A stretch of DNA of 64,000 nt from Alphaproteobacteria bacterium (GTDB lineage Bacteria; Pseudomonadota; Alphaproteobacteria; UBA7887): positions 1,824,001-1,888,000 of the forward strand of contig CBDCGL010000011.1 in NCBI GenBank assembly GCA_965216755.1, read 5' to 3'. The notes beneath the pieces are model-generated. The model worked only from the letters and a program-made list of their open reading frames with translations. It had not been told where the DNA came from and made no database searches. The translations under genes and the position numbers were made by a program. Position 1 is the first letter of the stretch. Every line of letters begins with the position of its first letter. Below are positions 1-64,000 of this stretch, in pieces.

Positions 1-97
1 GTCATCGACAGGTCAGACACATCGGCCCCCTACGCGCGGCGCGGTTGTGCGTCGCGACGGGCAATGGCCCGCAATCAACTGGGTTCGACGCCGACCC

Positions 98-1243
98 TTA
101 GTCATCCTGTGGCGTCGGAGAGCAAGCACCGCTCGCCTTTTGTTCGGCGATCGCTTGCAGCGCTGTGAGATATTCAGGATTGCGACGCCAACTGCGCAAT
201 TGTTTCGTTGCTTCATTTGCATTCAAACGCGCGTAGCATTGCAGCACACGCGCGCTTTCGCCGCTGGTGATTTTCCGTGCCTTACCACGTTCATGTCGGG
301 TAAGACGATATAAGGCGAGAAACTCAACATCGGTCATCCCAAGAGCACAGCACGAAACGGCCAGCGACCGGCCGGTCGGATCGCTGACCAACTGATTGAC
401 CATGCTCACGCGCAGACCAGTCATCTGTGCAAAGCCTTCCAAAAACAGGTCCGATTCGCCCTTCGATAGCGCATCAGTCAAAAAAGCGATGGTTAAACTC
501 CCTTGCTCTTGAAGCTCATCAACCACTTTTTGTGTCCGTGTTGGCGCTGTGCGGCGCTGAGCCAGGTCGCGCAAATGATCGTCAACGATGAGGTCAAGCT
601 CGCTATCAATTATTTCCGCTTCGATGCCATAGCGGTTGCAAATGTGTTGGCGGAGCGGCGCGGCGACCCACCAATAGACCCGCTTAGCGATGTCGAGCGG
701 CAGATCCTGGCGGGTCAACAGGGGCTTCTGATAAAGGGTTTGCCATTGGGATTCCTCGGCCAGGAAAGCCAACATTTCGTCCGTAAGTGTCGCACCGCTG
801 TTGCCTAGCAGTTCGACAATGACAAGTGGGTCGTCGCTATCGATCAGGGCTTGCGAAACAGTCGAACTAAGTGCGTCCCGGCGTGCCACGGCCAGTTGAT
901 GGCCTTGTGCCCGCGTGCGCACAATGCGCACCAGATCGGCATCCGATAACAGCGGGCTGGATTTCAATACAGGATAGGCGACCTCTGATTGATCGGACGC
1001 GAGTTCGACGATCAGATCGGCTGGGACATCCGAATGATGGGCGATTTTGGTTGCCAACTCCCAGCGGAGCTTGGCTTCTACCTCGCCCATCAGATGGCGC
1101 AAGATCTCGGCCGCCAGCGCGCGCTCCGTCTCGCCGTATTCAGCCCCCCCGTCAGCGATCAAGTTGCCGACCGTGCTGAATACGCCCGCACGAGATTCCT
1201 TCGATCTCGAAGATGCCAGGGCTATGAGCTCGTTCTGATTCAA
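98..1243 (-). CDS. DUF2336 domain-containing protein
   Basis: 381-aa ORF with TTG start; motifs VAYPVLKSSPLLSDADLV, HQLAVARR, LLGNSGA, PLLTRQDLP typical of alphaproteobacterial DUF2336. Confidence 0.8.
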   Translation of the reverse strand: MNQNELIALASSRSKESRAGVFSTVGNLIADGGAEYGETERALAAEILRHLMGEVEAKLRWELATKIAHHSDVPADLIVELASDQSEVAYPVLKSSPLLSDADLVRIVRTRAQGHQLAVARRDALSSTVSQALIDSDDPLVIVELLGNSGATLTDEMLAFLAEESQWQTLYQKPLLTRQDLPLDIAKRVYWWVAAPLRQHICNRYGIEAEIIDSELDLIVDDHLRDLAQRRTAPTRTQKVVDELQEQGSLTIAFLTDALSKGESDLFLEGFAQMTGLRVSMVNQLVSDPTGRSLAVSCCALGMTDVEFLALYRLTRHERGKARKITSGESARVLQCYARLNANEATKQLRSWRRNPEYLTALQAIAEQKASGACSPTPQDD

Positions 1244-1630
1244 CTAGGGCCTGAATGGGCGCCGACAGGCGCGAAACGGTTACGCGGTAATTGAAGCCTC
1301 AGCTTCTGATGGGTCGAACGGGATGAAAAGCCGCCATTGAAAAGAAATTGCTCTTGATGGGACGGTTTCAACTACAAGTTCGTGCGGCAATATGGCCCAG
1401 GTACCAATAAAATTTGGTTACGTTCCACATTAACGTCCAGATTGAGAAACAAGCCATTGAAATAAAACAAAAATATCACCCATCGGCGGCGCCGACGGGA
1501 TACGGTCGGTCCTGTGAAAACGCGCGCTTACGCCCCCGAACTCACCGATTTTCCACGGCCCGACGAAATTTGAGAAATCAACCGATGGTAGGCGACGCCA
1601 CCAAATTCAGATCACAAGATCACCACGGTC

Positions 1631-1660
1631 CCGCGCGGCGAAACATGAGTCGCCGCGCGG
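1631..1660 (-). terminator. GC-rich hairpin downstream of ompA-family gene
   Basis: ccgcgcggcga-N8-tcgccgcgcgg, 11-bp perfect stem about 50 nt after the stop; no clear U-tract. Confidence 0.35.
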
Positions 1661-1707
1661 CTATCCCTCCGTGTTATGCGCACACCTTCCCGGCTATGCG
1701 CTCGGCA

Positions 1708-2586
1708 CTATCTAATTGTGATATTCACGCGCCGGTTGCGCCGTTCTTTAATTCCGTCGCCGGTTGGCACTGCCAATTCGTTCTCGCCCAAACCGGTAGA
1801 GGTCATCACCTCACCGGATACGCCCATTGACGTCATGGCACCCTCGACCGCTGCCGCACGCGCCAGCGACAAACGATCGTTGTAATCGCCGGACCCGACC
1901 GTGTCCGTATGACCGACAATTACCACATTCAGTGTCGCCCGCGAGTTTGCATCTCCGACCGCGCGCTCGATTTCGGCCATGGCCACATCGTCGACGGTCG
2001 CGCTATCGAAATCGAAGAACACTGTATATTGACGCACCGGGGCTGGCGCTGGCGCCTGCTCAACCGCGACAACTTCCTCGCGTGGTGCCGGAGCCGGGGC
2101 TGGCGGCGCCATGGCGACTTCGATCGCACTCATCGCCTGTTCAAATCCCGCGCGGCACCGCGCTATGTCTTCCGGCTGAAAGTTCTCCTCTTTCTCCTGC
2201 ATCCAGCACTCGAACATCACCTGCGCGTTCGAAGCCTGGTCGGGCACTTTCGACCGCGCGCTGGCATCAAGCGCACTGACCAGCTTTTGGCGTGCCGCAG
2301 ATAGCGGTCCTACGCCATCTTCCGGCAAGGCCCGTGCCGATATCTCTTCCGGCTGCGACCAGTCTCCCGACGAAGCCGCTAAAGCCCGTCGAGCAAATAC
2401 GTCGGAGTCCTGATAATCCGCTTCCCCGTATTCAGACTCCGCCAAGTCCACGTAACCTGTGTAAAGGCCGTTCGCGAACGCATCCTGCGGCGGCGTCGCG
2501 TCTCGCGCAGACTGTAGCTTCAGCCCGCACCCGCCGAGCATGGCAACAACGCCCACAGCCACCAATATCTTTCGGATTTCGACCAT
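1708..2586 (-). CDS. OmpA-family lipoprotein
   Basis: Lipobox LGGC, Pro/Ala linker, C-terminal OmpA domain (VFFDFDS, VGHTDTVG, YNDRLSLARA, NRRVNI). Start moved to ATG 2586 after ggtggga. Confidence 0.9.
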   Translation of the reverse strand: MVEIRKILVAVGVVAMLGGCGLKLQSARDATPPQDAFANGLYTGYVDLAESEYGEADYQDSDVFARRALAASSGDWSQPEEISARALPEDGVGPLSAARQKLVSALDASARSKVPDQASNAQVMFECWMQEKEENFQPEDIARCRAGFEQAMSAIEVAMAPPAPAPAPREEVVAVEQAPAPAPVRQYTVFFDFDSATVDDVAMAEIERAVGDANSRATLNVVIVGHTDTVGSGDYNDRLSLARAAAVEGAMTSMGVSGEVMTSTGLGENELAVPTGDGIKERRNRRVNITIR

Positions 2587-2799
2587 GTAATCCCACCAAT
2601 TCTGACCTTGCGAATGTCTAAAAACCGCATACAACCACGAGCGGACGCACCGATCGCTTGCACGCTAAGTACAGATTTGTGTAAACACCCGCTCCCCGTG
2701 TGTAGCGGGCGATTTAAGCAGAATCGAGTTATTTTACAAGTTCGATTTGCGATCGTCGACAAAGGTTTGTTACGCGATGCGAATAGGTCACATCCACAC

Positions 2800-4575
2800 T
2801 CAGCGGGGCGATTGGACGGTTCGAGACCGGGCCAATGGTTCGGTCGCCACATGATCACGGTAAGCACCCGTCGCCCGGTCGTCGACGACACTAACCCCTT
2901 CCGATAAAACGACTCCATACAAGCGCTTGGCATCCTCGGCGTTGTAGTATCCGCGCGCGACGTCCCGCGCCACCGCGTCCGGATCGCGGGTCATTGGATC
3001 GCCAAAACCACCGCCCCCAGGGGTTTCCACGGTGACCCAGTCGCCCTTATTTAGTACAAGATCTTGATCCTTAGAATAGTGCGGCGGGCGGTACCGTGCA
3101 CCATTTTGGCACACTGTCACCACATTGCGACCTCCCATATCGCCGCCGGCGGCGCCGTTTGGACCGAATCGACCGTGATCCATCACCATTGAAGCGCGTG
3201 CCGTACCACGCAATAAGCGCACGGTATAGCGAACACCAAAACCGCCCCGTTGCCGGCCGGCGCCCCCCGACCCCTCATGCAATGCATATTCGTCGAACAC
3301 AACGGGATAGCGTTGCTCCATCACTTCTATCGGCGTTGTCTTTGAGATACCAATGGTTGAGCAGCCATTGCTCAAGCCATCGCTCTGACACGTACCGCCA
3401 TAGCCGCCGCCGGAAATGACATACATGACATACGCGCGTTCGCGCGTTGGATCCACGCCACCCAGGGCAAAATTGCCCGACGTTCCGGCTGGCGCGGCGA
3501 ACAGCCGATCGGGTATGGCCTTTGCCATGGCATCGAACACGGCTTCTGCGATCCGCTGGCTGACCTCGGCCGCGCATCCCGAGACCGGGCGCGGGTAACG
3601 CGCGTAAAGGAACGTGTCATCCGGATCGATGATCCGCAACGGTTCAAATGTCCCGGCGTTGATCGGCACGTCCGGAAAAATGTGCTTGATCGCCAGATAA
3701 ATCGACGACCGCGTCGTGGCGATGACGCTGTTCATGGGACCCAAGCAGGGTGGACTTGACCCCGACATGTCGAATTCCAGTTGGCGGTCACGCTTGGTGA
3801 TAGCCATGGCGATTCTCAGCGGCTCGTTGACGACACCGTCGGAATCGACAAACGCCTGGCCGTGATAGACGCCGTCTGGAATGGTCTCGATTTCGGCTTC
3901 CATTTGCCGGCGCGCGCGGCGACGCAATTCGGCGATGCATTCCTCGACCAGGTCAACGCCATAGCGATCGAGCAACGCGGTCAAACGGCGTTCGCCCACC
4001 GACAACGCGGCCGCTTGCGCCTTGATATCTCCAATTCGTTGGTCCGCAATGCGGATATTCGACAAAATAATCGAAAGGATCTCTTGGTCAATTTCGCCGG
4101 CCTTATACAATTTGACCGGTGGCAACCGCAGCCCCTCCTGTTCAACTTCGGTGGCATTCGCCGAAAACCCGCCCGGTACCGCGCCGCCCGTATCCGGCCA
4201 ATGGCCAGTATTTGATAGCCAGGCAAATAATTTGCCTTGATAGAAATACGGCCGGGTGAATTTTACGTCCATCAGATGCGTGCCGCCCAAATAAGGATCG
4301 TTCAAAACGAACACATCCCCGGGTTGCACGTCGTCGGCGCGTTCGATCACAGCCCGCGTCGAATATTGCATGGTGCCGACGAATACCGGTAAGCCCAGGT
4401 CGCCTTGAGCAATCAAAGCGCCGTCATCGCGATGATAGATGCCGTCGGATCGGTCGAGCGCCTCCGAAATCACCGGACTAAAGGCCGCGCGCACGAACGC
4501 CAGATCCATCTCATTGCACACCTGTTGCAGGCCATTTTGGATTACGGCCAAGGTCACTTGATCGATTGCCGTCAC
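2800..4575 (-). CDS. Hydantoinase B/oxoprolinase family protein
   Basis: FSPVISE, NDPYLGGTHLMD, GHWPDTGG, QEGLRLPP, ETPGGGGFGDP motifs; overlaps A subunit stop. Confidence 0.93.
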   Translation of the reverse strand: MTAIDQVTLAVIQNGLQQVCNEMDLAFVRAAFSPVISEALDRSDGIYHRDDGALIAQGDLGLPVFVGTMQYSTRAVIERADDVQPGDVFVLNDPYLGGTHLMDVKFTRPYFYQGKLFAWLSNTGHWPDTGGAVPGGFSANATEVEQEGLRLPPVKLYKAGEIDQEILSIILSNIRIADQRIGDIKAQAAALSVGERRLTALLDRYGVDLVEECIAELRRRARRQMEAEIETIPDGVYHGQAFVDSDGVVNEPLRIAMAITKRDRQLEFDMSGSSPPCLGPMNSVIATTRSSIYLAIKHIFPDVPINAGTFEPLRIIDPDDTFLYARYPRPVSGCAAEVSQRIAEAVFDAMAKAIPDRLFAAPAGTSGNFALGGVDPTRERAYVMYVISGGGYGGTCQSDGLSNGCSTIGISKTTPIEVMEQRYPVVFDEYALHEGSGGAGRQRGGFGVRYTVRLLRGTARASMVMDHGRFGPNGAAGGDMGGRNVVTVCQNGARYRPPHYSKDQDLVLNKGDWVTVETPGGGGFGDPMTRDPDAVARDVARGYYNAEDAKRLYGVVLSEGVSVVDDRATGAYRDHVATEPLARSRTVQSPR

Positions 4576-6611
4576 CGCGCCACCTCAATCACCAGATTTC
4601 CCAGTCCATCGACGTGAGCGCGGTCGCCCGGTTCGATGACCGTCGTCCCATCTAACTGCTCGACAATGGCCGGCCCATCAAACGGTTCGTCCCGTGACAA
4701 TTGGTCACGCTGGTAGACCGGGGTCTCGCGCCAACCATTTGTGAACCACACGGGCCGTGTTGTCGGTCCGTCGCACGTGCGCGATCTATCAACGTGCGCT
4801 GGTGCCAACGCCTGCAGCGACACAACCGGGCGGCGGCCAATCACGACGCTATGTAAATTCACCAATACGGCGCGGATTTCCGCCAGTTCAACCGCAAAAC
4901 GATCCCAATAGGCGGCCGCGAATGCGCGTTGTAGCGCCGCGACGTCACCGCAATCTTCGGGCATGGGCACGGTCAACATGTGCGTTTGCCCTTCAAACTG
5001 CATGTCAGCGAAATGCTTAACAACGATTTCCCGTACCGCAACACCTTCACGCGCGATCACGTCGCGGCCTTCGGCTTCTTGTCTGGCCAAGATGTCGGTC
5101 ACCACTTCACCATCGAGGTCCGCCAAAAGTGTGTTGAGCGTGGTGACGTAGTCGTGACGCAAATCTGCGGTGATGCAGCCTATGGCGTTGGTGACACCCG
5201 GCCGAGCCGGAATCATGACCCGCGGGATGCCAAGTTCCCGCGCCAACGCGCTGGCATGCATCGGCCCGGCGCCGCCGAAAGCGAACATGGTGAAATCTCT
5301 TGGATCGTGACCACGTGCCAGTGACACAAGACGCACCGCCCCTGCCATGCGATCATTAGCAATCGAAAGAATTGCGGCCGCGGCATCCGGCGCGGTTAGC
5401 CCCAGCGACGCGCCAATATATGCCACCAGCGCGTCTTCGACCGCTGCCCGCGAGACGGGCGCATCGACCCCCAACAAGCCGTCCGGGCGCAGGCGGCCGA
5501 GCACAAGATTGGCGTCGGTCAAAGTCGGCCGTGTGCCGCCGCGGCCGTAGCAAATGGGCCCCGGATCGGCGCCGGCACTTTCCGGACCGACCTGAACCAT
5601 GCCGGCTTTGTTGATCGCGGCGATGGAGCCACCGCCGGCACCAATCGTGTGTACGTCAACCATGGGGACATGGATCGGCATGCCATAGGTCAACTCGGTT
5701 TCCGACGTCACTGCGGGGACGCCGTCTAACACCAAACCGACGTCCGAACTGGTGCCCCCCATGTCATAGGTGATCACGCGATCCAGCGCGCAGGCCCGCG
5801 CCACCGCCGCTGCCGCCATCACACCGGATGCGGGCCCGGACATGACTGTGTTGACGGCGCGCTCGGCCACGATCTTGGCGGCGACGCTGCCGCCGTTTCC
5901 CTGCATGACGATCAGGTCACGTTCAAACCCGCCGCGTTTGAGTTCGTCGCTCAATCGGACAATGTAGTGATGCAAGACCGGCTGTACGGCTGCGTTCACG
6001 GCCGCGGTCGTGCCCCGCTCATACTCGCGGAACTCTGACAGAATACGGTGTCCCGCCGTGATGTAATCATTTGGCCAGACATCACGTGCGATCGCGAGTG
6101 CTCGGTTTTCGTGGACTGGGTTTCGATAGCTGTGCAAAAAGTGAATAACCAACGATTCGCAACCAATATCTATGAGCTGCGCGAGCATTTGACGCAGTTC
6201 GCTTTCATCAAGGGGAACCATCACGGTACCGTCGGCGGCCATGCGCTCGGTCACTTCCAAGCGGCGCTCGCGTGGGACCAAGGGCTCAAAGCTACCGGTC
6301 ATGCCATAGGGCCTGGGGCGCGTGCGACGGCCCAATTCCAACACATCACGGAAGCCCTTGGTTGTGATCAGCCCGCAGGCACTGATCTTGCCTTCCAGAA
6401 GGGCGTTGGTGGTTGTTGTCGTGCCATGACTAATGGCCGAGATCTGACCCAGCGATATATCGCTGTCGGCCAGGGCAGCCATGACCCCGATGGCTTGGTT
6501 GCCAACGGTCGTCGGTACTTTGGCAATGCGCACTTGGCCGGTTTCCGGATCAAGCACCATGAGGTCGGTAAACGTGCCACCGACATCAACGCCGATTACG
6601 GCCCCGGTCAC
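4572..6611 (-). CDS. Hydantoinase A/oxoprolinase family protein (ATP-binding subunit)
   Basis: GVDVGGTFTD, HGTTTTTNALLE, SGPASG, DMGGTSSD, GAGGGSIA, FGGAGPMH motifs. Confidence 0.93.
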   Translation of the reverse strand: MTGAVIGVDVGGTFTDLMVLDPETGQVRIAKVPTTVGNQAIGVMAALADSDISLGQISAISHGTTTTTNALLEGKISACGLITTKGFRDVLELGRRTRPRPYGMTGSFEPLVPRERRLEVTERMAADGTVMVPLDESELRQMLAQLIDIGCESLVIHFLHSYRNPVHENRALAIARDVWPNDYITAGHRILSEFREYERGTTAAVNAAVQPVLHHYIVRLSDELKRGGFERDLIVMQGNGGSVAAKIVAERAVNTVMSGPASGVMAAAAVARACALDRVITYDMGGTSSDVGLVLDGVPAVTSETELTYGMPIHVPMVDVHTIGAGGGSIAAINKAGMVQVGPESAGADPGPICYGRGGTRPTLTDANLVLGRLRPDGLLGVDAPVSRAAVEDALVAYIGASLGLTAPDAAAAILSIANDRMAGAVRLVSLARGHDPRDFTMFAFGGAGPMHASALARELGIPRVMIPARPGVTNAIGCITADLRHDYVTTLNTLLADLDGEVVTDILARQEAEGRDVIAREGVAVREIVVKHFADMQFEGQTHMLTVPMPEDCGDVAALQRAFAAAYWDRFAVELAEIRAVLVNLHSVVIGRRPVVSLQALAPAHVDRSRTCDGPTTRPVWFTNGWRETPVYQRDQLSRDEPFDGPAIVEQLDGTTVIEPGDRAHVDGLGNLVIEVAR

Positions 6612-7477
6612 GATACTGCCACGATTTGACGCCTGTACCCGGCGATGGCCGCGCTCGCAACGCGTCGCTGACCCTGCAACGCCATATATGCGCCGACGAT
6701 CAGGCCACCTGCGATCATGCGCTGCGCGACCTGTTGACCGGCGCGGAGTGCCTTGCTGACAAAGTCACGCGGCAGGGGCCCCACCACCCTGGTCACCAAC
6801 CGCGCACCCAGGTCGCTGTCGGCATCGATCGAATTTGCGGGGGCACGCTGGATCGATGGATGGACGCCATCGATGGCGTTCGCGATCAAGGTCGCGGCGA
6901 CATCAGCCGCCGCGGCGCTATCCGCCAGCGCGGTGACCGCGTCGGCGATACCCATCGATAGCGATCGGCCGCGCCAGCCGGACGTGGCGAGCCCCCTCAC
7001 CGACATTGTGCTGTCTAGGAAGACCCGAGCGTCCAGCGCCGGCGCGCCGATATCGTCCATAACACCGGCCGTCAAACTTTCGCCTGCTGCAAGATAAAAT
7101 GCGATGTCACCGCCATTGTTGACGTAAGCGCGTACCAATCCGCCCTCAGCCCGCAAATGCGCCAGAATATCATCGGCGACAGCACCCGCCACCGCCGCCA
7201 TGGGTGTGACGAATTGACGCCGATGCGGCCATGTCGCCGCCACCATCCGTCCCGCGATGGACCCGCGCATCTTTGGTCGAGATGGGGGAATCGGTTGCCG
7301 CAGCACCGGCAAGTCGCCGACCAATTCGTCAAGAACGTACTCAAATCGCGCAACGGCACGGCGATAAGCGTGTCGCACGGCCTGCGGATTGCCCCACGCA
7401 CCGGCCACCAGGTCAATCGGGCCGTGCTGCAAACGCAGCCGCCCGGTTTCGGCCATCAGCCAAGATCGGGCGGACAT
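6608..7477 (-). CDS. UPF0280 family protein (ApbE superfamily)
   Basis: LQHGPIDL, TPMAAVAGAVAD, YVNNGGDIA, ATSGWRGRSLSMGIADAVT; ATG 7477 overlaps the hnr stop (TGATG). Confidence 0.88.
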   Translation of the reverse strand: MSARSWLMAETGRLRLQHGPIDLVAGAWGNPQAVRHAYRRAVARFEYVLDELVGDLPVLRQPIPPSRPKMRGSIAGRMVAATWPHRRQFVTPMAAVAGAVADDILAHLRAEGGLVRAYVNNGGDIAFYLAAGESLTAGVMDDIGAPALDARVFLDSTMSVRGLATSGWRGRSLSMGIADAVTALADSAAAADVAATLIANAIDGVHPSIQRAPANSIDADSDLGARLVTRVVGPLPRDFVSKALRAGQQVAQRMIAGGLIVGAYMALQGQRRVASAAIAGYRRQIVAVS

Positions 7478-8934
7478 CACCGGGAACGCCGCCCGGTCGC
7501 CACATCCCAGGGCCACGGCACGTCATGGTCGAGATGTGCCCTGGTCACGTCGGTGCGGGCGACAACCGTGTCAACGTCGACAATATGATCGCCGTAGCCG
7601 CCCAGCGCGAGGTAGTCCGCGCGCCCCAACGTGAACTCGATCGGCGCGACCAATGCCGGCGTCGGCACGTAACCGAACGACTTGGCCGGCATTTTTGTGA
7701 CGTCCACCATCAAGGTGATACCGCCGCCCGGCCACACATAAGCAGGCGCGCCGCCACAAGTCACGCGCGTCAAAGCGCCCGCAACCGAACGGGTCAGCCG
7801 CACCGGGTTTTCAGTCACGCCGGCGCGCAACGAACCACCGGCACCGGCCATAAACAACACACTGCACAGCGCCGGCTCGCAGTTTTCGGCGATCCGCGCG
7901 ACAACCGTGGCGACCGGTTCGGGCATCTCCATTGGCCGCGGTTCCAAGTCCGCATTCAATTCAAACCAGGCAGAATCCTCGCCGGTGGTGGACACCATCA
8001 GCAAACGCAATCCTGGCCACGCTTTTTTCGGATCGATGCGTTCGATGATATCCAAGGGATTGTGGATGTCGGTACCGCCCCAACCAGCGCCATGGGCGGC
8101 GACTTGAAAATAGCGACCGGGTGTCGATCTGCGACCACGCACGCGTATGCCGGCGGGCCTCATATCGAGAAACCGGCCAGCTTGATGTTCCGTCAAGACG
8201 CCCGTGATGTGATCGTCGACGACAATGACTTCATCTGCGTGGCCGTGCCATTGTTTGGCGAACATGCCGATCGCGGCCGAACCACAACCGACCCGCATCC
8301 GATCCTCGCGCACACCGTCGACCACAGGTGCGGCGCCGGCTTGGACCGTGATGGCCGCACCACCATCGATATCCAAATCAACCGGCTGTCGGTCGCACAG
8401 GTCGAGCAGCGCACGACATGTCACCGCGCCCTCTTTCTTGGAGCCGCCGGTGAAATGGCGCACGCCGCCGAGCGCGAGCATTTGTGAGCCATACTCCGCC
8501 GTGGTCACATGGCCGATCTGCTCGCCATTACAGCGCACAGCCGCCGATTCAGGTCCCAAATAGCGATCGGTATCGATTTTTACCTTGACGCCGCAATAGC
8601 TGAAAATGCCCTCAGACACGACAGTGACCATGTCAATATCGTCGATCTGACTGGCAACGATAAAGGGTGCGGGTTTGTAATCGGGGTAGGTCGTGCCGGC
8701 GCCAACACCGGTTACAAACTGGTCGCCGCCGCGCACCACGGCGCCCTGCCAAGCGGAGGTGTCTTCAACGAACGGTACGAGCGTCTCCGCGCGCGTGGCG
8801 ACCAGCAGCGGATCGACTCGGGTCAATACCCCGTCGAAGTTAGCATAGCGGTCACATGCGCCGGACTGGCCATCGCGAATGCGGCACAGGACCGGACAGG
8901 CCTCACACCGGATCAAAGATTTGTCGTCGGCCAT
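7477..8934 (-). CDS. hnr: 6-hydroxynicotinate reductase
   Basis: N-terminal CEACPVLC..GACDRY Fe-S motif, TTYPDYKPAPFI, EGIFSYCGVKVKIDTDR, RMRVGCGSA, GAGGSLRAGVTENP, VWPGGGIT. Confidence 0.88.
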   Translation of the reverse strand: MADDKSLIRCEACPVLCRIRDGQSGACDRYANFDGVLTRVDPLLVATRAETLVPFVEDTSAWQGAVVRGGDQFVTGVGAGTTYPDYKPAPFIVASQIDDIDMVTVVSEGIFSYCGVKVKIDTDRYLGPESAAVRCNGEQIGHVTTAEYGSQMLALGGVRHFTGGSKKEGAVTCRALLDLCDRQPVDLDIDGGAAITVQAGAAPVVDGVREDRMRVGCGSAAIGMFAKQWHGHADEVIVVDDHITGVLTEHQAGRFLDMRPAGIRVRGRRSTPGRYFQVAAHGAGWGGTDIHNPLDIIERIDPKKAWPGLRLLMVSTTGEDSAWFELNADLEPRPMEMPEPVATVVARIAENCEPALCSVLFMAGAGGSLRAGVTENPVRLTRSVAGALTRVTCGGAPAYVWPGGGITLMVDVTKMPAKSFGYVPTPALVAPIEFTLGRADYLALGGYGDHIVDVDTVVARTDVTRAHLDHDVPWPWDVATGRRSR

Positions 8935-8937
8935 GGC

Positions 8938-11667
8938 TTATCGTTCCCGCCCCAGGATGGCGGCCCGCAGGCGATGGGGCAAGACCGGAACGCAAGTCAT
9001 ACGCACGCCGGTGGCATGGCGGATCGCGCCCAGTATGGCCGGTGCGGTCGGCGCCAATCCCGGTTCGCCGACACCTTTCGCGCCAAACGGACCGGCCGGT
9101 TCCGGATCTTCGATCAAATAGATATCGATCGACGGCACGTCACCGAAAGTCGGTACCAAGTAATCGTGAAGGTTTGCGGTCCGGCCAGGCTCGTACGATT
9201 CCATGAGCGCCATGCCAAGCCCCTGCGCGATACCACCCTCAATCTGCCCCTCGACCAGGGTCGGATTTATCGCGCGACCAACATCATGAGCGGCCCACAT
9301 GTGCCGCACTTTGGTCAAGCCTAGCGCCAGGTCGACATCGACCATGGCAATTTGCGCGCCGAACGCATATGTCGCATAGGGATCACCTTGGCCATCGGCA
9401 TCCATCAATGTGGTCGGCGGATCGAAAACGCCGTCGGCATACATAACCAATCCATCGGCGTCGGCATCCAGCGCCGCGAGATCAAGCCTGTGGGATTGGC
9501 GTCCGTCACTGATCGTCAGAGCGCCGTCGCCCGCATGGATCGTCGCGCCGTCGCCGGCATTCACACAGCGCAAAATCTGCCGCCGCAGTGCCGCGCCGGC
9601 TTCTGCGGCAGCCCGGCCACTGACAAAAGTTTGTCGTGATGCCGAAGTCTTGCCCGCATCCGCCGTGTGGTCGGTATCCCCTACCACTTGCCGAATTGCG
9701 TCGAGCGGTACGCCGATCGCATCTGCGGCGATTTGCGCCAACACCGTGGTGGAGCCCTGGCCGATATCCACCGCGCCATTGGCCAGCCGGATCGCACCGT
9801 CGCGGGTCACGCCAAGGCGGATGGTGGAGGGATTCGCCATCGCCGTGTTGCCGATGCCATACCACATGCATCCGATACCAACCCCGCGTCGCCACCGCAT
9901 GGCTGTGTCGTTGTAACGCCGCGCATCTCGACATGCGTCACGCCAAGCTGGCGCCAACGCGTCGAGGCAGGCCTGGAGCCCGACGCTGGTAGGGAGCGTT
10001 TGGCCGGTGGCGGAGCGGTCGCCCGCCCGTAGCGCATTGCGGCGGCGAAAGGCGAACCGATCGATGCCAAGCGCCAGGGCCAAATCGTCCATCATGGCCT
10101 CGTGCGCAATGGCCGCTTGCGGGACACCGAACCCGCGAAACGCGCCACTCGGCGGCATATTGGTGTAGACGGCGCGGCCACGGTGCGAAACGTTGGGCAC
10201 GCGATACGGCCCGCTGGCGTGAATGGGCACGCGGCCCGCCACAGTCGGCCCCCACGATGCGTAGGCACCTGTATCAAAGGTCGCATCGACCGTCGCGGAC
10301 ACCAATACGCCCTCGCGATCACAAGAAAATCGCGCCGCAATCCGGGCCGGATGGCGCTTGGTTGTTGCGGCCATACTCTCAGCGCGGTCATAGACGCAGG
10401 CGACCGGTCGGTCTGAGTCCAAAGCGGCGCGCGCGATCAAGGCGTGAACAGACAAATCCAGCTTGCCACCAAATCCACCGCCACAGGCAGTGGGTATGAT
10501 ACGCACATTTTGTGGGCTCATATTTAAGATGTGGGCGACTTCGTCCCGATCCATATATGGTGTTTGTGTACTGACATGGATTTCGACCCGGTCGCCCTGG
10601 CGCACCGCCCATCCAGCTTCGGGCTCGATATAGGCGTGCTCGACACGACTGGTTTCGAAAGTGCCTTCGGCGACAAGTGCGTCAGCATTGTCGACCATGT
10701 CGCCCGATTTCACGCGACCGGAAATCAGTATATTGCCTGTGCAATCTTCGTGAACCAAGGGCGCGCCGGGCGCCAATGCTGCATCGAGGTTGGATACCGC
10801 GTCGATAGGCACATAAGAGATCGGCAAGCTTTGATCAGGTAGATCGGCGATGGCGTCTTGCGTACCGACCAAGGCCAAGACGGCTTCGCCCAGATAGCGA
10901 ACCAACCCGTCGGCCAACACGGGCTGGTCCCTCAGTTCTGGATAGATCCCGAACCGGTTGATGGGGATATGATTCGCGGTCAGGATTTGGCTGAGTCCCG
11001 GCGTCGTCGTCACGATGCCCCGCATATCCCCGAGGGTCACCCGCGCCGCAGCATGCGGCGATCTGACAACGCGCAGCCACAAGGCGTCGCGCGGCACATT
11101 GTCGGCACCAAAAACGTCGCTGCCGTTGACCTTAGCGGGACCATCAAGCCGCGTGACGCGGGCACCCACGGCCACGTCCGCCGGTGGCTCGACCCCTACT
11201 CTCGCCCCAGCGTCAGAAACCGCGGCGATGATCTTTCGATATCCCGTACAGCGACATAAGACACCGCCGAGGGCTATTTCAATCTGTGCAGCAGTCGGAT
11301 GCGGATGTCGCGCCAGCAGAGCCGTGGCCGCCATCAACATTCCCGGTGTGCATATGCCACATTGCGCGGCACCGTGACGCAAAAACGCCTTCTGCAAGGG
11401 GTTCAAAATGCCATCTTGCGCCAACCCTTCGACGGTGCGGACGGTACAGCCGGCCACTTGTCCTAGTGCCACTAGACATGCACAACGCGCCGCATCCTCC
11501 ACCAATACCGTACAGGCGCCACAGTCGCCGGCATCGCAGCCGACTTTGGTTCCGTAAAGACCGAATTCGTCGCGTAAGACGTTCGACAAGCGCGCCATCG
11601 GCGCGCTGTGCGCCTTGACGTCACGCCCGTTGAGACGAAAGTCGATGCCATGGGACCGTGCCATCAT
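8938..11667 (-). CDS. Xanthine-dehydrogenase-family fused (2Fe-2S)+molybdopterin subunit, probable nicotinate dehydrogenase
   Basis: GCDAGDCGACTV and QCGICTPG..CRCTGY Fe-S motifs fused to Mo domain (GGGFGGK, AFRGFG, GQIEGG, GAKGVGE); adjacent to hnr. Confidence 0.88.
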   Translation of the reverse strand: MMARSHGIDFRLNGRDVKAHSAPMARLSNVLRDEFGLYGTKVGCDAGDCGACTVLVEDAARCACLVALGQVAGCTVRTVEGLAQDGILNPLQKAFLRHGAAQCGICTPGMLMAATALLARHPHPTAAQIEIALGGVLCRCTGYRKIIAAVSDAGARVGVEPPADVAVGARVTRLDGPAKVNGSDVFGADNVPRDALWLRVVRSPHAAARVTLGDMRGIVTTTPGLSQILTANHIPINRFGIYPELRDQPVLADGLVRYLGEAVLALVGTQDAIADLPDQSLPISYVPIDAVSNLDAALAPGAPLVHEDCTGNILISGRVKSGDMVDNADALVAEGTFETSRVEHAYIEPEAGWAVRQGDRVEIHVSTQTPYMDRDEVAHILNMSPQNVRIIPTACGGGFGGKLDLSVHALIARAALDSDRPVACVYDRAESMAATTKRHPARIAARFSCDREGVLVSATVDATFDTGAYASWGPTVAGRVPIHASGPYRVPNVSHRGRAVYTNMPPSGAFRGFGVPQAAIAHEAMMDDLALALGIDRFAFRRRNALRAGDRSATGQTLPTSVGLQACLDALAPAWRDACRDARRYNDTAMRWRRGVGIGCMWYGIGNTAMANPSTIRLGVTRDGAIRLANGAVDIGQGSTTVLAQIAADAIGVPLDAIRQVVGDTDHTADAGKTSASRQTFVSGRAAAEAGAALRRQILRCVNAGDGATIHAGDGALTISDGRQSHRLDLAALDADADGLVMYADGVFDPPTTLMDADGQGDPYATYAFGAQIAMVDVDLALGLTKVRHMWAAHDVGRAINPTLVEGQIEGGIAQGLGMALMESYEPGRTANLHDYLVPTFGDVPSIDIYLIEDPEPAGPFGAKGVGEPGLAPTAPAILGAIRHATGVRMTCVPVLPHRLRAAILGRER

Positions 11668-12518
11668 CCGCCGACGGCCGGTTGCCCACCCAACTTCGCA
11701 AGCGAATCAGCTACCATTCGTCGCGCCGCATCACAACGATAGGCGGCCGTGGCCCGAATGTCGTCAATCGGCGATAACGCGGCGAAATGGCTATCTTCGA
11801 CGATGTTGCCAAGTTCCGGCGCCAATGGCAGGCCCAACAATTGGGATTCCAATTGTTGCAGCCGGCGCACCGCGGGGCCGCAAGCACCAACTGCGACACG
11901 CGCGGCGGTCACGACGCCATCGTCGGCTTCAATCACAGTCGCCACGGCAATGATCGAAATGACCAAATTCTTGCGTGCCCCAAGCTTGCGAAAATCGCTC
12001 ACGGCCACGGACGCACGCGGTGTTGGTACCAGTACGGCCGTCATCAGTTGGTCCGGCCGCAAAACCGTTTGCCCCTTGCCTTGGATAAATGCTGATAACG
12101 GAATCTGAGTCACATCCGCGACCGATGTCAATTCTACGTGGGCATCCATCACCGACAGGGGTGGCACACCATCAGCTGCCGGCGATGCATTGCACAGATT
12201 GCCACACAACGTGCCGGCGTTCTGGATCTGTGGTCCGCCAATTTCGCGCGCCGCCGCACGCAAGCCGTCAAAGACCGGCGGCAAATCTGCCGCGTCGATG
12301 TCCGCCCATGTGGTTGTGGCGCCGATACGCCAGTGATCGGCTATGTACGCAATACCGCGCAGGCTGTCGATGCCCGTGATATCAAGAACCGCATCGGCAA
12401 GCGGCTGCGCCGCGCGCGCCGGAAAGAAATCCGTGCCGCCCGCCAAAACTGTCAGGTGTCGCGCGGCAAGCGCGGCTACGGCCTCATCAATGCTCTGCGG
12501 TCGCACATAATCCGCCAT
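11664..12518 (-). CDS. Xanthine-dehydrogenase-family FAD-binding subunit (NdhF-like)
   Basis: LAGGTD, GGPQIQNAGTLCGNLCNASPAAD, PIDDIRATAAYR; first gene of the coupled operon. Confidence 0.9.
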   Translation of the reverse strand: MADYVRPQSIDEAVAALAARHLTVLAGGTDFFPARAAQPLADAVLDITGIDSLRGIAYIADHWRIGATTTWADIDAADLPPVFDGLRAAAREIGGPQIQNAGTLCGNLCNASPAADGVPPLSVMDAHVELTSVADVTQIPLSAFIQGKGQTVLRPDQLMTAVLVPTPRASVAVSDFRKLGARKNLVISIIAVATVIEADDGVVTAARVAVGACGPAVRRLQQLESQLLGLPLAPELGNIVEDSHFAALSPIDDIRATAAYRCDAARRMVADSLAKLGGQPAVGG

Positions 12519-12715
12519 CGCGCCTTGGCTCCATCATCCCCGCATCTGGCCCTTCAACAGCCACGTAAGCCAAGTTTAGTTGCGACGAAGCCAGGGTCAA
12601 TCGATCAGAATGCGCAGCCTCACGCCGCCCGTTCCGTGTGTGTCGTTCTCAACCGCCAGGTCCACGCACCGCACGGCTAATGAATTTTAGACTACCGATA
12701 TGTCGGCGATGGCTT

Positions 12716-13219
12716 TCAGAGCAAAGCACCTTCGTGGCGCAAAAGCCATGCCTTGCGTTCGACACCGCTGGCATAGCCGGTCAATGTGCCATCATGACCA
12801 ATCACGCGATGACACGGCACAACGACGGCAACCGGATTTCGCCCGTTTGCCAAGCCCACCGCGCGGGACGCGCCCGGCTTACCCAATTTCTTTGCCAATT
12901 CACCATAGGATGTTGTCACGCCGACGGGGATTTTACGCAATTCATCCCATACGCGGCGCTGAAACGGCGTGCCGCCCGCGTCCACCTTAACCCCATCGAG
13001 CGCCCCCAAATCACCATCGAAATACGCCCGCAGTTGGCGACCAATCGCGGTTGGTGTCCGCGCTGCGATGATGCGCGCGTCCTTGAAGCGTTTTTTGACG
13101 ATGTCTTCTTTGCGCGCCCAGGTTTCGTCGAAACCGATGGCAACGACTCCATTGGGCCCGGACAGCGCGAATACTTTGCCAATTTGAGTCTCGATTTCAT
13201 CAACCACGATGTCCGTCAT
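12716..13219 (-). CDS. ogt: Methylated-DNA--protein-cysteine S-methyltransferase
   Basis: GTPFQRRVW, SYGELA, RAVGLANGRNP, PCHRV active site; start ATG 13219 after ggagg. Confidence 0.93.
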   Translation of the reverse strand: MTDIVVDEIETQIGKVFALSGPNGVVAIGFDETWARKEDIVKKRFKDARIIAARTPTAIGRQLRAYFDGDLGALDGVKVDAGGTPFQRRVWDELRKIPVGVTTSYGELAKKLGKPGASRAVGLANGRNPVAVVVPCHRVIGHDGTLTGYASGVERKAWLLRHEGALL

Positions 13220-14699
13220 CGCGACCTCCATACATCCAAAGATACATTGCGGCATAGGCGCGCCAGGGCCGCCAACGGCACGCGGCAGCAGCCAAATCCT
13301 CGCCATTGCCGCCCGTGCGCCGACGCCAGGCGCGGCGAAGGCCAAGATCCGTCTCAGGAAAGGCATCCGGCTCCCGCACCGCGCGCATGGCGATATAGTG
13401 GGCAGTCCACGGGCCGATTCCCGGCAATGACGTCAAACGCGCGATCGTGTCGTCCAGGTCGCGCGCCAGATCGGCAAAAAGATCATCGTCCGCCACAGCG
13501 CGGGCAAAGGCACGAATGGTTGTGGCACGCGCACCTGTCAAACCGATCGCAGATAAGTCCGCGTCGACCAAGTCCTTAGGGTTTGGAAACAGCCGGTATG
13601 GCGCAACTGTGTCGTTGAGGTCATCGAACTGACCGCCAAACCGGTCCACCAATCGTCCAGCTAACGTACTCGCGCCAGCGACGCTCACCTGTTGGCCGAG
13701 AATCGCGCGCACGCCGAGTTCGAATGGATCCCAGGCACCCGGCACGCGCATGCCCGCCAACCTTTCTGGCGCGCCACAGAGAACTGGATCGGCCGCCAAA
13801 TGCTCACAAATCGCACTTGGATCGGCGCCGAAGTCCATCAACCGACGCACGCGCTCCATAACATCGATCAGGTTAGCCGGTCCATCCACCGACACCGCTA
13901 CATTGAAATGCGCGCCGGCGCCGGCTGGTGAGACAGAAATCCTGCCGCGCGCCGCGCCAAGTTGGACCGTGCGGTGATACCCGGCTTCGGTCACGCTTTC
14001 CACGCCGGGAATCGCGCGGCCACGCAAATATCGGGCGACCGCCGGCCAGTCATATGGCGGTCGATAAGCCATCTTCAAAGTAATCGGCGCGCCCGCCGTG
14101 ATCTCCGATTCTGCCACGCGACGGCGGCGCAGATCACCTGGGGAAATCGCATACATCCGACGGAGCGCATCATTAAAGCGACGAACACTCGCAAACCCGG
14201 CCGCGTGCGCGACCTCGGTCATTGGCAGGCTCGTCTCGGTGATCAATTTTTTCGCAAACAACACCCGGCGCGCGACTGCAATGGCATTCGGCGCTGCGCC
14301 CAAGTGGTGCGAAAATAGGCGTCGAAGATGGCGCGCGCCGACGCCGAGGCGGTCCGCCAGCGCCTCGACAGAACCACCGTTGTCAAGTGCACCTTCACCG
14401 ATCAGACGCAATCCACGGGACACGGTCGCCGAGGCCCCCAGCCACGCCGGCGTACCTGGCGACGCTTCCGGGCGACAGCGCAAACACGGTCGAAAACCGG
14501 CCGCCTGAGCAGCCGCCGCGCTCGGCAAAAAAGTGCAATTCTCAAAGCGCGGGGTGCGCACCGGACAAACCGGTCGGCAAAAGATCCCGGTCGTACGCAC
14601 AGCCGTAAAAAAACGACCGTCAAAGCGCGCGTCCCGGCTCAGAACTGCCTGGTAGCAGGTTTCCGGATCCAAGGTCATGGCCACAGGTATAGCGGTCAT
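13200..14699 (-). CDS. alkA: Ada Zn/AraC-HTH fused to AlkA 3-methyladenine DNA glycosylase
   Basis: TTGIFCRPVC..FRPCLRCRP Zn domain, AraC HTH, AILGQQVS, LPGIGPWTAHY HhH motif, WRPWRAYA. Start could be ATG 14678. Confidence 0.92.
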   Translation of the reverse strand: MTAIPVAMTLDPETCYQAVLSRDARFDGRFFTAVRTTGIFCRPVCPVRTPRFENCTFLPSAAAAQAAGFRPCLRCRPEASPGTPAWLGASATVSRGLRLIGEGALDNGGSVEALADRLGVGARHLRRLFSHHLGAAPNAIAVARRVLFAKKLITETSLPMTEVAHAAGFASVRRFNDALRRMYAISPGDLRRRRVAESEITAGAPITLKMAYRPPYDWPAVARYLRGRAIPGVESVTEAGYHRTVQLGAARGRISVSPAGAGAHFNVAVSVDGPANLIDVMERVRRLMDFGADPSAICEHLAADPVLCGAPERLAGMRVPGAWDPFELGVRAILGQQVSVAGASTLAGRLVDRFGGQFDDLNDTVAPYRLFPNPKDLVDADLSAIGLTGARATTIRAFARAVADDDLFADLARDLDDTIARLTSLPGIGPWTAHYIAMRAVREPDAFPETDLGLRRAWRRRTGGNGEDLAAAACRWRPWRAYAAMYLWMYGGRDDGHRG

Positions 14700-14759
14700 C
14701 GCCGCCGCTGTCTGGCCGTTTTCGGACTCCGTTAGGACGTCATGTCCCGGCGCACACAG

Positions 14760-15041
14760 TCAACACTCGTTCACTTCGATTTCGCACGGTCGAAATGCGA
14801 ATCCGATGAATTCGTCGACCCAATCGGCGTAAAAGGCGCGCTCATCGACACAGTGGACCTTGGCAAATATGAACAATTGCCCGTCCACCTCGCGCTCCTC
14901 GACTTCATTGACAAACGCGACTTCGCAACCCAGTTCGATGAGCGCCTGTTCCTCCAACAACTCTTCCCAATTCGCCATGGCCGGCCCGGCCACAAAACCA
15001 GCCATTGAAATGGCGGCAGCAATCATAAACCTAGCTCGCAC
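14760..15041 (-). CDS. Small secreted acidic hypothetical protein with 4 Cys
   Basis: aaggaggg RBS then GTG at 15041; signal-peptide-like ...AGPAMA; Glu-rich mature region. Confidence 0.65.
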   Translation of the reverse strand: MRARFMIAAAISMAGFVAGPAMANWEELLEEQALIELGCEVAFVNEVEEREVDGQLFIFAKVHCVDERAFYADWVDEFIGFAFRPCEIEVNEC

Positions 15042-15189
15042 GTTCCGGCCCTCCTTGACATTGTGAATGGTCATTGTCCGATGTCGATTCAAGACGCCAG
15101 TGAGCCCGCCCGCGCGACCAAACGCGACAACCTGGATCAGCGACATCTTGCGTGTGTTTCACGGCAATGCTAAAAACCCAACCGAGCGT

Positions 15190-15204
15190 GAACATTTAGC
15201 GAAC
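15190..15204 (+). promoter_or_regulatory. Alphaproteobacterial LexA (SOS) box
   Basis: GAAC-atttagc-GAAC (GAAC-N7-GAAC) about 43 bp upstream of a DNA helicase start. Confidence 0.7.
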
Positions 15205-15246
15205 AACGTAACAGGACGCCAGCCGCAGGGGGCACGCGACGAACGG

Positions 15247-17331
15247 ATGGATGGAGCGCTGGCGACGCAAGCGGCGTCGTATCTCGACACCTTGAATGAA
15301 GGCCAGCGGGCCGCGGTCACACATGGCATTGATGCCCACACGGCAATGTCGGGCACGCCGCCTTTGTTGATCATCGCCGGCGCGGGTAGCGGCAAGACCA
15401 TGGCCCTCGCCCACAGGGTCGCCCATTTGATCGTCAATGGCGCCGATCCCGCGGCCATCTTGTTGCTTACCTTTACCCGTCGGGCGGCGCTTGAGATGAC
15501 GCGACGGGTCGAGCGTATTTGTGCCCGGGCGCTGGGTGCCGCGGCGCCCGCGCGCATACCGTGGGCAGGCACCTTCCACGGTATCGCCAATCGATTGTTG
15601 CGAAGTCACGCCGAGGCGATCGGACTTGACCCGGCATTTACCGTGCTCGACCGCGCCGACGCAGCCGATTTGATGAATTTGGTGCGAAGTGACCTTGGGT
15701 TCGCAACCAAGGCCAGTCGGTTTCCACGCAAAGACACTTGCCTGGCGATCTATTCGCATGTTGTCAATGCACGGCGCCCACTGTTCGATATTTTGGAAGA
15801 GGTGTTTCCATGGTGTGCGGATTGGGCGCACGATCTGCAATCTCTATTCGCCGGCTACGTTGACGCCAAACAAAACCGCAACGTCGCGGATTTCGATGAT
15901 TTGTTGCTTTATTGGCACCATATGATGTCTGACCCGGCTGTCGCCGCCGCGGTTGGCGCGGATTTCGATCACATTTTGGTCGACGAATACCAAGACACCA
16001 ATGCGCTGCAAGCGAACATATTGCGTGCGCTCAAACCGACCGGCGTGGGCGTCAACGTGGTCGGCGATGACGCCCAAGCTATCTACGGTTTTCGGGCGGC
16101 AACGGTGCGCAATATCCTCGACTTCCCGGACCAATTCGCGCCTAAGGTCGAGGTCTGCAAGTTGGAGCAAAATTATCGTTCCTCGCGCCCCATTCTTGAC
16201 GTCTGCAACGCTGTTATCGGTTTGTCGTCGATGGGATTTGATAAGAGCCTTTTTTCCACACGCACGTCATCGGAAAAACCTTACCTAATCACAGCTGCTG
16301 ATGAGACGGCACAGGTGGATTACGTGGTGAGCGAGATCTTGGCGGCGCGTGAGGCCGGTACGCTTCTCAAGGATCAAGCCGTTCTGTTTCGAACCAGTCA
16401 TCACAGCGACAGGCTCGAGGTTGAACTGGGCCGGCGGAACATTCCTTACGTGAAATTTGGCGGTCTAAAGTTCCTCGAAACCGGGCATATCAAGGACGTT
16501 ATTTGTGTGTTGCGCTGGGCGGAAAATCCGCGCGACGAGATTGCCGCGTTTCGGGTGCTGCAATTGCTGCCAGGGATTGGGCCCGTCCATGCACGACGCA
16601 TCTTCGATGCGGTGACAGCCACGGGCAGCGACATAAGACAACTCGCGGGATTGAGCGTGCCGATAGCGGCGAGAAACGATTGGCCGGCCCTGTGCACGTT
16701 GATGGCCGGGCTTATTGGCAAGGCCCTGTCTTTGGGTGATCAAGTCAGCCGTGCGCGTGACTGGTATAAGCCCCATTTGGAACGGGTCTATCAGGCGACG
16801 ATCGCGCGCGACGGCGACCTCGACCAACTGGAACATATCGCCAGCGGCTATCAAACACGTGAACAATTCTTGTCAGAGCTCGCGTTGGATCCACCAGCGG
16901 CCTCCGGCGATCACGCTGGCGCGCCGCTCTTGGACGAAGACTATCTGATCCTGTCTACGATCCACTCGGCCAAGGGCCAAGAGTGGGATAGTGTCTATTT
17001 GCTAAATGCCGCTGACGGTTGCATTCCGTCTGACATGGCGACCGGTAGTGCCGATCAAATTGAAGAGGAACGCCGCCTTCTTTACGTCGCAATGACTCGT
17101 GCGCGCCAATCGCTTCATTTGGTTCACCCGCTGCGCTTCTTCAAACACAATCAACCGCGCCACGGCGACAGCCACATGTTTGCGCCACGAACGCGTTTTA
17201 TCCCAGACGCGCTGCTGCCTCTATTTACGCGCAAACGCCAAAGCCATCGGCTCGACACCGGCGGGCGGGCCGAAAAATTGACCGCCCGCGTTGACGTCAA
17301 GGCCAAGATGCGCGCAATGTGGCAGGATTAG
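15247..17331 (+). CDS. UvrD/Rep-family ATP-dependent DNA helicase
   Basis: AGAGSGKT, LTFTRRAA, GTFH, VDEYQD, VGDDAQAIYGFR, LEQNYRS, STIHSAKGQEW, EERRLLYVAMTRA. Confidence 0.95.
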   Translation: MDGALATQAASYLDTLNEGQRAAVTHGIDAHTAMSGTPPLLIIAGAGSGKTMALAHRVAHLIVNGADPAAILLLTFTRRAALEMTRRVERICARALGAAAPARIPWAGTFHGIANRLLRSHAEAIGLDPAFTVLDRADAADLMNLVRSDLGFATKASRFPRKDTCLAIYSHVVNARRPLFDILEEVFPWCADWAHDLQSLFAGYVDAKQNRNVADFDDLLLYWHHMMSDPAVAAAVGADFDHILVDEYQDTNALQANILRALKPTGVGVNVVGDDAQAIYGFRAATVRNILDFPDQFAPKVEVCKLEQNYRSSRPILDVCNAVIGLSSMGFDKSLFSTRTSSEKPYLITAADETAQVDYVVSEILAAREAGTLLKDQAVLFRTSHHSDRLEVELGRRNIPYVKFGGLKFLETGHIKDVICVLRWAENPRDEIAAFRVLQLLPGIGPVHARRIFDAVTATGSDIRQLAGLSVPIAARNDWPALCTLMAGLIGKALSLGDQVSRARDWYKPHLERVYQATIARDGDLDQLEHIASGYQTREQFLSELALDPPAASGDHAGAPLLDEDYLILSTIHSAKGQEWDSVYLLNAADGCIPSDMATGSADQIEEERRLLYVAMTRARQSLHLVHPLRFFKHNQPRHGDSHMFAPRTRFIPDALLPLFTRKRQSHRLDTGGRAEKLTARVDVKAKMRAMWQD

Positions 17332-17631
17332 AACGTTCCACGCTGACGCACTTTGCGACCATATTATCGGACCGCTCGCCCGATGCGCGGGTGCGGCGGA
17401 TCGGACGTGCGCCCGATCTCGCATCGAACGCCGGAGCGAACGTCGGATCCATGAACCGCACGAGATCCGAAGATTTGGCTCGTGTCCTGACAGATCCGGC
17501 GTTCGCATCGCGATGGGGTCAGATGTGACAAACTTCGGATCCGGAACACGAGCATCACGCGCCACCACCCTTCGCGTAGACCGCCACGCCGGGCAGTCAA
17601 AAAAATCGTTTCAGGATGGACGGAAAGTGCC

Positions 17632-18015
17632 CTAGCCCGCGGCCGGCGTCGCCAATGCGATCGATGCGCCCGTCGGATCCGCGACCACCGCGATCCGCCC
17701 GACACCTTCGATATCAAACGGTGGCACCATTACCTTCCCACCGGCTGGTTCGACCTTCGCGACCGCCGAGTCCACATCGCTCACAGCGATATACGACATC
17801 CAATGCGGCGGCACGCCCTGCCACTGTGCGCCATCCATCTTCAGCATGCCGCCAACATCCTTGTCGCCCGAGACCCAAACCGTATAGGTGCCGGCACCGC
17901 CTGGCATTTCCATCGATTTGGACGTCCAACCAACGACTTCGCCATAGAACGTCTTGCAGCGATTCGGGTCGTTGGTCGCGAGCTCATTCCACCAAAATGT
18001 TCCATGCTCGGGCAT
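17632..18015 (-). CDS. VOC/glyoxalase family protein
   Basis: FWWNELAT..FY, WMSYIAVSDVD, GRIAVVADPTGA; ggagggag RBS. Confidence 0.9.
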   Translation of the reverse strand: MPEHGTFWWNELATNDPNRCKTFYGEVVGWTSKSMEMPGGAGTYTVWVSGDKDVGGMLKMDGAQWQGVPPHWMSYIAVSDVDSAVAKVEPAGGKVMVPPFDIEGVGRIAVVADPTGASIALATPAAG

Positions 18016-18142
18016 TCTTATCTCCCTCCATTGTGACCATGCAGTTTCATCTGCTTTTTAATGGTACGCCGCCTAACTGAGCCGGTGTTTAGTGTGCGCC
18101 TCAACGACCAGCCCGTCAACGACCGTCGCGCCGTGGCCGCGA

Positions 18143-19237
18143 TCAGAAAACCGGAATTATGTCGGCCGGATCAAAAGCGACAGTCTCGCCGTCGATCCCG
18201 ATTTCAGGAATTGCTGGAAAAACAATGCCATACTTCTCAACTTCGCCTTTCAGCCGCAAAACCGCTTGGCGCCAGTTCTCTGCACGTTCCTCTAATGTCA
18301 ACAGCCCCAGGCCGGCATCGCGGGCACATGCTTCCAACAGCCGATGCGCCGGCAAGAACGTTTCCGGCAAATCCCAAAACTCGTCAGGCGGTTCATATAA
18401 AATTCCCGAAAGAAACACATAACCCGCTCGAATCTGTTTCGTAATAATTGCCTTGTTATCTATGTCTAAGTCAGGTAATATGTTACGTAACACTGTCAGA
18501 CATATTGCTAGGTGTCTCGCCTCATCTTTGCCAACGCAACGAAATGCTTCCTTGAGAACTGGTATAGTAGTACGCTCATTCATTGTATGAAAAAGATTAG
18601 CTGCAGCAATTTCTCCCATCAAAAAAGATGTGAACAATATCGCAAGTGGGTATTTGTGTACGCTGCCTTTGAATCCGTTCCAATAGCGAGCCCCGTTGTG
18701 GTAGTACCACTTGGCGTTATTCTGGGCCAAACGGCCAAGAGCGGTAGTGGGCGTGTGGCCGACCGGTCCGCCGGGGGTCAGAATTTGGATTGCACGTTGG
18801 CAGATTTCCTCGTGATTTACTTCATCGCGGGTGATCGAAAAGAAGCATTTGCGAATCGGATCCTCTTGATGGCTCTCATAGGTATGGATCATGGCCCGCG
18901 CAAATACCGCTGGCCCGGAACTATCAAACACTGACAAGAGCGCAAACCAATAGGCGATCGCGGCGCGTTGATCGGCCGAGAACGACTCGGGATCCAGACT
19001 GTCCCAAGGCAAGCGGTTCGGCGCCCAACCGGGATCACGCGCGCCGTCATAAATCTCAGCCAGTTTGGGCGTGTGCACGGGCCACTCGATCGGAAAGATG
19101 TTGTTGTCCGGGAAGGGCGGCGGCTCTTTCACACCGAACAGGATCTGTTCCGGCGACGGTGCCGTCGCGGCCCCGCTGGGCGGGCTGACCATGGCATCGG
19201 CCAGTTCCTCCGGGGACGTGTCGCGGAGATTCGTCAT
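18143..19237 (-). CDS. Ferritin-like di-iron (carboxylate) protein of unknown function
   Basis: Two DExxH motifs (DEVNH, DEARH) plus candidate D (VFDSS) and E (MGEIAA) ligands in four-helix-bundle spacing; start at MTNLRD after gagga. Confidence 0.7.
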   Translation of the reverse strand: MTNLRDTSPEELADAMVSPPSGAATAPSPEQILFGVKEPPPFPDNNIFPIEWPVHTPKLAEIYDGARDPGWAPNRLPWDSLDPESFSADQRAAIAYWFALLSVFDSSGPAVFARAMIHTYESHQEDPIRKCFFSITRDEVNHEEICQRAIQILTPGGPVGHTPTTALGRLAQNNAKWYYHNGARYWNGFKGSVHKYPLAILFTSFLMGEIAAANLFHTMNERTTIPVLKEAFRCVGKDEARHLAICLTVLRNILPDLDIDNKAIITKQIRAGYVFLSGILYEPPDEFWDLPETFLPAHRLLEACARDAGLGLLTLEERAENWRQAVLRLKGEVEKYGIVFPAIPEIGIDGETVAFDPADIIPVF

Positions 19238-19256
19238 GCCGTTCCTCTTGTCCCGC

Positions 19257-19988
19257 TCAACCACGGCCCACATAAAGTTGTTGGTGCGGTAAGACTATCG
19301 CCTTCAACATTTCCACGTTCGGTGGCAGCGTTGCCATCAGCAGCGCAACTTGGGCCAAGTCTTCCGTCGCGATCATCGGTTCCACATCTTGTGCACGTTC
19401 AGACTTTTGGCGCCTTTCCACCAAAATGTTGCCGGGGTCGAGGCAGCAACAGGTGATGCCGTGCTCACGTCCCTCCAACGCCGCGGCCTGGGTCAGCCCC
19501 CATATCCCATGTTTTGATGTTGCGTATGGCGCGCTGTCGGGGCGCACCCGCTGACCGGATATGGATCCGATATTTATGATCCGGCCGCCGCCTTGCGGTT
19601 TCATGATGCGAAAGGCGGCCCGTGTGCACAGGAATGGACCGCGTAAATTGGTCGCGAGCACGCGGTCCCATGCTTCCACCGACAATTCGTCCAACGGGCC
19701 ACCGTCGAAGGCACCGGCATTGTTAACGACAATGTCCAGCCGACCAAATCGGTCCTTGCAAGACTTGAACAACGCGTCGACTTGCTCAGGTGCGGTAACG
19801 TCGGTCGCCCGCGCAAAGGCTTCAGCGCCCAATTCTGTCATTTCATTGACGGCACCGTCCAATGTCTCTTGCCGTCGCGCTGCCAGCGCTAGATTCGCCC
19901 CCTCGCTTGCAAAGGCGCGCGCGATGCCCCGGCCGATGCCGCGGCTGGCGCCCGTCACGATCGCCACCTTGCCTTCCAATTTCGCCAT
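19257..19988 (-). CDS. SDR family oxidoreductase
   Basis: TGASRGIG, VNNAG, YATSK (YxxxK). Confidence 0.92.
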   Translation of the reverse strand: MAKLEGKVAIVTGASRGIGRGIARAFASEGANLALAARRQETLDGAVNEMTELGAEAFARATDVTAPEQVDALFKSCKDRFGRLDIVVNNAGAFDGGPLDELSVEAWDRVLATNLRGPFLCTRAAFRIMKPQGGGRIINIGSISGQRVRPDSAPYATSKHGIWGLTQAAALEGREHGITCCCLDPGNILVERRQKSERAQDVEPMIATEDLAQVALLMATLPPNVEMLKAIVLPHQQLYVGRG

Positions 19989-20102
19989 TTCCATGCCCCC
20001 GAGAATTACGGCCAGCGAGCGCCCCCAAAGAGTCGTTTCGGTTTCGCTGACAACGCAAACACCGTATAGAGAGGGCGGTTTCGACACAAGACGAGGCCCG
20101 CA

Positions 20103-21296
20103 ATGTCACAAGCTGCCGGCAGCCAAGCCCTTTCGCGATTTCACGTACTTGATCTCACGCGCGTGCGCGCCGGGCCCACGGCCGTGCGGCAATTGGCAGA
20201 TTGGGGCGCCAACGTCATCAAGATTGAACAACCGCCGAAACCCGGCGAAGGCGACGGCATGGGCGGCCCACGCCATGGCCCGGATTTTCAAAACCTGCAC
20301 CGGAACAAGCGCGGCATCACGCTGAACCTAAAGGATTTGCGCGGCCTGGACGTATTCAAGCGCTTGGTCAAAAACGCCGACGTGGTCGTCGAGAACTACC
20401 GCCCGGCCGTCAAGGACCGGCTGGGCGTCGACTACGAATCGCTGCGCGCCATCAATCCACACCTGGTCTACGCGAGCATCTCTGGATTTGGCCAAGACGG
20501 ACCGTATCGAGACCGGCCGGGTTTCGATCAGATTGCGCAGGGTATGGGCGGGCTGATGTCGATTACCGGCTTGCCCGGGCAGGGTCCCGTTCGCGCCGGG
20601 GTGCCGATTGCCGACCTGTCGGCAGGTTTGTATGCCGCGATCGGTATTCTGGTCGCACTGCTCGAACGCGAGGTCTCAGGTAAAGGCCAGTGGGTGCAGT
20701 CCTCGCTTTTGCAGGCCCAGATCGCCATGCTCGACTTTCAAGCGGCGCGTTGGTTAATGAAAGCCGAAGTCCCGGGCCAGGCCGGCAACAATCACCCGAC
20801 AAGTATCCCGACCGGCGTTTTTGCGACCAAGGACGGACATATCAATATCGCCGCCTCGGGCAATGAGATCTTTGGCCGATTGTGCCGCACCATTGGCCGT
20901 CCCGAGCTGATCGAACATGCGGATTACGTCGACGATGCCGGTCGCTCCGAGAATCGCGACGCACTGAATGCCGCGCTTGAAGAGACGACCCGCACACGCA
21001 CGACTGAGGACTGGGTCACCACGCTCAACGCCGCCGGCGTCCCGTGCGGGCCGATCAATGCAATCGACCAGGTCTTCGCCGATCCCCAGGTCAAGCATCT
21101 CAACATGGCGCCCGCCGTCGACCATCCCGTTCTAGGCAATATTCAGCTGGTTGGCCAAGCTGCAATGCTCAGCCGAACACCGTCGCAACTGCGTGCGCCG
21201 ACGCCTGAGCGCGGCCAACACACCGACCAAGTCTTGGCAGAGTTAGGGCTGGAAGCCGATCAAATCGCCACTTTGCGCGCCGACGGCATCATCTAG
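20103..21296 (+). CDS. CaiB/BaiF family III CoA-transferase
   Basis: VLDLTRVRAGP, GANVIKIE, NKRGITLNLK, ENYRP, ISGFGQDGP, DLSAG. Confidence 0.93.
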   Translation: MSQAAGSQALSRFHVLDLTRVRAGPTAVRQLADWGANVIKIEQPPKPGEGDGMGGPRHGPDFQNLHRNKRGITLNLKDLRGLDVFKRLVKNADVVVENYRPAVKDRLGVDYESLRAINPHLVYASISGFGQDGPYRDRPGFDQIAQGMGGLMSITGLPGQGPVRAGVPIADLSAGLYAAIGILVALLEREVSGKGQWVQSSLLQAQIAMLDFQAARWLMKAEVPGQAGNNHPTSIPTGVFATKDGHINIAASGNEIFGRLCRTIGRPELIEHADYVDDAGRSENRDALNAALEETTRTRTTEDWVTTLNAAGVPCGPINAIDQVFADPQVKHLNMAPAVDHPVLGNIQLVGQAAMLSRTPSQLRAPTPERGQHTDQVLAELGLEADQIATLRADGII

Positions 21297-21310
21297 CGAT
21301 GATTCTATGT

Positions 21311-21405
21311 TATTTCGGTGACAGTTTACTAAATACACAATATGTTGTAGGTTGGAAATTCCACTACCCAATATATAGTGTATTTAGTAAACTGTCACCG
21401 AAATA
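21311..21405. repeat. 95-bp element with perfect 28-bp terminal inverted repeats (MITE/REPIN-like)
   Basis: tatttcggtgacagtttactaaatacac (21311-21338) is the exact reverse complement of 21378-21405; AT-rich; outermost bases are TA at both ends. Confidence 0.8.
21335..21381. promoter_or_regulatory. Tandem NrdR-box-like motifs
   Basis: acacaatatgttgtag (21335-21350) and acccaatatatagtgt (21366-21381) fit acaCwAtATaTwGtgt; starts are 31 bp apart. Confidence 0.65.
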
Positions 21406-21510
21406 CAGCGTGAGCACCGCGCCGTACATTTGAGACGCGGTCATAATTTGAGTGGACGGCGCGACCCGCGCACGTTGATCTGTGCCGCAGATGCACACAG
21501 TTTCACTGTT

Positions 21511-22332
21511 ATGACCTCAACCTGCGATGATCAGCACGTCGCGTTGCGGCTGATGACATACAACGTGCATAGCTGCATCGGCGTCGATCTCCAACTTTGG
21601 CCAGCGCGAGTCGCTGACGTGATCCGGGCGCATCAACCCGATATCGTCGCCTTGCAGGAAGTCGATGTTGGACGGACCCGCACAGGCGCGGTCGATCAGG
21701 CTGCGATGATCGCCGCGCACCTCGATATGTCTCATGAGTTTTTTCCAGCCATTGATGGCGGTGACGGCCAATATGGTGATGCCATCCTCAGCAAGCATCC
21801 CATGGAATTGGTGAAAGCAGCCCGGCTGCCGGGCCTCGACCACAACTCGGATATCGAACCGCGCGGCGCTCTGTTGGTGCGCGTGAATGTTGGTGATCTC
21901 GCACTCAATGTGGTCAACACGCATTTGGGGCTGAGCGCCAAGGAGCGTATGCGCCAAGCGGACGCTCTGCTGGGGCCAGATTGGCTTGGTGGTCCGCACC
22001 GCCACGGGCCTCATATTCTGTGCGGCGACTTCAATGCCGTGCCCAATTCAGCGGTGTTTCGCCGCCTGACGCGGGCGTTACGCGATGCCCAAGCCGCCGC
22101 CCAGGGTCGCCGGCCGTACCGGACATGGCCCAGCCGTTTCCCCATCTTTCGCCTGGACCATATTTTGGTCAGCAACGAAATCGCAGTGGGCAGCGTGACC
22201 GTGGCACGCGATCGAGTCAGTCGCAAGGCGTCCGACCACCTGCCCGTGATTGCCTACATTTCCGTGCCTGTTGCGGCCGAATCAATTGCCGACATCGAAC
22301 GCGGACACAACGCCCACGCCATGGCGTCATAG
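21511..22332 (+). CDS. Endonuclease/exonuclease/phosphatase (EEP) family protein
   Basis: MTYNVH, DIVALQEVD, NTHLGL, GDFN, LDHI, SDHLP. Confidence 0.9.
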   Translation: MTSTCDDQHVALRLMTYNVHSCIGVDLQLWPARVADVIRAHQPDIVALQEVDVGRTRTGAVDQAAMIAAHLDMSHEFFPAIDGGDGQYGDAILSKHPMELVKAARLPGLDHNSDIEPRGALLVRVNVGDLALNVVNTHLGLSAKERMRQADALLGPDWLGGPHRHGPHILCGDFNAVPNSAVFRRLTRALRDAQAAAQGRRPYRTWPSRFPIFRLDHILVSNEIAVGSVTVARDRVSRKASDHLPVIAYISVPVAAESIADIERGHNAHAMAS

Positions 22333-23352
22333 CCGGTGCAGATCCTTTTCGGCATCGAACGCGGCTTGCGCTTCGTCAAGCAACTCGTCCTCACGACCTT
22401 CATAACGCGCCGAAAGATGAAACGGCTCCAAACGCCGGACGCCGGCTCGCGCAGCCAACACGCCCGCCTGACGCGCCGTCAAGTGGAAACGATCCCGTCC
22501 CAAATCAGCGTCTTCCTCTAGAAACGCGGTTTCGATGAATAGCGTATCGGCATCGCGGACCAAGTCGATAATCCGTTCGGCGTTTCGTGGGTTGTAGGCG
22601 GAGTCAACGACATAGCCGATTTTTTGGCCAGCGGTCACATGCACCACGTCTTGGCGCAACTGACCTAAGGCGAGCGTGGCGGCGCCCGGCCGCCCGGGTT
22701 GCCTTGCAACCGTGATCGGCGTGTCATCGGGCCGGTCGGCGGCCAAGGCGCTTTTCAGCTCGGAAAGCCACGGCCCGACCACCAAGCCGATTTCTTCCAA
22801 TCGATTGCGGTGCACATTCACATGGGCCTTCTCGGTGACGGCATAGGCCAGACACGGAATCCGATGATCTAAGACCGCCGCGTGCACCGCCACCATATCG
22901 TCGGCAAAGACACAACCATCTTTAAGCGCAATCGTCCCGCGATCATGGGCGGTAAAACCATCGGTCAAATGAAACTCGGTCAGTTGCCCTTGCGCCCCGC
23001 TCAACGCTTCTAACACTTCAAATACGATCTCGGTGCTATAGCGGCCGACCAAATTCCAGCTGTAGCCGCCCAGCTTACTCGTAACATGCTGCGTGATACC
23101 TGCTGGTCCGCATAGGCGGATCGTCTTTTCGCGCCCGAGCCATACGCGCAAGCACAAATCGAATCCGATAAAATGGTCAATGTGGGCGTGGGATACAAAA
23201 ATGGCGTCAAGGCGATGGATCTTGCGGGGCGCCAGAATATGCAGGTCGCCAAGGTCGAAAAGAAGTGCGCGCCGCTGAAACTGCACGTCCACATACAACG
23301 CCGGATCGCCCGTGCGGCCATTGATCAGGGCCGGATGCAGCAACGGCGTCAT
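22327..23352 (-). CDS. Ribonuclease Z-like MBL-fold metallohydrolase
   Basis: NGRTGDP, FDLGD, SHAHIDHFIG (HxHxDH), LDHRIPCLAY, HLTARQAG, PFHLSARY. Confidence 0.85.
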   Translation of the reverse strand: MTPLLHPALINGRTGDPALYVDVQFQRRALLFDLGDLHILAPRKIHRLDAIFVSHAHIDHFIGFDLCLRVWLGREKTIRLCGPAGITQHVTSKLGGYSWNLVGRYSTEIVFEVLEALSGAQGQLTEFHLTDGFTAHDRGTIALKDGCVFADDMVAVHAAVLDHRIPCLAYAVTEKAHVNVHRNRLEEIGLVVGPWLSELKSALAADRPDDTPITVARQPGRPGAATLALGQLRQDVVHVTAGQKIGYVVDSAYNPRNAERIIDLVRDADTLFIETAFLEEDADLGRDRFHLTARQAGVLAARAGVRRLEPFHLSARYEGREDELLDEAQAAFDAEKDLHRL

Positions 23353-23418
23353 CGTATCGCCAACACAAGAGAACCGGCGATCCACCGGTTCTGCGGGTAA
23401 CCAAGCAGGGTCGGGATC

Positions 23419-24240
23419 ATGTCGGACGAGGCCTGTATTCGTTTCCTACAATGGTGTTTGCCGCAATTGGGATTCCGGTGGCCAGGATATCGCAAAGTCC
23501 GCGGAACGGTCTGCAAGCGACTCAAGCGACGGCTGTGCGCGCTTGAACTGCCAGATTTTGACGGATACCGGGTCTGGATCAATGAACACCCTGACGAATG
23601 GGCTGTGATCGACCAAATGTTCCGTATTCAGATCTCACGATTCTACCGAAACCGCCGCATCTTCGCGACGATCGGATCGGTTGTCTTGCCAAAAATCGCA
23701 CGCGCGGCGATGGATCAACAGCGGCAAACAGTCACATTTTGGAGCGCTGGTTGCGCCTCGGGCGAAGAGCCTTACAGCGTGATCCTCTCATGGCATTTCT
23801 GCGTCCGACACGCCTTTCCCGACATGCGTCTCGAAATCATTGCCACCGATGCGGAGGTCAAGGTCTTGGAACGTGCCCGACGCGGCTGCTTTAGCGACGG
23901 ATCGCTTCGCGAATTGCCAAGCGCTTGGCGCGACGCCGCATTTGTGCGCCGCCGCAACCAGCTTTGTTTGAAACCACAGTTTCGGCGCAATGTGCGGTTT
24001 CGGCGCCAGGATCTGCGCTACCGAATGCCGGCAGGACCATTCGATCTGGTCATGTGCCGCAACCTGGCCTTCACATACTTCGATGCCACTCTACGTGGGG
24101 CGGTCGCGGCGGCAATGGTCGGGCGATTGCGCATCGGCGGCTTTCTGGTGGTCGGCGCGCATGAGAGCGTGCCGCAACAGGCCCTAGGGCTTCGTCGTCT
24201 TGATGACTGCCGCGAGGTTTATGCTCGGCTAAAACGCTAA
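23419..24240 (+). CDS. CheR-family SAM-dependent methyltransferase (stand-alone)
   Basis: ISRFYR, WSAGCASGEEPYS, IIATD, FDLVMCRNL..YF, LVVGAHE. Confidence 0.88.
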   Translation: MSDEACIRFLQWCLPQLGFRWPGYRKVRGTVCKRLKRRLCALELPDFDGYRVWINEHPDEWAVIDQMFRIQISRFYRNRRIFATIGSVVLPKIARAAMDQQRQTVTFWSAGCASGEEPYSVILSWHFCVRHAFPDMRLEIIATDAEVKVLERARRGCFSDGSLRELPSAWRDAAFVRRRNQLCLKPQFRRNVRFRRQDLRYRMPAGPFDLVMCRNLAFTYFDATLRGAVAAAMVGRLRIGGFLVVGAHESVPQQALGLRRLDDCREVYARLKR

Positions 24241-24258
24241 CCGGCCAGAATTGGTGGG

Positions 24259-25143
24259 CTAAGCGGCGATTTGGCTAGGTATGCGTATCCTGCGTGCCTC
24301 GCGGCACATGGCAGTTTGGACTTTTTCAAATGCGCGTTGTTCGATCTGCCGCACGCGCTCGCGGCTGATTCCGTATCGCTCACTGAGCACTTGTAATGTT
24401 AGCGGTTCTTCGTTCAGGCGGCGCTCATTCAAGATATCGCGCTCGCGTTCATTGAGCGTATCCATGGCAGTGGCCAAGCTTTGCCGCCGCCGATTGAGTT
24501 CTTGTTGGGCACCGACAATTTTCTCTGGACTGTCCGACTCGTCGGCCAGCAATTCGACCCATTCCACGCCCGTCCCGTCGTCGCCCAACACGATATTCAG
24601 CGATGAATCCGAGGCCGCCAAACGGCGATTCATCGTCACCACCGCATCCTCGGGCACGTCAAGTCGTCGCGCGATTTCGGCGACGGTTTCGGGCGCCAAA
24701 TCGCCCTCCTCCAACGCCTGCAAATCCGCCTTGAGCCGCCGCAAATTAAAGAAAAGAGTCTTCTGCGCCGAGGTCGTCCCAAGCTTGACCAGCGACCAGT
24801 TGTTCAGAACGTACTGTTGGATCGAGGCGCGAATCCACCACATGGCATAGGTGGCCAACCGGAAACCGCGATCCGGGTCAAACTTGTGCAGAGCCTGCAT
24901 GAGACCGACATGGCCTTCGGATATCAAATCGCTGAGCGGCAAGCCGTAGCCGCCATAGCCCTTGGCGATCTTTACCACCAAACGCAGGTGACTGCCCATT
25001 AACGCGTCCAAGGCGGTGCGATCAGCCGAATCGCGCCAACGGCGACCAAGCTCACGCTCTTTCTCAACGGTTAAATACGGGTATTTGGCAACCTCTTCGA
25101 GATAAGTGCCGAGACTGTCCATACGCGCGTTGTCCAAAGTCAA
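24259..25143 (-). CDS. rpoH: RNA polymerase sigma-32 factor
   Basis: SHLRLVVKIA, FDPDRGFRLATYAMWWIRA, RpoH box QKTLFFNLR, ISRERVRQIE; ggagg RBS + TTG start. Confidence 0.92.
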   Translation of the reverse strand: MTLDNARMDSLGTYLEEVAKYPYLTVEKERELGRRWRDSADRTALDALMGSHLRLVVKIAKGYGGYGLPLSDLISEGHVGLMQALHKFDPDRGFRLATYAMWWIRASIQQYVLNNWSLVKLGTTSAQKTLFFNLRRLKADLQALEEGDLAPETVAEIARRLDVPEDAVVTMNRRLAASDSSLNIVLGDDGTGVEWVELLADESDSPEKIVGAQQELNRRRQSLATAMDTLNERERDILNERRLNEEPLTLQVLSERYGISRERVRQIEQRAFEKVQTAMCREARRIRIPSQIAA

Positions 25144-25340
25144 TCGTCCTCCAATTCCCTTTCCACGGTTTGGGCCGCACCGAGCGACATCGGTCGCCCT
25201 CTGTTTGCGGATCTCTCTTTCTAGTTCCTATTACGCGCCGAAACACCACATCGGATGACGTCCGGCTTGCACTTCCGGAACACGATGACGAGAGCGAGAT
25301 CCAATTTTTGTGCAGTATTTGGCCCTGTTCGCCCCTTTAC

Positions 25341-25367
25341 GTGGGGAACATATGCGGAACTTTCAAG
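25341..25367 (-). promoter_or_regulatory. Sigma32-type promoter upstream of rpoH, with GTTC-N7-GTTC in the spacer
   Basis: Minus strand CTTGAA-N15-CCCCAC, close to CTTGAA-N13-15-CCCCAT; plus strand GAAC-atatgcg-GAAC at 25346-25360. Confidence 0.55.
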
Positions 25368-25453
25368 GGATGCAACGCCCTATGGTTGTGTTCAGTGCGG
25401 GAAATATCCATTAAGCAATTGAAACATAACAAATTATGATAAAAGGCGGCAAA

Positions 25454-26683
25454 CTATGCTGAACTGCGCGGTTCAACTGCGACGCCGTCGACCACAAGGT
25501 CACTGGGATAAATCACAACCACATCGCCAGCCGCCAAGCCGCCATTGACTTCTGCCTCCACACCGCTGCGGTGGCCAATTTCGACAATCTGGCTGCGTGC
25601 GCGACCGTCTTGGACAACAAATACGGCCCAGCGATCGCCCAACCGAAACAGCGCGCTGACCGGCACTTTGAGGACGTTGTCAGCTTGCCAAACAATTATG
25701 CGGGCGGTGACCCGATAGCCATGTCCGAGCGGCCGCCAAACCTCCGGCGGATCGGTGAAATCGACGATCACATTGACCCTTTGTTCTTCGACACCGAGCG
25801 CGGACACTTTGGTGAACCCATAGGGCTCGACACGCGCGATCTCGCCGGTCAGCGCCGCCGTCCCGCCCCAGTCGTCGATGAGCACGGGCGCGTCGGGCGC
25901 CACTTGAACCGCGTCGCTGGACAGCAGCTCGGCAACAATTTGTAGGTCTTGCGGATCCCCGATTTCTACCAATGGGGTGCCGGCGCCGACCACGGCCTCG
26001 CTTTCGTGAAACACCCGCAAGACCCGACCATCGACGGGCGCGGTCACTGGCACGCAGCAATTCTCCGCGTTGTCCGCGTTGTCACTTGTTGAGTCTGGCG
26101 TGCCGGGGTCGATCAGCGCGGCGCGCGCCGTCTCCAATTCGAAACGCTGCATGGCAACGGCCGCTACTGTCGTTTCCAATGCGGCCCCGCGCGATTTGGC
26201 GTCGAGCACAGCACGATCAAGCGCGGCTTTGCTGATCGCTTCACGCGCCACCAAAGATTCGGCGCGACGCAATTCAGACTGTGCGTAGCTCAGCTCAGCT
26301 TGCGCCCGTTCACGATCAGCCTCGGCCAAGGTCAGCGCGGCTTCGGCGGCCTTGACCGCCGCCTCGCGCTCGCGCCGACTGCGGATGTCTAGGAACGCCG
26401 GCGCCGTGGGTTCGATCATGGCAATCACGGTTTCGCCGGCGGAAACGAAATCGCCGGCTTCGACATCGGTGCGAAGCGCGCGACCGGCCAGTGGCGATGA
26501 CACCACATAGACATCCTTGACCCGCGTCCGGCCTTCTTCGTCGATCGTCACACGCAATGGTCCGTGCACCACAGACGCGATGTCGACCGGCACGGGTTGC
26601 GGCATGAAGGCGAATACCAAGCCAGCCACGACCACGGCCAAAACAACTCCAATCCCCAGGGCGCGCCGCCACGAACCAATCAT
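25454..26683 (-). CDS. HlyD/efflux periplasmic adaptor subunit
   Basis: N-terminal TM, EEGRTRV, coiled-coil hairpin, APVDGRVL, FTKVSALGVEEQRV. Confidence 0.9.
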   Translation of the reverse strand: MIGSWRRALGIGVVLAVVVAGLVFAFMPQPVPVDIASVVHGPLRVTIDEEGRTRVKDVYVVSSPLAGRALRTDVEAGDFVSAGETVIAMIEPTAPAFLDIRSRREREAAVKAAEAALTLAEADRERAQAELSYAQSELRRAESLVAREAISKAALDRAVLDAKSRGAALETTVAAVAMQRFELETARAALIDPGTPDSTSDNADNAENCCVPVTAPVDGRVLRVFHESEAVVGAGTPLVEIGDPQDLQIVAELLSSDAVQVAPDAPVLIDDWGGTAALTGEIARVEPYGFTKVSALGVEEQRVNVIVDFTDPPEVWRPLGHGYRVTARIIVWQADNVLKVPVSALFRLGDRWAVFVVQDGRARSQIVEIGHRSGVEAEVNGGLAAGDVVVIYPSDLVVDGVAVEPRSSA

Positions 26684-26691
26684 CGTTCGTC

Positions 26692-29055
26692 CTATTCTCT
26701 CACCTTCAAAGCTGAGACCAGATCCAGTCTGTCAAGCCGCCGCCGCACGATCAGACCGGAAAGCACTGCGGCTGCGACAGCTGTCGAGACCGCAATGCCG
26801 TAAGTTGACGGCGCCACCACCAATGGTATGCGGAACAAATCGGTTTCGAATTGCGTCGATGCTAGCCACGCTAAAAGATACCCAAGACCGCAGCCCAGTG
26901 GCAGCGCCAGAAACGTCAGGATTGCTTGTTCGCCCAGCAAAATGTAAGTGACCTCGCCGCGGGTGAAACCCAGCACCCGCAGGCTCGCCAATTCCCGCGC
27001 CCGCTCGGATAAGGCGATGCGCGCGCTGTTGAACGCGACCCCAAACGCGATCAGGCCGGCGAATCCGATGTAAAAGGTTATCGCAATCATCATGGTTTCG
27101 GCGATCGTGGCGCGAAATGTCTGAATTGCTGCGGCCTTGAGCAACACACCCGCGACGGCTGGCGCGTCTTTCAACGCGCGATAGAGCGTATCTGCGGTGC
27201 CATCGTCAACCAGCATGTGGACGCCTGAAATCGTCGGGCCCTCGCCCATCAAACGGTTGAGCGCGGGCAAGTTCATATAAGCCGCCAAGCCGACATATTC
27301 TTGCACCACGGCCGCGACCGGCACTTGCACGACGGGGCGGCGTCCTTCCATAGCGGCGACAGTCACGACTCGGCCCGCTGTGACGCCCAACAAGCTCGCC
27401 AATTTGCTGGTCACAACCAGACCATCTCGCGGCATCGCCACCGGTCGCAGCGATTCATCAAGCAACCGACTAAGCGCGGTCTTCTGCGGCAAGCCGGTAA
27501 TGGCCAGCCGCTCCTCCTTATGGCCAAAGCGAATCCGCGCGGCGACACTGCGCACCGGCTCGGTCGCCAACACGCCAGGCAGGTGCTTGATATCATGAAT
27601 GACACGTCGTGGCCGCGGCTCTTCGAACGTAACGGTCACGTGCTGGCGCTGACTGGCAGCGTATGTCACATCGATCATGTGATTGATGGCATCAAGCCCG
27701 AACATGGAGCCAATCAACACAGCAACCGACAATGAAAGCCCCAAGATAGCCAGTCCGGCGCGCACGGGCCAACGCGTCAAATGCCGCGCGATCATGCGCG
27801 TCGGCTGCGAAACCACACGAAAAAGGCCCAGTCGTTCCAAGCCCAAAGACCGATAGCTTGTCGGCGGCGCCGGCACCATGGCGACAGCCGGCGGCAACTT
27901 GACCGCGCGCCAGACCACCGTCGCCGTCCCGATTAGGGCGGCAGCGATACTGATGGCGATCGCAATCACAAAAACCGGCGGATTGGCGCGATAATCCAAA
28001 AATGGAAAGCGATAGAGCGTCGCATAAAGCTCAGTCAGTCCGCGCCCCAAGAGGGTGCCGCCGACCAGGCCAATGACCATGCCCACAGCCACCAACAGCA
28101 GCACCATCTTGGCGTAGTGCCAACCCACCGCCAGATCGCCATATCCAAATGCTTTGAGAAGACCAATTTGTTCGCGTTCGGTTTCGATCAGGCGCGCCAC
28201 GACCATATTGAGCAAGAACGCAGAGACACCGAGAAAGATAGGCGGAATGACCCGTCCCATCGCACCCAACCCCTCGATCTCGCCTTTCAAGAATGCATGC
28301 GAAACATGTTCGTCCCGTACGATCGCCCCAGCCCCACCGTATCGCTCCAAAACGCCGTCGATCTGACCAATTACTTGCCGTTCGGATGCATCGCGGGTCA
28401 GCCGGACCGTGATTTGGTTGAATGCGCCGGACAGGTCGAACGCCGCAGCCAGCGCCTCGCGTCCCATCCACAGCACACCAAACCGACGATCGTCCGGCAT
28501 CAATTGCCCGCCGCCGGTGGCATAGATGAACTCAGGCGACAACGCGATTCCGGTTATCGATAGGCGCCTTTTTCGACCCTTGATAATTGCTTGGAGATCG
28601 TCGCCGGGCGATAACCCGTGAGCCTCGGCAAACGGTTCACTCACCAAGATCTCGTCCCAGCGGTCGGCCGCGATATCGCGCCCGCGTCGGATTGCAACAT
28701 CATTGATTGGCTTGCCACCGACGGCCTCTCGCGAAACTAAGCGCCCCGTCGCAGGTTCGGCCATCGTCTCGATGTCGATCGTGACGTCTGCGATAATCCG
28801 CGATTGAACGTCGCCCACGCCGGGTATACGCACCAGTCGATTGACCAAAGATTCCGGAGCCCGCTTAACCGACGCCCAAATATCGGCGAATCGGTAACGC
28901 TCATAGTAAGCGTCGCGCGTGGTCTCCAACGAGCGCAGCGTCCCAAACGCCATCACCAATGTCGCCGCGCCGCATGCGATCACCAAAGCGATGGCCAGGG
29001 CCTGGCCCTTTATCCGCCAAATGTCGCGAACTAGCTTCCGATCAAGCACGCGCAT
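26692..29055 (-). CDS. ABC transporter permease (duplicated MacB/FtsX-like)
   Basis: [41 protein letters not shown]. Confidence 0.9.
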
Positions 29056-29083
29056 TGGCGAAAATCCCAATTCTGTCGACGGT

Positions 29084-29806
29084 CTACCAAGCTATATTCT
29101 CGACCGCGGTCCGGGTCGGATTGACCGTCACTTTGACGATCTGGCCGTCCGCGAAAGACATTACCCGATCAGCCATGGCGGCAATCGCCACATTGTGCGT
29201 GATCAGCGCTGTCGTGGTCCCCAAAGTCCGATTGATGCGATCAATCGCCTCGAGAACCACGATGCCCGTGCGACTGTCCAACGCACCAGTTGGCTCATCG
29301 CACAACAAAACTTGCGGCCGCTTCGCGATGGCTCGCGCGATCGCGACACGCTGCTGTTCACCACCGGACAATTGGGACGGAAAGTGGTCCATCCGTTCGC
29401 CGAGCCCGACCAGCCGGAGCGCTTCGTCGGCGGCCATTGGTGCTCTCGCGATTTCGGTCACCAGCGCCACGTTTTCGCGCGCGGTCAGGCTGGGTATCAA
29501 ATTGTAGAACTGAAAGACAAAGCCGACATGATCGCGGCGATAGGCCGTCATTTCGCGATCGTTGAAGCCGGTCAGCCTGCGCTCATCGAAATAGACGTCG
29601 CCCGATGTCGGCACGTCTAGACCGCCGAGAATATTCAGCAAGGTTGACTTGCCGCTCCCCGACGGACCGACAAGTACAACCAGTTCACTCTTGTAGAATT
29701 CACAGTCGACGCCGCGCAGGGCTTGAACGTCGATGGCGTCCGTGCGGTAAACCTTGGTGACCCCAACCATGCGGAACGTACGCTGCTGCCCCGACAAGGT
29801 CGTCAC
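29084..29806 (-). CDS. ABC transporter ATP-binding protein (LolD/MacB-like)
   Basis: [31 protein letters not shown]-loop ITHN. Confidence 0.95.
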
Positions 29807-29884
29807 GCGCGGTCTGTTTCATCACCCGGCGGTCCGGGTGGACATTGGAGATTTCGGCCCGGCTCAACCGGGCCGAAGGCTGGT

Positions 29885-30583
29885 TTATTTTGTGTTCGCC
29901 AGGGCGTAGTCCCGGCTTTTGCGGGCGTAGAAAATATGACGGCCCAGTTTGATATTGGCATTGAACGCATGGCGCCAGCTTGGCTGTACATAGTCAGCAT
30001 GATACCAGAGGGCACCATCGGTCGGATCGTCGACCTCCAGGTTATACACCTTTTGGGCGACCAGTTTGCTGCGTTCCCACGCCCTATCATCTCGCGGCTT
30101 GTCGCTGCGCCCATCGCACCACCAGGAGAATTGACACCGGTTCAAGACTCGCTCGCCGCCCTGTCGAACGACTCCACAAATGGTTTCCGGAAAAACCCGA
30201 TCGCGCACGCGATTCAAGACGACATGTGCGACCGCAACCTGACCGGCGTGTGGTTCGCTGCGTGCTTCGAAATAGACATTGAGCGCCAGGCACCTCAGTT
30301 CGGCTTGGCGTTTGCCGTCGACAAGCGCGTCGGCATGACCAGGCACGGGTGGCGCCGCGAGCGATACACCAGCTTGGTCGGTCATTTCCTGCTTGACCAA
30401 AGTCACTTGCCACGTCGGCGGCAGGTCTCGTTTCGAAATCTCGAACGAGCGGGACAGCACGTCGGAGGCAACCTGGAACGTGCCCGGGCTTTCGCCCGTC
30501 GCCGGGCTCAGATTGAACAAGAGACCGACGTGAAGCGCACATGCGAATGAGATCACTGACCCGATTTTTGTGGGTGACTCCAT
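29885..30583 (-). CDS. Cell wall hydrolase (SleB/Hydrolase_2 family)
   Basis: CLALNVYFEARSE, GQVAVAHVVLNR, CQFSWWCDG, GALWYHADYV, GRHIFY. Start uncertain. Confidence 0.88.
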   Translation of the reverse strand: MESPTKIGSVISFACALHVGLLFNLSPATGESPGTFQVASDVLSRSFEISKRDLPPTWQVTLVKQEMTDQAGVSLAAPPVPGHADALVDGKRQAELRCLALNVYFEARSEPHAGQVAVAHVVLNRVRDRVFPETICGVVRQGGERVLNRCQFSWWCDGRSDKPRDDRAWERSKLVAQKVYNLEVDDPTDGALWYHADYVQPSWRHAFNANIKLGRHIFYARKSRDYALANTK

Positions 30584-30886
30584 CCGGCTGTGCCGCTCCT
30601 CCGAGGAAGATGCGGAAATGTCGGTCGATGCGTCGAGGCCGTGTGTGCGAGGTTCCATCTTGCCGCCGTTTTACTTGCCCTGAACGGCCCCGATATCCCC
30701 GCGGGAGCCGTATCTTTTGATGGACGCAACGATACGGCAGTTGCCACATTTTGGTCATGATCCAATTAAACTAAAATTGTTTGGATTTGCCGGAGAGGCC
30801 CAAATTTCACCCCGCAGAACGATATATTCTGTTGATTATCAGTTATTTACATGATGATCTGATCGACAGAGCGTACCGTTGCGGGC

Positions 30887-31387
30887 TTAATCCTCGCGCC
30901 GCCAGGTCACCCGAACATAGTACCCGGAGTCGTCATAGTGAATATTGACGTCGCCGCCATGGGCATCGCGAAGCGCGCGCCCGATCCCCGGCGGCCCGTG
31001 GATATCCGTTGTGAAAATCACATACCCGTCAGGCCCCTCTTCAACCCTCAAGATCCGGTGAAGCGGATGTTCGATCGCTTCGCGTTCCACACGATGGCGT
31101 GCCAACGCCAATATCTCATCGTGGTGTGCCACAGCAAATGCACCAGAGATCCGCACTTCGCCGGCCGGCATATTGTCCGCCTGCCGCTGACAAGCCGGAC
31201 AGGACACAACCTTGGCATTGGTCGCGGCTTCAGCCCGTCGCCAGCGTCCTTGCGCAAACACCAGTCCACAAGTCCCGCAAACCGAAGGTCCGGACGGTTT
31301 CAAACGAACCATATACGGATCGTGAATGTGTTCCCTAATTTGTCGATCACGGCGATTCGGCCGCGATCCCGTATCGGCTGGGGGCAT
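30887..31387 (-). CDS. BCAM0308-family protein (two CxxC motifs)
   Basis: RRDRQIREHIHDPY, CGTCG..GRW, CPACQR, EHPLHRI, TTDIH..IGRAL, VRVTWRR. Confidence 0.78.
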   Translation of the reverse strand: MPPADTGSRPNRRDRQIREHIHDPYMVRLKPSGPSVCGTCGLVFAQGRWRRAEAATNAKVVSCPACQRQADNMPAGEVRISGAFAVAHHDEILALARHRVEREAIEHPLHRILRVEEGPDGYVIFTTDIHGPPGIGRALRDAHGGDVNIHYDDSGYYVRVTWRRED

Positions 31388-31548
31388 GATGAGACTCGCA
31401 ATTTAATAACCAGGCCCGTCGCACTCGCGGCACATCTGGCCAGCACTGGGCGCGCACGCAACTGGTGAAACACTGACTGTTGGCGGCCTGTCGCGTCGCT
31501 AAAATGAGTTAAGAGCGGATCGTCTTATTGAATTGGCGTTAAAATCGC

Positions 31549-31711
31549 GGTGACGGCCGCGGGGCCAAGCCGAACTGCTGGACTGGGATAAATTTACTCA
31601 GTGAGCGGCCATCGCCACACTCGGGCTGAGCCGTTCCCCAGGCGCGTAGTACCACCGCACGCTGCCCCCCATTCGCAGGGTACGACGCCACGGCCCAGCG
31701 CCGAGTGTAGC
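31549..31711. ncRNA. Putative structured RNA or palindromic element
   Basis: Stem 31549-31560/31605-31616 enclosing two small hairpins, followed by long stem 31614-31634/31690-31711 with inner stem gcgtagtacc/ggtacgacgc. Confidence 0.35.
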
Positions 31712-31959
31712 CCGATACATATATCACTAGTCTTTTGGAGTATGAAAGATCATCTTGTCAATGAATAGGCAACGTTTCGAAGTCGTTCTGAAATATGCGC
31801 AGCCGTTCAATGCGATGCTGGTCGGCCGTCACAGCTTTGTCACTCGGCAAACAGTATCGCGGGCGGCAGAAGCAGCATCCCAAAACGCGTCAGATCAGGT
31901 TATTGGAATAGTACCGCCGGGCCAAGCAAAGGCCGAAACGCGGCACTGCCGAAGCTTAA

Positions 31960-32649
31960 TCAAGCGGAAAGATCGTTCTGATCCAAACAATAGTGAAGGC
32001 GATAGATGCCGGCCGCCGCCGGGCCGACGCCTATGGCCGACAAACCTCCATCGGCAAGATCGTTGTTGCGTAGCGCCGTCAACGCGGCTTCTTCGACGGC
32101 TTCGACCAAAATCACCCAATCTGCGACGGCGTCGGGCTGATCGCGCAACGATTTCTCTTGTGTTTCGAAGTGACTCGCCGCCTCGTCGCCAACTAAATGA
32201 TGCGCGCCAACGATACCCTGGCGAGTCAGGAGTTCTGGGAACAGTTTGGTGTCCAACATGTCCTGCAATTCGGCGCGGCGCTCCAGCGTTGGCGCACATT
32301 GAAGCGTCAGCATCGCAGACCCAATGCCACGACCGTGGCTTGCCGCCACCGCGCACAGGGTCCGATTGGCGTTCCGAAAATTGGCCAAGGACGCGCGCGT
32401 CCACGGAGTCGGGTCATTCAGCCGAGCCAGATAAGCATCCGACGTCAATATCGCCACTGACTCTGTTTCATAGAAATTAAAGAACTTCGGCTGGGCCGTA
32501 TCTGACACATACCGGCGTCCACGCAAAAACCCGGGAATTCCGACACGCTCGGGAACATGTTCGAAAACGTGCCAGTGATGGAAGTCTGCCTCGCCGCCGG
32601 GCGCAATGTCATTCCAAAACGCCATAACCCCTTTGCCTCGCAATGTCAT
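31960..32649 (-). CDS. DUF4286/EthD-like dimeric alpha-beta barrel protein
   Basis: FWNDI..EADFHHWH..EHVPERVGIPGFLRGRRY, FYET, YLARLNDPTPWT. Confidence 0.7.
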   Translation of the reverse strand: MTLRGKGVMAFWNDIAPGGEADFHHWHVFEHVPERVGIPGFLRGRRYVSDTAQPKFFNFYETESVAILTSDAYLARLNDPTPWTRASLANFRNANRTLCAVAASHGRGIGSAMLTLQCAPTLERRAELQDMLDTKLFPELLTRQGIVGAHHLVGDEAASHFETQEKSLRDQPDAVADWVILVEAVEEAALTALRNNDLADGGLSAIGVGPAAAGIYRLHYCLDQNDLSA

Positions 32650-32794
32650 TTCGGCACCTTTCCCCGGACAATCCGGCATTTGTCAGCGACCCGGCCTCTT
32701 AAGCTACGGTTGACACAGCCCACGGACGATGGCAACCACCGAGCGCGACCCAACATCGGACTTTTGACCATATTCCAGCGACGAGAGCCCTCCC

Positions 32795-33985
32795 ATGGAA
32801 ATCCTCGACGGCATTCGCATTCTCAGTTTCAATCACTTCCTGTTAGGGCCCGTGGGCGTGCAAGTGCTCGGGGATCTCGGCGCGGACGTCATCACCATCG
32901 AACCGGTCGGCGGTAGCTTTCAACGCAAATGGGGCGGTGCCAATCGCAAAGTGGATGGCGAGTCGGTACTGTTTCAATGCGGCAATCGCAACAAACGCAG
33001 CCTGGCGCTGGACCTCAAAGCGCCTGACGGCCAACGGATTGTCCGCAGCCTGATCGAACGAACCGACGTGATAACCGAGAATTTCCGACCCGGCGTCATG
33101 GACAAGCTCGGATTCGGCTTTGATGCCGCGCGAGAGCTCAACCCGAAAGTGATCTATGCCTCGGCGTCGGGTTACGGCCGCGACGGCCCGTATCGCGACC
33201 GTCCTGGACAAGATTTGGTAATCCAGGCCATGTCTGGCCTGGCCAATATCACGGGTTCGGTGGACCAGCCGCCAACGCCGGTTGGCGTTTCGGCCGCCGA
33301 CCATCATGGTGCGCAAATTCTCGCCATGTCCGTCCTCGCCGCCTTGTTTCGTCGCGAACGCACGGGCAAAGGTTGCCGGGTCGACGTGAATCTGTTGTCG
33401 GCCAGCTTGGATCTCCAAATGGAATCATTAGTTTGCTATGCTAATGGTGCGCCGGTTTCGCAGCGTGCGCCACGGCATATCGGCGGCTGGCTTTATCCAG
33501 CGCCCTATGGGTTCTACGCGACCAGAGACGGACATGTGGCGATTTCACTGGGCTCACTCAAATCCTTGGCGGCCGCGCTCAATTGCCAACCGCTCGAAGC
33601 ATTTGATGACGACCAAGCATTCGAACGGGCCGGTGACATTGCATTGCTCATTCAAGAAGCCGTGCGTGACTTCACGACCGCGGAACTTGAAGAACGATTA
33701 GCGAAACATAAACTGTGGTACTCACGGGTAAACGACTACGCAGCGGTCATGGAAGATCCGCAAGTCGAACACAACGGCTCGTTTGTTACGATCGAGGGCG
33801 CGCGTGGCGCGCCTGTGACCCTCTTGACCCACCCGGTGCGCTATGATGGCGAAGTGCCACCAATTCGGCTGCCGCCGCAGCCCTTGGGTGCACAAACCAA
33901 GGAAATACTTCTGGAGCTTGGTTACGCCGCAGACGAAATTGACCGCTTGCGCGACGATCGTGTTATCGGCACGGCAGATGACTGA
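32795..33985 (+). CDS. CaiB/BaiF family III CoA-transferase
   Basis: LGDLGADVI, NRNKRSLALDLK, ENFRPG, SGYGRDGP, GQDLVIQ. Confidence 0.92.
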   Translation: MEILDGIRILSFNHFLLGPVGVQVLGDLGADVITIEPVGGSFQRKWGGANRKVDGESVLFQCGNRNKRSLALDLKAPDGQRIVRSLIERTDVITENFRPGVMDKLGFGFDAARELNPKVIYASASGYGRDGPYRDRPGQDLVIQAMSGLANITGSVDQPPTPVGVSAADHHGAQILAMSVLAALFRRERTGKGCRVDVNLLSASLDLQMESLVCYANGAPVSQRAPRHIGGWLYPAPYGFYATRDGHVAISLGSLKSLAAALNCQPLEAFDDDQAFERAGDIALLIQEAVRDFTTAELEERLAKHKLWYSRVNDYAAVMEDPQVEHNGSFVTIEGARGAPVTLLTHPVRYDGEVPPIRLPPQPLGAQTKEILLELGYAADEIDRLRDDRVIGTADD

Positions 33986-34007
33986 GGCGACCAATATGTC
34001 ATGACTT

Positions 34008-35606
34008 TCAGGGACGGCCGTCCCACCAAGCCTGCCACGCCGCGATATCATAGCCAAATCTTTGGCCCGTGACCGCGGTCAACGCACCGACGATGTCACC
34101 TTTGATCCAGTCGGGACCATTGGACGATTGTAGACGCGCCAACAATCGGTCGATCGTCGCCACATCGGATTGCGCCAGGCGCCCGATGGCCCATGCCGCC
34201 GCCGGCGCGGCCTCTAGGTATTTCTCTGACTCGTGCTGTTTTGTGCGCCATGGTTCGGCAAGAATGTCCGGCGGTACATATCCGCCCCCAACCATCCCGA
34301 TCGCCCACAATAGGCCCCATCGAGCGATATCGGCGGCCGGCACCGTGCGCGCCCCGAAAAGCGGGACTTGAAGATCCGGAAAGCCGCGCGCCAAATGCGC
34401 GGACAGAACAGCGCCGCTTGTCGGACCGGGGCAAGCCACGATGTCGGCCAAATTGGCACGGAGACCGGCGCCAAATTGCTCATATGAAATCCGATCGGCG
34501 AGTACCGCGCCCAATCCGTGCACCGCGCGCGCGCCCCGACCGTCGGCGCACAATGCTTCATTGCGGAGCGATGGCCAGGCGGCCGCCTGAGTATTTCTTT
34601 CCGGTTGAGCCAGCGCCGCGCGGTCCGGCCCCCACAACGTGCCGCGACCGTCGGGACCAATCGTGCCGACATAGACATCGCCCATAACATCGGCGACATC
34701 GACGGGCCGGGCGCCGTCGAAGGCTTGGTTCTTCTGCCAAACAGCGCCGTCCTGACTGCGCCACAGGGCGCCGCCGCTGTCTGACCGGACCACCACGGAA
34801 AGTGATCTCGCGCCCGCCGCCATCGCGCCCAAATACTGATCGTCAAATTTGCCGACACGCTCGCTCATGATGCCGTCCGTGCGCCATAGTGAAGTCATGC
34901 CATCACGTTCATTGATACCGTACACCCAACCATCGAACACAGTGACATCGCGGACCCGCCACCCATCCGGCCAATTGGGCGCGGCGGCCATAAGCCCGTC
35001 CCTCCACATCAGGAGCTTGGGCCCGCCGTCACCGCCATAGGTCAGGCCGGCGAAAACCGTGACGTCCAGCGATGCCAACGACGTTATGCGGCTGACACGC
35101 CCCTCGGAGGTCGGGTGGTCGTAGATGACGCGCCATGTCGCGCCGCCGTCATCCGACCGCTGCAGCAGCGCCCGCCATGCCGAAGATGCGGCGACCAAGC
35201 CGCCGTCATGTGGGATCATGGCGTGGACATGGAACGCCAAGCCATCTTGCAGAACGCGCCATTGCCAGTCACGGCCATCGCTGACCATAAATTCGCCACG
35301 CCCAGTGCTGGCGCGCGGGTCTTCAAACGGCCAGTACATCATGCCGTTGTGAACAAGTGGCAAACCGGCATCTTGGCTAAACAAATGCTGTTCGTAGCGT
35401 GTTTGCCGGGTGGCCGGATCAAAGCTGTAGATGTCGGCGGCGTTGTGGTTCACGAATTTGACGCTGTTGGCGAACCAGATACGACCGTCATAGCCGATGA
35501 TTCGCGACACCGCGGACCACGGCCCCGGCTGTGCCAACGGCACCAAACGATCGGTGATTTGCGCAACCGCGGGACCAACAAGTCCGATCGCCAGAACCAA
35601 AGCCAA
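34008..35606 (-). CDS. Secreted hypothetical protein, beta-propeller-like N-terminus and helical C-terminus
   Basis: Signal-like N-terminus, BNR/Asp-box SDDGGATW, repeated W-x-T/S-DG strands; start uncertain. Confidence 0.7.
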   Translation of the reverse strand: MALVLAIGLVGPAVAQITDRLVPLAQPGPWSAVSRIIGYDGRIWFANSVKFVNHNAADIYSFDPATRQTRYEQHLFSQDAGLPLVHNGMMYWPFEDPRASTGRGEFMVSDGRDWQWRVLQDGLAFHVHAMIPHDGGLVAASSAWRALLQRSDDGGATWRVIYDHPTSEGRVSRITSLASLDVTVFAGLTYGGDGGPKLLMWRDGLMAAAPNWPDGWRVRDVTVFDGWVYGINERDGMTSLWRTDGIMSERVGKFDDQYLGAMAAGARSLSVVVRSDSGGALWRSQDGAVWQKNQAFDGARPVDVADVMGDVYVGTIGPDGRGTLWGPDRAALAQPERNTQAAAWPSLRNEALCADGRGARAVHGLGAVLADRISYEQFGAGLRANLADIVACPGPTSGAVLSAHLARGFPDLQVPLFGARTVPAADIARWGLLWAIGMVGGGYVPPDILAEPWRTKQHESEKYLEAAPAAAWAIGRLAQSDVATIDRLLARLQSSNGPDWIKGDIVGALTAVTGQRFGYDIAAWQAWWDGRP

Positions 35607-35799
35607 GAGCCAATATCGAACAAACCAGAAAGTGGACGCGTGAAACAGGTCTGCCTCCCTGCGATCCTCGCCGCCACCCTAGTCTGGCCGCCACCGCGCG
35701 ATGCGAGCAAGGGCAATGTCCGTGGATCGACGAGATCGCGGGTTGTCGCGCGGTTCATATTGGGACTAGATTTTCAGTTGGCTCAGTTGGGAGCGTGCC

Positions 35800-36108
35800 A
35801 TGACGAAGCCGATGACATTTGACGGGTTCAAGGCCTCTTTGCGCAATCCGTCCCCACCCGACGCGCTGTCGTTGCCCTTACAAGCCCTGTGGTACGAGTC
35901 CACCGGCGATTGGGACCAGGCGCACACAGCCGCGCAGCAGGCGGACAACACCGACGGCGCCTGGGTTCATGCCTATTTGCATCGGGTTGAGGGTGACCTC
36001 AGCAACGCGCGGTATTGGTATCGACGGGCGGACAAACCGGAATCGACGGCCACGCTCGCCGAGGAATGGTCGGCAATTGTTCGAACACTGCTGTCGTCGG
36101 CAGTGTAG
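35800..36108 (+). CDS. Conserved small TPR-like hypothetical protein
   Basis: WDQAH..Q, AWVHAYLHRVEGDLSNARYWYRRA; gggag RBS. Confidence 0.8.
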   Translation: MTKPMTFDGFKASLRNPSPPDALSLPLQALWYESTGDWDQAHTAAQQADNTDGAWVHAYLHRVEGDLSNARYWYRRADKPESTATLAEEWSAIVRTLLSSAV

Positions 36109-36698
36109 GATAACCGCGCGCCGTCATCTGAGCAAAGTATCGCGGGAAGCGCTGCTTCTTGCGTATTGCGTCACCAGGCTCCGGATGGACAAGGCGAGCA
36201 CCGACAAACAAGCCACACCTGCGCAGTTAGCAACAAGTCAATCACTTGGGCCAATCATTCTCTAGAACTATCAATTGGCGCATTTCCTTTCGGCTTACTC
36301 ATGATGACCAAAAAATATCCAATTGGTTCCGTCGGGGCGGTCGCCATTTAGTTGCATAGTACTATTTCCTCTGCCCATACGGACCGATTGCATATGCAAG
36401 TGTGGCCCGTATTTGTCCACAACACGAATGTGGGAATTGAGGGCTCGGTGTAGTGGTGACGAGAACCGGGAACGTCCCGTTCAGCGATAGACGGAAGGCA
36501 AACTCGGTTGGTTTCCAACCACGCTCGGACAGGCGAGCTCGCCGGTCTGGCCAGTGCTGCCAAGTCGCGACGACGCTTCCAGGAAACCCAACAAACCTTC
36601 ATCGTCAAGAGCCCGCCCTAGGCCCAAACGTCGGCAATGTCTATTGCGAGTAACCCAGACCACTCGGTGATGCTGTTGAACCTAGAGGACCTCGTGCC

Positions 36699-39038
36699 AT
36701 GAACGCTCCGGAAGCGAGAAACGCGAAATCTGCCGAAAACACAAAAGAACGGACTTCGGGCGTTCATGACGCCGGCGCCAAACTCAGATCTTCAATTGCC
36801 GGCCGGCTTTCCGCACTCAAATTGCGGACGAAGATCCCCGCGATCATTATCGGCGCAGCACTTATTTCAGCCGTCGTCGTGGGTATATTGAGCACGAACA
36901 GGGCAAGCCATGCGTTGCGCGTCGAGGCGGAGAAAAAGTTCCAAGCGTTGGTGGAAGCCAAAAAGAATAGTCTGAGTGATTACTTAGAATTTATTCGCCA
37001 AGATCTGCGCATTATCTCCGGCAACGCCACCGTCCGCGCGGCCCTCGCCGACTTTCGTCGCGGCTGGCAAGATATCGGAATCAACCCCACCCAAAAACTG
37101 CAGCGCCTGTACATTGAAGACAACCCGCATCCGACCGGCAAAAAAGATGATCTGGATTTCGCCAATGACGGCTCGATCTATAGTCGGGCTCACGCCCAGT
37201 ATCACCCATGGATCCGCAGTTTTCTGCGCGAGCACGGCTACTACGACATCTTTCTCTTCGATCCGGATGGCAATCTTGTCTACACAGTCTTCAAGGAACT
37301 TGACTACGCGACCAACTTAAGACGGGGTCAATGGAAGGACACCGACCTCGGCAATGCCTTCCGCGCGGCGCGATCGAGCGGCGTTGCGGGAGAACATTTC
37401 TTTTTCGATTTCAAGCCTTACGCGCCGAGCCACGGCGCGCCCGCCAGTTTCATATCGACCCCAATTGTTGATGACCGGGGCACGCTTGAAGGCGTTCTGG
37501 TTTTCCAAATGCCCATAGATAGGCTCAATGCCACAATGCAGCAAACGGCCGGTATGGGCGAAACCGGCGAGACTTTCATTTTTGGGATTGACAGTCTCAT
37601 GCGGAGCGACTCGCGATTTGCTGCCGAGTCGACGATTTTGGCCAAGAGCGTCGACACGGAAGCCGCCAAACGAGCGCTTGCCGGCGAGCAAGGTGTGTTG
37701 GTGGGAACCGATGCCAGCCGCGGTGAAGTTCTCTCGGCCTATGACTACATTGACTTTCTCGGCACACGGTGGGGGCTGGCGAGCGAAGCGTCGACCGATG
37801 AGGTTTTCGGGCCGATCCGCAGCATGGTCAAGTTCAACGTTCTATTTGGGCTCTTGACACTCGTTGGCGTTTCCGTCCTTGGCTTCTTGTTCGCGCGCAC
37901 CATTGTGCGACCCATGAGCGCACTGTCGACCGTGACAACAGAGATCGCCGAGGGCAACAAATCGGCCGACGTACCTGCACGCGTGCGTCAAGACGAACTC
38001 GGTGACATGGCGCGCGCGGTCGAGATCTTCAAGGCCAACGCCATCAAGATGGAACAATTGGCAGCTGAACAACTTGAAGCTGAACGGCAGGCCGCCGAGG
38101 ATCGTGAAAAGGCCCAGCAGGAGCGTGAGACGGCACGTATCCAACGCGAACACGAAATGAAGGAAACGGAAGAAGCCGCCGAAGCTGAGCGCAAGGCCGC
38201 GCTTACAGCGATGGCCAATAGCTTTGAACAGGCCGTCATGGGTGTGGTCAGCGGGGTCGGCGATTCAGCCAAGGAACTCGAGGTAACGGCCAAGGCGATG
38301 AACCAAACCGTCGATGTCACCAATGAACAGGCCCTGAGCGCGTCATCCGCCACCGAGCAGGCATCGACAAACGTGCAGACGGTGGCTAGCGCTGCGGAAC
38401 AGCTCGCTGCGTCCATTCAAGAGATCACACGCCAAGTCAATCAATCGGCCGACAATTCCAGAGCGGCCACCGGCCTGGCCGAGCGTACGAATGAAACCGT
38501 CGGTGCCCTATCTGAGGCCACCCAACGTATTGGCGAAGTCGTTACCTTGATCAATGACATCGCCAGCCAGACCAACTTGCTCGCGCTGAATGCGACCATC
38601 GAGGCGGCGCGCGCCGGCGATGCCGGCAAAGGGTTTTCGGTCGTCGCCGCGGAAGTCAAAGAACTGGCGAGCCAAACCGCCAAAGCCACCGACGAAATCA
38701 GCCAGCAGATCACCGCAATTCAGCAGACGTCCTCCGGAGCCGTTGATGCGATCGGCGAAATCGCCACCGCCATCGCCGGCATCAACGACCTGGCGACCGG
38801 GATCGCCGCCGCGGTTGAAGAACAGGCGGCGGCCACGAACGAGATCAGTCGCAACGTTCAGGAAGCCGCTTCCGGAACCTCTGTGGTCAGCAGTAATATT
38901 TCGCAGGTCTCCAATGCGGTCGGCGAAACCGGCAGCGCGGCGCAAAGCGTCCTCACCGCCGCCGGCGACCTAACCACAAAGTCCGAGAACTTGCGCCGTG
39001 AAGTTGACGCGTTTCTGAGAGACGTCCGTGCCGCGTAA
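36699..39038 (+). CDS. Methyl-accepting chemotaxis protein (Cache-type sensor, HAMP, MA domain)
   Basis: Two TMs, periplasmic [61 protein letters not shown]. Confidence 0.95.
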
Positions 39039-39044
39039 TACGTG

Positions 39045-39803
39045 TCAGCGCCGCAATTGCCGCTCGAACAGCGCGAACATACGCTCCCAATGGCGTTCGG
39101 CGGCAGGTTTGACGTAGACAGGTCGCGCTGGAAACGCAAAGCCGTGCTCGGTGCCGGGATAGATCTCAACCCGATGCTTGACACCCGCCGCGGTCAAAAT
39201 CCCGGGCAGTGAATCGACCACAGATTGCGGCACGTATTGATCGTTCTCGGCAAACGCCAAGTACAGTTCACCCTTGATCTGTTTGGCCGAAAGATGCGGT
39301 GAATTTTCACCGTCCGTGACGATGCCCACGCCGTAATAAGAGGCGATGGCAGCCATATCGTCCGGGTAGGCAGCCGCCACCGAGACGACATACTGGCCGC
39401 TCATGCAATACCCAACGCAACCAACAGGCCCCGCGGCGGCGGCGGGTGCGGTGCGAATGTGGTCCAGTATGGATTTGGTGTCGTCGACTACCCGGGCATT
39501 GGTCAACGTGTGCATGACCTTGAACATCTTCTGACGCTCATTGTCGTCGCTGCGTATCGTCAGCGGGTCGAAGCCATAAGCGCCTTCCCGGCCGGTTCGA
39601 TAATACATATTCGGCAGCATCACGTAGTAACCGACCGTGCCGATACGCCGCGCCATGTCGCGCAGTTCCTCGCGGATTCCGGGTGCGTCCATGTACATGA
39701 TCACGGCGGGAAATACCCCGCCTTCGTCCGGATGACAGACAAACCCATCCATCATACCATCGGCCGTTGGCATCTCGATTTCATGCTCAATCATCGGCTG
39801 CAT
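39045..39803 (-). CDS. Dienelactone hydrolase family protein
   Basis: MDAPGIR, PNMYYR, nucleophile elbow GYCMSG, YPGTEHGF. Confidence 0.9.
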   Translation of the reverse strand: MQPMIEHEIEMPTADGMMDGFVCHPDEGGVFPAVIMYMDAPGIREELRDMARRIGTVGYYVMLPNMYYRTGREGAYGFDPLTIRSDDNERQKMFKVMHTLTNARVVDDTKSILDHIRTAPAAAAGPVGCVGYCMSGQYVVSVAAAYPDDMAAIASYYGVGIVTDGENSPHLSAKQIKGELYLAFAENDQYVPQSVVDSLPGILTAAGVKHRVEIYPGTEHGFAFPARPVYVKPAAERHWERMFALFERQLRR

Positions 39804-39854
39804 TCCCTCCCCGTTGCGCCATGTGATTCCGGTCTTGCGACCGGACCTTGATTT

Positions 39855-40262
39855 CTAATCATCGGGCCAATCGACTTCGTCTTCGCTGACCAGCTCGCCA
39901 CGCATCGACGGTCCGTGGCTATGAACACGCTCGGGATCGCCGCACACGAGATGGTGCCACTCCGGCAAATCATGTCCAAACGCAACCAAACGATACGCGC
40001 AACTATGGGGCAGCCAATCGAGTTTGCGGATGTTTTTCGGCGTGATTTTCACGCAGTCAGCAACGTTACCTCGGCGATTGGCATAGTCCATGCAACGGTG
40101 TGTATCCAGATCGAGATATCGACAGGCGGCGTCGGTCAGGGCGATCTCATCTGTATCTTCGTCGACCACACGAATCTGGCAGCAAAGGCCGCAGCCGTCG
40201 CACAGCGATTCCCATTCCCGAGGACTCATTTGATCGATCTTCTTGTCGCGCCAAAATGCCAT
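39855..40262 (-). CDS. YcgN (UPF0260) cysteine-cluster protein
   Basis: EWESLCDGCGLCC, C..Y..R, WLPHSCAYR, LPEWHHLVCGD. Confidence 0.9.
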   Translation of the reverse strand: MAFWRDKKIDQMSPREWESLCDGCGLCCQIRVVDEDTDEIALTDAACRYLDLDTHRCMDYANRRGNVADCVKITPKNIRKLDWLPHSCAYRLVAFGHDLPEWHHLVCGDPERVHSHGPSMRGELVSEDEVDWPDD

Positions 40263-40396
40263 ACGGGCCTCGCGCTACGTCGCAGTCTGGGCACCAGCGC
40301 CAACAAACCACACGAGGATTGCGGGAATATCGTCCATCCGGCAAAGTGCGGTCATCTGCTTAGTGAACAGTACACGATCAACGGGAGGTTTTGAGA

Positions 40397-41122
40397 ATGG
40401 CGACCACCGCGCGTGATATCGATGGTGACCGAGGTCCCCGCGATTGGTCGGTTCAACCGCCTTATCTTCACGCCGCTTACAAGTCCACCGTGGCCCGCGC
40501 GCCGACAAAACCGCTGTTGCCGCTGCCGCAAACCGTCTCGGAAATGACGGGGCCGCTGTTTGGCGACGATACCGTGGCGGACATCGACAGCGATCTGACG
40601 CGCAATGCTGCCAAAGACGGAGAGGCCATCGGCGAACGCATTATCGTAACCGGTCGAGTCATGGACGAAGCCGGTCGACCGGTGCCGCGAACATTGGTCG
40701 AAATCTGGCAAGCCAACGCCGCTGGCCGGTACGCCCACTTGAAGGACCTCCATGATGCGCCGCTCGATCCCAATTTCTATGGCGCCGGGCGTTGCATGAC
40801 CGACGACGACGGCGTCTATCGGTTTACCTCTGTCCGACCGGGCGCCTATCCCTGGCGCAACCACGAGAACGCCTGGCGGCCCGCCCACATACACTATTCC
40901 TTGTTCGGTCCCTGTTTGCTGACCCGGCTGGTCACGCAGATGTACTTTCCCGGTGACCCTTTGTTGCCGCTCGATCCGATCTACAACAGTGTGCCGGACG
41001 AAGCCGCGCGCGCGCGCTTAATCGCCGATTACGCGCACGATGTCAGTCAGCCGGAATGGGCGCTCGGCTATCGTTTCGATATCGTATTGCGCGGCCCCAA
41101 GGCCACACCACGGGAGGCGTGA
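40397..41122 (+). CDS. pcaH: Protocatechuate 3,4-dioxygenase beta subunit
   Basis: YKSTVARAP, EIWQANAAGRY, PGAYPW, WRPAHIH, LVTQMYF. Confidence 0.95.
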   Translation: MATTARDIDGDRGPRDWSVQPPYLHAAYKSTVARAPTKPLLPLPQTVSEMTGPLFGDDTVADIDSDLTRNAAKDGEAIGERIIVTGRVMDEAGRPVPRTLVEIWQANAAGRYAHLKDLHDAPLDPNFYGAGRCMTDDDGVYRFTSVRPGAYPWRNHENAWRPAHIHYSLFGPCLLTRLVTQMYFPGDPLLPLDPIYNSVPDEAARARLIADYAHDVSQPEWALGYRFDIVLRGPKATPREA

Positions 41123-41123
41123 C

Positions 41124-41699
41124 ATGCCCACACAAACCGCCAGCCAAACGGTCGGTCCTTTCTTTCACTACGCGTTGATCCGCGAGGGTCAGAATGTCTT
41201 GGTCAACGAGGCCACCGCTGGCGAACGCATCAGGATCGAAGGTACGGTCCGAGATGGCGAAGGCGCGCCGATCCCCGATGCCATGATCGAGATTTGGCAG
41301 GCCAACGCCGCGGGCCGCTACAAGCACCCGGTCGATGTTCAGGATAAGCCGCTTGATCCCGCGTTCAACGGCTATGGTCGGGCACCGACCGATGACGACG
41401 GTCTGTTTTGGTTCGAAACCATCAAACCTGGTGCGGTCCCCGGCAGCGGCAATATGTGGCAAGCCCCCCACATCAATGTCACCGTTTTCGCACGCGGTAT
41501 GCTCAGCCACGCCATGACCCGACTCTATTTTTCCGATGAGACCGACGCGAATGGCGACGATGCCGTCTTGACCTCGATCGAAGACCCCGCGCGGCGCCAA
41601 ACTTTGGTGGCTGAGCGCGAAGATCGCGACGGTCGTCGCGTATACCGTTTCGATATCACGTTGCAGGGCAGCGAAGAAACGGTGTTTTTTGATGGTTAG
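41124..41699 (+). CDS. pcaG: Protocatechuate 3,4-dioxygenase alpha subunit
   Basis: TASQTVGPFF, QAPHINV.VFARG, YRFDI.LQG.ETVFF; follows pcaH. Confidence 0.95.
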   Translation: MPTQTASQTVGPFFHYALIREGQNVLVNEATAGERIRIEGTVRDGEGAPIPDAMIEIWQANAAGRYKHPVDVQDKPLDPAFNGYGRAPTDDDGLFWFETIKPGAVPGSGNMWQAPHINVTVFARGMLSHAMTRLYFSDETDANGDDAVLTSIEDPARRQTLVAEREDRDGRRVYRFDITLQGSEETVFFDG

Positions 41700-41732
41700 C
41701 ATAAACAGCTATCGATCTAGTTTGCGCTGACT

Positions 41733-43079
41733 GTGAGTGATCCGCTTTATGCTCAGCCGGCAATGGCTGCGTTGTTCGATAGTCGGGCGCGCTTACAGGG
41801 TATGCTCGATTTCGAGGCGGCTTTGGCGGCGGCTCAAGCTGATGTCGGATTGATCCCGTCCAAGGCCGCCAAGGAGATTGCCCGGCAGTGCCAGGGCGGT
41901 CTCTATGATCCCGACGAGATATTCGCCGCCGCGGCGCATGCGGGCACGCCAGCCATTCCTCTGGTGAAGGCACTCACCGCACGTGTCGGCGATACGGCGC
42001 GCGGATATGTGCACTGGGGGGCCACCAGCCAAGATGCGGTCGACACCGGTTTGATGCTTCAAATGCGGCGGAGTATCACGCTGTTGGTAGAGCAGTTGAT
42101 TGGCCTTGGCGCGTTGGCGTCAAAGCTCGCCGATCGTCATCAGAGTACGCCGATGGTGGCGCGGACCCTACTGCAACAGGCCCTGCCGATGCCGTTCGGC
42201 CTGAAAGCCGCCCACTGGCTATCGGCCGTGACTCGCGCCATTATCCGCTTGCGCCGCGACAGTAGAGACTCTCTGTGTGTCCAACTTGGTGGCGCCGCCG
42301 GCACGGCCGCCGCCCTCGGCCAGGACGGCGCGCAAATCGCGGCTTTGATGGCCGACCGGCTTGGCCTCGCGACACCCTCCCTGCCCTGGCACACCGAACG
42401 CGATCGAATCGGCGTGGTGACATCGGCCGTGGGCTTGGCGGCAGCAGCCGCAGGCAAGATCGGTCATGACATTGCCGCGCTGATGCAAACCGAAGTGGGT
42501 GAACTGCTGGAATCCGCAGGACCCAATAAGGGTGGTTCGTCAACGTTGCCTCACAAGCGCAACCCGGTCTCTAGCGTGCTTGCCCAAACAGCCACGCGCT
42601 TGGCGGTCGGCCACGCACAAGCGTATTTCGGCACTTTGATCCATGAGCACGAGCGTGCCGTCGGCGCATGGCACGCCGAATGGTCGATTGTTACCGACTT
42701 GTTCTGCACAACATCGGCGGCGGTCAGCTATGCCGCGGACAGCCTAACCAACATTGACGTCGACGAATCGCGGATGCACGAAAATCTTGCGCGCAGCAGC
42801 GGATTGATCATGGCCGAATCGGTCATGATGCATTTGGCAAACCGGATGGGCCGAGCCAACGCCAAGGCTCTGGTGTCCGAACTCTGTCAGTCAGTCGCCA
42901 CGTCGGGAAAGCCCCTGCGTGCACAGCTCGCGGCGGACAAGCGCGTGACCGATCAGGTGTCTGAGCAAGAGCTGGATGCACTGATGGCGCCGGAAACCTA
43001 TTTCGGAAGCGCGGGCATTTACATCGAAAACGCGCGCCGTGACTTTGATCGCGCCGTCGCGGACGAGACGAAACCGTGA
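41733..43079 (+). CDS. pcaB: 3-carboxy-cis,cis-muconate cycloisomerase
   Basis: Fumarase superfamily HWGATSQD, RTLLQQA, GGSSTLPHKRNP, HERAVGAWHAEW; pca context. Confidence 0.9.
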   Translation: MSDPLYAQPAMAALFDSRARLQGMLDFEAALAAAQADVGLIPSKAAKEIARQCQGGLYDPDEIFAAAAHAGTPAIPLVKALTARVGDTARGYVHWGATSQDAVDTGLMLQMRRSITLLVEQLIGLGALASKLADRHQSTPMVARTLLQQALPMPFGLKAAHWLSAVTRAIIRLRRDSRDSLCVQLGGAAGTAAALGQDGAQIAALMADRLGLATPSLPWHTERDRIGVVTSAVGLAAAAAGKIGHDIAALMQTEVGELLESAGPNKGGSSTLPHKRNPVSSVLAQTATRLAVGHAQAYFGTLIHEHERAVGAWHAEWSIVTDLFCTTSAAVSYAADSLTNIDVDESRMHENLARSSGLIMAESVMMHLANRMGRANAKALVSELCQSVATSGKPLRAQLAADKRVTDQVSEQELDALMAPETYFGSAGIYIENARRDFDRAVADETKP

Positions 43080-43912
43080 GTAAGACCAAACTGGCCGGCA
43101 AAGTCGCGCTGATCACGGGCGGCGCGCGCGGCCTGGGACGCGGTTATGCGTTGCGCTTGGCCGGCCTCGGCGCCGATATCGCCATTATCGATCGTAACCT
43201 CAAGGCGGCCGACGTCTACGCGTTCGAACGGGCCTTGCTCACAGCAGACACGGTGATGGAGGAGTGTGAGGCTCTGGGCGTGCGGGCGACCGGCCTGGAA
43301 GTCGATTTGATCAATCGTGGCGCGACCGAGGCGGCGGTCGCCCAAATTGCCGCAGATCTGGGGCGCATCGATATCGCGATCTGCAATGCAGGCGGCGGCA
43401 CTGTGAGGTTCGCTGACGAGCACCCCACACAAGCCGGCGCCAATGCCGTCATGGACGAAGTAACCACGGGAACTCCGGCTGATTGTCCGGACACCATGCT
43501 CGAACGCGTCATGGACCTCAACATCAAAACCTGCATGCACACTTGTATGGCTGTTGCGCCCTATATGAAGCGCCAAGGGGGCGGCAAAATCATCACCGTA
43601 TCGTCGACTGCCGGTGTCGGTGCCCGGGGCAGCTATCATCCCTATGGCACGGCCAAGGCCGCGATCATTCATTACACGCGGGCACTCGCCCAGGAGCTGG
43701 CGCCGTTCAATATCAACGTCAATGCAATTGCGCCGGGAATCATTCGAACCGGGCGACTCGGTGATCGTGCAAGAATGGCCGCGGAACGCGTGCCGTTGGG
43801 ACGCGAAGGCACGATCGATGATTGCGCCGGCGTGGTCGAGTTCCTGGCGACCGACCTGTCCGACTATGTCACCGGACGCACAATCATCATCGACGGTGGA
43901 CTCGAACCATAG
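43076..43912 (+). CDS. SDR family oxidoreductase
   Basis: TGGARGLG, CNAGG, YGTAK, NAIAPG, DGG; GTGA overlap with pcaB. Confidence 0.9.
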   Translation: MSKTKLAGKVALITGGARGLGRGYALRLAGLGADIAIIDRNLKAADVYAFERALLTADTVMEECEALGVRATGLEVDLINRGATEAAVAQIAADLGRIDIAICNAGGGTVRFADEHPTQAGANAVMDEVTTGTPADCPDTMLERVMDLNIKTCMHTCMAVAPYMKRQGGGKIITVSSTAGVGARGSYHPYGTAKAAIIHYTRALAQELAPFNINVNAIAPGIIRTGRLGDRARMAAERVPLGREGTIDDCAGVVEFLATDLSDYVTGRTIIIDGGLEP

Positions 43913-43919
43913 CGCACCC

Positions 43920-45653
43920 TCACCCGTGTGCGAGTGGCGAGGTGACATCGCGAAACGACGGCTCGAACGACGTCACCACGTCGACCACGGTCGGCTTCTC
44001 AGTCGCGAGCGCCTCGGTCAGGGCATCTGCGATCCGGTCCGGGCTCTCGACCCGAATGCCGTTCACACCCATCGCTTTCGCAATCTCGGCGAAGTTCATC
44101 GCCGCAAACGTGCTGGCGATGGTGCGGTTGCCTTGGCCATGCTTGACCCAGCCCAACGCACTGTTGTTCAGGACCACTGCGACAATCGAGATGTTCTCGT
44201 CACGGGCGGTCATGATGCCGTTCATCGCCATGCCGAAACCGCCGTCGCCCGTCACCGCAATCACTTGTCGGCCGGGAAATACAAGCTTTCCGGCCAACGC
44301 CGCCGGTATCGCATAGCCCATGGCTCCTATCCCGGGCATCAGCAATGTGCCCGGTGCTTTGGTCTGAAAATAATGCACCATAAACAGGCGATTCTCGCCC
44401 GCATCACAGGTGAATAACGCATCCGCATCTGTTGCCGCGATGAGTTCTGAAAACAAGCGCTGTGGCATGATCGGCACGTCGCTCGAACTATATCCGACGT
44501 CCTCAAAAAAGCCGTGCGCGGCACGGGCTGCATTCAACGCCTGCTTGCGCGCGGCGATTGTCTCGCCCGTTCGTGCTCCGGTCGCCCTCACCGCATCCGC
44601 GATCTGTGTCAGTGCATCACCGGCGTCCCCAACGACCACCGTATCGCAGGGAAAGGTCCAACTGGCGTTTTTCGGTTCGATATCGATCTGCACCAGCGTC
44701 TGCCTCGCCGGATCAATCAGTGCCGGATTCTCGTTGGCGCTATCCGCGGGACCCAAGCGGGTACCGACAGCCAACACCATGTCCGCGTCGCCGATGACTG
44801 CGTTGGCTGTCGCCTGACCAAAGTTTCCGCAGACGCCCAGCGCCCAATCGGCCGTTTCCGCAAAAACGCCCTTTCCGGACGCGCTAGTGGCGACCGGCGC
44901 GCCGACCAAAGCGGCGAGCGCGGCCAGTTGATCGTAAGCCTGAGCAATGCGCACGCCATTGCCGGCAATGATGACGGGCTGCCGCGCGGCGCTCAACGCG
45001 CGCGCCGCATCCTTGATGCTGTTCGGATCCGCCGCCGGCTTGGCCGGAAGATAATGCGACGTCGGATACAGGAATGGCCTTTGCTTGGGATCGATCGTCC
45101 CCTGAAAACAACCGGAATGATAGATCACACCGACCGGGCCGCGTTCGCCGCTCAGGGCATGCTTAATGGCAAGCTGCGTGGCGTGGACGGCCTGCGCTGG
45201 CTGATGCGCTACCGACGTATATTTGGTCACCGCCGCCAAGGCTTGTTTCGTGTCCACAGCGCCATAGTCGCCGGTGCCACTCTGATAGGGCGCGTGCTGC
45301 GAGTACGGATGAACATCCGACAAATCAGTCAAGACCAGCATCGGTGACGATCCGAAATGTGCCTCGAGGGTGCCGAGAAACCCATTCGCGAGCATAAAGA
45401 TGCCCTGGCCGGTGCACACGCCGGGCTTACCGGTCAGACGACCGTAAACCTCGGCCATTACGCTCGCCAACTGCTCGTGGCGCACCAAAACTGCGCGGAT
45501 GGTCGATTGATGGTCGTATAGCGCGTCGTATAAGCGGCCCATATTGCCGCCCGCGATTCCAAAGACCATGTCGATGCCAGCTTCTTCCAAAACCCGCACA
45601 ATACCTTCGGCGCCACGGATTTCGTCCCGCAAACCAACACTTGTAGTTGCCAT
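43920..45653 (-). CDS. Thiamine-diphosphate-dependent enzyme (acetolactate synthase-like)
   Basis: VRHEQ, YGRLTG, GAMGYAIPAA, GDGGF..LNN ThDP motif. Confidence 0.9.
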   Translation of the reverse strand: MATTSVGLRDEIRGAEGIVRVLEEAGIDMVFGIAGGNMGRLYDALYDHQSTIRAVLVRHEQLASVMAEVYGRLTGKPGVCTGQGIFMLANGFLGTLEAHFGSSPMLVLTDLSDVHPYSQHAPYQSGTGDYGAVDTKQALAAVTKYTSVAHQPAQAVHATQLAIKHALSGERGPVGVIYHSGCFQGTIDPKQRPFLYPTSHYLPAKPAADPNSIKDAARALSAARQPVIIAGNGVRIAQAYDQLAALAALVGAPVATSASGKGVFAETADWALGVCGNFGQATANAVIGDADMVLAVGTRLGPADSANENPALIDPARQTLVQIDIEPKNASWTFPCDTVVVGDAGDALTQIADAVRATGARTGETIAARKQALNAARAAHGFFEDVGYSSSDVPIMPQRLFSELIAATDADALFTCDAGENRLFMVHYFQTKAPGTLLMPGIGAMGYAIPAALAGKLVFPGRQVIAVTGDGGFGMAMNGIMTARDENISIVAVVLNNSALGWVKHGQGNRTIASTFAAMNFAEIAKAMGVNGIRVESPDRIADALTEALATEKPTVVDVVTSFEPSFRDVTSPLAHG

Positions 45654-45907
45654 GTCACCCCCGCCGATATGGTGAGATTTCGCGCGATCGTAACAGCTCG
45701 TCCGTCGCAACCAACGTCGCGCTGCACATGGCACGCCCGCATTGCGCGCCGGGCTCCGCCCTACCCGTATCCGTAACCTTTGCCAGGTCCAGGGATAGCG
45801 CCTCTAAGCACCCATTTGAGGAATCTGCGATGCCGTGGTGATCTTGTCGGCGCACTGGCACGTACAAATCCTCTGTAAGCCACGACTGGCAGGAAGTTAT
45901 CCAGAAC

Positions 45908-46752
45908 GTGAACCGCGATGTCGTCATCATCGGCGCCGGGCCCGGCGGCCTCGCCGCTTCGTTGCTCCTGGCTAATGCCGGATGCAATGTCACCATCCTC
46001 GAGCGCCAACCACGGGTTGGCGGGCGATGTACAGCATTGGAAATCGACGGATTTCGGTTTGATTTGGGTCCAACCTTCTTTTTGCATCCGCGGACCCTAG
46101 AAGAGATTTTCGCGGCCTGCGGCGCGCGCTTGGCGCGGCATTTCACTGATGCGCGAATTCGCCTCGCCTTTTCGTTTCAGAGTAAATATCTCGGTATGTC
46201 ACCATTCGATTGCCCGAATTTGTTTACCATACTATCTTTCATTGAATACGCATTCGGTATCTTTCACCCAATTGGCGGCTGCGGCGCCGTGAGCGAAGCG
46301 ATGGCCGAACTGGCGCGGTCGATAGATGTGCGGATTCGTCTCAATGAGCCGGTCAAGCACTTGGTTTTTTCGGGGCGGCGCGCGGTCGGCGTCGAAACAT
46401 CGGCCGCTCGTTACTGCGCCGATGGCGACCCGCCCGGCTTGAGAAAACCGACTTATCCTGCTCAACCTTCATGATGAACCTCGGCATCAAGGGGCGCATC
46501 GATTCGCTTCAACATCACTCGACCCTGATTGCCGATGACTTTGCCAACGATATGTCCGATGGTCCGAGCGCGGCGGTTTTGCCGGCGCAACCGTCGCTTT
46601 ATGTTCAAAACGCGCGTGTGACCGATCCCGGTCTCGCGCCGACGAATTATAGTCCACTATATGTTTTGGCGCCGGTGGGGAGCTTGCGCGGCGGCACTGA
46701 TTGGCGGCAACAGCGACATCGATTCCGCGAAGTAGTCCTCGACCGGCTCGCT
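45908..46752 (+). pseudogene. Phytoene/diapophytoene desaturase (CrtI/CrtN family) remnant
   Basis: GAGPGG, FDLGPTFF, SKYLGMSP, HPIGG motifs, but large internal deletions, frameshift near 46458 (SCSTFMMNLG in the next frame) and missing C-terminus. Confidence 0.8.
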
Positions 46753-46811
46753 TGCAGATCGGCATCTTCTTCGTCCACAGCGAACTGCCCACCAGACTCG
46801 CACAGACCAAC

Positions 46812-47810
46812 TCACCGAACCCGGCCGATCCATAGGAACGGTCGCCGGGTTGGGCGATCCATGAAGGCGGGCCAGCGCGCCACGGCCGGCGGGATCTGAA
46901 TTGGCACCATGGCCTCTTGTTTGCCGAGCGCGACCAGTTCCGCGACGCGATCCTCCGTACGTGGATGGGTACGCAGAAGGCTTGAATCGACCTGGCGTTG
47001 CCCGGGTCGCAGCACCCTTTGCCACCACTTGGTCTGTGCACCTTCGATACGCAGCAACGCCGCAGCCAAACCGGCCGGATCGCCGGTCAAACGCGCCGCT
47101 TCCGTATCAGCGGCGAACTCGCGTGTCCGCGACAAGGCCAACTGCAATAGATCGACGATCATCGGCGCGGCGATCAGCAAGGCGATGACCGCCCAGGACA
47201 CTGTATCCGCCCCGCCGCCAAGCAAAGGCAAGGCGAAAAAGGCAGCGATCAAGCCGACGAACGACAGGGCGCGGGTCATCCGTCCGATCATCGCCGCCAG
47301 CATCATGACACCGATGTCGTTGTGGCGAATGTGACTGATTTCGTGCGCCATGACACCGGCGAACTCGCGCAAAGGCATGCTCCTGAGCAGTCCGTCAGTC
47401 ACGGCGATGGCGGCATTACCAGGTTTGCCGACCGTTACCGCGTTCATCGTCGGGCTGGGCAGGTAATACAGGGCCGGCAGCGAGTCCAGCTGCGCGCGCG
47501 CGGCGAGCGTGGATACGACCTTGTAGATTTCCGGCGCATCGGCCGCGCGCAGCGGCATCGCCCCCGACAATCGCAGCAAGACCCCGCGTGAGACCCATCG
47601 TGCGATCAACACGCCGAACGCGCCAATCACCGCAAGCCACAAAACGCCCTTCGCGCCCGCGACGATCCAGCCACAGGCGGCCAGCAGGCCGACCATGGCC
47701 AACATCAACGCCCCGGTTTGCAGGGCATTCTGGAAAGCGCGCGCGCGGCGGCGCTCATGATCGATCGGTACAAAGTAAGACGTCACAGTACTCTCATAGG
47801 TAGGAAGCAT
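46812..47810 (-). CDS. htpX: Zinc metalloprotease HtpX (M48)
   Basis: TMs, NA..G, AVTDGLL, HEISH (HExxH), SRTREFAAD, THP..RV. Start uncertain. Confidence 0.85.
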   Translation of the reverse strand: MLPTYESTVTSYFVPIDHERRRARAFQNALQTGALMLAMVGLLAACGWIVAGAKGVLWLAVIGAFGVLIARWVSRGVLLRLSGAMPLRAADAPEIYKVVSTLAARAQLDSLPALYYLPSPTMNAVTVGKPGNAAIAVTDGLLRSMPLREFAGVMAHEISHIRHNDIGVMMLAAMIGRMTRALSFVGLIAAFFALPLLGGGADTVSWAVIALLIAAPMIVDLLQLALSRTREFAADTEAARLTGDPAGLAAALLRIEGAQTKWWQRVLRPGQRQVDSSLLRTHPRTEDRVAELVALGKQEAMVPIQIPPAVARWPAFMDRPTRRPFLWIGRVR

Positions 47811-47913
47811 TCGCCGACCCGACAAGCCGACCATACCCGGTCCGGTAATCGCGACTTTGGGGCCGCCCTGGGGTACCATAGACCCAACGAGCAATGTTCA
47901 AGAGGGGGCGGCG

Positions 47914-48835
47914 ATGACCCTGGCGCGATCGGTCCAAGACCTCAAGACACCAAGTGTGTTGAACAGCGAAGAATGGGCTTTGCGCGTCCGTTTGGCCGCG
48001 GCCTATCGGGTTGCGGCCCACTTGGGTTGGACCGAGTCGATTTACGGCCATATCACCCTGCGCGTGCCCGGGCCGGAACGCCATTTTCTAATCAACCCTT
48101 GGGGCTTGCGGTTTGATGAAGTGACCGCATCCAGTCTGGTCAAGATCAACGCCGATGGCGCGGTGGTCGGCGACAGCGCGTACGGTGTCAATCGCGCCGG
48201 CTTTACCATCCACAGTGCCATTCATGAAGCGCGCGACAATGCCCATTGCGTGTTTCACATTCACACCACGGCCGGCATGGCCGTCGCCGCGCAAGCCGAC
48301 GGTCTGTTGCCCGTCAGCATGCCCGCCACCGGATTTTATCAGCGCGTGGCCTATCATGACTATGAAGGACCGAGCCTGAAACTGGATGAACGTGCGCGCC
48401 TGGTGGCGTCACTCGGCGACAAAAATGTACTGATCCTGCGCACACACGGGCTGTTGACCTGCGGCCACACCACAGAAGAAGCCTTTATTCGCATGTTTCG
48501 TCTCCAGCGAGCCTGCGAAATCCAAATCGCCGCCCTTGGGAAATCTCGTATCCGGCGGCACGCGTTTAACCGTACCGTCGGAAACTTCTTTGCGAAGCTC
48601 AAGGAATTCAAAGCGGTCGTCTGTGCGCCGCGTCATCAATTCTCGATGAAGAATCCAAATCGCCGCCCAATCCGGCGGAACGCGTTTAACCGTACCGTCG
48701 GAAACCGTCTGTCGAGAAGCCGCAGTTCTGACCGATGATTTTTTGTCAGGGAATGACGGCGAACCGGTCGGCGCCCTGGAATTCAACGCCTATGTGCGTT
48801 TGATCGAGCAACAAGACGCGTCATTCCGCGAGTAA
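47914..48835 (+). pseudogene. Class II aldolase/adducin family gene disrupted by a duplication near its 3' end
   Basis: GHITLR, SSLVK, IHSAIH, HIH, LRTHG intact up to EIQIAA; the natural-looking tail (IQIAAQSGG..EFNAYVRLIEQQDASFRE*) lies in another frame at about 48653-48835. Confidence 0.7.
48519..48705 (+). repeat. Imperfect direct duplication
   Basis: aatccaaatcgccgccc at 48519 and 48652; atccggcggMacgcgtttaaccgtaccgtcggaaac at 48550-48585 and 48670-48705 (35/36 identical). Confidence 0.9.
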
Positions 48836-48854
48836 CCAAGGACACGGGGGCAAA

Positions 48855-49346
48855 ATGACCTGCCGCGCGGCTCTATTCCTTGTCAGCGTTGTCGCGATGC
48901 TCGCCAGCACGGCCGCGAGAGCTGACTACCAGGCTGGCGTCCGACAATTCGACCGTGGCGATTATGTCGGTGCCGCCGATGCATGGCGCGATGCCGCCCT
49001 GTCCGGCGATCTGAACGCGCGTTTTCAACTGGGTCGGCTTTATGAGGAAGGACTCGGCGTGCCACAAAGCTATGTGCATGCACATGCCTGGTACAACCTG
49101 GCCGCGGCTCTCGGCCATCCAGAAGCACGAGCGGCGCGCGACACGCTGGCCGGCGGCATGACCGGAGAGCAAATCGCGGCCGCGCAAACGTTGGCCGTCC
49201 AAATGAGCAGCGGGGCGCCTGCGTCTTCAGATCCAAGCGTTGTGGCGGCGCCAACGGGCGTCGCAAAATCACCAGCACCGGCGCGAAACGGCAATGACAA
49301 TCCCAACTTGGTACCAAACGTCTATCGGCACACCAACTGGCGCTAG
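48855..49346 (+). CDS. Secreted Sel1-repeat protein
   Basis: Signal peptide, ARFQLGRLYEEGLGVPQSYVHAHAWYNLAAALG. Confidence 0.85.
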   Translation: MTCRAALFLVSVVAMLASTAARADYQAGVRQFDRGDYVGAADAWRDAALSGDLNARFQLGRLYEEGLGVPQSYVHAHAWYNLAAALGHPEARAARDTLAGGMTGEQIAAAQTLAVQMSSGAPASSDPSVVAAPTGVAKSPAPARNGNDNPNLVPNVYRHTNWR

Positions 49347-49473
49347 TCAATTGACCGTCAAAGTCACCCATTGGCCGGGCGCCTCGGGCTAACCCTTTCC
49401 CAATCCGCCGCGCTTTGCCAAGATAGTCGCCACAAATATGACCGGGTGCATGAAGCGCGGGGAGGAAAGAAAC

Positions 49474-50547
49474 ATGAAACGGCGCGCATTCTTGAAAGGC
49501 GCGGCCGCCGGCGCGGCCGCCGCCGCGATGGTTTCGGCCCCCGCCATCGCCCAACAGAAGTTCGAATGGCGCATGGTCACCACCTGGCCGCGGAATTTTC
49601 CGGCGCTGGGCACCGGCGCCCAACGCATGGCCGACAACATCACGGCGATGTCCGGCGGCCGTCTCACGGTAAAGCTTTACGGCGCCGGCGAATTGGTGCC
49701 GGCGTTTGAAGTCTTCGACTATGTGCGCGAAGGCAACGCCGAATGTGGCCACGATGCGCCCTACTATTGGATCAACAAGCACTCGGCCGTGCCGTTCTTT
49801 TGTTCGGTCCCGGCGGGCTTGACGCCGCAAGAACATACCGCCTGGATCTACGGGGGTGGCGGCCAAGAGCTGTGGGACGAACTTTACGATGAGTTCGGCT
49901 TGATCGCCTTTTTGGCCGGATCTGGCTGCCCGAACATGGGTGGTTGGTTTCAGCGCGAGATCAATTCGCTGGATGACCTCAACGGCTTGAAAATGCGGAT
50001 ACCCGGCCTGGGTGCAGAAGTATTTGCGCGCCTTGGCGTCACGACATTGAACCTTGCCGGGGGCGAAATCTTACCATCGCTACAGACCGGCGCGATCGAC
50101 GCCACGGAATGGGCGGGGCCCTATTTGGATCTGGCGTTCGGGTTCTACAAAGTCGCGAAATATTACTACGGCCCCGGGGTTCACGAACCGGGTCCAGGCC
50201 TGTCTTTGGTCATTAACAAGGAGGCATACGAAGCTCTGCCCGACGACCTGAAACTGATTGTCAGAACCGCGGCCGGTGACGAAAATGGCCGCATGATCGC
50301 CGAAACGACCGCATTCAATGCCTCAGCGTTGGAGACGTTGATCCAGGAACACGGCGTCGATGTGCGTCATTTTCCGGACGACGTGTTGCAAGCGATGTTC
50401 GAAATATCAGAACAAGTACTCACCGAAACGGCGGCGAAGACCGAGATCGGCGGCCGCATTTTCGACAGCTGGAATGCATTCCGCGGACGCATGGCAAGCA
50501 ATGCGGCATTCAGTGAACTTGGCTACATGGGTAATCGTGCTGCCTAG
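49474..50547 (+). CDS. TRAP transporter substrate-binding protein (DctP/TakP-like), Tat-exported
   Basis: MKRRAFLKG twin-Arg, WRMVTTWP, GLKMRIPGLG, GAIDATEW.GPY.D. Confidence 0.92.
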   Translation: MKRRAFLKGAAAGAAAAAMVSAPAIAQQKFEWRMVTTWPRNFPALGTGAQRMADNITAMSGGRLTVKLYGAGELVPAFEVFDYVREGNAECGHDAPYYWINKHSAVPFFCSVPAGLTPQEHTAWIYGGGGQELWDELYDEFGLIAFLAGSGCPNMGGWFQREINSLDDLNGLKMRIPGLGAEVFARLGVTTLNLAGGEILPSLQTGAIDATEWAGPYLDLAFGFYKVAKYYYGPGVHEPGPGLSLVINKEAYEALPDDLKLIVRTAAGDENGRMIAETTAFNASALETLIQEHGVDVRHFPDDVLQAMFEISEQVLTETAAKTEIGGRIFDSWNAFRGRMASNAAFSELGYMGNRAA

Positions 50548-51826
50548 TCACAAGATTGAACGGCTTCGCGCGGCACACCGTCGTGTCGCCGTGGCGCTGT
50601 GGCTCGTTTGTGCCGGGAGTCTTCTTGCCGCCTGCTCCGAAACACCGGAGGAACGGGCCCGTGCCGCCTACGACAGCGGCGATTTTGAAGACGCACGCCT
50701 GTTAGCGGCCAAACTTGCCGCGCAAGACAATATTGTTGGCCTTGAGCTGCTGACCTTGATCCATCTGCAGGGCCTTGGCGGTCCGATCGACTACGTGCAG
50801 GCCATGGACTATGCCGAACGGGCCGCGCGGGTCGACCAATCCTATAAGTCCCTCGATCGCACCATCCGCCTGCGTATCGGCGAAGCCGTTGGCGCCTCGC
50901 AGCGCGCCTTCAAGCGTGAAGACTATGAGCGCGCTTATGATATTGCGGAACCACTCGCCCGATATGGTCACGAACAAAGCGCCGCGATCGTCCAGATGAT
51001 GCGCGATCAGCAATATGTCCGCCTCGATGGCTCTGACATGTCGTGGCAATTTTTTTGGCAGGATTGCAGCGGCAATACGCGGTACGATTCCACCGACGGT
51101 GACCGCGATCCGTTTGCCGAAAAATGCGTGGGCCGCAGGGCGATTTGGGATGGCTTGGTGACGCGCGTTGTGCGCAACGACGTCTATATTCGCATGACAC
51201 CGGGGCGCCCGCGTGCACGCGACGACCTGGTCCTGAAATTCGATGATGACAAAATCGATCGCAGTCTTGCCAGCCCGGGCAAAAAGATTCGCTTTCGGGG
51301 CGAAATCAACACGCGCGGCAATCCCAACGAACCCGACACATTGATCCATGCCGCATTGATCGGCCCAGCGCCCCTGACAGCCCAAGAAGAAGCCGCGGCG
51401 ATCGCGAGAAAAGAAGAAACTCTTCTGCGCCGGGTCATGCAAGGTTGCCAAACGCTGGTCGAACGCCAGCTGGAAGCAAGCCACATGCCGGATTGGGCGC
51501 TGAGCCTGCCCGAAGAAATCCGTGCAGTAACCAAGCGTGGCCGAAATTTCTTTGTCGCAATCGGAATCACAAGCAAGGAGAACGCATTTCGCAAACTGGA
51601 CGACGGCAGTTGGACGTCGGAGTTCACCGGCTATTTCTCGGTGCAAAGTTCCGTTGCACGCATGGCGTCAACCGCTGATTTCATTGCCCACTGTGAAGCA
51701 GACAGTTCCTTTGAATCGAATTCGCCGTTTGAGGAGCACATTGCGGTTGAAGTGGTTCAAGTATCCGCACCGCGCATGCTCCAAGCGCCGGCCGCACGAC
51801 GCGGTCGTAGTACGGTGACCCGATAG
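50537..51826 (+). CDS. Hypothetical lipoprotein with Sel1-like repeat
   Basis: Lipobox LAAC, GLGGPIDYVQAMDY repeat, beta-rich central domain; start uncertain. Confidence 0.65.
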   Translation: MLPSHKIERLRAAHRRVAVALWLVCAGSLLAACSETPEERARAAYDSGDFEDARLLAAKLAAQDNIVGLELLTLIHLQGLGGPIDYVQAMDYAERAARVDQSYKSLDRTIRLRIGEAVGASQRAFKREDYERAYDIAEPLARYGHEQSAAIVQMMRDQQYVRLDGSDMSWQFFWQDCSGNTRYDSTDGDRDPFAEKCVGRRAIWDGLVTRVVRNDVYIRMTPGRPRARDDLVLKFDDDKIDRSLASPGKKIRFRGEINTRGNPNEPDTLIHAALIGPAPLTAQEEAAAIARKEETLLRRVMQGCQTLVERQLEASHMPDWALSLPEEIRAVTKRGRNFFVAIGITSKENAFRKLDDGSWTSEFTGYFSVQSSVARMASTADFIAHCEADSSFESNSPFEEHIAVEVVQVSAPRMLQAPAARRGRSTVTR

Positions 51827-51828
51827 GC

Positions 51829-52776
51829 TCACTCCTCGAGCGGACGCGGCGCGTAACGCAGATCAGTCTCCTGTATCGCTGTCCACAAACGCGCGGCCGT
51901 GGCTTTGTGACCGTCTCGCGTTTGATGGCGGTCATCGCAATAGTTCGTCTCGTCCGCGTGCCGAATATCGATCAGCACGCTACGTGGATGGTTTGCAAAA
52001 TTGACCATCCGTTCATGAACGGCGCGCGACCAACCCTCGGCTGGGCCACGCGCCGGCAATGACATCAGTGCAACTTGGAAGTCGAACTGCTCAGCAAGCG
52101 CAAAAACGCTTTCAAGCCGCGCGTTGAATCGTGCCAACGCCATATCCAGCGTTGCTTCGTCGATGTTACGCGGCACCTCGCGGTCGCGGGCACCAGCAAT
52201 GCGTTCGAAGGCATGCTCGACCGTGACGGCAATCAGTTCGTAGGCGAGCGATTTCTCGCGGACAGCGGTGTGCCACCGCTGCACCTCGCTCGGCGTGGCC
52301 AAGTCGCCCGTGCTTGCGGTCCAGAACACAAGATCGGGTCGTCCGATATGCAGAGCGCCGGCTAAAGTGCGTGCTGCAAATACGCTGTCAGACCCCGCAC
52401 GGGCGAAATTTCGAATCACACCGCCGGCAATGAGAACCAACTCATGCGCCCATGACGACGAGTCGTCTGTGCAGTAAAATCCGCCGGTCGCACCGTCACC
52501 GAACGCCCACGCGACAAACGGCCGCCGGCCATCATCGCGTCCCATGGCCAACGCGCGTGTGACGCCTTCACGTGCCGGCAGCGCCGTGGTTCGCGGTACG
52601 CCGTCCGTGTAAACATAGGCACGTTGCTGCGACACGTCGTGCACATGCACACGCACACGGGGATCGATTCCGTAAAATACCGCGCCCCAATCGTTCGCGA
52701 ACTGCCGCATGCCGAAGCGGGCCGCGACTTCCAACAAAATCAGGGCAGCAATGACAATGAACAAAAACCGTCTCAT
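51829..52776 (-). CDS. Membrane-anchored SGNH/GDSL-like hypothetical protein
   Basis: N-terminal TM, block I-like AFGDG, NFARAG, PDLV, C-terminal DDRH (DxxH). Confidence 0.6.
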   Translation of the reverse strand: MRRFLFIVIAALILLEVAARFGMRQFANDWGAVFYGIDPRVRVHVHDVSQQRAYVYTDGVPRTTALPAREGVTRALAMGRDDGRRPFVAWAFGDGATGGFYCTDDSSSWAHELVLIAGGVIRNFARAGSDSVFAARTLAGALHIGRPDLVFWTASTGDLATPSEVQRWHTAVREKSLAYELIAVTVEHAFERIAGARDREVPRNIDEATLDMALARFNARLESVFALAEQFDFQVALMSLPARGPAEGWSRAVHERMVNFANHPRSVLIDIRHADETNYCDDRHQTRDGHKATAARLWTAIQETDLRYAPRPLEE

Positions 52777-53054
52777 GGCGTCACAACCATAACATTGGTT
52801 TTTGTCGCCTCTTGTTTTTCTAGTCCCGCATGTTGAATGGCAACCATAGGACCTTGCCCCAAGATACGCGACTACATACCAACAGGCATCGCCTTTTCGG
52901 GCTCCCTTTTTTTGGACTTGGCAGCAAATAGGGCATGGCGTCGAAAGCGGACACAGAAGTACCCGTGCGCCAATCGAACGTCATGCTCAAAAATCCGGAT
53001 TGGTACGTTGGGATGCGGACAGGGTGGTCTGCGCCACCACTATCCTAAATGACA

Positions 53055-53090
53055 AATGAAAAGGCCACGTGGCTTATTCACCACGTGGCC
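53055..53090 (-). terminator. Rho-independent terminator after iorB-like gene
   Basis: ggccacgtgg-N8-ccacgtggcc stem followed on the minus strand by ttttcattt. Confidence 0.7.
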
Positions 53091-53119
53091 AGTTTCATGA
53101 GCCGCAACCGCGTGTATCG

Positions 53120-55585
53120 TCACACTTTGCGCATTGCCGCCATAATCGCATCGGGTGTGATCGGCATGTGCCGCACCCGCGCACCGACCGCATTGAATAT
53201 GGCATTGGCAACCGCTGGCCCGACCACCGTTGACGACGGTTCCCCAACACCACTCGGATGATGCCCGGATTCCACGATCTCCACATCGATCTTGGGAACT
53301 TGGCGTAAACGGATCGGCACATATGTGTCAAAGTTGTGCTGTTCAAATGCGCCGTCCTTGATCGTCAGTCGTTCCGAAAGCACTTGGCTGGCGCCCCACA
53401 GCGCCGCGCCTTTCACTTGGGCCTTGATGTTCACGGGATTGATCGCGATTCCCATGTCCATGGCAATCGTCAGCTTTTCAAGCGTCACAGCCCCCGTATC
53501 GGGATCGACACCAACTTCCGCGACGCCGGCGACCCAGGTTGGGCTTTGGCGTTCCTCCGCTGATGAAACGGCGATGCCCATGCCATGGTTCTTGGGCATC
53601 GATTTACCGTAGTTGGCCTTGCCGGCCGCCACGCGCAGCACATTGGCCAGCCGCTTCGCGCCGCCAACCGTCGCAGATTCGTACGGGATCCACGACCCCT
53701 CTTGCGTCCAAGGCAGTGATATCCAAAGGCGATCCATGTAATAGTCAGACCCCGTGCCCGCCGGATAGCCGCTGTTCGGGATACCGCGGCTGCCACCTTC
53801 GCCGGACAGCAAGGCGAGTCGCATTTCCAACGGGTCTTTGCCCAAACGATGGGCAATTTCATCGATGAACGACTCGACGACGAAGAAGTTGTACGAGTTC
53901 GACACCGTGCGTAGCGCGGACGCTTGCACAGCCCAGGTGGTCTGATCGTGATTGATTCCGCGGACACGGTGATTGGCGACCGAATACCAGTGATCACTGC
54001 CACCGATCGACCATTGATCGATGTCGCGGCCCGATCCGTCGGCCGCATCGAGCTGGAGCCAATCGGTGCCAAATTCTTCACCAACGCTGAACCGCGGCCC
54101 CATCCAGCCGCACACGATGTCGTGCTCCATGGCGCTGAGTTCACCATCTTTTAGGCCGGCACGGAGTTTGTGGAAGGTTGGTGTACGCGGGAAGCTTGTG
54201 GCGAAGTTCGTCTCGCGTGTTTGGATCAATTTGACCGGTCGGCCGGCTTGCATACTGCAATAGGCGGCCGCCAGGATTTCGTCATAATCTTGCTTGCCAC
54301 CGAACCCACCGCCAAGCACAGATTGGTGAATAACTACAGAAATCTCTTCCGCCGGTTTGCCTGTCACATGCGCCATGTAGCCGGTCAAGGTCATGCGCGC
54401 GAATGACGTGCTCTGAGTCCCGGTATACACATGCCACGTGCCATCGACCTCATGCGCGGTGGCGTTCAGTGGCTCCATCGTCGCATGACACACCATGTCG
54501 GTGGTGTATTCCATTTCCATGGTTTCGTCGGCTGCTGCCATCGCCCCGTCGACGTCGCCGTCTTGTACCCACGGTGCACCGGCATTCGGGTCCTTTTGTA
54601 ACTCCCGATATTCGACAAGCAGCTGGTCGAGGCCAACATCGCCGTGGGGGCCAGGATCCCATTCCACATTCAACGCTTTGGCAGCTTTCATGGCGGCAGG
54701 AAAGCTTTCCGCGATAGCGATAACCCAACCCGTGCATTTGCCAAACGAGTCATCGACAATCACGGCCTGGACGTATCCGGGAATTGACTGGGCCGCCGAA
54801 TCATCGACCGACAGCGCTTTTGCGCCGTATCGCGAGCGCGGCATGACCAGCGCACCATAGGCCATGTTGGGCAAGAACGTATCAATGCCATACTTGGCCT
54901 GTCCGCTGGTTTTGTCAGGGATATCGAGCGCAGGGACCGACTTGCCGATGATCCGATACGCGTCTGGCGACTTGCGCGGCACATCGCGGAAGTCATCCGG
55001 ATAGGCGAACATCCGGTCGATTGTCGTTTGCTGCAAGATCGTCGCATAACCGATAGAGCGCCGGGTCGTCTGATCGATGACTTCGCTTTGGCGCGCGATG
55101 CAATCCGCAGGCGACGCGCCCAAAATCTTCGCGCCCGCCTCGATCAATGTGATCCTGCCGGCCGCACCGGCCCGCGAGATACGATCGAACTCGGTTGTGA
55201 CACTGCCGCTATTGACCGTATAGGCCAGACCATATTTTGCGAAATTCTCGACACTGCCCTCAGGGTAGTTCAGTGTCACCTTGTCCCAATCGACCTCCAG
55301 TTCATCCGCGATAATCTGTGCCAAGGCGGTCCCGATATGCTGCCCCATTTCGGCCTTAACGATGTTCATCTTCGTTTCGCCCGAGGGCAACATTGTGAAC
55401 CAAATCGACGGCGTGAATGGGACTGGCGCCGCGGTCGCTGTCCGGCCCGCCGCACCGAGAACCGGCAAAATCCCGATGCCGAACGCCACGCCACTGGCGG
55501 CGGCCATGCTGCGCACCAAGACGTCGCGGCGCGAAGGCGCCAAATCATCGACGGTCCGCGCTTTGCTCGAGCTGTTCTTAGACAT
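53120..55585 (-). CDS. Isoquinoline 1-oxidoreductase beta (IorB)-like molybdopterin subunit
   Basis: Tat-like SRRDVL, AEMGQH, ADELE, HATMEP, LGGGFG, GVGEP, NAIFNA.G.R.R. Confidence 0.88.
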   Translation of the reverse strand: MSKNSSSKARTVDDLAPSRRDVLVRSMAAASGVAFGIGILPVLGAAGRTATAAPVPFTPSIWFTMLPSGETKMNIVKAEMGQHIGTALAQIIADELEVDWDKVTLNYPEGSVENFAKYGLAYTVNSGSVTTEFDRISRAGAAGRITLIEAGAKILGASPADCIARQSEVIDQTTRRSIGYATILQQTTIDRMFAYPDDFRDVPRKSPDAYRIIGKSVPALDIPDKTSGQAKYGIDTFLPNMAYGALVMPRSRYGAKALSVDDSAAQSIPGYVQAVIVDDSFGKCTGWVIAIAESFPAAMKAAKALNVEWDPGPHGDVGLDQLLVEYRELQKDPNAGAPWVQDGDVDGAMAAADETMEMEYTTDMVCHATMEPLNATAHEVDGTWHVYTGTQSTSFARMTLTGYMAHVTGKPAEEISVVIHQSVLGGGFGGKQDYDEILAAAYCSMQAGRPVKLIQTRETNFATSFPRTPTFHKLRAGLKDGELSAMEHDIVCGWMGPRFSVGEEFGTDWLQLDAADGSGRDIDQWSIGGSDHWYSVANHRVRGINHDQTTWAVQASALRTVSNSYNFFVVESFIDEIAHRLGKDPLEMRLALLSGEGGSRGIPNSGYPAGTGSDYYMDRLWISLPWTQEGSWIPYESATVGGAKRLANVLRVAAGKANYGKSMPKNHGMGIAVSSAEERQSPTWVAGVAEVGVDPDTGAVTLEKLTIAMDMGIAINPVNIKAQVKGAALWGASQVLSERLTIKDGAFEQHNFDTYVPIRLRQVPKIDVEIVESGHHPSGVGEPSSTVVGPAVANAIFNAVGARVRHMPITPDAIMAAMRKV

Positions 55586-55586
55586 G

Positions 55587-56051
55587 TCAGGCCTCCCCTC
55601 GCGCGATTTCCGCAGCACGTTTGACTGCGTCGACAATGCGAAAATAGGTGGCACAGCGGCACAAATTGCCATCCATCCAATCGACGATCTCTTCGTCGCT
55701 GGGATCGGGATTGCGGTCAATTAACGCTGCCGCTTGCATGATTTGCCCAGACTGGCAATAGCCGCATTGGGGGACTTGTTGCTCGATCCACGATTGCTGC
55801 ACCGGATGGCGATCGGCGTGATGAAGGCCTTCTATCGTCGTGATCAGGGCGCCATCCGCATCGCCAACGTTTGTTTGGCAGGATCGTACGGCCTCACCAT
55901 TAACGTGCACGGTGCAAGAGCCGCACAGGCCAATCCCACAACCGAATTTGGTGCCGGTAAGCTGCAGGGTTTCTCGGATCACCCACAGCAGTGGCGTGTC
56001 GTCCGGGACATCAACGAAGTGACTGTGCCCGTTGATGGTCAATTGGGGCAT
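55587..56051 (-). CDS. (2Fe-2S)-binding subunit (IorA-like)
   Basis: [35 protein letters not shown]; aaggagg RBS. Confidence 0.92.
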
Positions 56052-56124
56052 TTTCAGCGGCCTCCTTTCTGGCTTGCCGAATCCGCAGATCCACGCAGAT
56101 AAAGCCAGCGTGAAAGATGCGTGC

Positions 56125-56160
56125 AATCCCATGCGCGCCATCCCTATCCGAATCGTGCCA
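56125..56160 (-). promoter_or_regulatory. Putative tandem AraC/XylS operator upstream of iorA
   Basis: Minus strand TGGCAcgattcGGATA and TGGCGcgcatgGGATT, 20-nt period, XylS-like (TGCA-N6-GGNTA) layout, between divergent araC and iorA. Confidence 0.4.
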
Positions 56161-56280
56161 CGTTCGCGCGCGATACTTGACACCGCGCGACATGTCGCGC
56201 CAAGCTTTGTGGCTCAACACTGCATCGAGGGTGCAACAGACGCCAGGAGCGTCGCGGACGGGCGTGCTGGGGAGGTTGAT

Positions 56281-57297
56281 GTGGTGGCGGCAGCCACGAA
56301 AGGGTTAGGTTTCGGCCCGCTTTCACGGTACCAGGTTGCTTTGACGAATAACCCGGATGAAGCAACCGACATCATTTCGCAGACCTATTGCGGCCATAAG
56401 GTCCGAGTCCTAAACTCGTCGTCAGCGCTACGCTTCCGCTTTTGCGAGGCCCAACTTCGCCGCACGACGATTGGAGCCATGTCGTTCAATGACGATTTCC
56501 ATTACGACCTTGGTGAAACAGAGTCCTATTATTTGATACAGATCGCAGATTCTGGAGCCATTCAGTATGTTAATGGTGGTGAACTCTGTGACGTAACGAC
56601 GAAGCAAGCGATGGTGACATCGCCGACGCGACCTCTGCGCATCTGCTATAGCGCGAAATCGCGCGGATTGATCTTCAAAATCTCGAAAAGCGCGCTCTGC
56701 CGCCATCTCAGTGCCTTGATCGGCGCGCCCATTGGCAAACCCCTGATCTTCCAAGCGTCCGTGCCCGCGGCGGCGCCGTTCAGCGGCCGCTACCAAAGGC
56801 TGCTCGCTTACATATTGGACGAGCTCGACGTGGACGGCGGACTATGCCATGCGCCCCTGTTGGTCGCACATGTGGAAGACATGTTGATGACGGCATTGCT
56901 GACCGAGCAGCCGCACACATACACGCATTTCTTGGAACGACCGCTATCGGCGGCGAACTTGCGGGCAGTGGAGAGGGTCGAGGAGCATGTCCGAGCTGAT
57001 CCGGGACTTCGCCACACGATTGAGGACTTCGTGGCATTGACCGGGGTTAGTGGACGGTCACTTTATCGAGCCTTTCAGATTCACCGTGGCTACTCGCCGA
57101 TGGCATTTGTGCGCCATGCCCGGCTGAGCTTGGCTCATGATCGCCTGTCTGCGCCCCGCGCGGGCGACACGGTCACCCGCATCGCGCACGATTGCGGCTT
57201 CGATCATCTTGGCCGCTTCGGCAAGGATTACCGCTCTCAATTTGGTCGAACACCTTCTGAGACACTTAAGTCCGCTCGACACGCACTGTTCGGCTAG
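56281..57297 (+). CDS. AraC-family transcriptional regulator
   Basis: ggggagg RBS + GTG; C-terminal GVSGRSLYRAF..SPM, VTRIA..GFDHLGRF..Y..FG..PSETL. Confidence 0.9.
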   Translation: MVAAATKGLGFGPLSRYQVALTNNPDEATDIISQTYCGHKVRVLNSSSALRFRFCEAQLRRTTIGAMSFNDDFHYDLGETESYYLIQIADSGAIQYVNGGELCDVTTKQAMVTSPTRPLRICYSAKSRGLIFKISKSALCRHLSALIGAPIGKPLIFQASVPAAAPFSGRYQRLLAYILDELDVDGGLCHAPLLVAHVEDMLMTALLTEQPHTYTHFLERPLSAANLRAVERVEEHVRADPGLRHTIEDFVALTGVSGRSLYRAFQIHRGYSPMAFVRHARLSLAHDRLSAPRAGDTVTRIAHDCGFDHLGRFGKDYRSQFGRTPSETLKSARHALFG

Positions 57298-57534
57298 ACG
57301 ACAAGAGCGCGCTGGCCATTCCGGGATCCATTTCGAGGGTTTGAAAAGTTCGGCCGCACGGTCTTGCATGGATCAAACCGGAACGCTTGACCGATCCGGA
57401 ATTTGCGGAGCAAGCTAACAAGTTCCGAAGATCACACGGCATCCGGCTTTTGGACCCTTTGAGCCCTGTAAAGCAATGCGCCAACATCGACGATGACCGA
57501 TCCCCGGGACTGATCGGCGGACGCGGAGGGAAAT

Positions 57535-58941
57535 ATGACGACAATGGACCTGTGCATGCTGTCCGCGACAGAGCTGACGAGCCTCTATCGCACGCGTCAA
57601 CTTTCTCCGGTTGAGGTGACACGCGCCGTCATTGATCGGGTCGAGAAATATAACCCAACTTTCAACGCATTCTGCATCATGGATGCGGAACAAGCGTTGG
57701 TACAGGCCGGCAGATCGGAAGATCGCTATCAAAATAGTGCGCCGCTTGGTCCCGTCGATGGTATTCCGACGACCGTCAAAGATTTGATTCTTGCGAAGGG
57801 TTGGCCAACGCGCCGCGGCTCCCAAACGATTGATCCGGACAGCCAAACGTGGGACCAGGACGGACCACCTGTCGCGCGATTGCGGGCCGCCGGCGCGATC
57901 ATTCTGGGCAAGACGACAACGCCCGAATTTGGCTGGAAGGGCGTTACCGATAGTCCACTGACCGGCGTCACAGGCAATCCGTGGCGCGTCGACCTGACGC
58001 CCGGGGGCTCCAGCGGCGGCGCGGCCGTGGCGTGTGCCCTTGGCATGGGCCATCTTCATGTCGCGACAGATGGCGGCGGCTCCATCCGCATTCCATCTGG
58101 TTTCTGCGGTTTGTTCGGATTCAAACCCACATTCGGCTTGGTTCCCGTGCACCCCCATTCGCCGACCGGCAGCCTATGGCACCAAGGACCGATCGCCCGT
58201 TCGGTCAACGACGCGGCACTGATGCTATCTGTGATCGCCAAACCGGATGGGCGCGATTGGGCGGAAATCCCTCTTTCTATTGATTTCGCGCGGTCGTCTC
58301 GAGGAATGGAAGGGCTCCACGACCTGCGCGTCGCCTATAGTCCGGATCTCGGTTATGCAACGGTCGACCCCGAAATCGCCCGCGCGGTCGAAAGGGTCGC
58401 CGATTGGTTCGAGGAAAGTGGTGCCATTGTTGAAAAAGTTACGCCGGGATTTGATAACCCTCTCGCGGCAATGGTCGATCTTTGGTCGGTTGCCTTGGCT
58501 ATGGCTGTCGACGGTTTTGACGACAACAAACGCGCCTGCCTCGACCCGCCAATTCTTGATATCGCCGAGCATGGCCGAACTTTGGGCACGGTCGGTTATC
58601 GCAAGGCCGAACGCCAAAGAGAGGTTTTGGGCACCCGCATGAGCCAATTTCATCTGAGCCATGACGTTCTTCTGACACCGCAGTTACCCATACAAGCATT
58701 TCCGGTAGGTCACGAAGTCCCTCCGGATAGCAACATGACCCGTTGGTGGGACTGGTCGCCATTTACCTATCCTTTCAACATGACCCAACAACCGGCGGCG
58801 ACCCTTCCGTGCGGCATGTTACCAAATGGCATGCCAGTGGCCGCACAACTCGTCGCGGCACGCTTCAATGATATGCTGCTCATCGACGTCGCACGAAACT
58901 ACGAAGCCGAACATCCGATTGCATTACCACAAATAGTGTGA
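57535..58941 (+). CDS. Amidase-signature family amidase
   Basis: GIP..VKD, GKTTTPEFG, TPGGSSGG, TDGGGSIRIP (Ser-cisSer-Lys). Confidence 0.93.
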   Translation: MTTMDLCMLSATELTSLYRTRQLSPVEVTRAVIDRVEKYNPTFNAFCIMDAEQALVQAGRSEDRYQNSAPLGPVDGIPTTVKDLILAKGWPTRRGSQTIDPDSQTWDQDGPPVARLRAAGAIILGKTTTPEFGWKGVTDSPLTGVTGNPWRVDLTPGGSSGGAAVACALGMGHLHVATDGGGSIRIPSGFCGLFGFKPTFGLVPVHPHSPTGSLWHQGPIARSVNDAALMLSVIAKPDGRDWAEIPLSIDFARSSRGMEGLHDLRVAYSPDLGYATVDPEIARAVERVADWFEESGAIVEKVTPGFDNPLAAMVDLWSVALAMAVDGFDDNKRACLDPPILDIAEHGRTLGTVGYRKAERQREVLGTRMSQFHLSHDVLLTPQLPIQAFPVGHEVPPDSNMTRWWDWSPFTYPFNMTQQPAATLPCGMLPNGMPVAAQLVAARFNDMLLIDVARNYEAEHPIALPQIV

Positions 58942-59218
58942 TATTCATTTTGTTGACACTCATCCTATACATATATTTTGCTGATCGTATCAATGTCTTA
59001 CCACTGAATTGTTATATAATATGTAGTATAGTAATTTTTGTCTGTGTATACACTCGTGCCACTGGCACCAAGACGAAACAAAGGTTGAACAGATCCCCGC
59101 TACGTTTCTTGTTTTGTTCTAAGGCTCGCCATCGGGTGTAGACAGCGCCAAATCCCGGAATAATTCTTAATACACGTGGCGCATGACGGTCATGCCGCCC
59201 AAAGAAAGGACCATCGCG

Positions 59219-59527
59219 ATGCATCCGGTCACCGACAAAGCCGAAGTCTCCATCGACTTCCCGGAAAAGTTCTATATGGGGTCGTTTGGCCGCGACTCGA
59301 CTTTCGAAGCGCGCGCCGAAGACGACGGCTTGGTGATCAAGTTGCTCCGCCCCGGCGACAAAAAGCGTGCCGTCGGCGTGCACCTACACCATCACCTTCT
59401 CGCGGATATTCTGACAGATTGGGCCGAATCCCTTAGCGCGCAGCCGCCCATGCCGGAAGACCATCGCGAAACCCTGCTGTCCGCGCTCGCCGCAATCGAA
59501 AAAGCGCTCAAGAACAGCGCGGGCTAA
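59219..59527 (+). CDS. Hypothetical protein
   Basis: aaagga RBS, host-like codon use, about 100 aa with HLHHH motif; no family recognised. Confidence 0.65.
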   Translation: MHPVTDKAEVSIDFPEKFYMGSFGRDSTFEARAEDDGLVIKLLRPGDKKRAVGVHLHHHLLADILTDWAESLSAQPPMPEDHRETLLSALAAIEKALKNSAG

Positions 59528-60366
59528 TACGGCTCTTCACCTTCAATCAGCAATCGATGGAGAAGCCGTTTCTGGCCTCGTGGATAGTCGTCATTGGCAT
59601 GATGCATGGAACACCGATTGTCCCACACCACCATGTCGCCCATCCGCCAAACATGATGATATTCGAATCGCGGCTGGGTCGCGTGAGCCATAAGCTCATC
59701 GATTAACGCATCGCTTTCAGTGTGCGCCATGCCCTCGATTTGTTCTAGGCGCGTGGTGCTCAGGTAAAGCGCCTTTTCGCCCGTCGGCGGATAAGTCCGC
59801 ACAAGTGGATGCACAACATCCGGCGTCGCCGCGATTTCTTCGGCCGATCGCTTGAACATCGGTTTTGGTGTCCGGCTGCTCTCATAAACGTGTCTCGCGC
59901 GCAACCCATCGATTCGGTTCTTGGTTGCGGCCGGCAAGCTGGCATAGGCCGCGCGCATGTCGCAAAAGCTTGTGTTGCCGCCATGATCGGGCAATGCGAC
60001 CGCATAGAGGATCGTTGCATTTGGTGGCCGCGCCACGAACGAATGATCGGTATGCCAGGCCGTGCCCTGCGGCAAGCGCTTGCCATCGCCATGCACATCG
60101 GCCGCCTCGCTCGAGACGACGCCGATTTCTGGCGCCAAACCGAGTGTCAGATGCTTATTCACCTGCGTTTCCAAAGTGCCAAACAGGGCACCGGCGCGCA
60201 TGAACTCATCGGGCGATAAGTGCTGGTCGCGAATGCAAATGACGGTGTGCGCGTAAAGCGCCTGGTTAAGCGCATCCAGGTCCGCTGGTCCCACGGGTTC
60301 GCGCAAATCGATCCCCGTGACTTCGGCCCCCAAACTTTCACCAAGACGCCGCACGGACACGGACAT
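59524..60366 (-). CDS. TauD/TfdA Fe(II)/2-oxoglutarate dioxygenase
   Basis: WHTD, GGNT.F, HPLVR, W..GD.VVWDNR..HH, R.L.R. Confidence 0.93.
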   Translation of the reverse strand: MSVSVRRLGESLGAEVTGIDLREPVGPADLDALNQALYAHTVICIRDQHLSPDEFMRAGALFGTLETQVNKHLTLGLAPEIGVVSSEAADVHGDGKRLPQGTAWHTDHSFVARPPNATILYAVALPDHGGNTSFCDMRAAYASLPAATKNRIDGLRARHVYESSRTPKPMFKRSAEEIAATPDVVHPLVRTYPPTGEKALYLSTTRLEQIEGMAHTESDALIDELMAHATQPRFEYHHVWRMGDMVVWDNRCSMHHANDDYPRGQKRLLHRLLIEGEEPY

Positions 60367-60607
60367 GACCCCTCACCTCGTTGCCTGTTTCCCCAGCGGC
60401 CCCACACTCGCGACCGAGACTTCCAATTGCGTCGCGATTATAGCGCGATCCGAACGGTCCGGCGAACCAAACTCAGTGCCAAACAGGCGCCACGCAATCG
60501 TTCAGCGCGTACCAACCGGCGCTCTCAAGCCATCGCGACTGACGCGGCGTCGGGTCTTTCTCGTCGACCATCAATTGTCGAAACATCCGAGATTGTCCCG
60601 GCTTGGG

Positions 60608-61555
60608 CTACGGATTAATCGCGCCAGAGCGCGTGGCCATCGTTGCGGCGTGGATGACGCTGCTGACGCCCAGTTTTTGCATCGCATTCCTTAAGTGAAA
60701 ACGGACTGTGTTCTCGCTAACGCTGAGTATCCGCCCCACTTCCCACTTGGTTTTGCCACGGGCCGCCCAGAGTAAGCACTCTGCTTCTCGATCTGTCAGC
60801 ATGGGCGTCGATGAATTGGTGGATCGATCTGGGCGGACGCGCGCAATGGTCTCGTGGATATGATAAGACATCGCCTGCAGTTGGAGCCGATGTCTAAGCC
60901 AAAAGTCGCCACGCGGGTCGGCCGCAATGTCGGTGGCAAACGTAAAAGCGGCGAGCGATCCTTCGGGCCCATGAATCGGAATCGGAATGGCCGAATGCGG
61001 GCCACAGGCAGTGAGTTGATCAAGTACCGGTTTGTGTGAGGTCGTCGACCGACCGCGTTTGATCAGCAGCTCCCATGTCACGGGCACCACCGAAAACATC
61101 GCGTGCCGACGAGCGAACCCAAAATTGGCAAAATGGTAATCCGGATAGCCCTCAGCATAATATGATCGATCGTTAGGATCTTCTCGCTGCGCCAACGACC
61201 GACACCGCGGTCGGATCTGATGATAGGCGAATGTTCGGACGCCGATGTCCAATACCGCCGTTTGTATCGCCGCACCGAGAGCCTGCAGGGACGAAACGTC
61301 GTCCAATCTCAGCAAAAAATCGTCAAAATCTGGTGTCGCGCCGCCACCGCAGTTGTCGGACTTCTTCGGGCTCCGGATGGCTCCGTGTTTACCACGCGTC
61401 GATACGGCTTCGCGCGCTCGTGATTCGTTGTCGCACTCACGATTCCGCCATTTGCGTGCTTGCTCAGCAATAGCGCTATTTCGTGCCGCCAAATCGCGCT
61501 CTTGCGCTGCTGGGTTTGAACGCTCTGTCGCAAAACGCCGGCTTCGAACAGACAT
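60608..61555 (-). CDS. LuxR-family regulator with autoinducer-binding-type N-domain (solo); start uncertain
   Basis: LTDREAECLLWAARGKTKWEVGRILSVSENTVRFHLRN HTH; P.TW and IPIHG in the N-domain. Confidence 0.78.
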   Translation of the reverse strand: MSVRSRRFATERSNPAAQERDLAARNSAIAEQARKWRNRECDNESRAREAVSTRGKHGAIRSPKKSDNCGGGATPDFDDFLLRLDDVSSLQALGAAIQTAVLDIGVRTFAYHQIRPRCRSLAQREDPNDRSYYAEGYPDYHFANFGFARRHAMFSVVPVTWELLIKRGRSTTSHKPVLDQLTACGPHSAIPIPIHGPEGSLAAFTFATDIAADPRGDFWLRHRLQLQAMSYHIHETIARVRPDRSTNSSTPMLTDREAECLLWAARGKTKWEVGRILSVSENTVRFHLRNAMQKLGVSSVIHAATMATRSGAINP

Positions 61556-63412
61556 CTCGCTTGGCTGACAAAATAATTGGTCGCGCCTGCCGTTTCCCTC
61601 TGCCCCTGGCGTCAAGTGCCAGCGGCTTGCGGATGTAGGCGGCAAAGTCTGCAAGCCACTCACTGCGGCGTACGATCCACGTTTGGCCAAGATCGCGGCA
61701 TTCAAACTCATCTCCCGAAATGTCGGTTCAAGCTGGCCCCGCGACCACGCGATGAGTCTCGAAGACGGACCGCTGAGTGAGTCTATGTGTGAATTTGGGC
61801 CTCCGGCGAAATCGTCAATCACTTCCCGTGGCGACGACCGGAAACCGCGCTTGTGATCGGATTTGCGATGCATCGCCCATGGGACGCGCCAATCGCGACC
61901 GGCCCACATCTCGCTGTTCAGACAGATCACAACAAAATCGGCTATAGCGTTCCAAAACGGCTCGCCAGTCTCTTGGCGCCAGTCAAAAAAAATGACCCCG
62001 TTGCCGACCCTAAACTGACAAATCCTAAATCCCCACGCCTGGCCCGTGCCTCCATGAGCCATCGGGGTGTTTGGTGCGAACCTGGAGGATCGTCGTAGCT
62101 TGTCGAACGCGCCCCCACCACAGATCGCAAAGATCGGGGTTTCTTGCGATACGGCCATCTCGACTTCCCCCAAAAAGCTCCAATAGCCACGAATATCTCG
62201 TTACGCTTTAGTAATAAGCGTCCGACAGTACCTTCAGGTTGTCAATCGGCAATTTCCATACAACCAAGTTGCGGCCATGCGGGAGAGGAGCAAATGAAGC
62301 GGAGGCTGGGTTGGCAGGCTTCGGGGTCTCGCCGCGCAGTTGTCGCCGTAGAACCGGAACGCCTTGGGGTTTCGTGATGCCGTCATCCTGCTCATCGAGA
62401 AAAGCCAGCCGGGACGGAACGGGCGCGTCCAGCTGGCTCAGACCGACGTGCAAGCAGGGATCTTATCAACGCGGGCCGCCCGCTCGCGCCGTGGCCATGC
62501 GGCCAGAGCGGATTGGTGCCCGCCCCGGTCATTTGCCGCCGCTGACGCTAACTGTTTCTTCGAACCAATGACCGCGACCTTGCCGTCATGGCCAAAGCGC
62601 CCTCTTTTTTTGCCAGCCGTCGCCAACGAAACACCAGATTGGCGTCAATCCCATGACGGCGGACCAAAACCAAAACACACGCTCCGGGCACAAGAATGTC
62701 CCCGACGCCGACCAGATCTTGTTTGGCCGCCCAACATCATCGACGCTCCGCTCCTGCGATGACTTTTTTCCGCCGCAATTCATCAGACATATGCAATTGC
62801 CTAGGGCCTGCCTAGCAGAGTGCTGAAAAACGGTTCGCGTTGGGCGGTGTATGGTGAGTCTCTGTGGGAGCGGGATTGGGAGATGTGATGCGTGGTCAAG
62901 ACGAGCGCAGCGGCGACCGACGGTACTTGCTATCCTAATGAGTCCGAATAGGACACGTGATGCCCAGCAGAAACATTGCACCACAGACAATCGGGTCTTC
63001 CGCCCGCAGTTCATTGTCCTGCCACGCCAGTAACTTGAACGATTCTCCATGCTTGACAAGGTGCGCGAATCACTCTTGGCGGAATCAGGGGCCCAGACAT
63101 TGGGATAGGAATTCGTACACCCGATCCGTGGCAAACCTTGATGTTAGCGCCCCGACCAAACTATCTGAAAAGACCGACATCTCTCAGACCGGAAATGTTG
63201 TCGGCTCAATATGACTTGGCTGTGCGCCCGTTACCGGCGATTTCCCCACGATGTCAGTCTATTGGTTGCGATACCATCGCACCTTCCGATTTGCATTGGA
63301 CATCCCGATCAGTTCGTATATTTGTTCTATAACATTCGATAGCACCACTCGCCGGAACCATTCTGATCTGCGACTCAGTTTTGTTACGGCCTTGCATTTT
63401 TCCGGTCGTCCA

Positions 63413-64000
63413 ATGTCGGATCAAGACGGACAACGTGAACCGTTTCGGTACTCGAACGAAGAACCTTACGGTCATGCATATGCTGGCGAGCTGCCTTGTG
63501 AGATTGATCCAGCGCACGAACCTCAGCTCTTTGAGCCAAAACGCCGTCCGGGCGTAAGATGTTCGACAATATTAGATCTACTGAGGATCTACGAAGGCGT
63601 GGCCATCGCAACAGCGGGGCTAATTTCGTTTGAGTTGTACATTGTCATGGGCGTAGGGGTATTGCGCGGTCAAGAAGTTTCGGGCGTCGAGAAATACCTT
63701 GCAGTTTCCCTCGTCGCAATGGCGTTGGCTGGTGCGGTCTTTCATGGATCTGGCGTGTATCGAGCGGAACTGCTGTGGCAACCGTCCGCGGCGATGCGGC
63801 GGCTCTTGGTGCGGCTTCTTTTGGTTTTTCTTTTTCTGGCTACGGTCGCATTTCTCTCAAAGTCATCTCATTTGTTCTCGCGAGGTTGGGGCATAACGTG
63901 GCTCATATTATGCGTGCTCCTATTGGCCTTGGGTCGCTACGGCGCCTTTTACCTCGCCCGCCGACTCAACAAGTCAGGATACCTTGATCAGGCGGTGGCG
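63413..64000 (+). CDS. Polyprenyl-phosphate sugar phosphotransferase (WcaJ/WbaP-like), N-terminal part, runs off window
   Basis: Open frame from ATG 63413 (not in ORF track): four TM helices, GVY, FSRGW..W, LGR..ARRLNKSG..VA, typical of the EPS priming transferase N-terminus. Confidence 0.7.
   Translation, partial: MSDQDGQREPFRYSNEEPYGHAYAGELPCEIDPAHEPQLFEPKRRPGVRCSTILDLLRIYEGVAIATAGLISFELYIVMGVGVLRGQEVSGVEKYLAVSLVAMALAGAVFHGSGVYRAELLWQPSAAMRRLLVRLLLVFLFLATVAFLSKSSHLFSRGWGITWLILCVLLLALGRYGAFYLARRLNKSGYLDQAVA

Follow-up and report, generated by a model that had tools for sequence, protein, structure and literature searches.

What opens the lactam ring in a nicotinate-type operon that has no gene for enamidase? 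In Eubacterium barkeri, nicotinate dehydrogenase and 6-hydroxynicotinate reductase (Hnr) make 1,4,5,6-tetrahydro-6-oxonicotinate (THON), which is opened by an amidohydrolase, enamidase (Ena). The two-subunit oxoprolinase-family enzymes OplBA and CapAB are ATP-dependent lactamases. The window, a 64,000-nucleotide stretch of an alphaproteobacterial genome (G000), contains an operon in which hnr and a UPF0280-type gene are followed by a pair of the latter kind, HyuA and HyuB. The initial annotation read it as a variant pathway with ATP-driven opening of THON or as a pathway for a different pyridine.

Published work describes the hydrolysis of THON to (S)-2-formylglutarate by a bifunctional enamidase (PMC9304392) and a proteobacterial gene cluster with a route to glutarate, comprising AZC_2804-2790 of A. 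caulinodans, blr3818-3830 of B. japonicum and the genes of strain SG-6C (PMC3511419).

The operon

The six coupled genes recognized initially, in the order FAD subunit > FeS/Mo subunit > hnr > UPF0280 > HyuA > HyuB, were confirmed as open reading frames and as to family over 2800..12518, and all of the junctions were tight (Table 1). Overlaps of 4 bases joined the FAD and FeS/Mo genes, UPF0280 and hyuA, and hyuA and hyuB, while a gap of 3 bases separated the FeS/Mo gene from hnr. The UPF0280 frame as listed overlapped hnr by 40 bases; judging from the translation, the likelier start is Met14 at 7477, with a 1-base overlap with the hnr stop. The flanking genes, ada/ogt upstream and an OmpA-domain gene downstream, were unrelated.

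Table 1. Genes of the operon, in order of transcription
Gene product	Coordinates	Strand	Basis	Length (aa)
FAD subunit, xanthine-dehydrogenase-family Mo-hydroxylase; putative nicotinate dehydrogenase component, NdhF-like	11664..12518	-	PF00941+PF03450 (FAD_binding_5+CO_deh_flav_C)	284
Fused [2Fe-2S]/molybdopterin subunit (FeS/Mo), spanning NdhS+L+M-like parts	8938..11667	-	Fer2+Fer2_2+Ald_Xan_dh_C+MoCoBD_1/2	909
6-Hydroxynicotinate reductase (Hnr)-type Fe-S protein	7477..8934	-	names of homologues	485
UPF0280-type protein (PRK04334)	6608..7516	-	NF003322	
HyuA/CapA-type ATP-binding subunit	4572..6611	-	PF05378+PF01968+PF19278 (Hydant_A_N+Hydantoinase_A+Hydant_A_C)	679
HyuB/CapB-type metal-binding subunit, marker of the hnr-linked clade	2800..4575	-	PF02538 (Hydantoinase_B)	591

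Hnr had no match in Pfam or NCBIfam. It owes its label to the names of homologues with 73-76% identity, which are called 6-hydroxynicotinate reductase by NCBI, JGI and UniRef, and to relatives that sit with enamidase; compared with Hnr from those enamidase-type loci, the identity was 60-74%. Eight cysteines were invariant in 59 homologues, except for one row that was gapped at four of the eight, and the gene was single-copy in the window genome. The adjacent protein scored 341 bits against NF003322 (cut-off 290); the name UPF0280 for this PRK04334-type gene is that of the initial annotation. Its cluster was present in 79 of 81 hnr loci, the window counted, and is thus a near-constant partner of hnr.

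Absence of enamidase

The enamidase set was drawn from hnr neighbourhoods, where the enamidase cluster was found in 38 of 81 loci; one hnr-linked enamidase scored 350 bits against the E. barkeri enamidase (2VUN). In the window genome, which is 99.82% complete, the best match of the enamidase HMM reached only 37.5 bits and a direct search gave no match at 1e-40, so that the lack of an Ena-like gene, initially noted for the window, extended to the genome as searched. One control genome that was expected to carry Ena (G010, locus L025) also yielded none, an indication that assembly gaps exist.

A second enamidase-like subfamily was 37-42% identical to the enamidase query and could not be dismissed by similarity, since it scored 344 bits against 2VUN. 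It was found in three of the 83 hnr genomes, all with HyuB (G056, G166 and G606), and also in G007, one of nine Hyu loci checked. The statement below that no genome has both ring-opening genes consequently hinges on the orthologue cut. Five genomes that lack hnr also had this subfamily, and it turned up as additional copies in genomes with enamidase, which suggests another role. Neither subfamily was found in the window genome.

Enamidase and HyuB exclude one another across genomes

The distribution of the two genes was surveyed with Hnr, enamidase and HyuB as queries in a single draw of 401 genomes from the class to which the window belongs. The identities fell into bands, 69-80% (orthologue) and 37-42% for enamidase, and 65-76% (orthologue), 58-62% and 40-48% for HyuB; the gaps between the bands served as orthologue cut-offs and were chosen after the bands had been seen. 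There were 63 genomes with hnr, 26 with an Ena orthologue and 42 with a HyuB orthologue. By the orthologue bands, Ena was present in 25 of the hnr genomes and HyuB in the other 38, so that each had one of the two genes and no genome had both; these genomes spanned 35 families (15 with Ena and 23 with HyuB, 3 of them mixed).

The second sample, 226 genomes, was drawn from the order to which G411 belongs; this Burkholderiales MAG was already known to have hnr and HyuB when it was picked as the centre. By a hand tally with the same queries, 20 genomes had hnr, nine with Ena (68-73%) and 11 with HyuB (73-77%); again none had both or neither. Mutual exclusion of ena and hydantoinase A/B, which the initial annotation had put forward as a point to survey, thus held in 63/63 and 20/20 hnr genomes. 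Sampled kin are not independent and many of the genomes are MAGs; Fisher p-values, overstated owing to kinship, were not relied on.

Counts at the level of the locus alone are misleading, because 33 of 81 hnr loci had neither Ena nor HyuB within the flank. Among the 38 genomes with hnr and HyuB, the latter was at most 16 kb from hnr in 21, farther away on the same contig in nine, and on another contig in eight. The order hnr > UPF0280 > hyuA > hyuB, in places interrupted by AA_synth or ABC genes, recurred in nine of 80 hnr loci. This recurrence and the proximity in 21 of 38 genomes argue that the arrangement is not due to chance.

In a quick IQ-TREE tree of 59 Hnr proteins, which omitted G045, G268, G349 and G398 of the 63 because their hnr was broken or partial, the type label changed 10 times, at least four of the changes being forced by strong branches, compared with a mean of 18 for shuffled labels. 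The Ena or Hyu type is clustered by kinship, yet has been swapped repeatedly.

Exceptions to the pairing were few. A HyuB orthologue occurred without hnr in four of 338 hnr-negative genomes of the class and in one of 206 in the second sample. Three of these genomes (G143, G277 and G382, family f134) had no orthologue of hnr, UPF0280 or the Mo subunit; the neighbours of their HyuB were a CoxL-like Mo subunit, BKACE and a gene of the PLP-dependent decarboxylase family. The HyuB clade is therefore not always tied to THON. In the other two (G238 and G637), pieces of UPF0280 or the Mo subunit were seen at the ends of contigs or in other places, and the lack of hnr is probably due to a gap in the assembly. 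Conversely, Ena was found without hnr in G104, where UPF0280 was absent as well, and in G508.

HyuA and HyuB resemble ATP-dependent lactamases

The Pfam domains of both subunits were over the cut-off. Against the PDB, HyuA scored 429 bits with 7HK5 and 384 bits with CapA (6YRA_A), compared with 139-298 bits for carboxylases. Both phosphate motifs, DVGGTFTD (D9, corresponding to CapA D11) and DMGGT (D283, CapA D295), and the adenosine motif GADPGP at the GxxPGP site were intact. The putative metal ligands of HyuB, D41, H100, D103 and H125, aligned with CapB D41, H99, D102 and H124 and were invariant over 43 orthologue rows. Four metal ligands are described and mutated in the report on the caprolactam-opening CapAB (PMC8453981), and ATP-dependent opening of δ-valerolactam by members of the hydantoinase/oxoprolinase family is described in PMC11033972.

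When the CapB pocket positions were mapped onto HyuB by hand via a pairwise alignment, a set of clade-specific polar residues, R42, D44, S339, N368, S406, T407, S411 and K412, lay at or beside them. These were invariant or nearly so in the 43 orthologue rows (K412 in 40 of 43), and variable in the eight paralogues of the genome. Such a polar pocket would fit a polar lactam bearing a carboxylate. The HyuB orthologues formed one clade (support 99) separate from these paralogues (FastTree only; G284, a partial match, was left out).

Two more specific assignments were rejected. The caprolactamase equivalogs NF050156 and NF050157 gave 495.7 and 348.6 bits with a cut-off of 1000, and the NCBIfam models of acetophenone carboxylase (Apc) at most 300 bits with cut-offs of 1250-1500, the carboxylase PDB scores being below those of the lactamases.

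Regulator, operator box and transporter in related loci

Nicotinate clusters of both types were found to share a regulator, a MarR protein that was encoded at the retrieved loci in 16 genomes of the Ena type and 15 of the Hyu type; one of these proteins matched BpsR (6PCO/6PCP) with 94 bits. BpsR is described as a sensor of 6-hydroxynicotinate that contacts its ligand through Tyr15, His23, Arg26 and His32 (PMC6837509). In the cluster MarRs, the Tyr and Arg were kept in the correctly parsed rows (27 of 31), and His23 and His32 were partly kept. A Liv-type binding protein was present in the fetched loci of nine Ena and 12 Hyu genomes.

An operator matrix, an 18-base palindrome, was built only from enamidase-type FAD promoters. 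Ahead of the FAD gene, the box was located in 17 of 22 loci of the Ena type, the training set, and, with a score of at least 12, in 25 of 33 Hyu-type loci. Upstream of hyuA, 46 rows were listed, of which one lacked upstream DNA; 10 of the 45 scorable rows, from seven families, were separately transcribed and had boxes scoring 24-30, and the remaining 35, most of them inside operons, scored at most 2.4. As a control, seven of 447 unrelated ORFs scored 18 or more, and six of these flank the same intergenic region as a pathway gene. Seven of the 10 box-bearing hyuA genes were from genomes in which hyuAB was on a different contig from hnr or at a great distance from it; the operator box of the pathway thus connects the unlinked hyuAB with the regulon.

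The window genome had no MarR orthologue (best match 35% over 95 aa) and no box upstream of the operon, and neither a close orthologue of the binding protein of the cluster's ABC transporter nor the AA_synth genes were found in it. The evidence from operator and regulator accordingly speaks for the clade, and not directly for the window operon.

The proposed pathway and its alternatives

HyuA and HyuB probably open THON in place of enamidase, in a reductive catabolism of nicotinate. By orthology to the enamidase-type clusters, 1) the FAD and FeS/Mo enzyme would hydroxylate nicotinate to 6-hydroxynicotinate, 2) Hnr, as the names of its homologues also suggest, would reduce the latter to the δ-lactam THON, and 3) HyuA and HyuB would open the ring at the cost of ATP. 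A mechanism like that of CapAB may be envisaged, with activation by ATP in HyuA and metal-assisted cleavage of the C-N bond in HyuB. The predicted product is the enamine of 2-formylglutarate, which would lose ammonia and proceed to glutarate by the Azorhizobium route. The third step is assigned to HyuAB because the motifs are intact, exclusion with enamidase is genome-wide, and the operator box is common to the relatives. ATP-driven opening, one of the two possibilities raised initially, gained support from the absence of Ena and from the exclusion of ena and hyuAB in all 83 hnr genomes.

The search for the downstream route returned 24 acyl-CoA dehydrogenase matches. A CoA-transferase at 20103-21296 scored 309 of 750 bits for succinate-glutarate CoA-transferase and is not claimed as part of the pathway.

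The FeS/Mo subunit matched the E. barkeri nicotinate dehydrogenase over residues 167-569 (3HRD_A, 255 bits) and 593-908 (3HRD_B, 206 bits), although in the PDB comparison aldehyde oxidoreductases and XDHs outscored 3HRD as whole chains, so that nicotinate dehydrogenase does not stand out by whole-chain score. It kept 230 of the 238 columns that are invariant in enamidase-type loci. Among its deviations are Q408H/P409A, at columns otherwise almost invariant, position 408 being His here and Gln in 52 of 53 relatives. These features, the lack of regulator, operator box and transporter in the window genome, and the pairing in f134 of the HyuB clade with a different set of genes are those expected if the same three-step logic served another pyridine or N-heterocycle, either in this genome or in part of the Hyu group. 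This explanation is nevertheless unlikely. The eight deviations of the window lie inside the range of 1-16 for other Hyu-type rows; on the tree the Hnr proteins of the two types were intermixed, and the types were told apart by no column in Hnr and by one in the Mo subunit; and the MarR, the box and the binding protein are common to relatives of both types. The median identities to enamidase-type (n = 22 for the FAD subunit) and HyuAB-type (n = 31) loci were 52% and 52% for the FAD subunit, 59% and 59% for the FeS/Mo subunit, 67% and 69% for Hnr, and 51% and 52% for UPF0280. For the whole variant, the Hnr and Mo columns and the common regulator, box and transporter thus speak against the different pyridine considered in the initial annotation, which keeps some plausibility for this one genome.

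The nicotinate clusters carry two AA_synth (PF06684) paralogues, a and b, that are 45% alike. Paralogue a was found in both types, while AA_synth-b (67-82% to the query) occurred in all 26 genomes with enamidase and in one of the 42 with HyuB, of which a further two had a match at 59%. Because AA_synth-b tracks enamidase, the swapped unit is Ena and AA_synth-b for HyuA and HyuB. HyuAB thus replaces two genes, as would be the case if it exceeded the job of Ena, for instance by adding the step of AA_synth-b, or acted on another intermediate such as a further reduced lactam. Taken together, these two possibilities are slightly less probable still than a different substrate: Hyu-type loci, their ORFs clustered with a composition filter against shadow ORFs, had no further conserved reductase or transaminase, the residues match the lactam-opening CapAB, and the known route, as far as it is set out in PMC9304392, contains no lactam other than THON.

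One may guess that AA_synth-b removes the product of enamidase and so pulls the hydrolysis, and that ATP makes this unnecessary. As a tentative proposal, somewhat doubtful as it stands, bacteria would have two interchangeable modules to open THON, a stable enamide lactam, namely Ena with a product-removing AA_synth partner (e.g. an enamine deaminase or 2-formylglutarate decarboxylase) that pulls an unfavourable hydrolysis, and a partner-free, ATP-driven HyuAB that pushes it. Structures of the AA_synth family have been solved for BB2672 and SPO0826 (PMC2954203). Were the proposal true, it would provide a first reaction for an AA_synth protein (PF06684) and a defined substrate for a widespread orphan hydantoinase clade, with the ATP form the commoner in the sampled genomes (49/83).

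That HyuAB is an unrelated passenger, for instance a carboxylase or an oxoprolinase, and the opening of THON falls to an unrecognized hydrolase is very improbable and largely refuted: such pairs are common, eight other HyuA/B paralogues being present in the genome, but exactly one of the two orthologues occurred in 83 of 83 hnr genomes, the HyuB orthologue was rare in hnr-negative genomes (two of the five having remnants of the cluster), and unlinked hyuA copies bear the operator box of the pathway.

Comparison with known systems

Replacement of Ena by HyuAB, as judged from the sequences, appears to be common among related bacteria. Since most hnr genomes (38/63 and 11/20) carry the HyuAB clade and no hnr-linked enamidase, pathway reconstructions in which enamidase is mandatory would overlook more than half of them. 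With this finding, proteins that currently bear the label 'N-methylhydantoinase' gain a testable substrate, a role is indicated for one of the AA_synth paralogues, and a candidate new ATP-dependent δ-lactamase emerges that has a polar pocket and might serve for the mild hydrolysis of lactams. No description of the swap was found in the literature searched, and a mention in Alhapel 2006, Kitts 1992 or their supplements is possible.

The proteobacterial THON-route cluster, reportedly first described by Alhapel et al. in 2006, shares with the window operon the core of Mo-hydroxylase, Hnr and UPF0280 and, with the relatives of the operon, the MarR, ABC transporter and AA_synth genes. It differs in that the window has the HyuA and HyuB pair and no enamidase, AA_synth, regulator or transporter. 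The operon is therefore a variant and not a plain member of the cluster, as enamidase is absent from the genome. The nicotinate fermentation of E. barkeri (NdhFSLM, 3HRD; Hnr; 2VUN) is alike in hydroxylating, reducing and then opening a lactam, and its NdhL and NdhM are matched by the Mo subunit; in the window the FeS and Mo parts are fused and the putative ring opener is from an unrelated, ATP-dependent family. With CapAB of P. jessenii (6YRA), OplAB of P. putida and N-methylhydantoinase (7HK5), the pair has in common the two-subunit layout, both DxGGT motifs, GxxPGP and the Asp-His-Asp-His site. The pocket of CapB is hydrophobic, whereas that of HyuB has mostly invariant polar and basic residues, and, unlike CapAB and OplAB, the pair is tied to hnr and not to an omega-amino-acid transaminase route. 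It is a displacement inside a known pathway by a known enzyme family, and not a new kind of system.

Candidate redox partner genes near the proposed ring-opening enzymes

At six loci (L131, L132, L143, L146, L150 and L186), hnr, the 6-hydroxynicotinate reductase gene, or hyuAB was adjoined by a pyridine nucleotide-disulphide oxidoreductase gene and by genes that, judged by sequence features, resemble those for 2-oxoacid:ferredoxin oxidoreductase alpha/beta. In two genomes (G166 and G291), an operator box, a match to the 18-base palindrome matrix, lay between these oxidoreductase genes and hnr. These oxidoreductases are a likely electron supply for Hnr.

The hyu genes or the enamidase gene, ena, were adjoined at seven loci (L131, L132, L136, L138, L175, L186 and L191) by a Mo subunit resembling CoxL or glyceraldehyde dehydrogenase, a candidate for the oxidation of the aldehyde product. 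A VanA-type Rieske oxygenase was encoded within or beside the cluster in nine genomes, seven of the Ena and two of the Hyu type (L112, L120, L175, L182, L183, L184, L186, L191 and L194), and is possibly a demethylase through which nicotinate methylated at N or O enters the route.

Variation in the proposed ring-opening genes

In family f134 (L135, L137 and L147, from G277, G382 and G143), a HyuAB orthologue occurred in a cluster without hnr. Here hyuA and hyuB came after genes for a MarR and a CoxL-like Mo subunit, in this order, and were themselves followed by a gene of the PLP decarboxylase family and one for BKACE; the Mo subunit at L135 scored 601 of 790 bits with NF041018. This cluster possibly represents a different N-heterocycle route that reuses the HyuAB clade.

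hyuA and hyuB were separated in G346 (L138) and in G080 (L136/L160), where hyuA was last in the hnr operon and hyuB about 1.4 Mb away. In family f164 (L124, L126 and L128), hyuA and hyuB flanked a short ORF that encodes about 110-120 aa and has no Pfam match. An AA_synth (PF06684) gene also adjoined members of the second enamidase-like subfamily, 37-42% identical to the hnr-linked enamidase query, in two genomes.

The window and its genome

In the window Mo subunit, the near-invariant Gln-Pro directly after the GGGFGGK motif was replaced by His-Ala (residues 408-409). Outside the operon, 7.6 kb away, was a CaiB-type CoA-transferase gene. A 376-aa ORF had no NCBIfam match at 1e-8; to judge by its E-x-x-H pairs, it may encode a ferritin-like di-iron protein. 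With nine pairs of the HyuA/B family and numerous Mo-hydroxylase subunits, the genome (entry G000:C11) is unusually well equipped for N-heterocycles.

Locations of the features discussed
Feature	Location	Strand	Remark
Mo subunit	window 8938-11667	-	
376-aa ORF	window 18143-19273	-	
CaiB-type CoA-transferase	window 20103-21296	+	top NCBIfam match succinate-glutarate CoA-transferase, under cut-off
Second enamidase-like subfamily	L211:2828-4840		G056; neighbouring AA_synth
Second enamidase-like subfamily	G291:C1:99989-101812		neighbouring AA_synth
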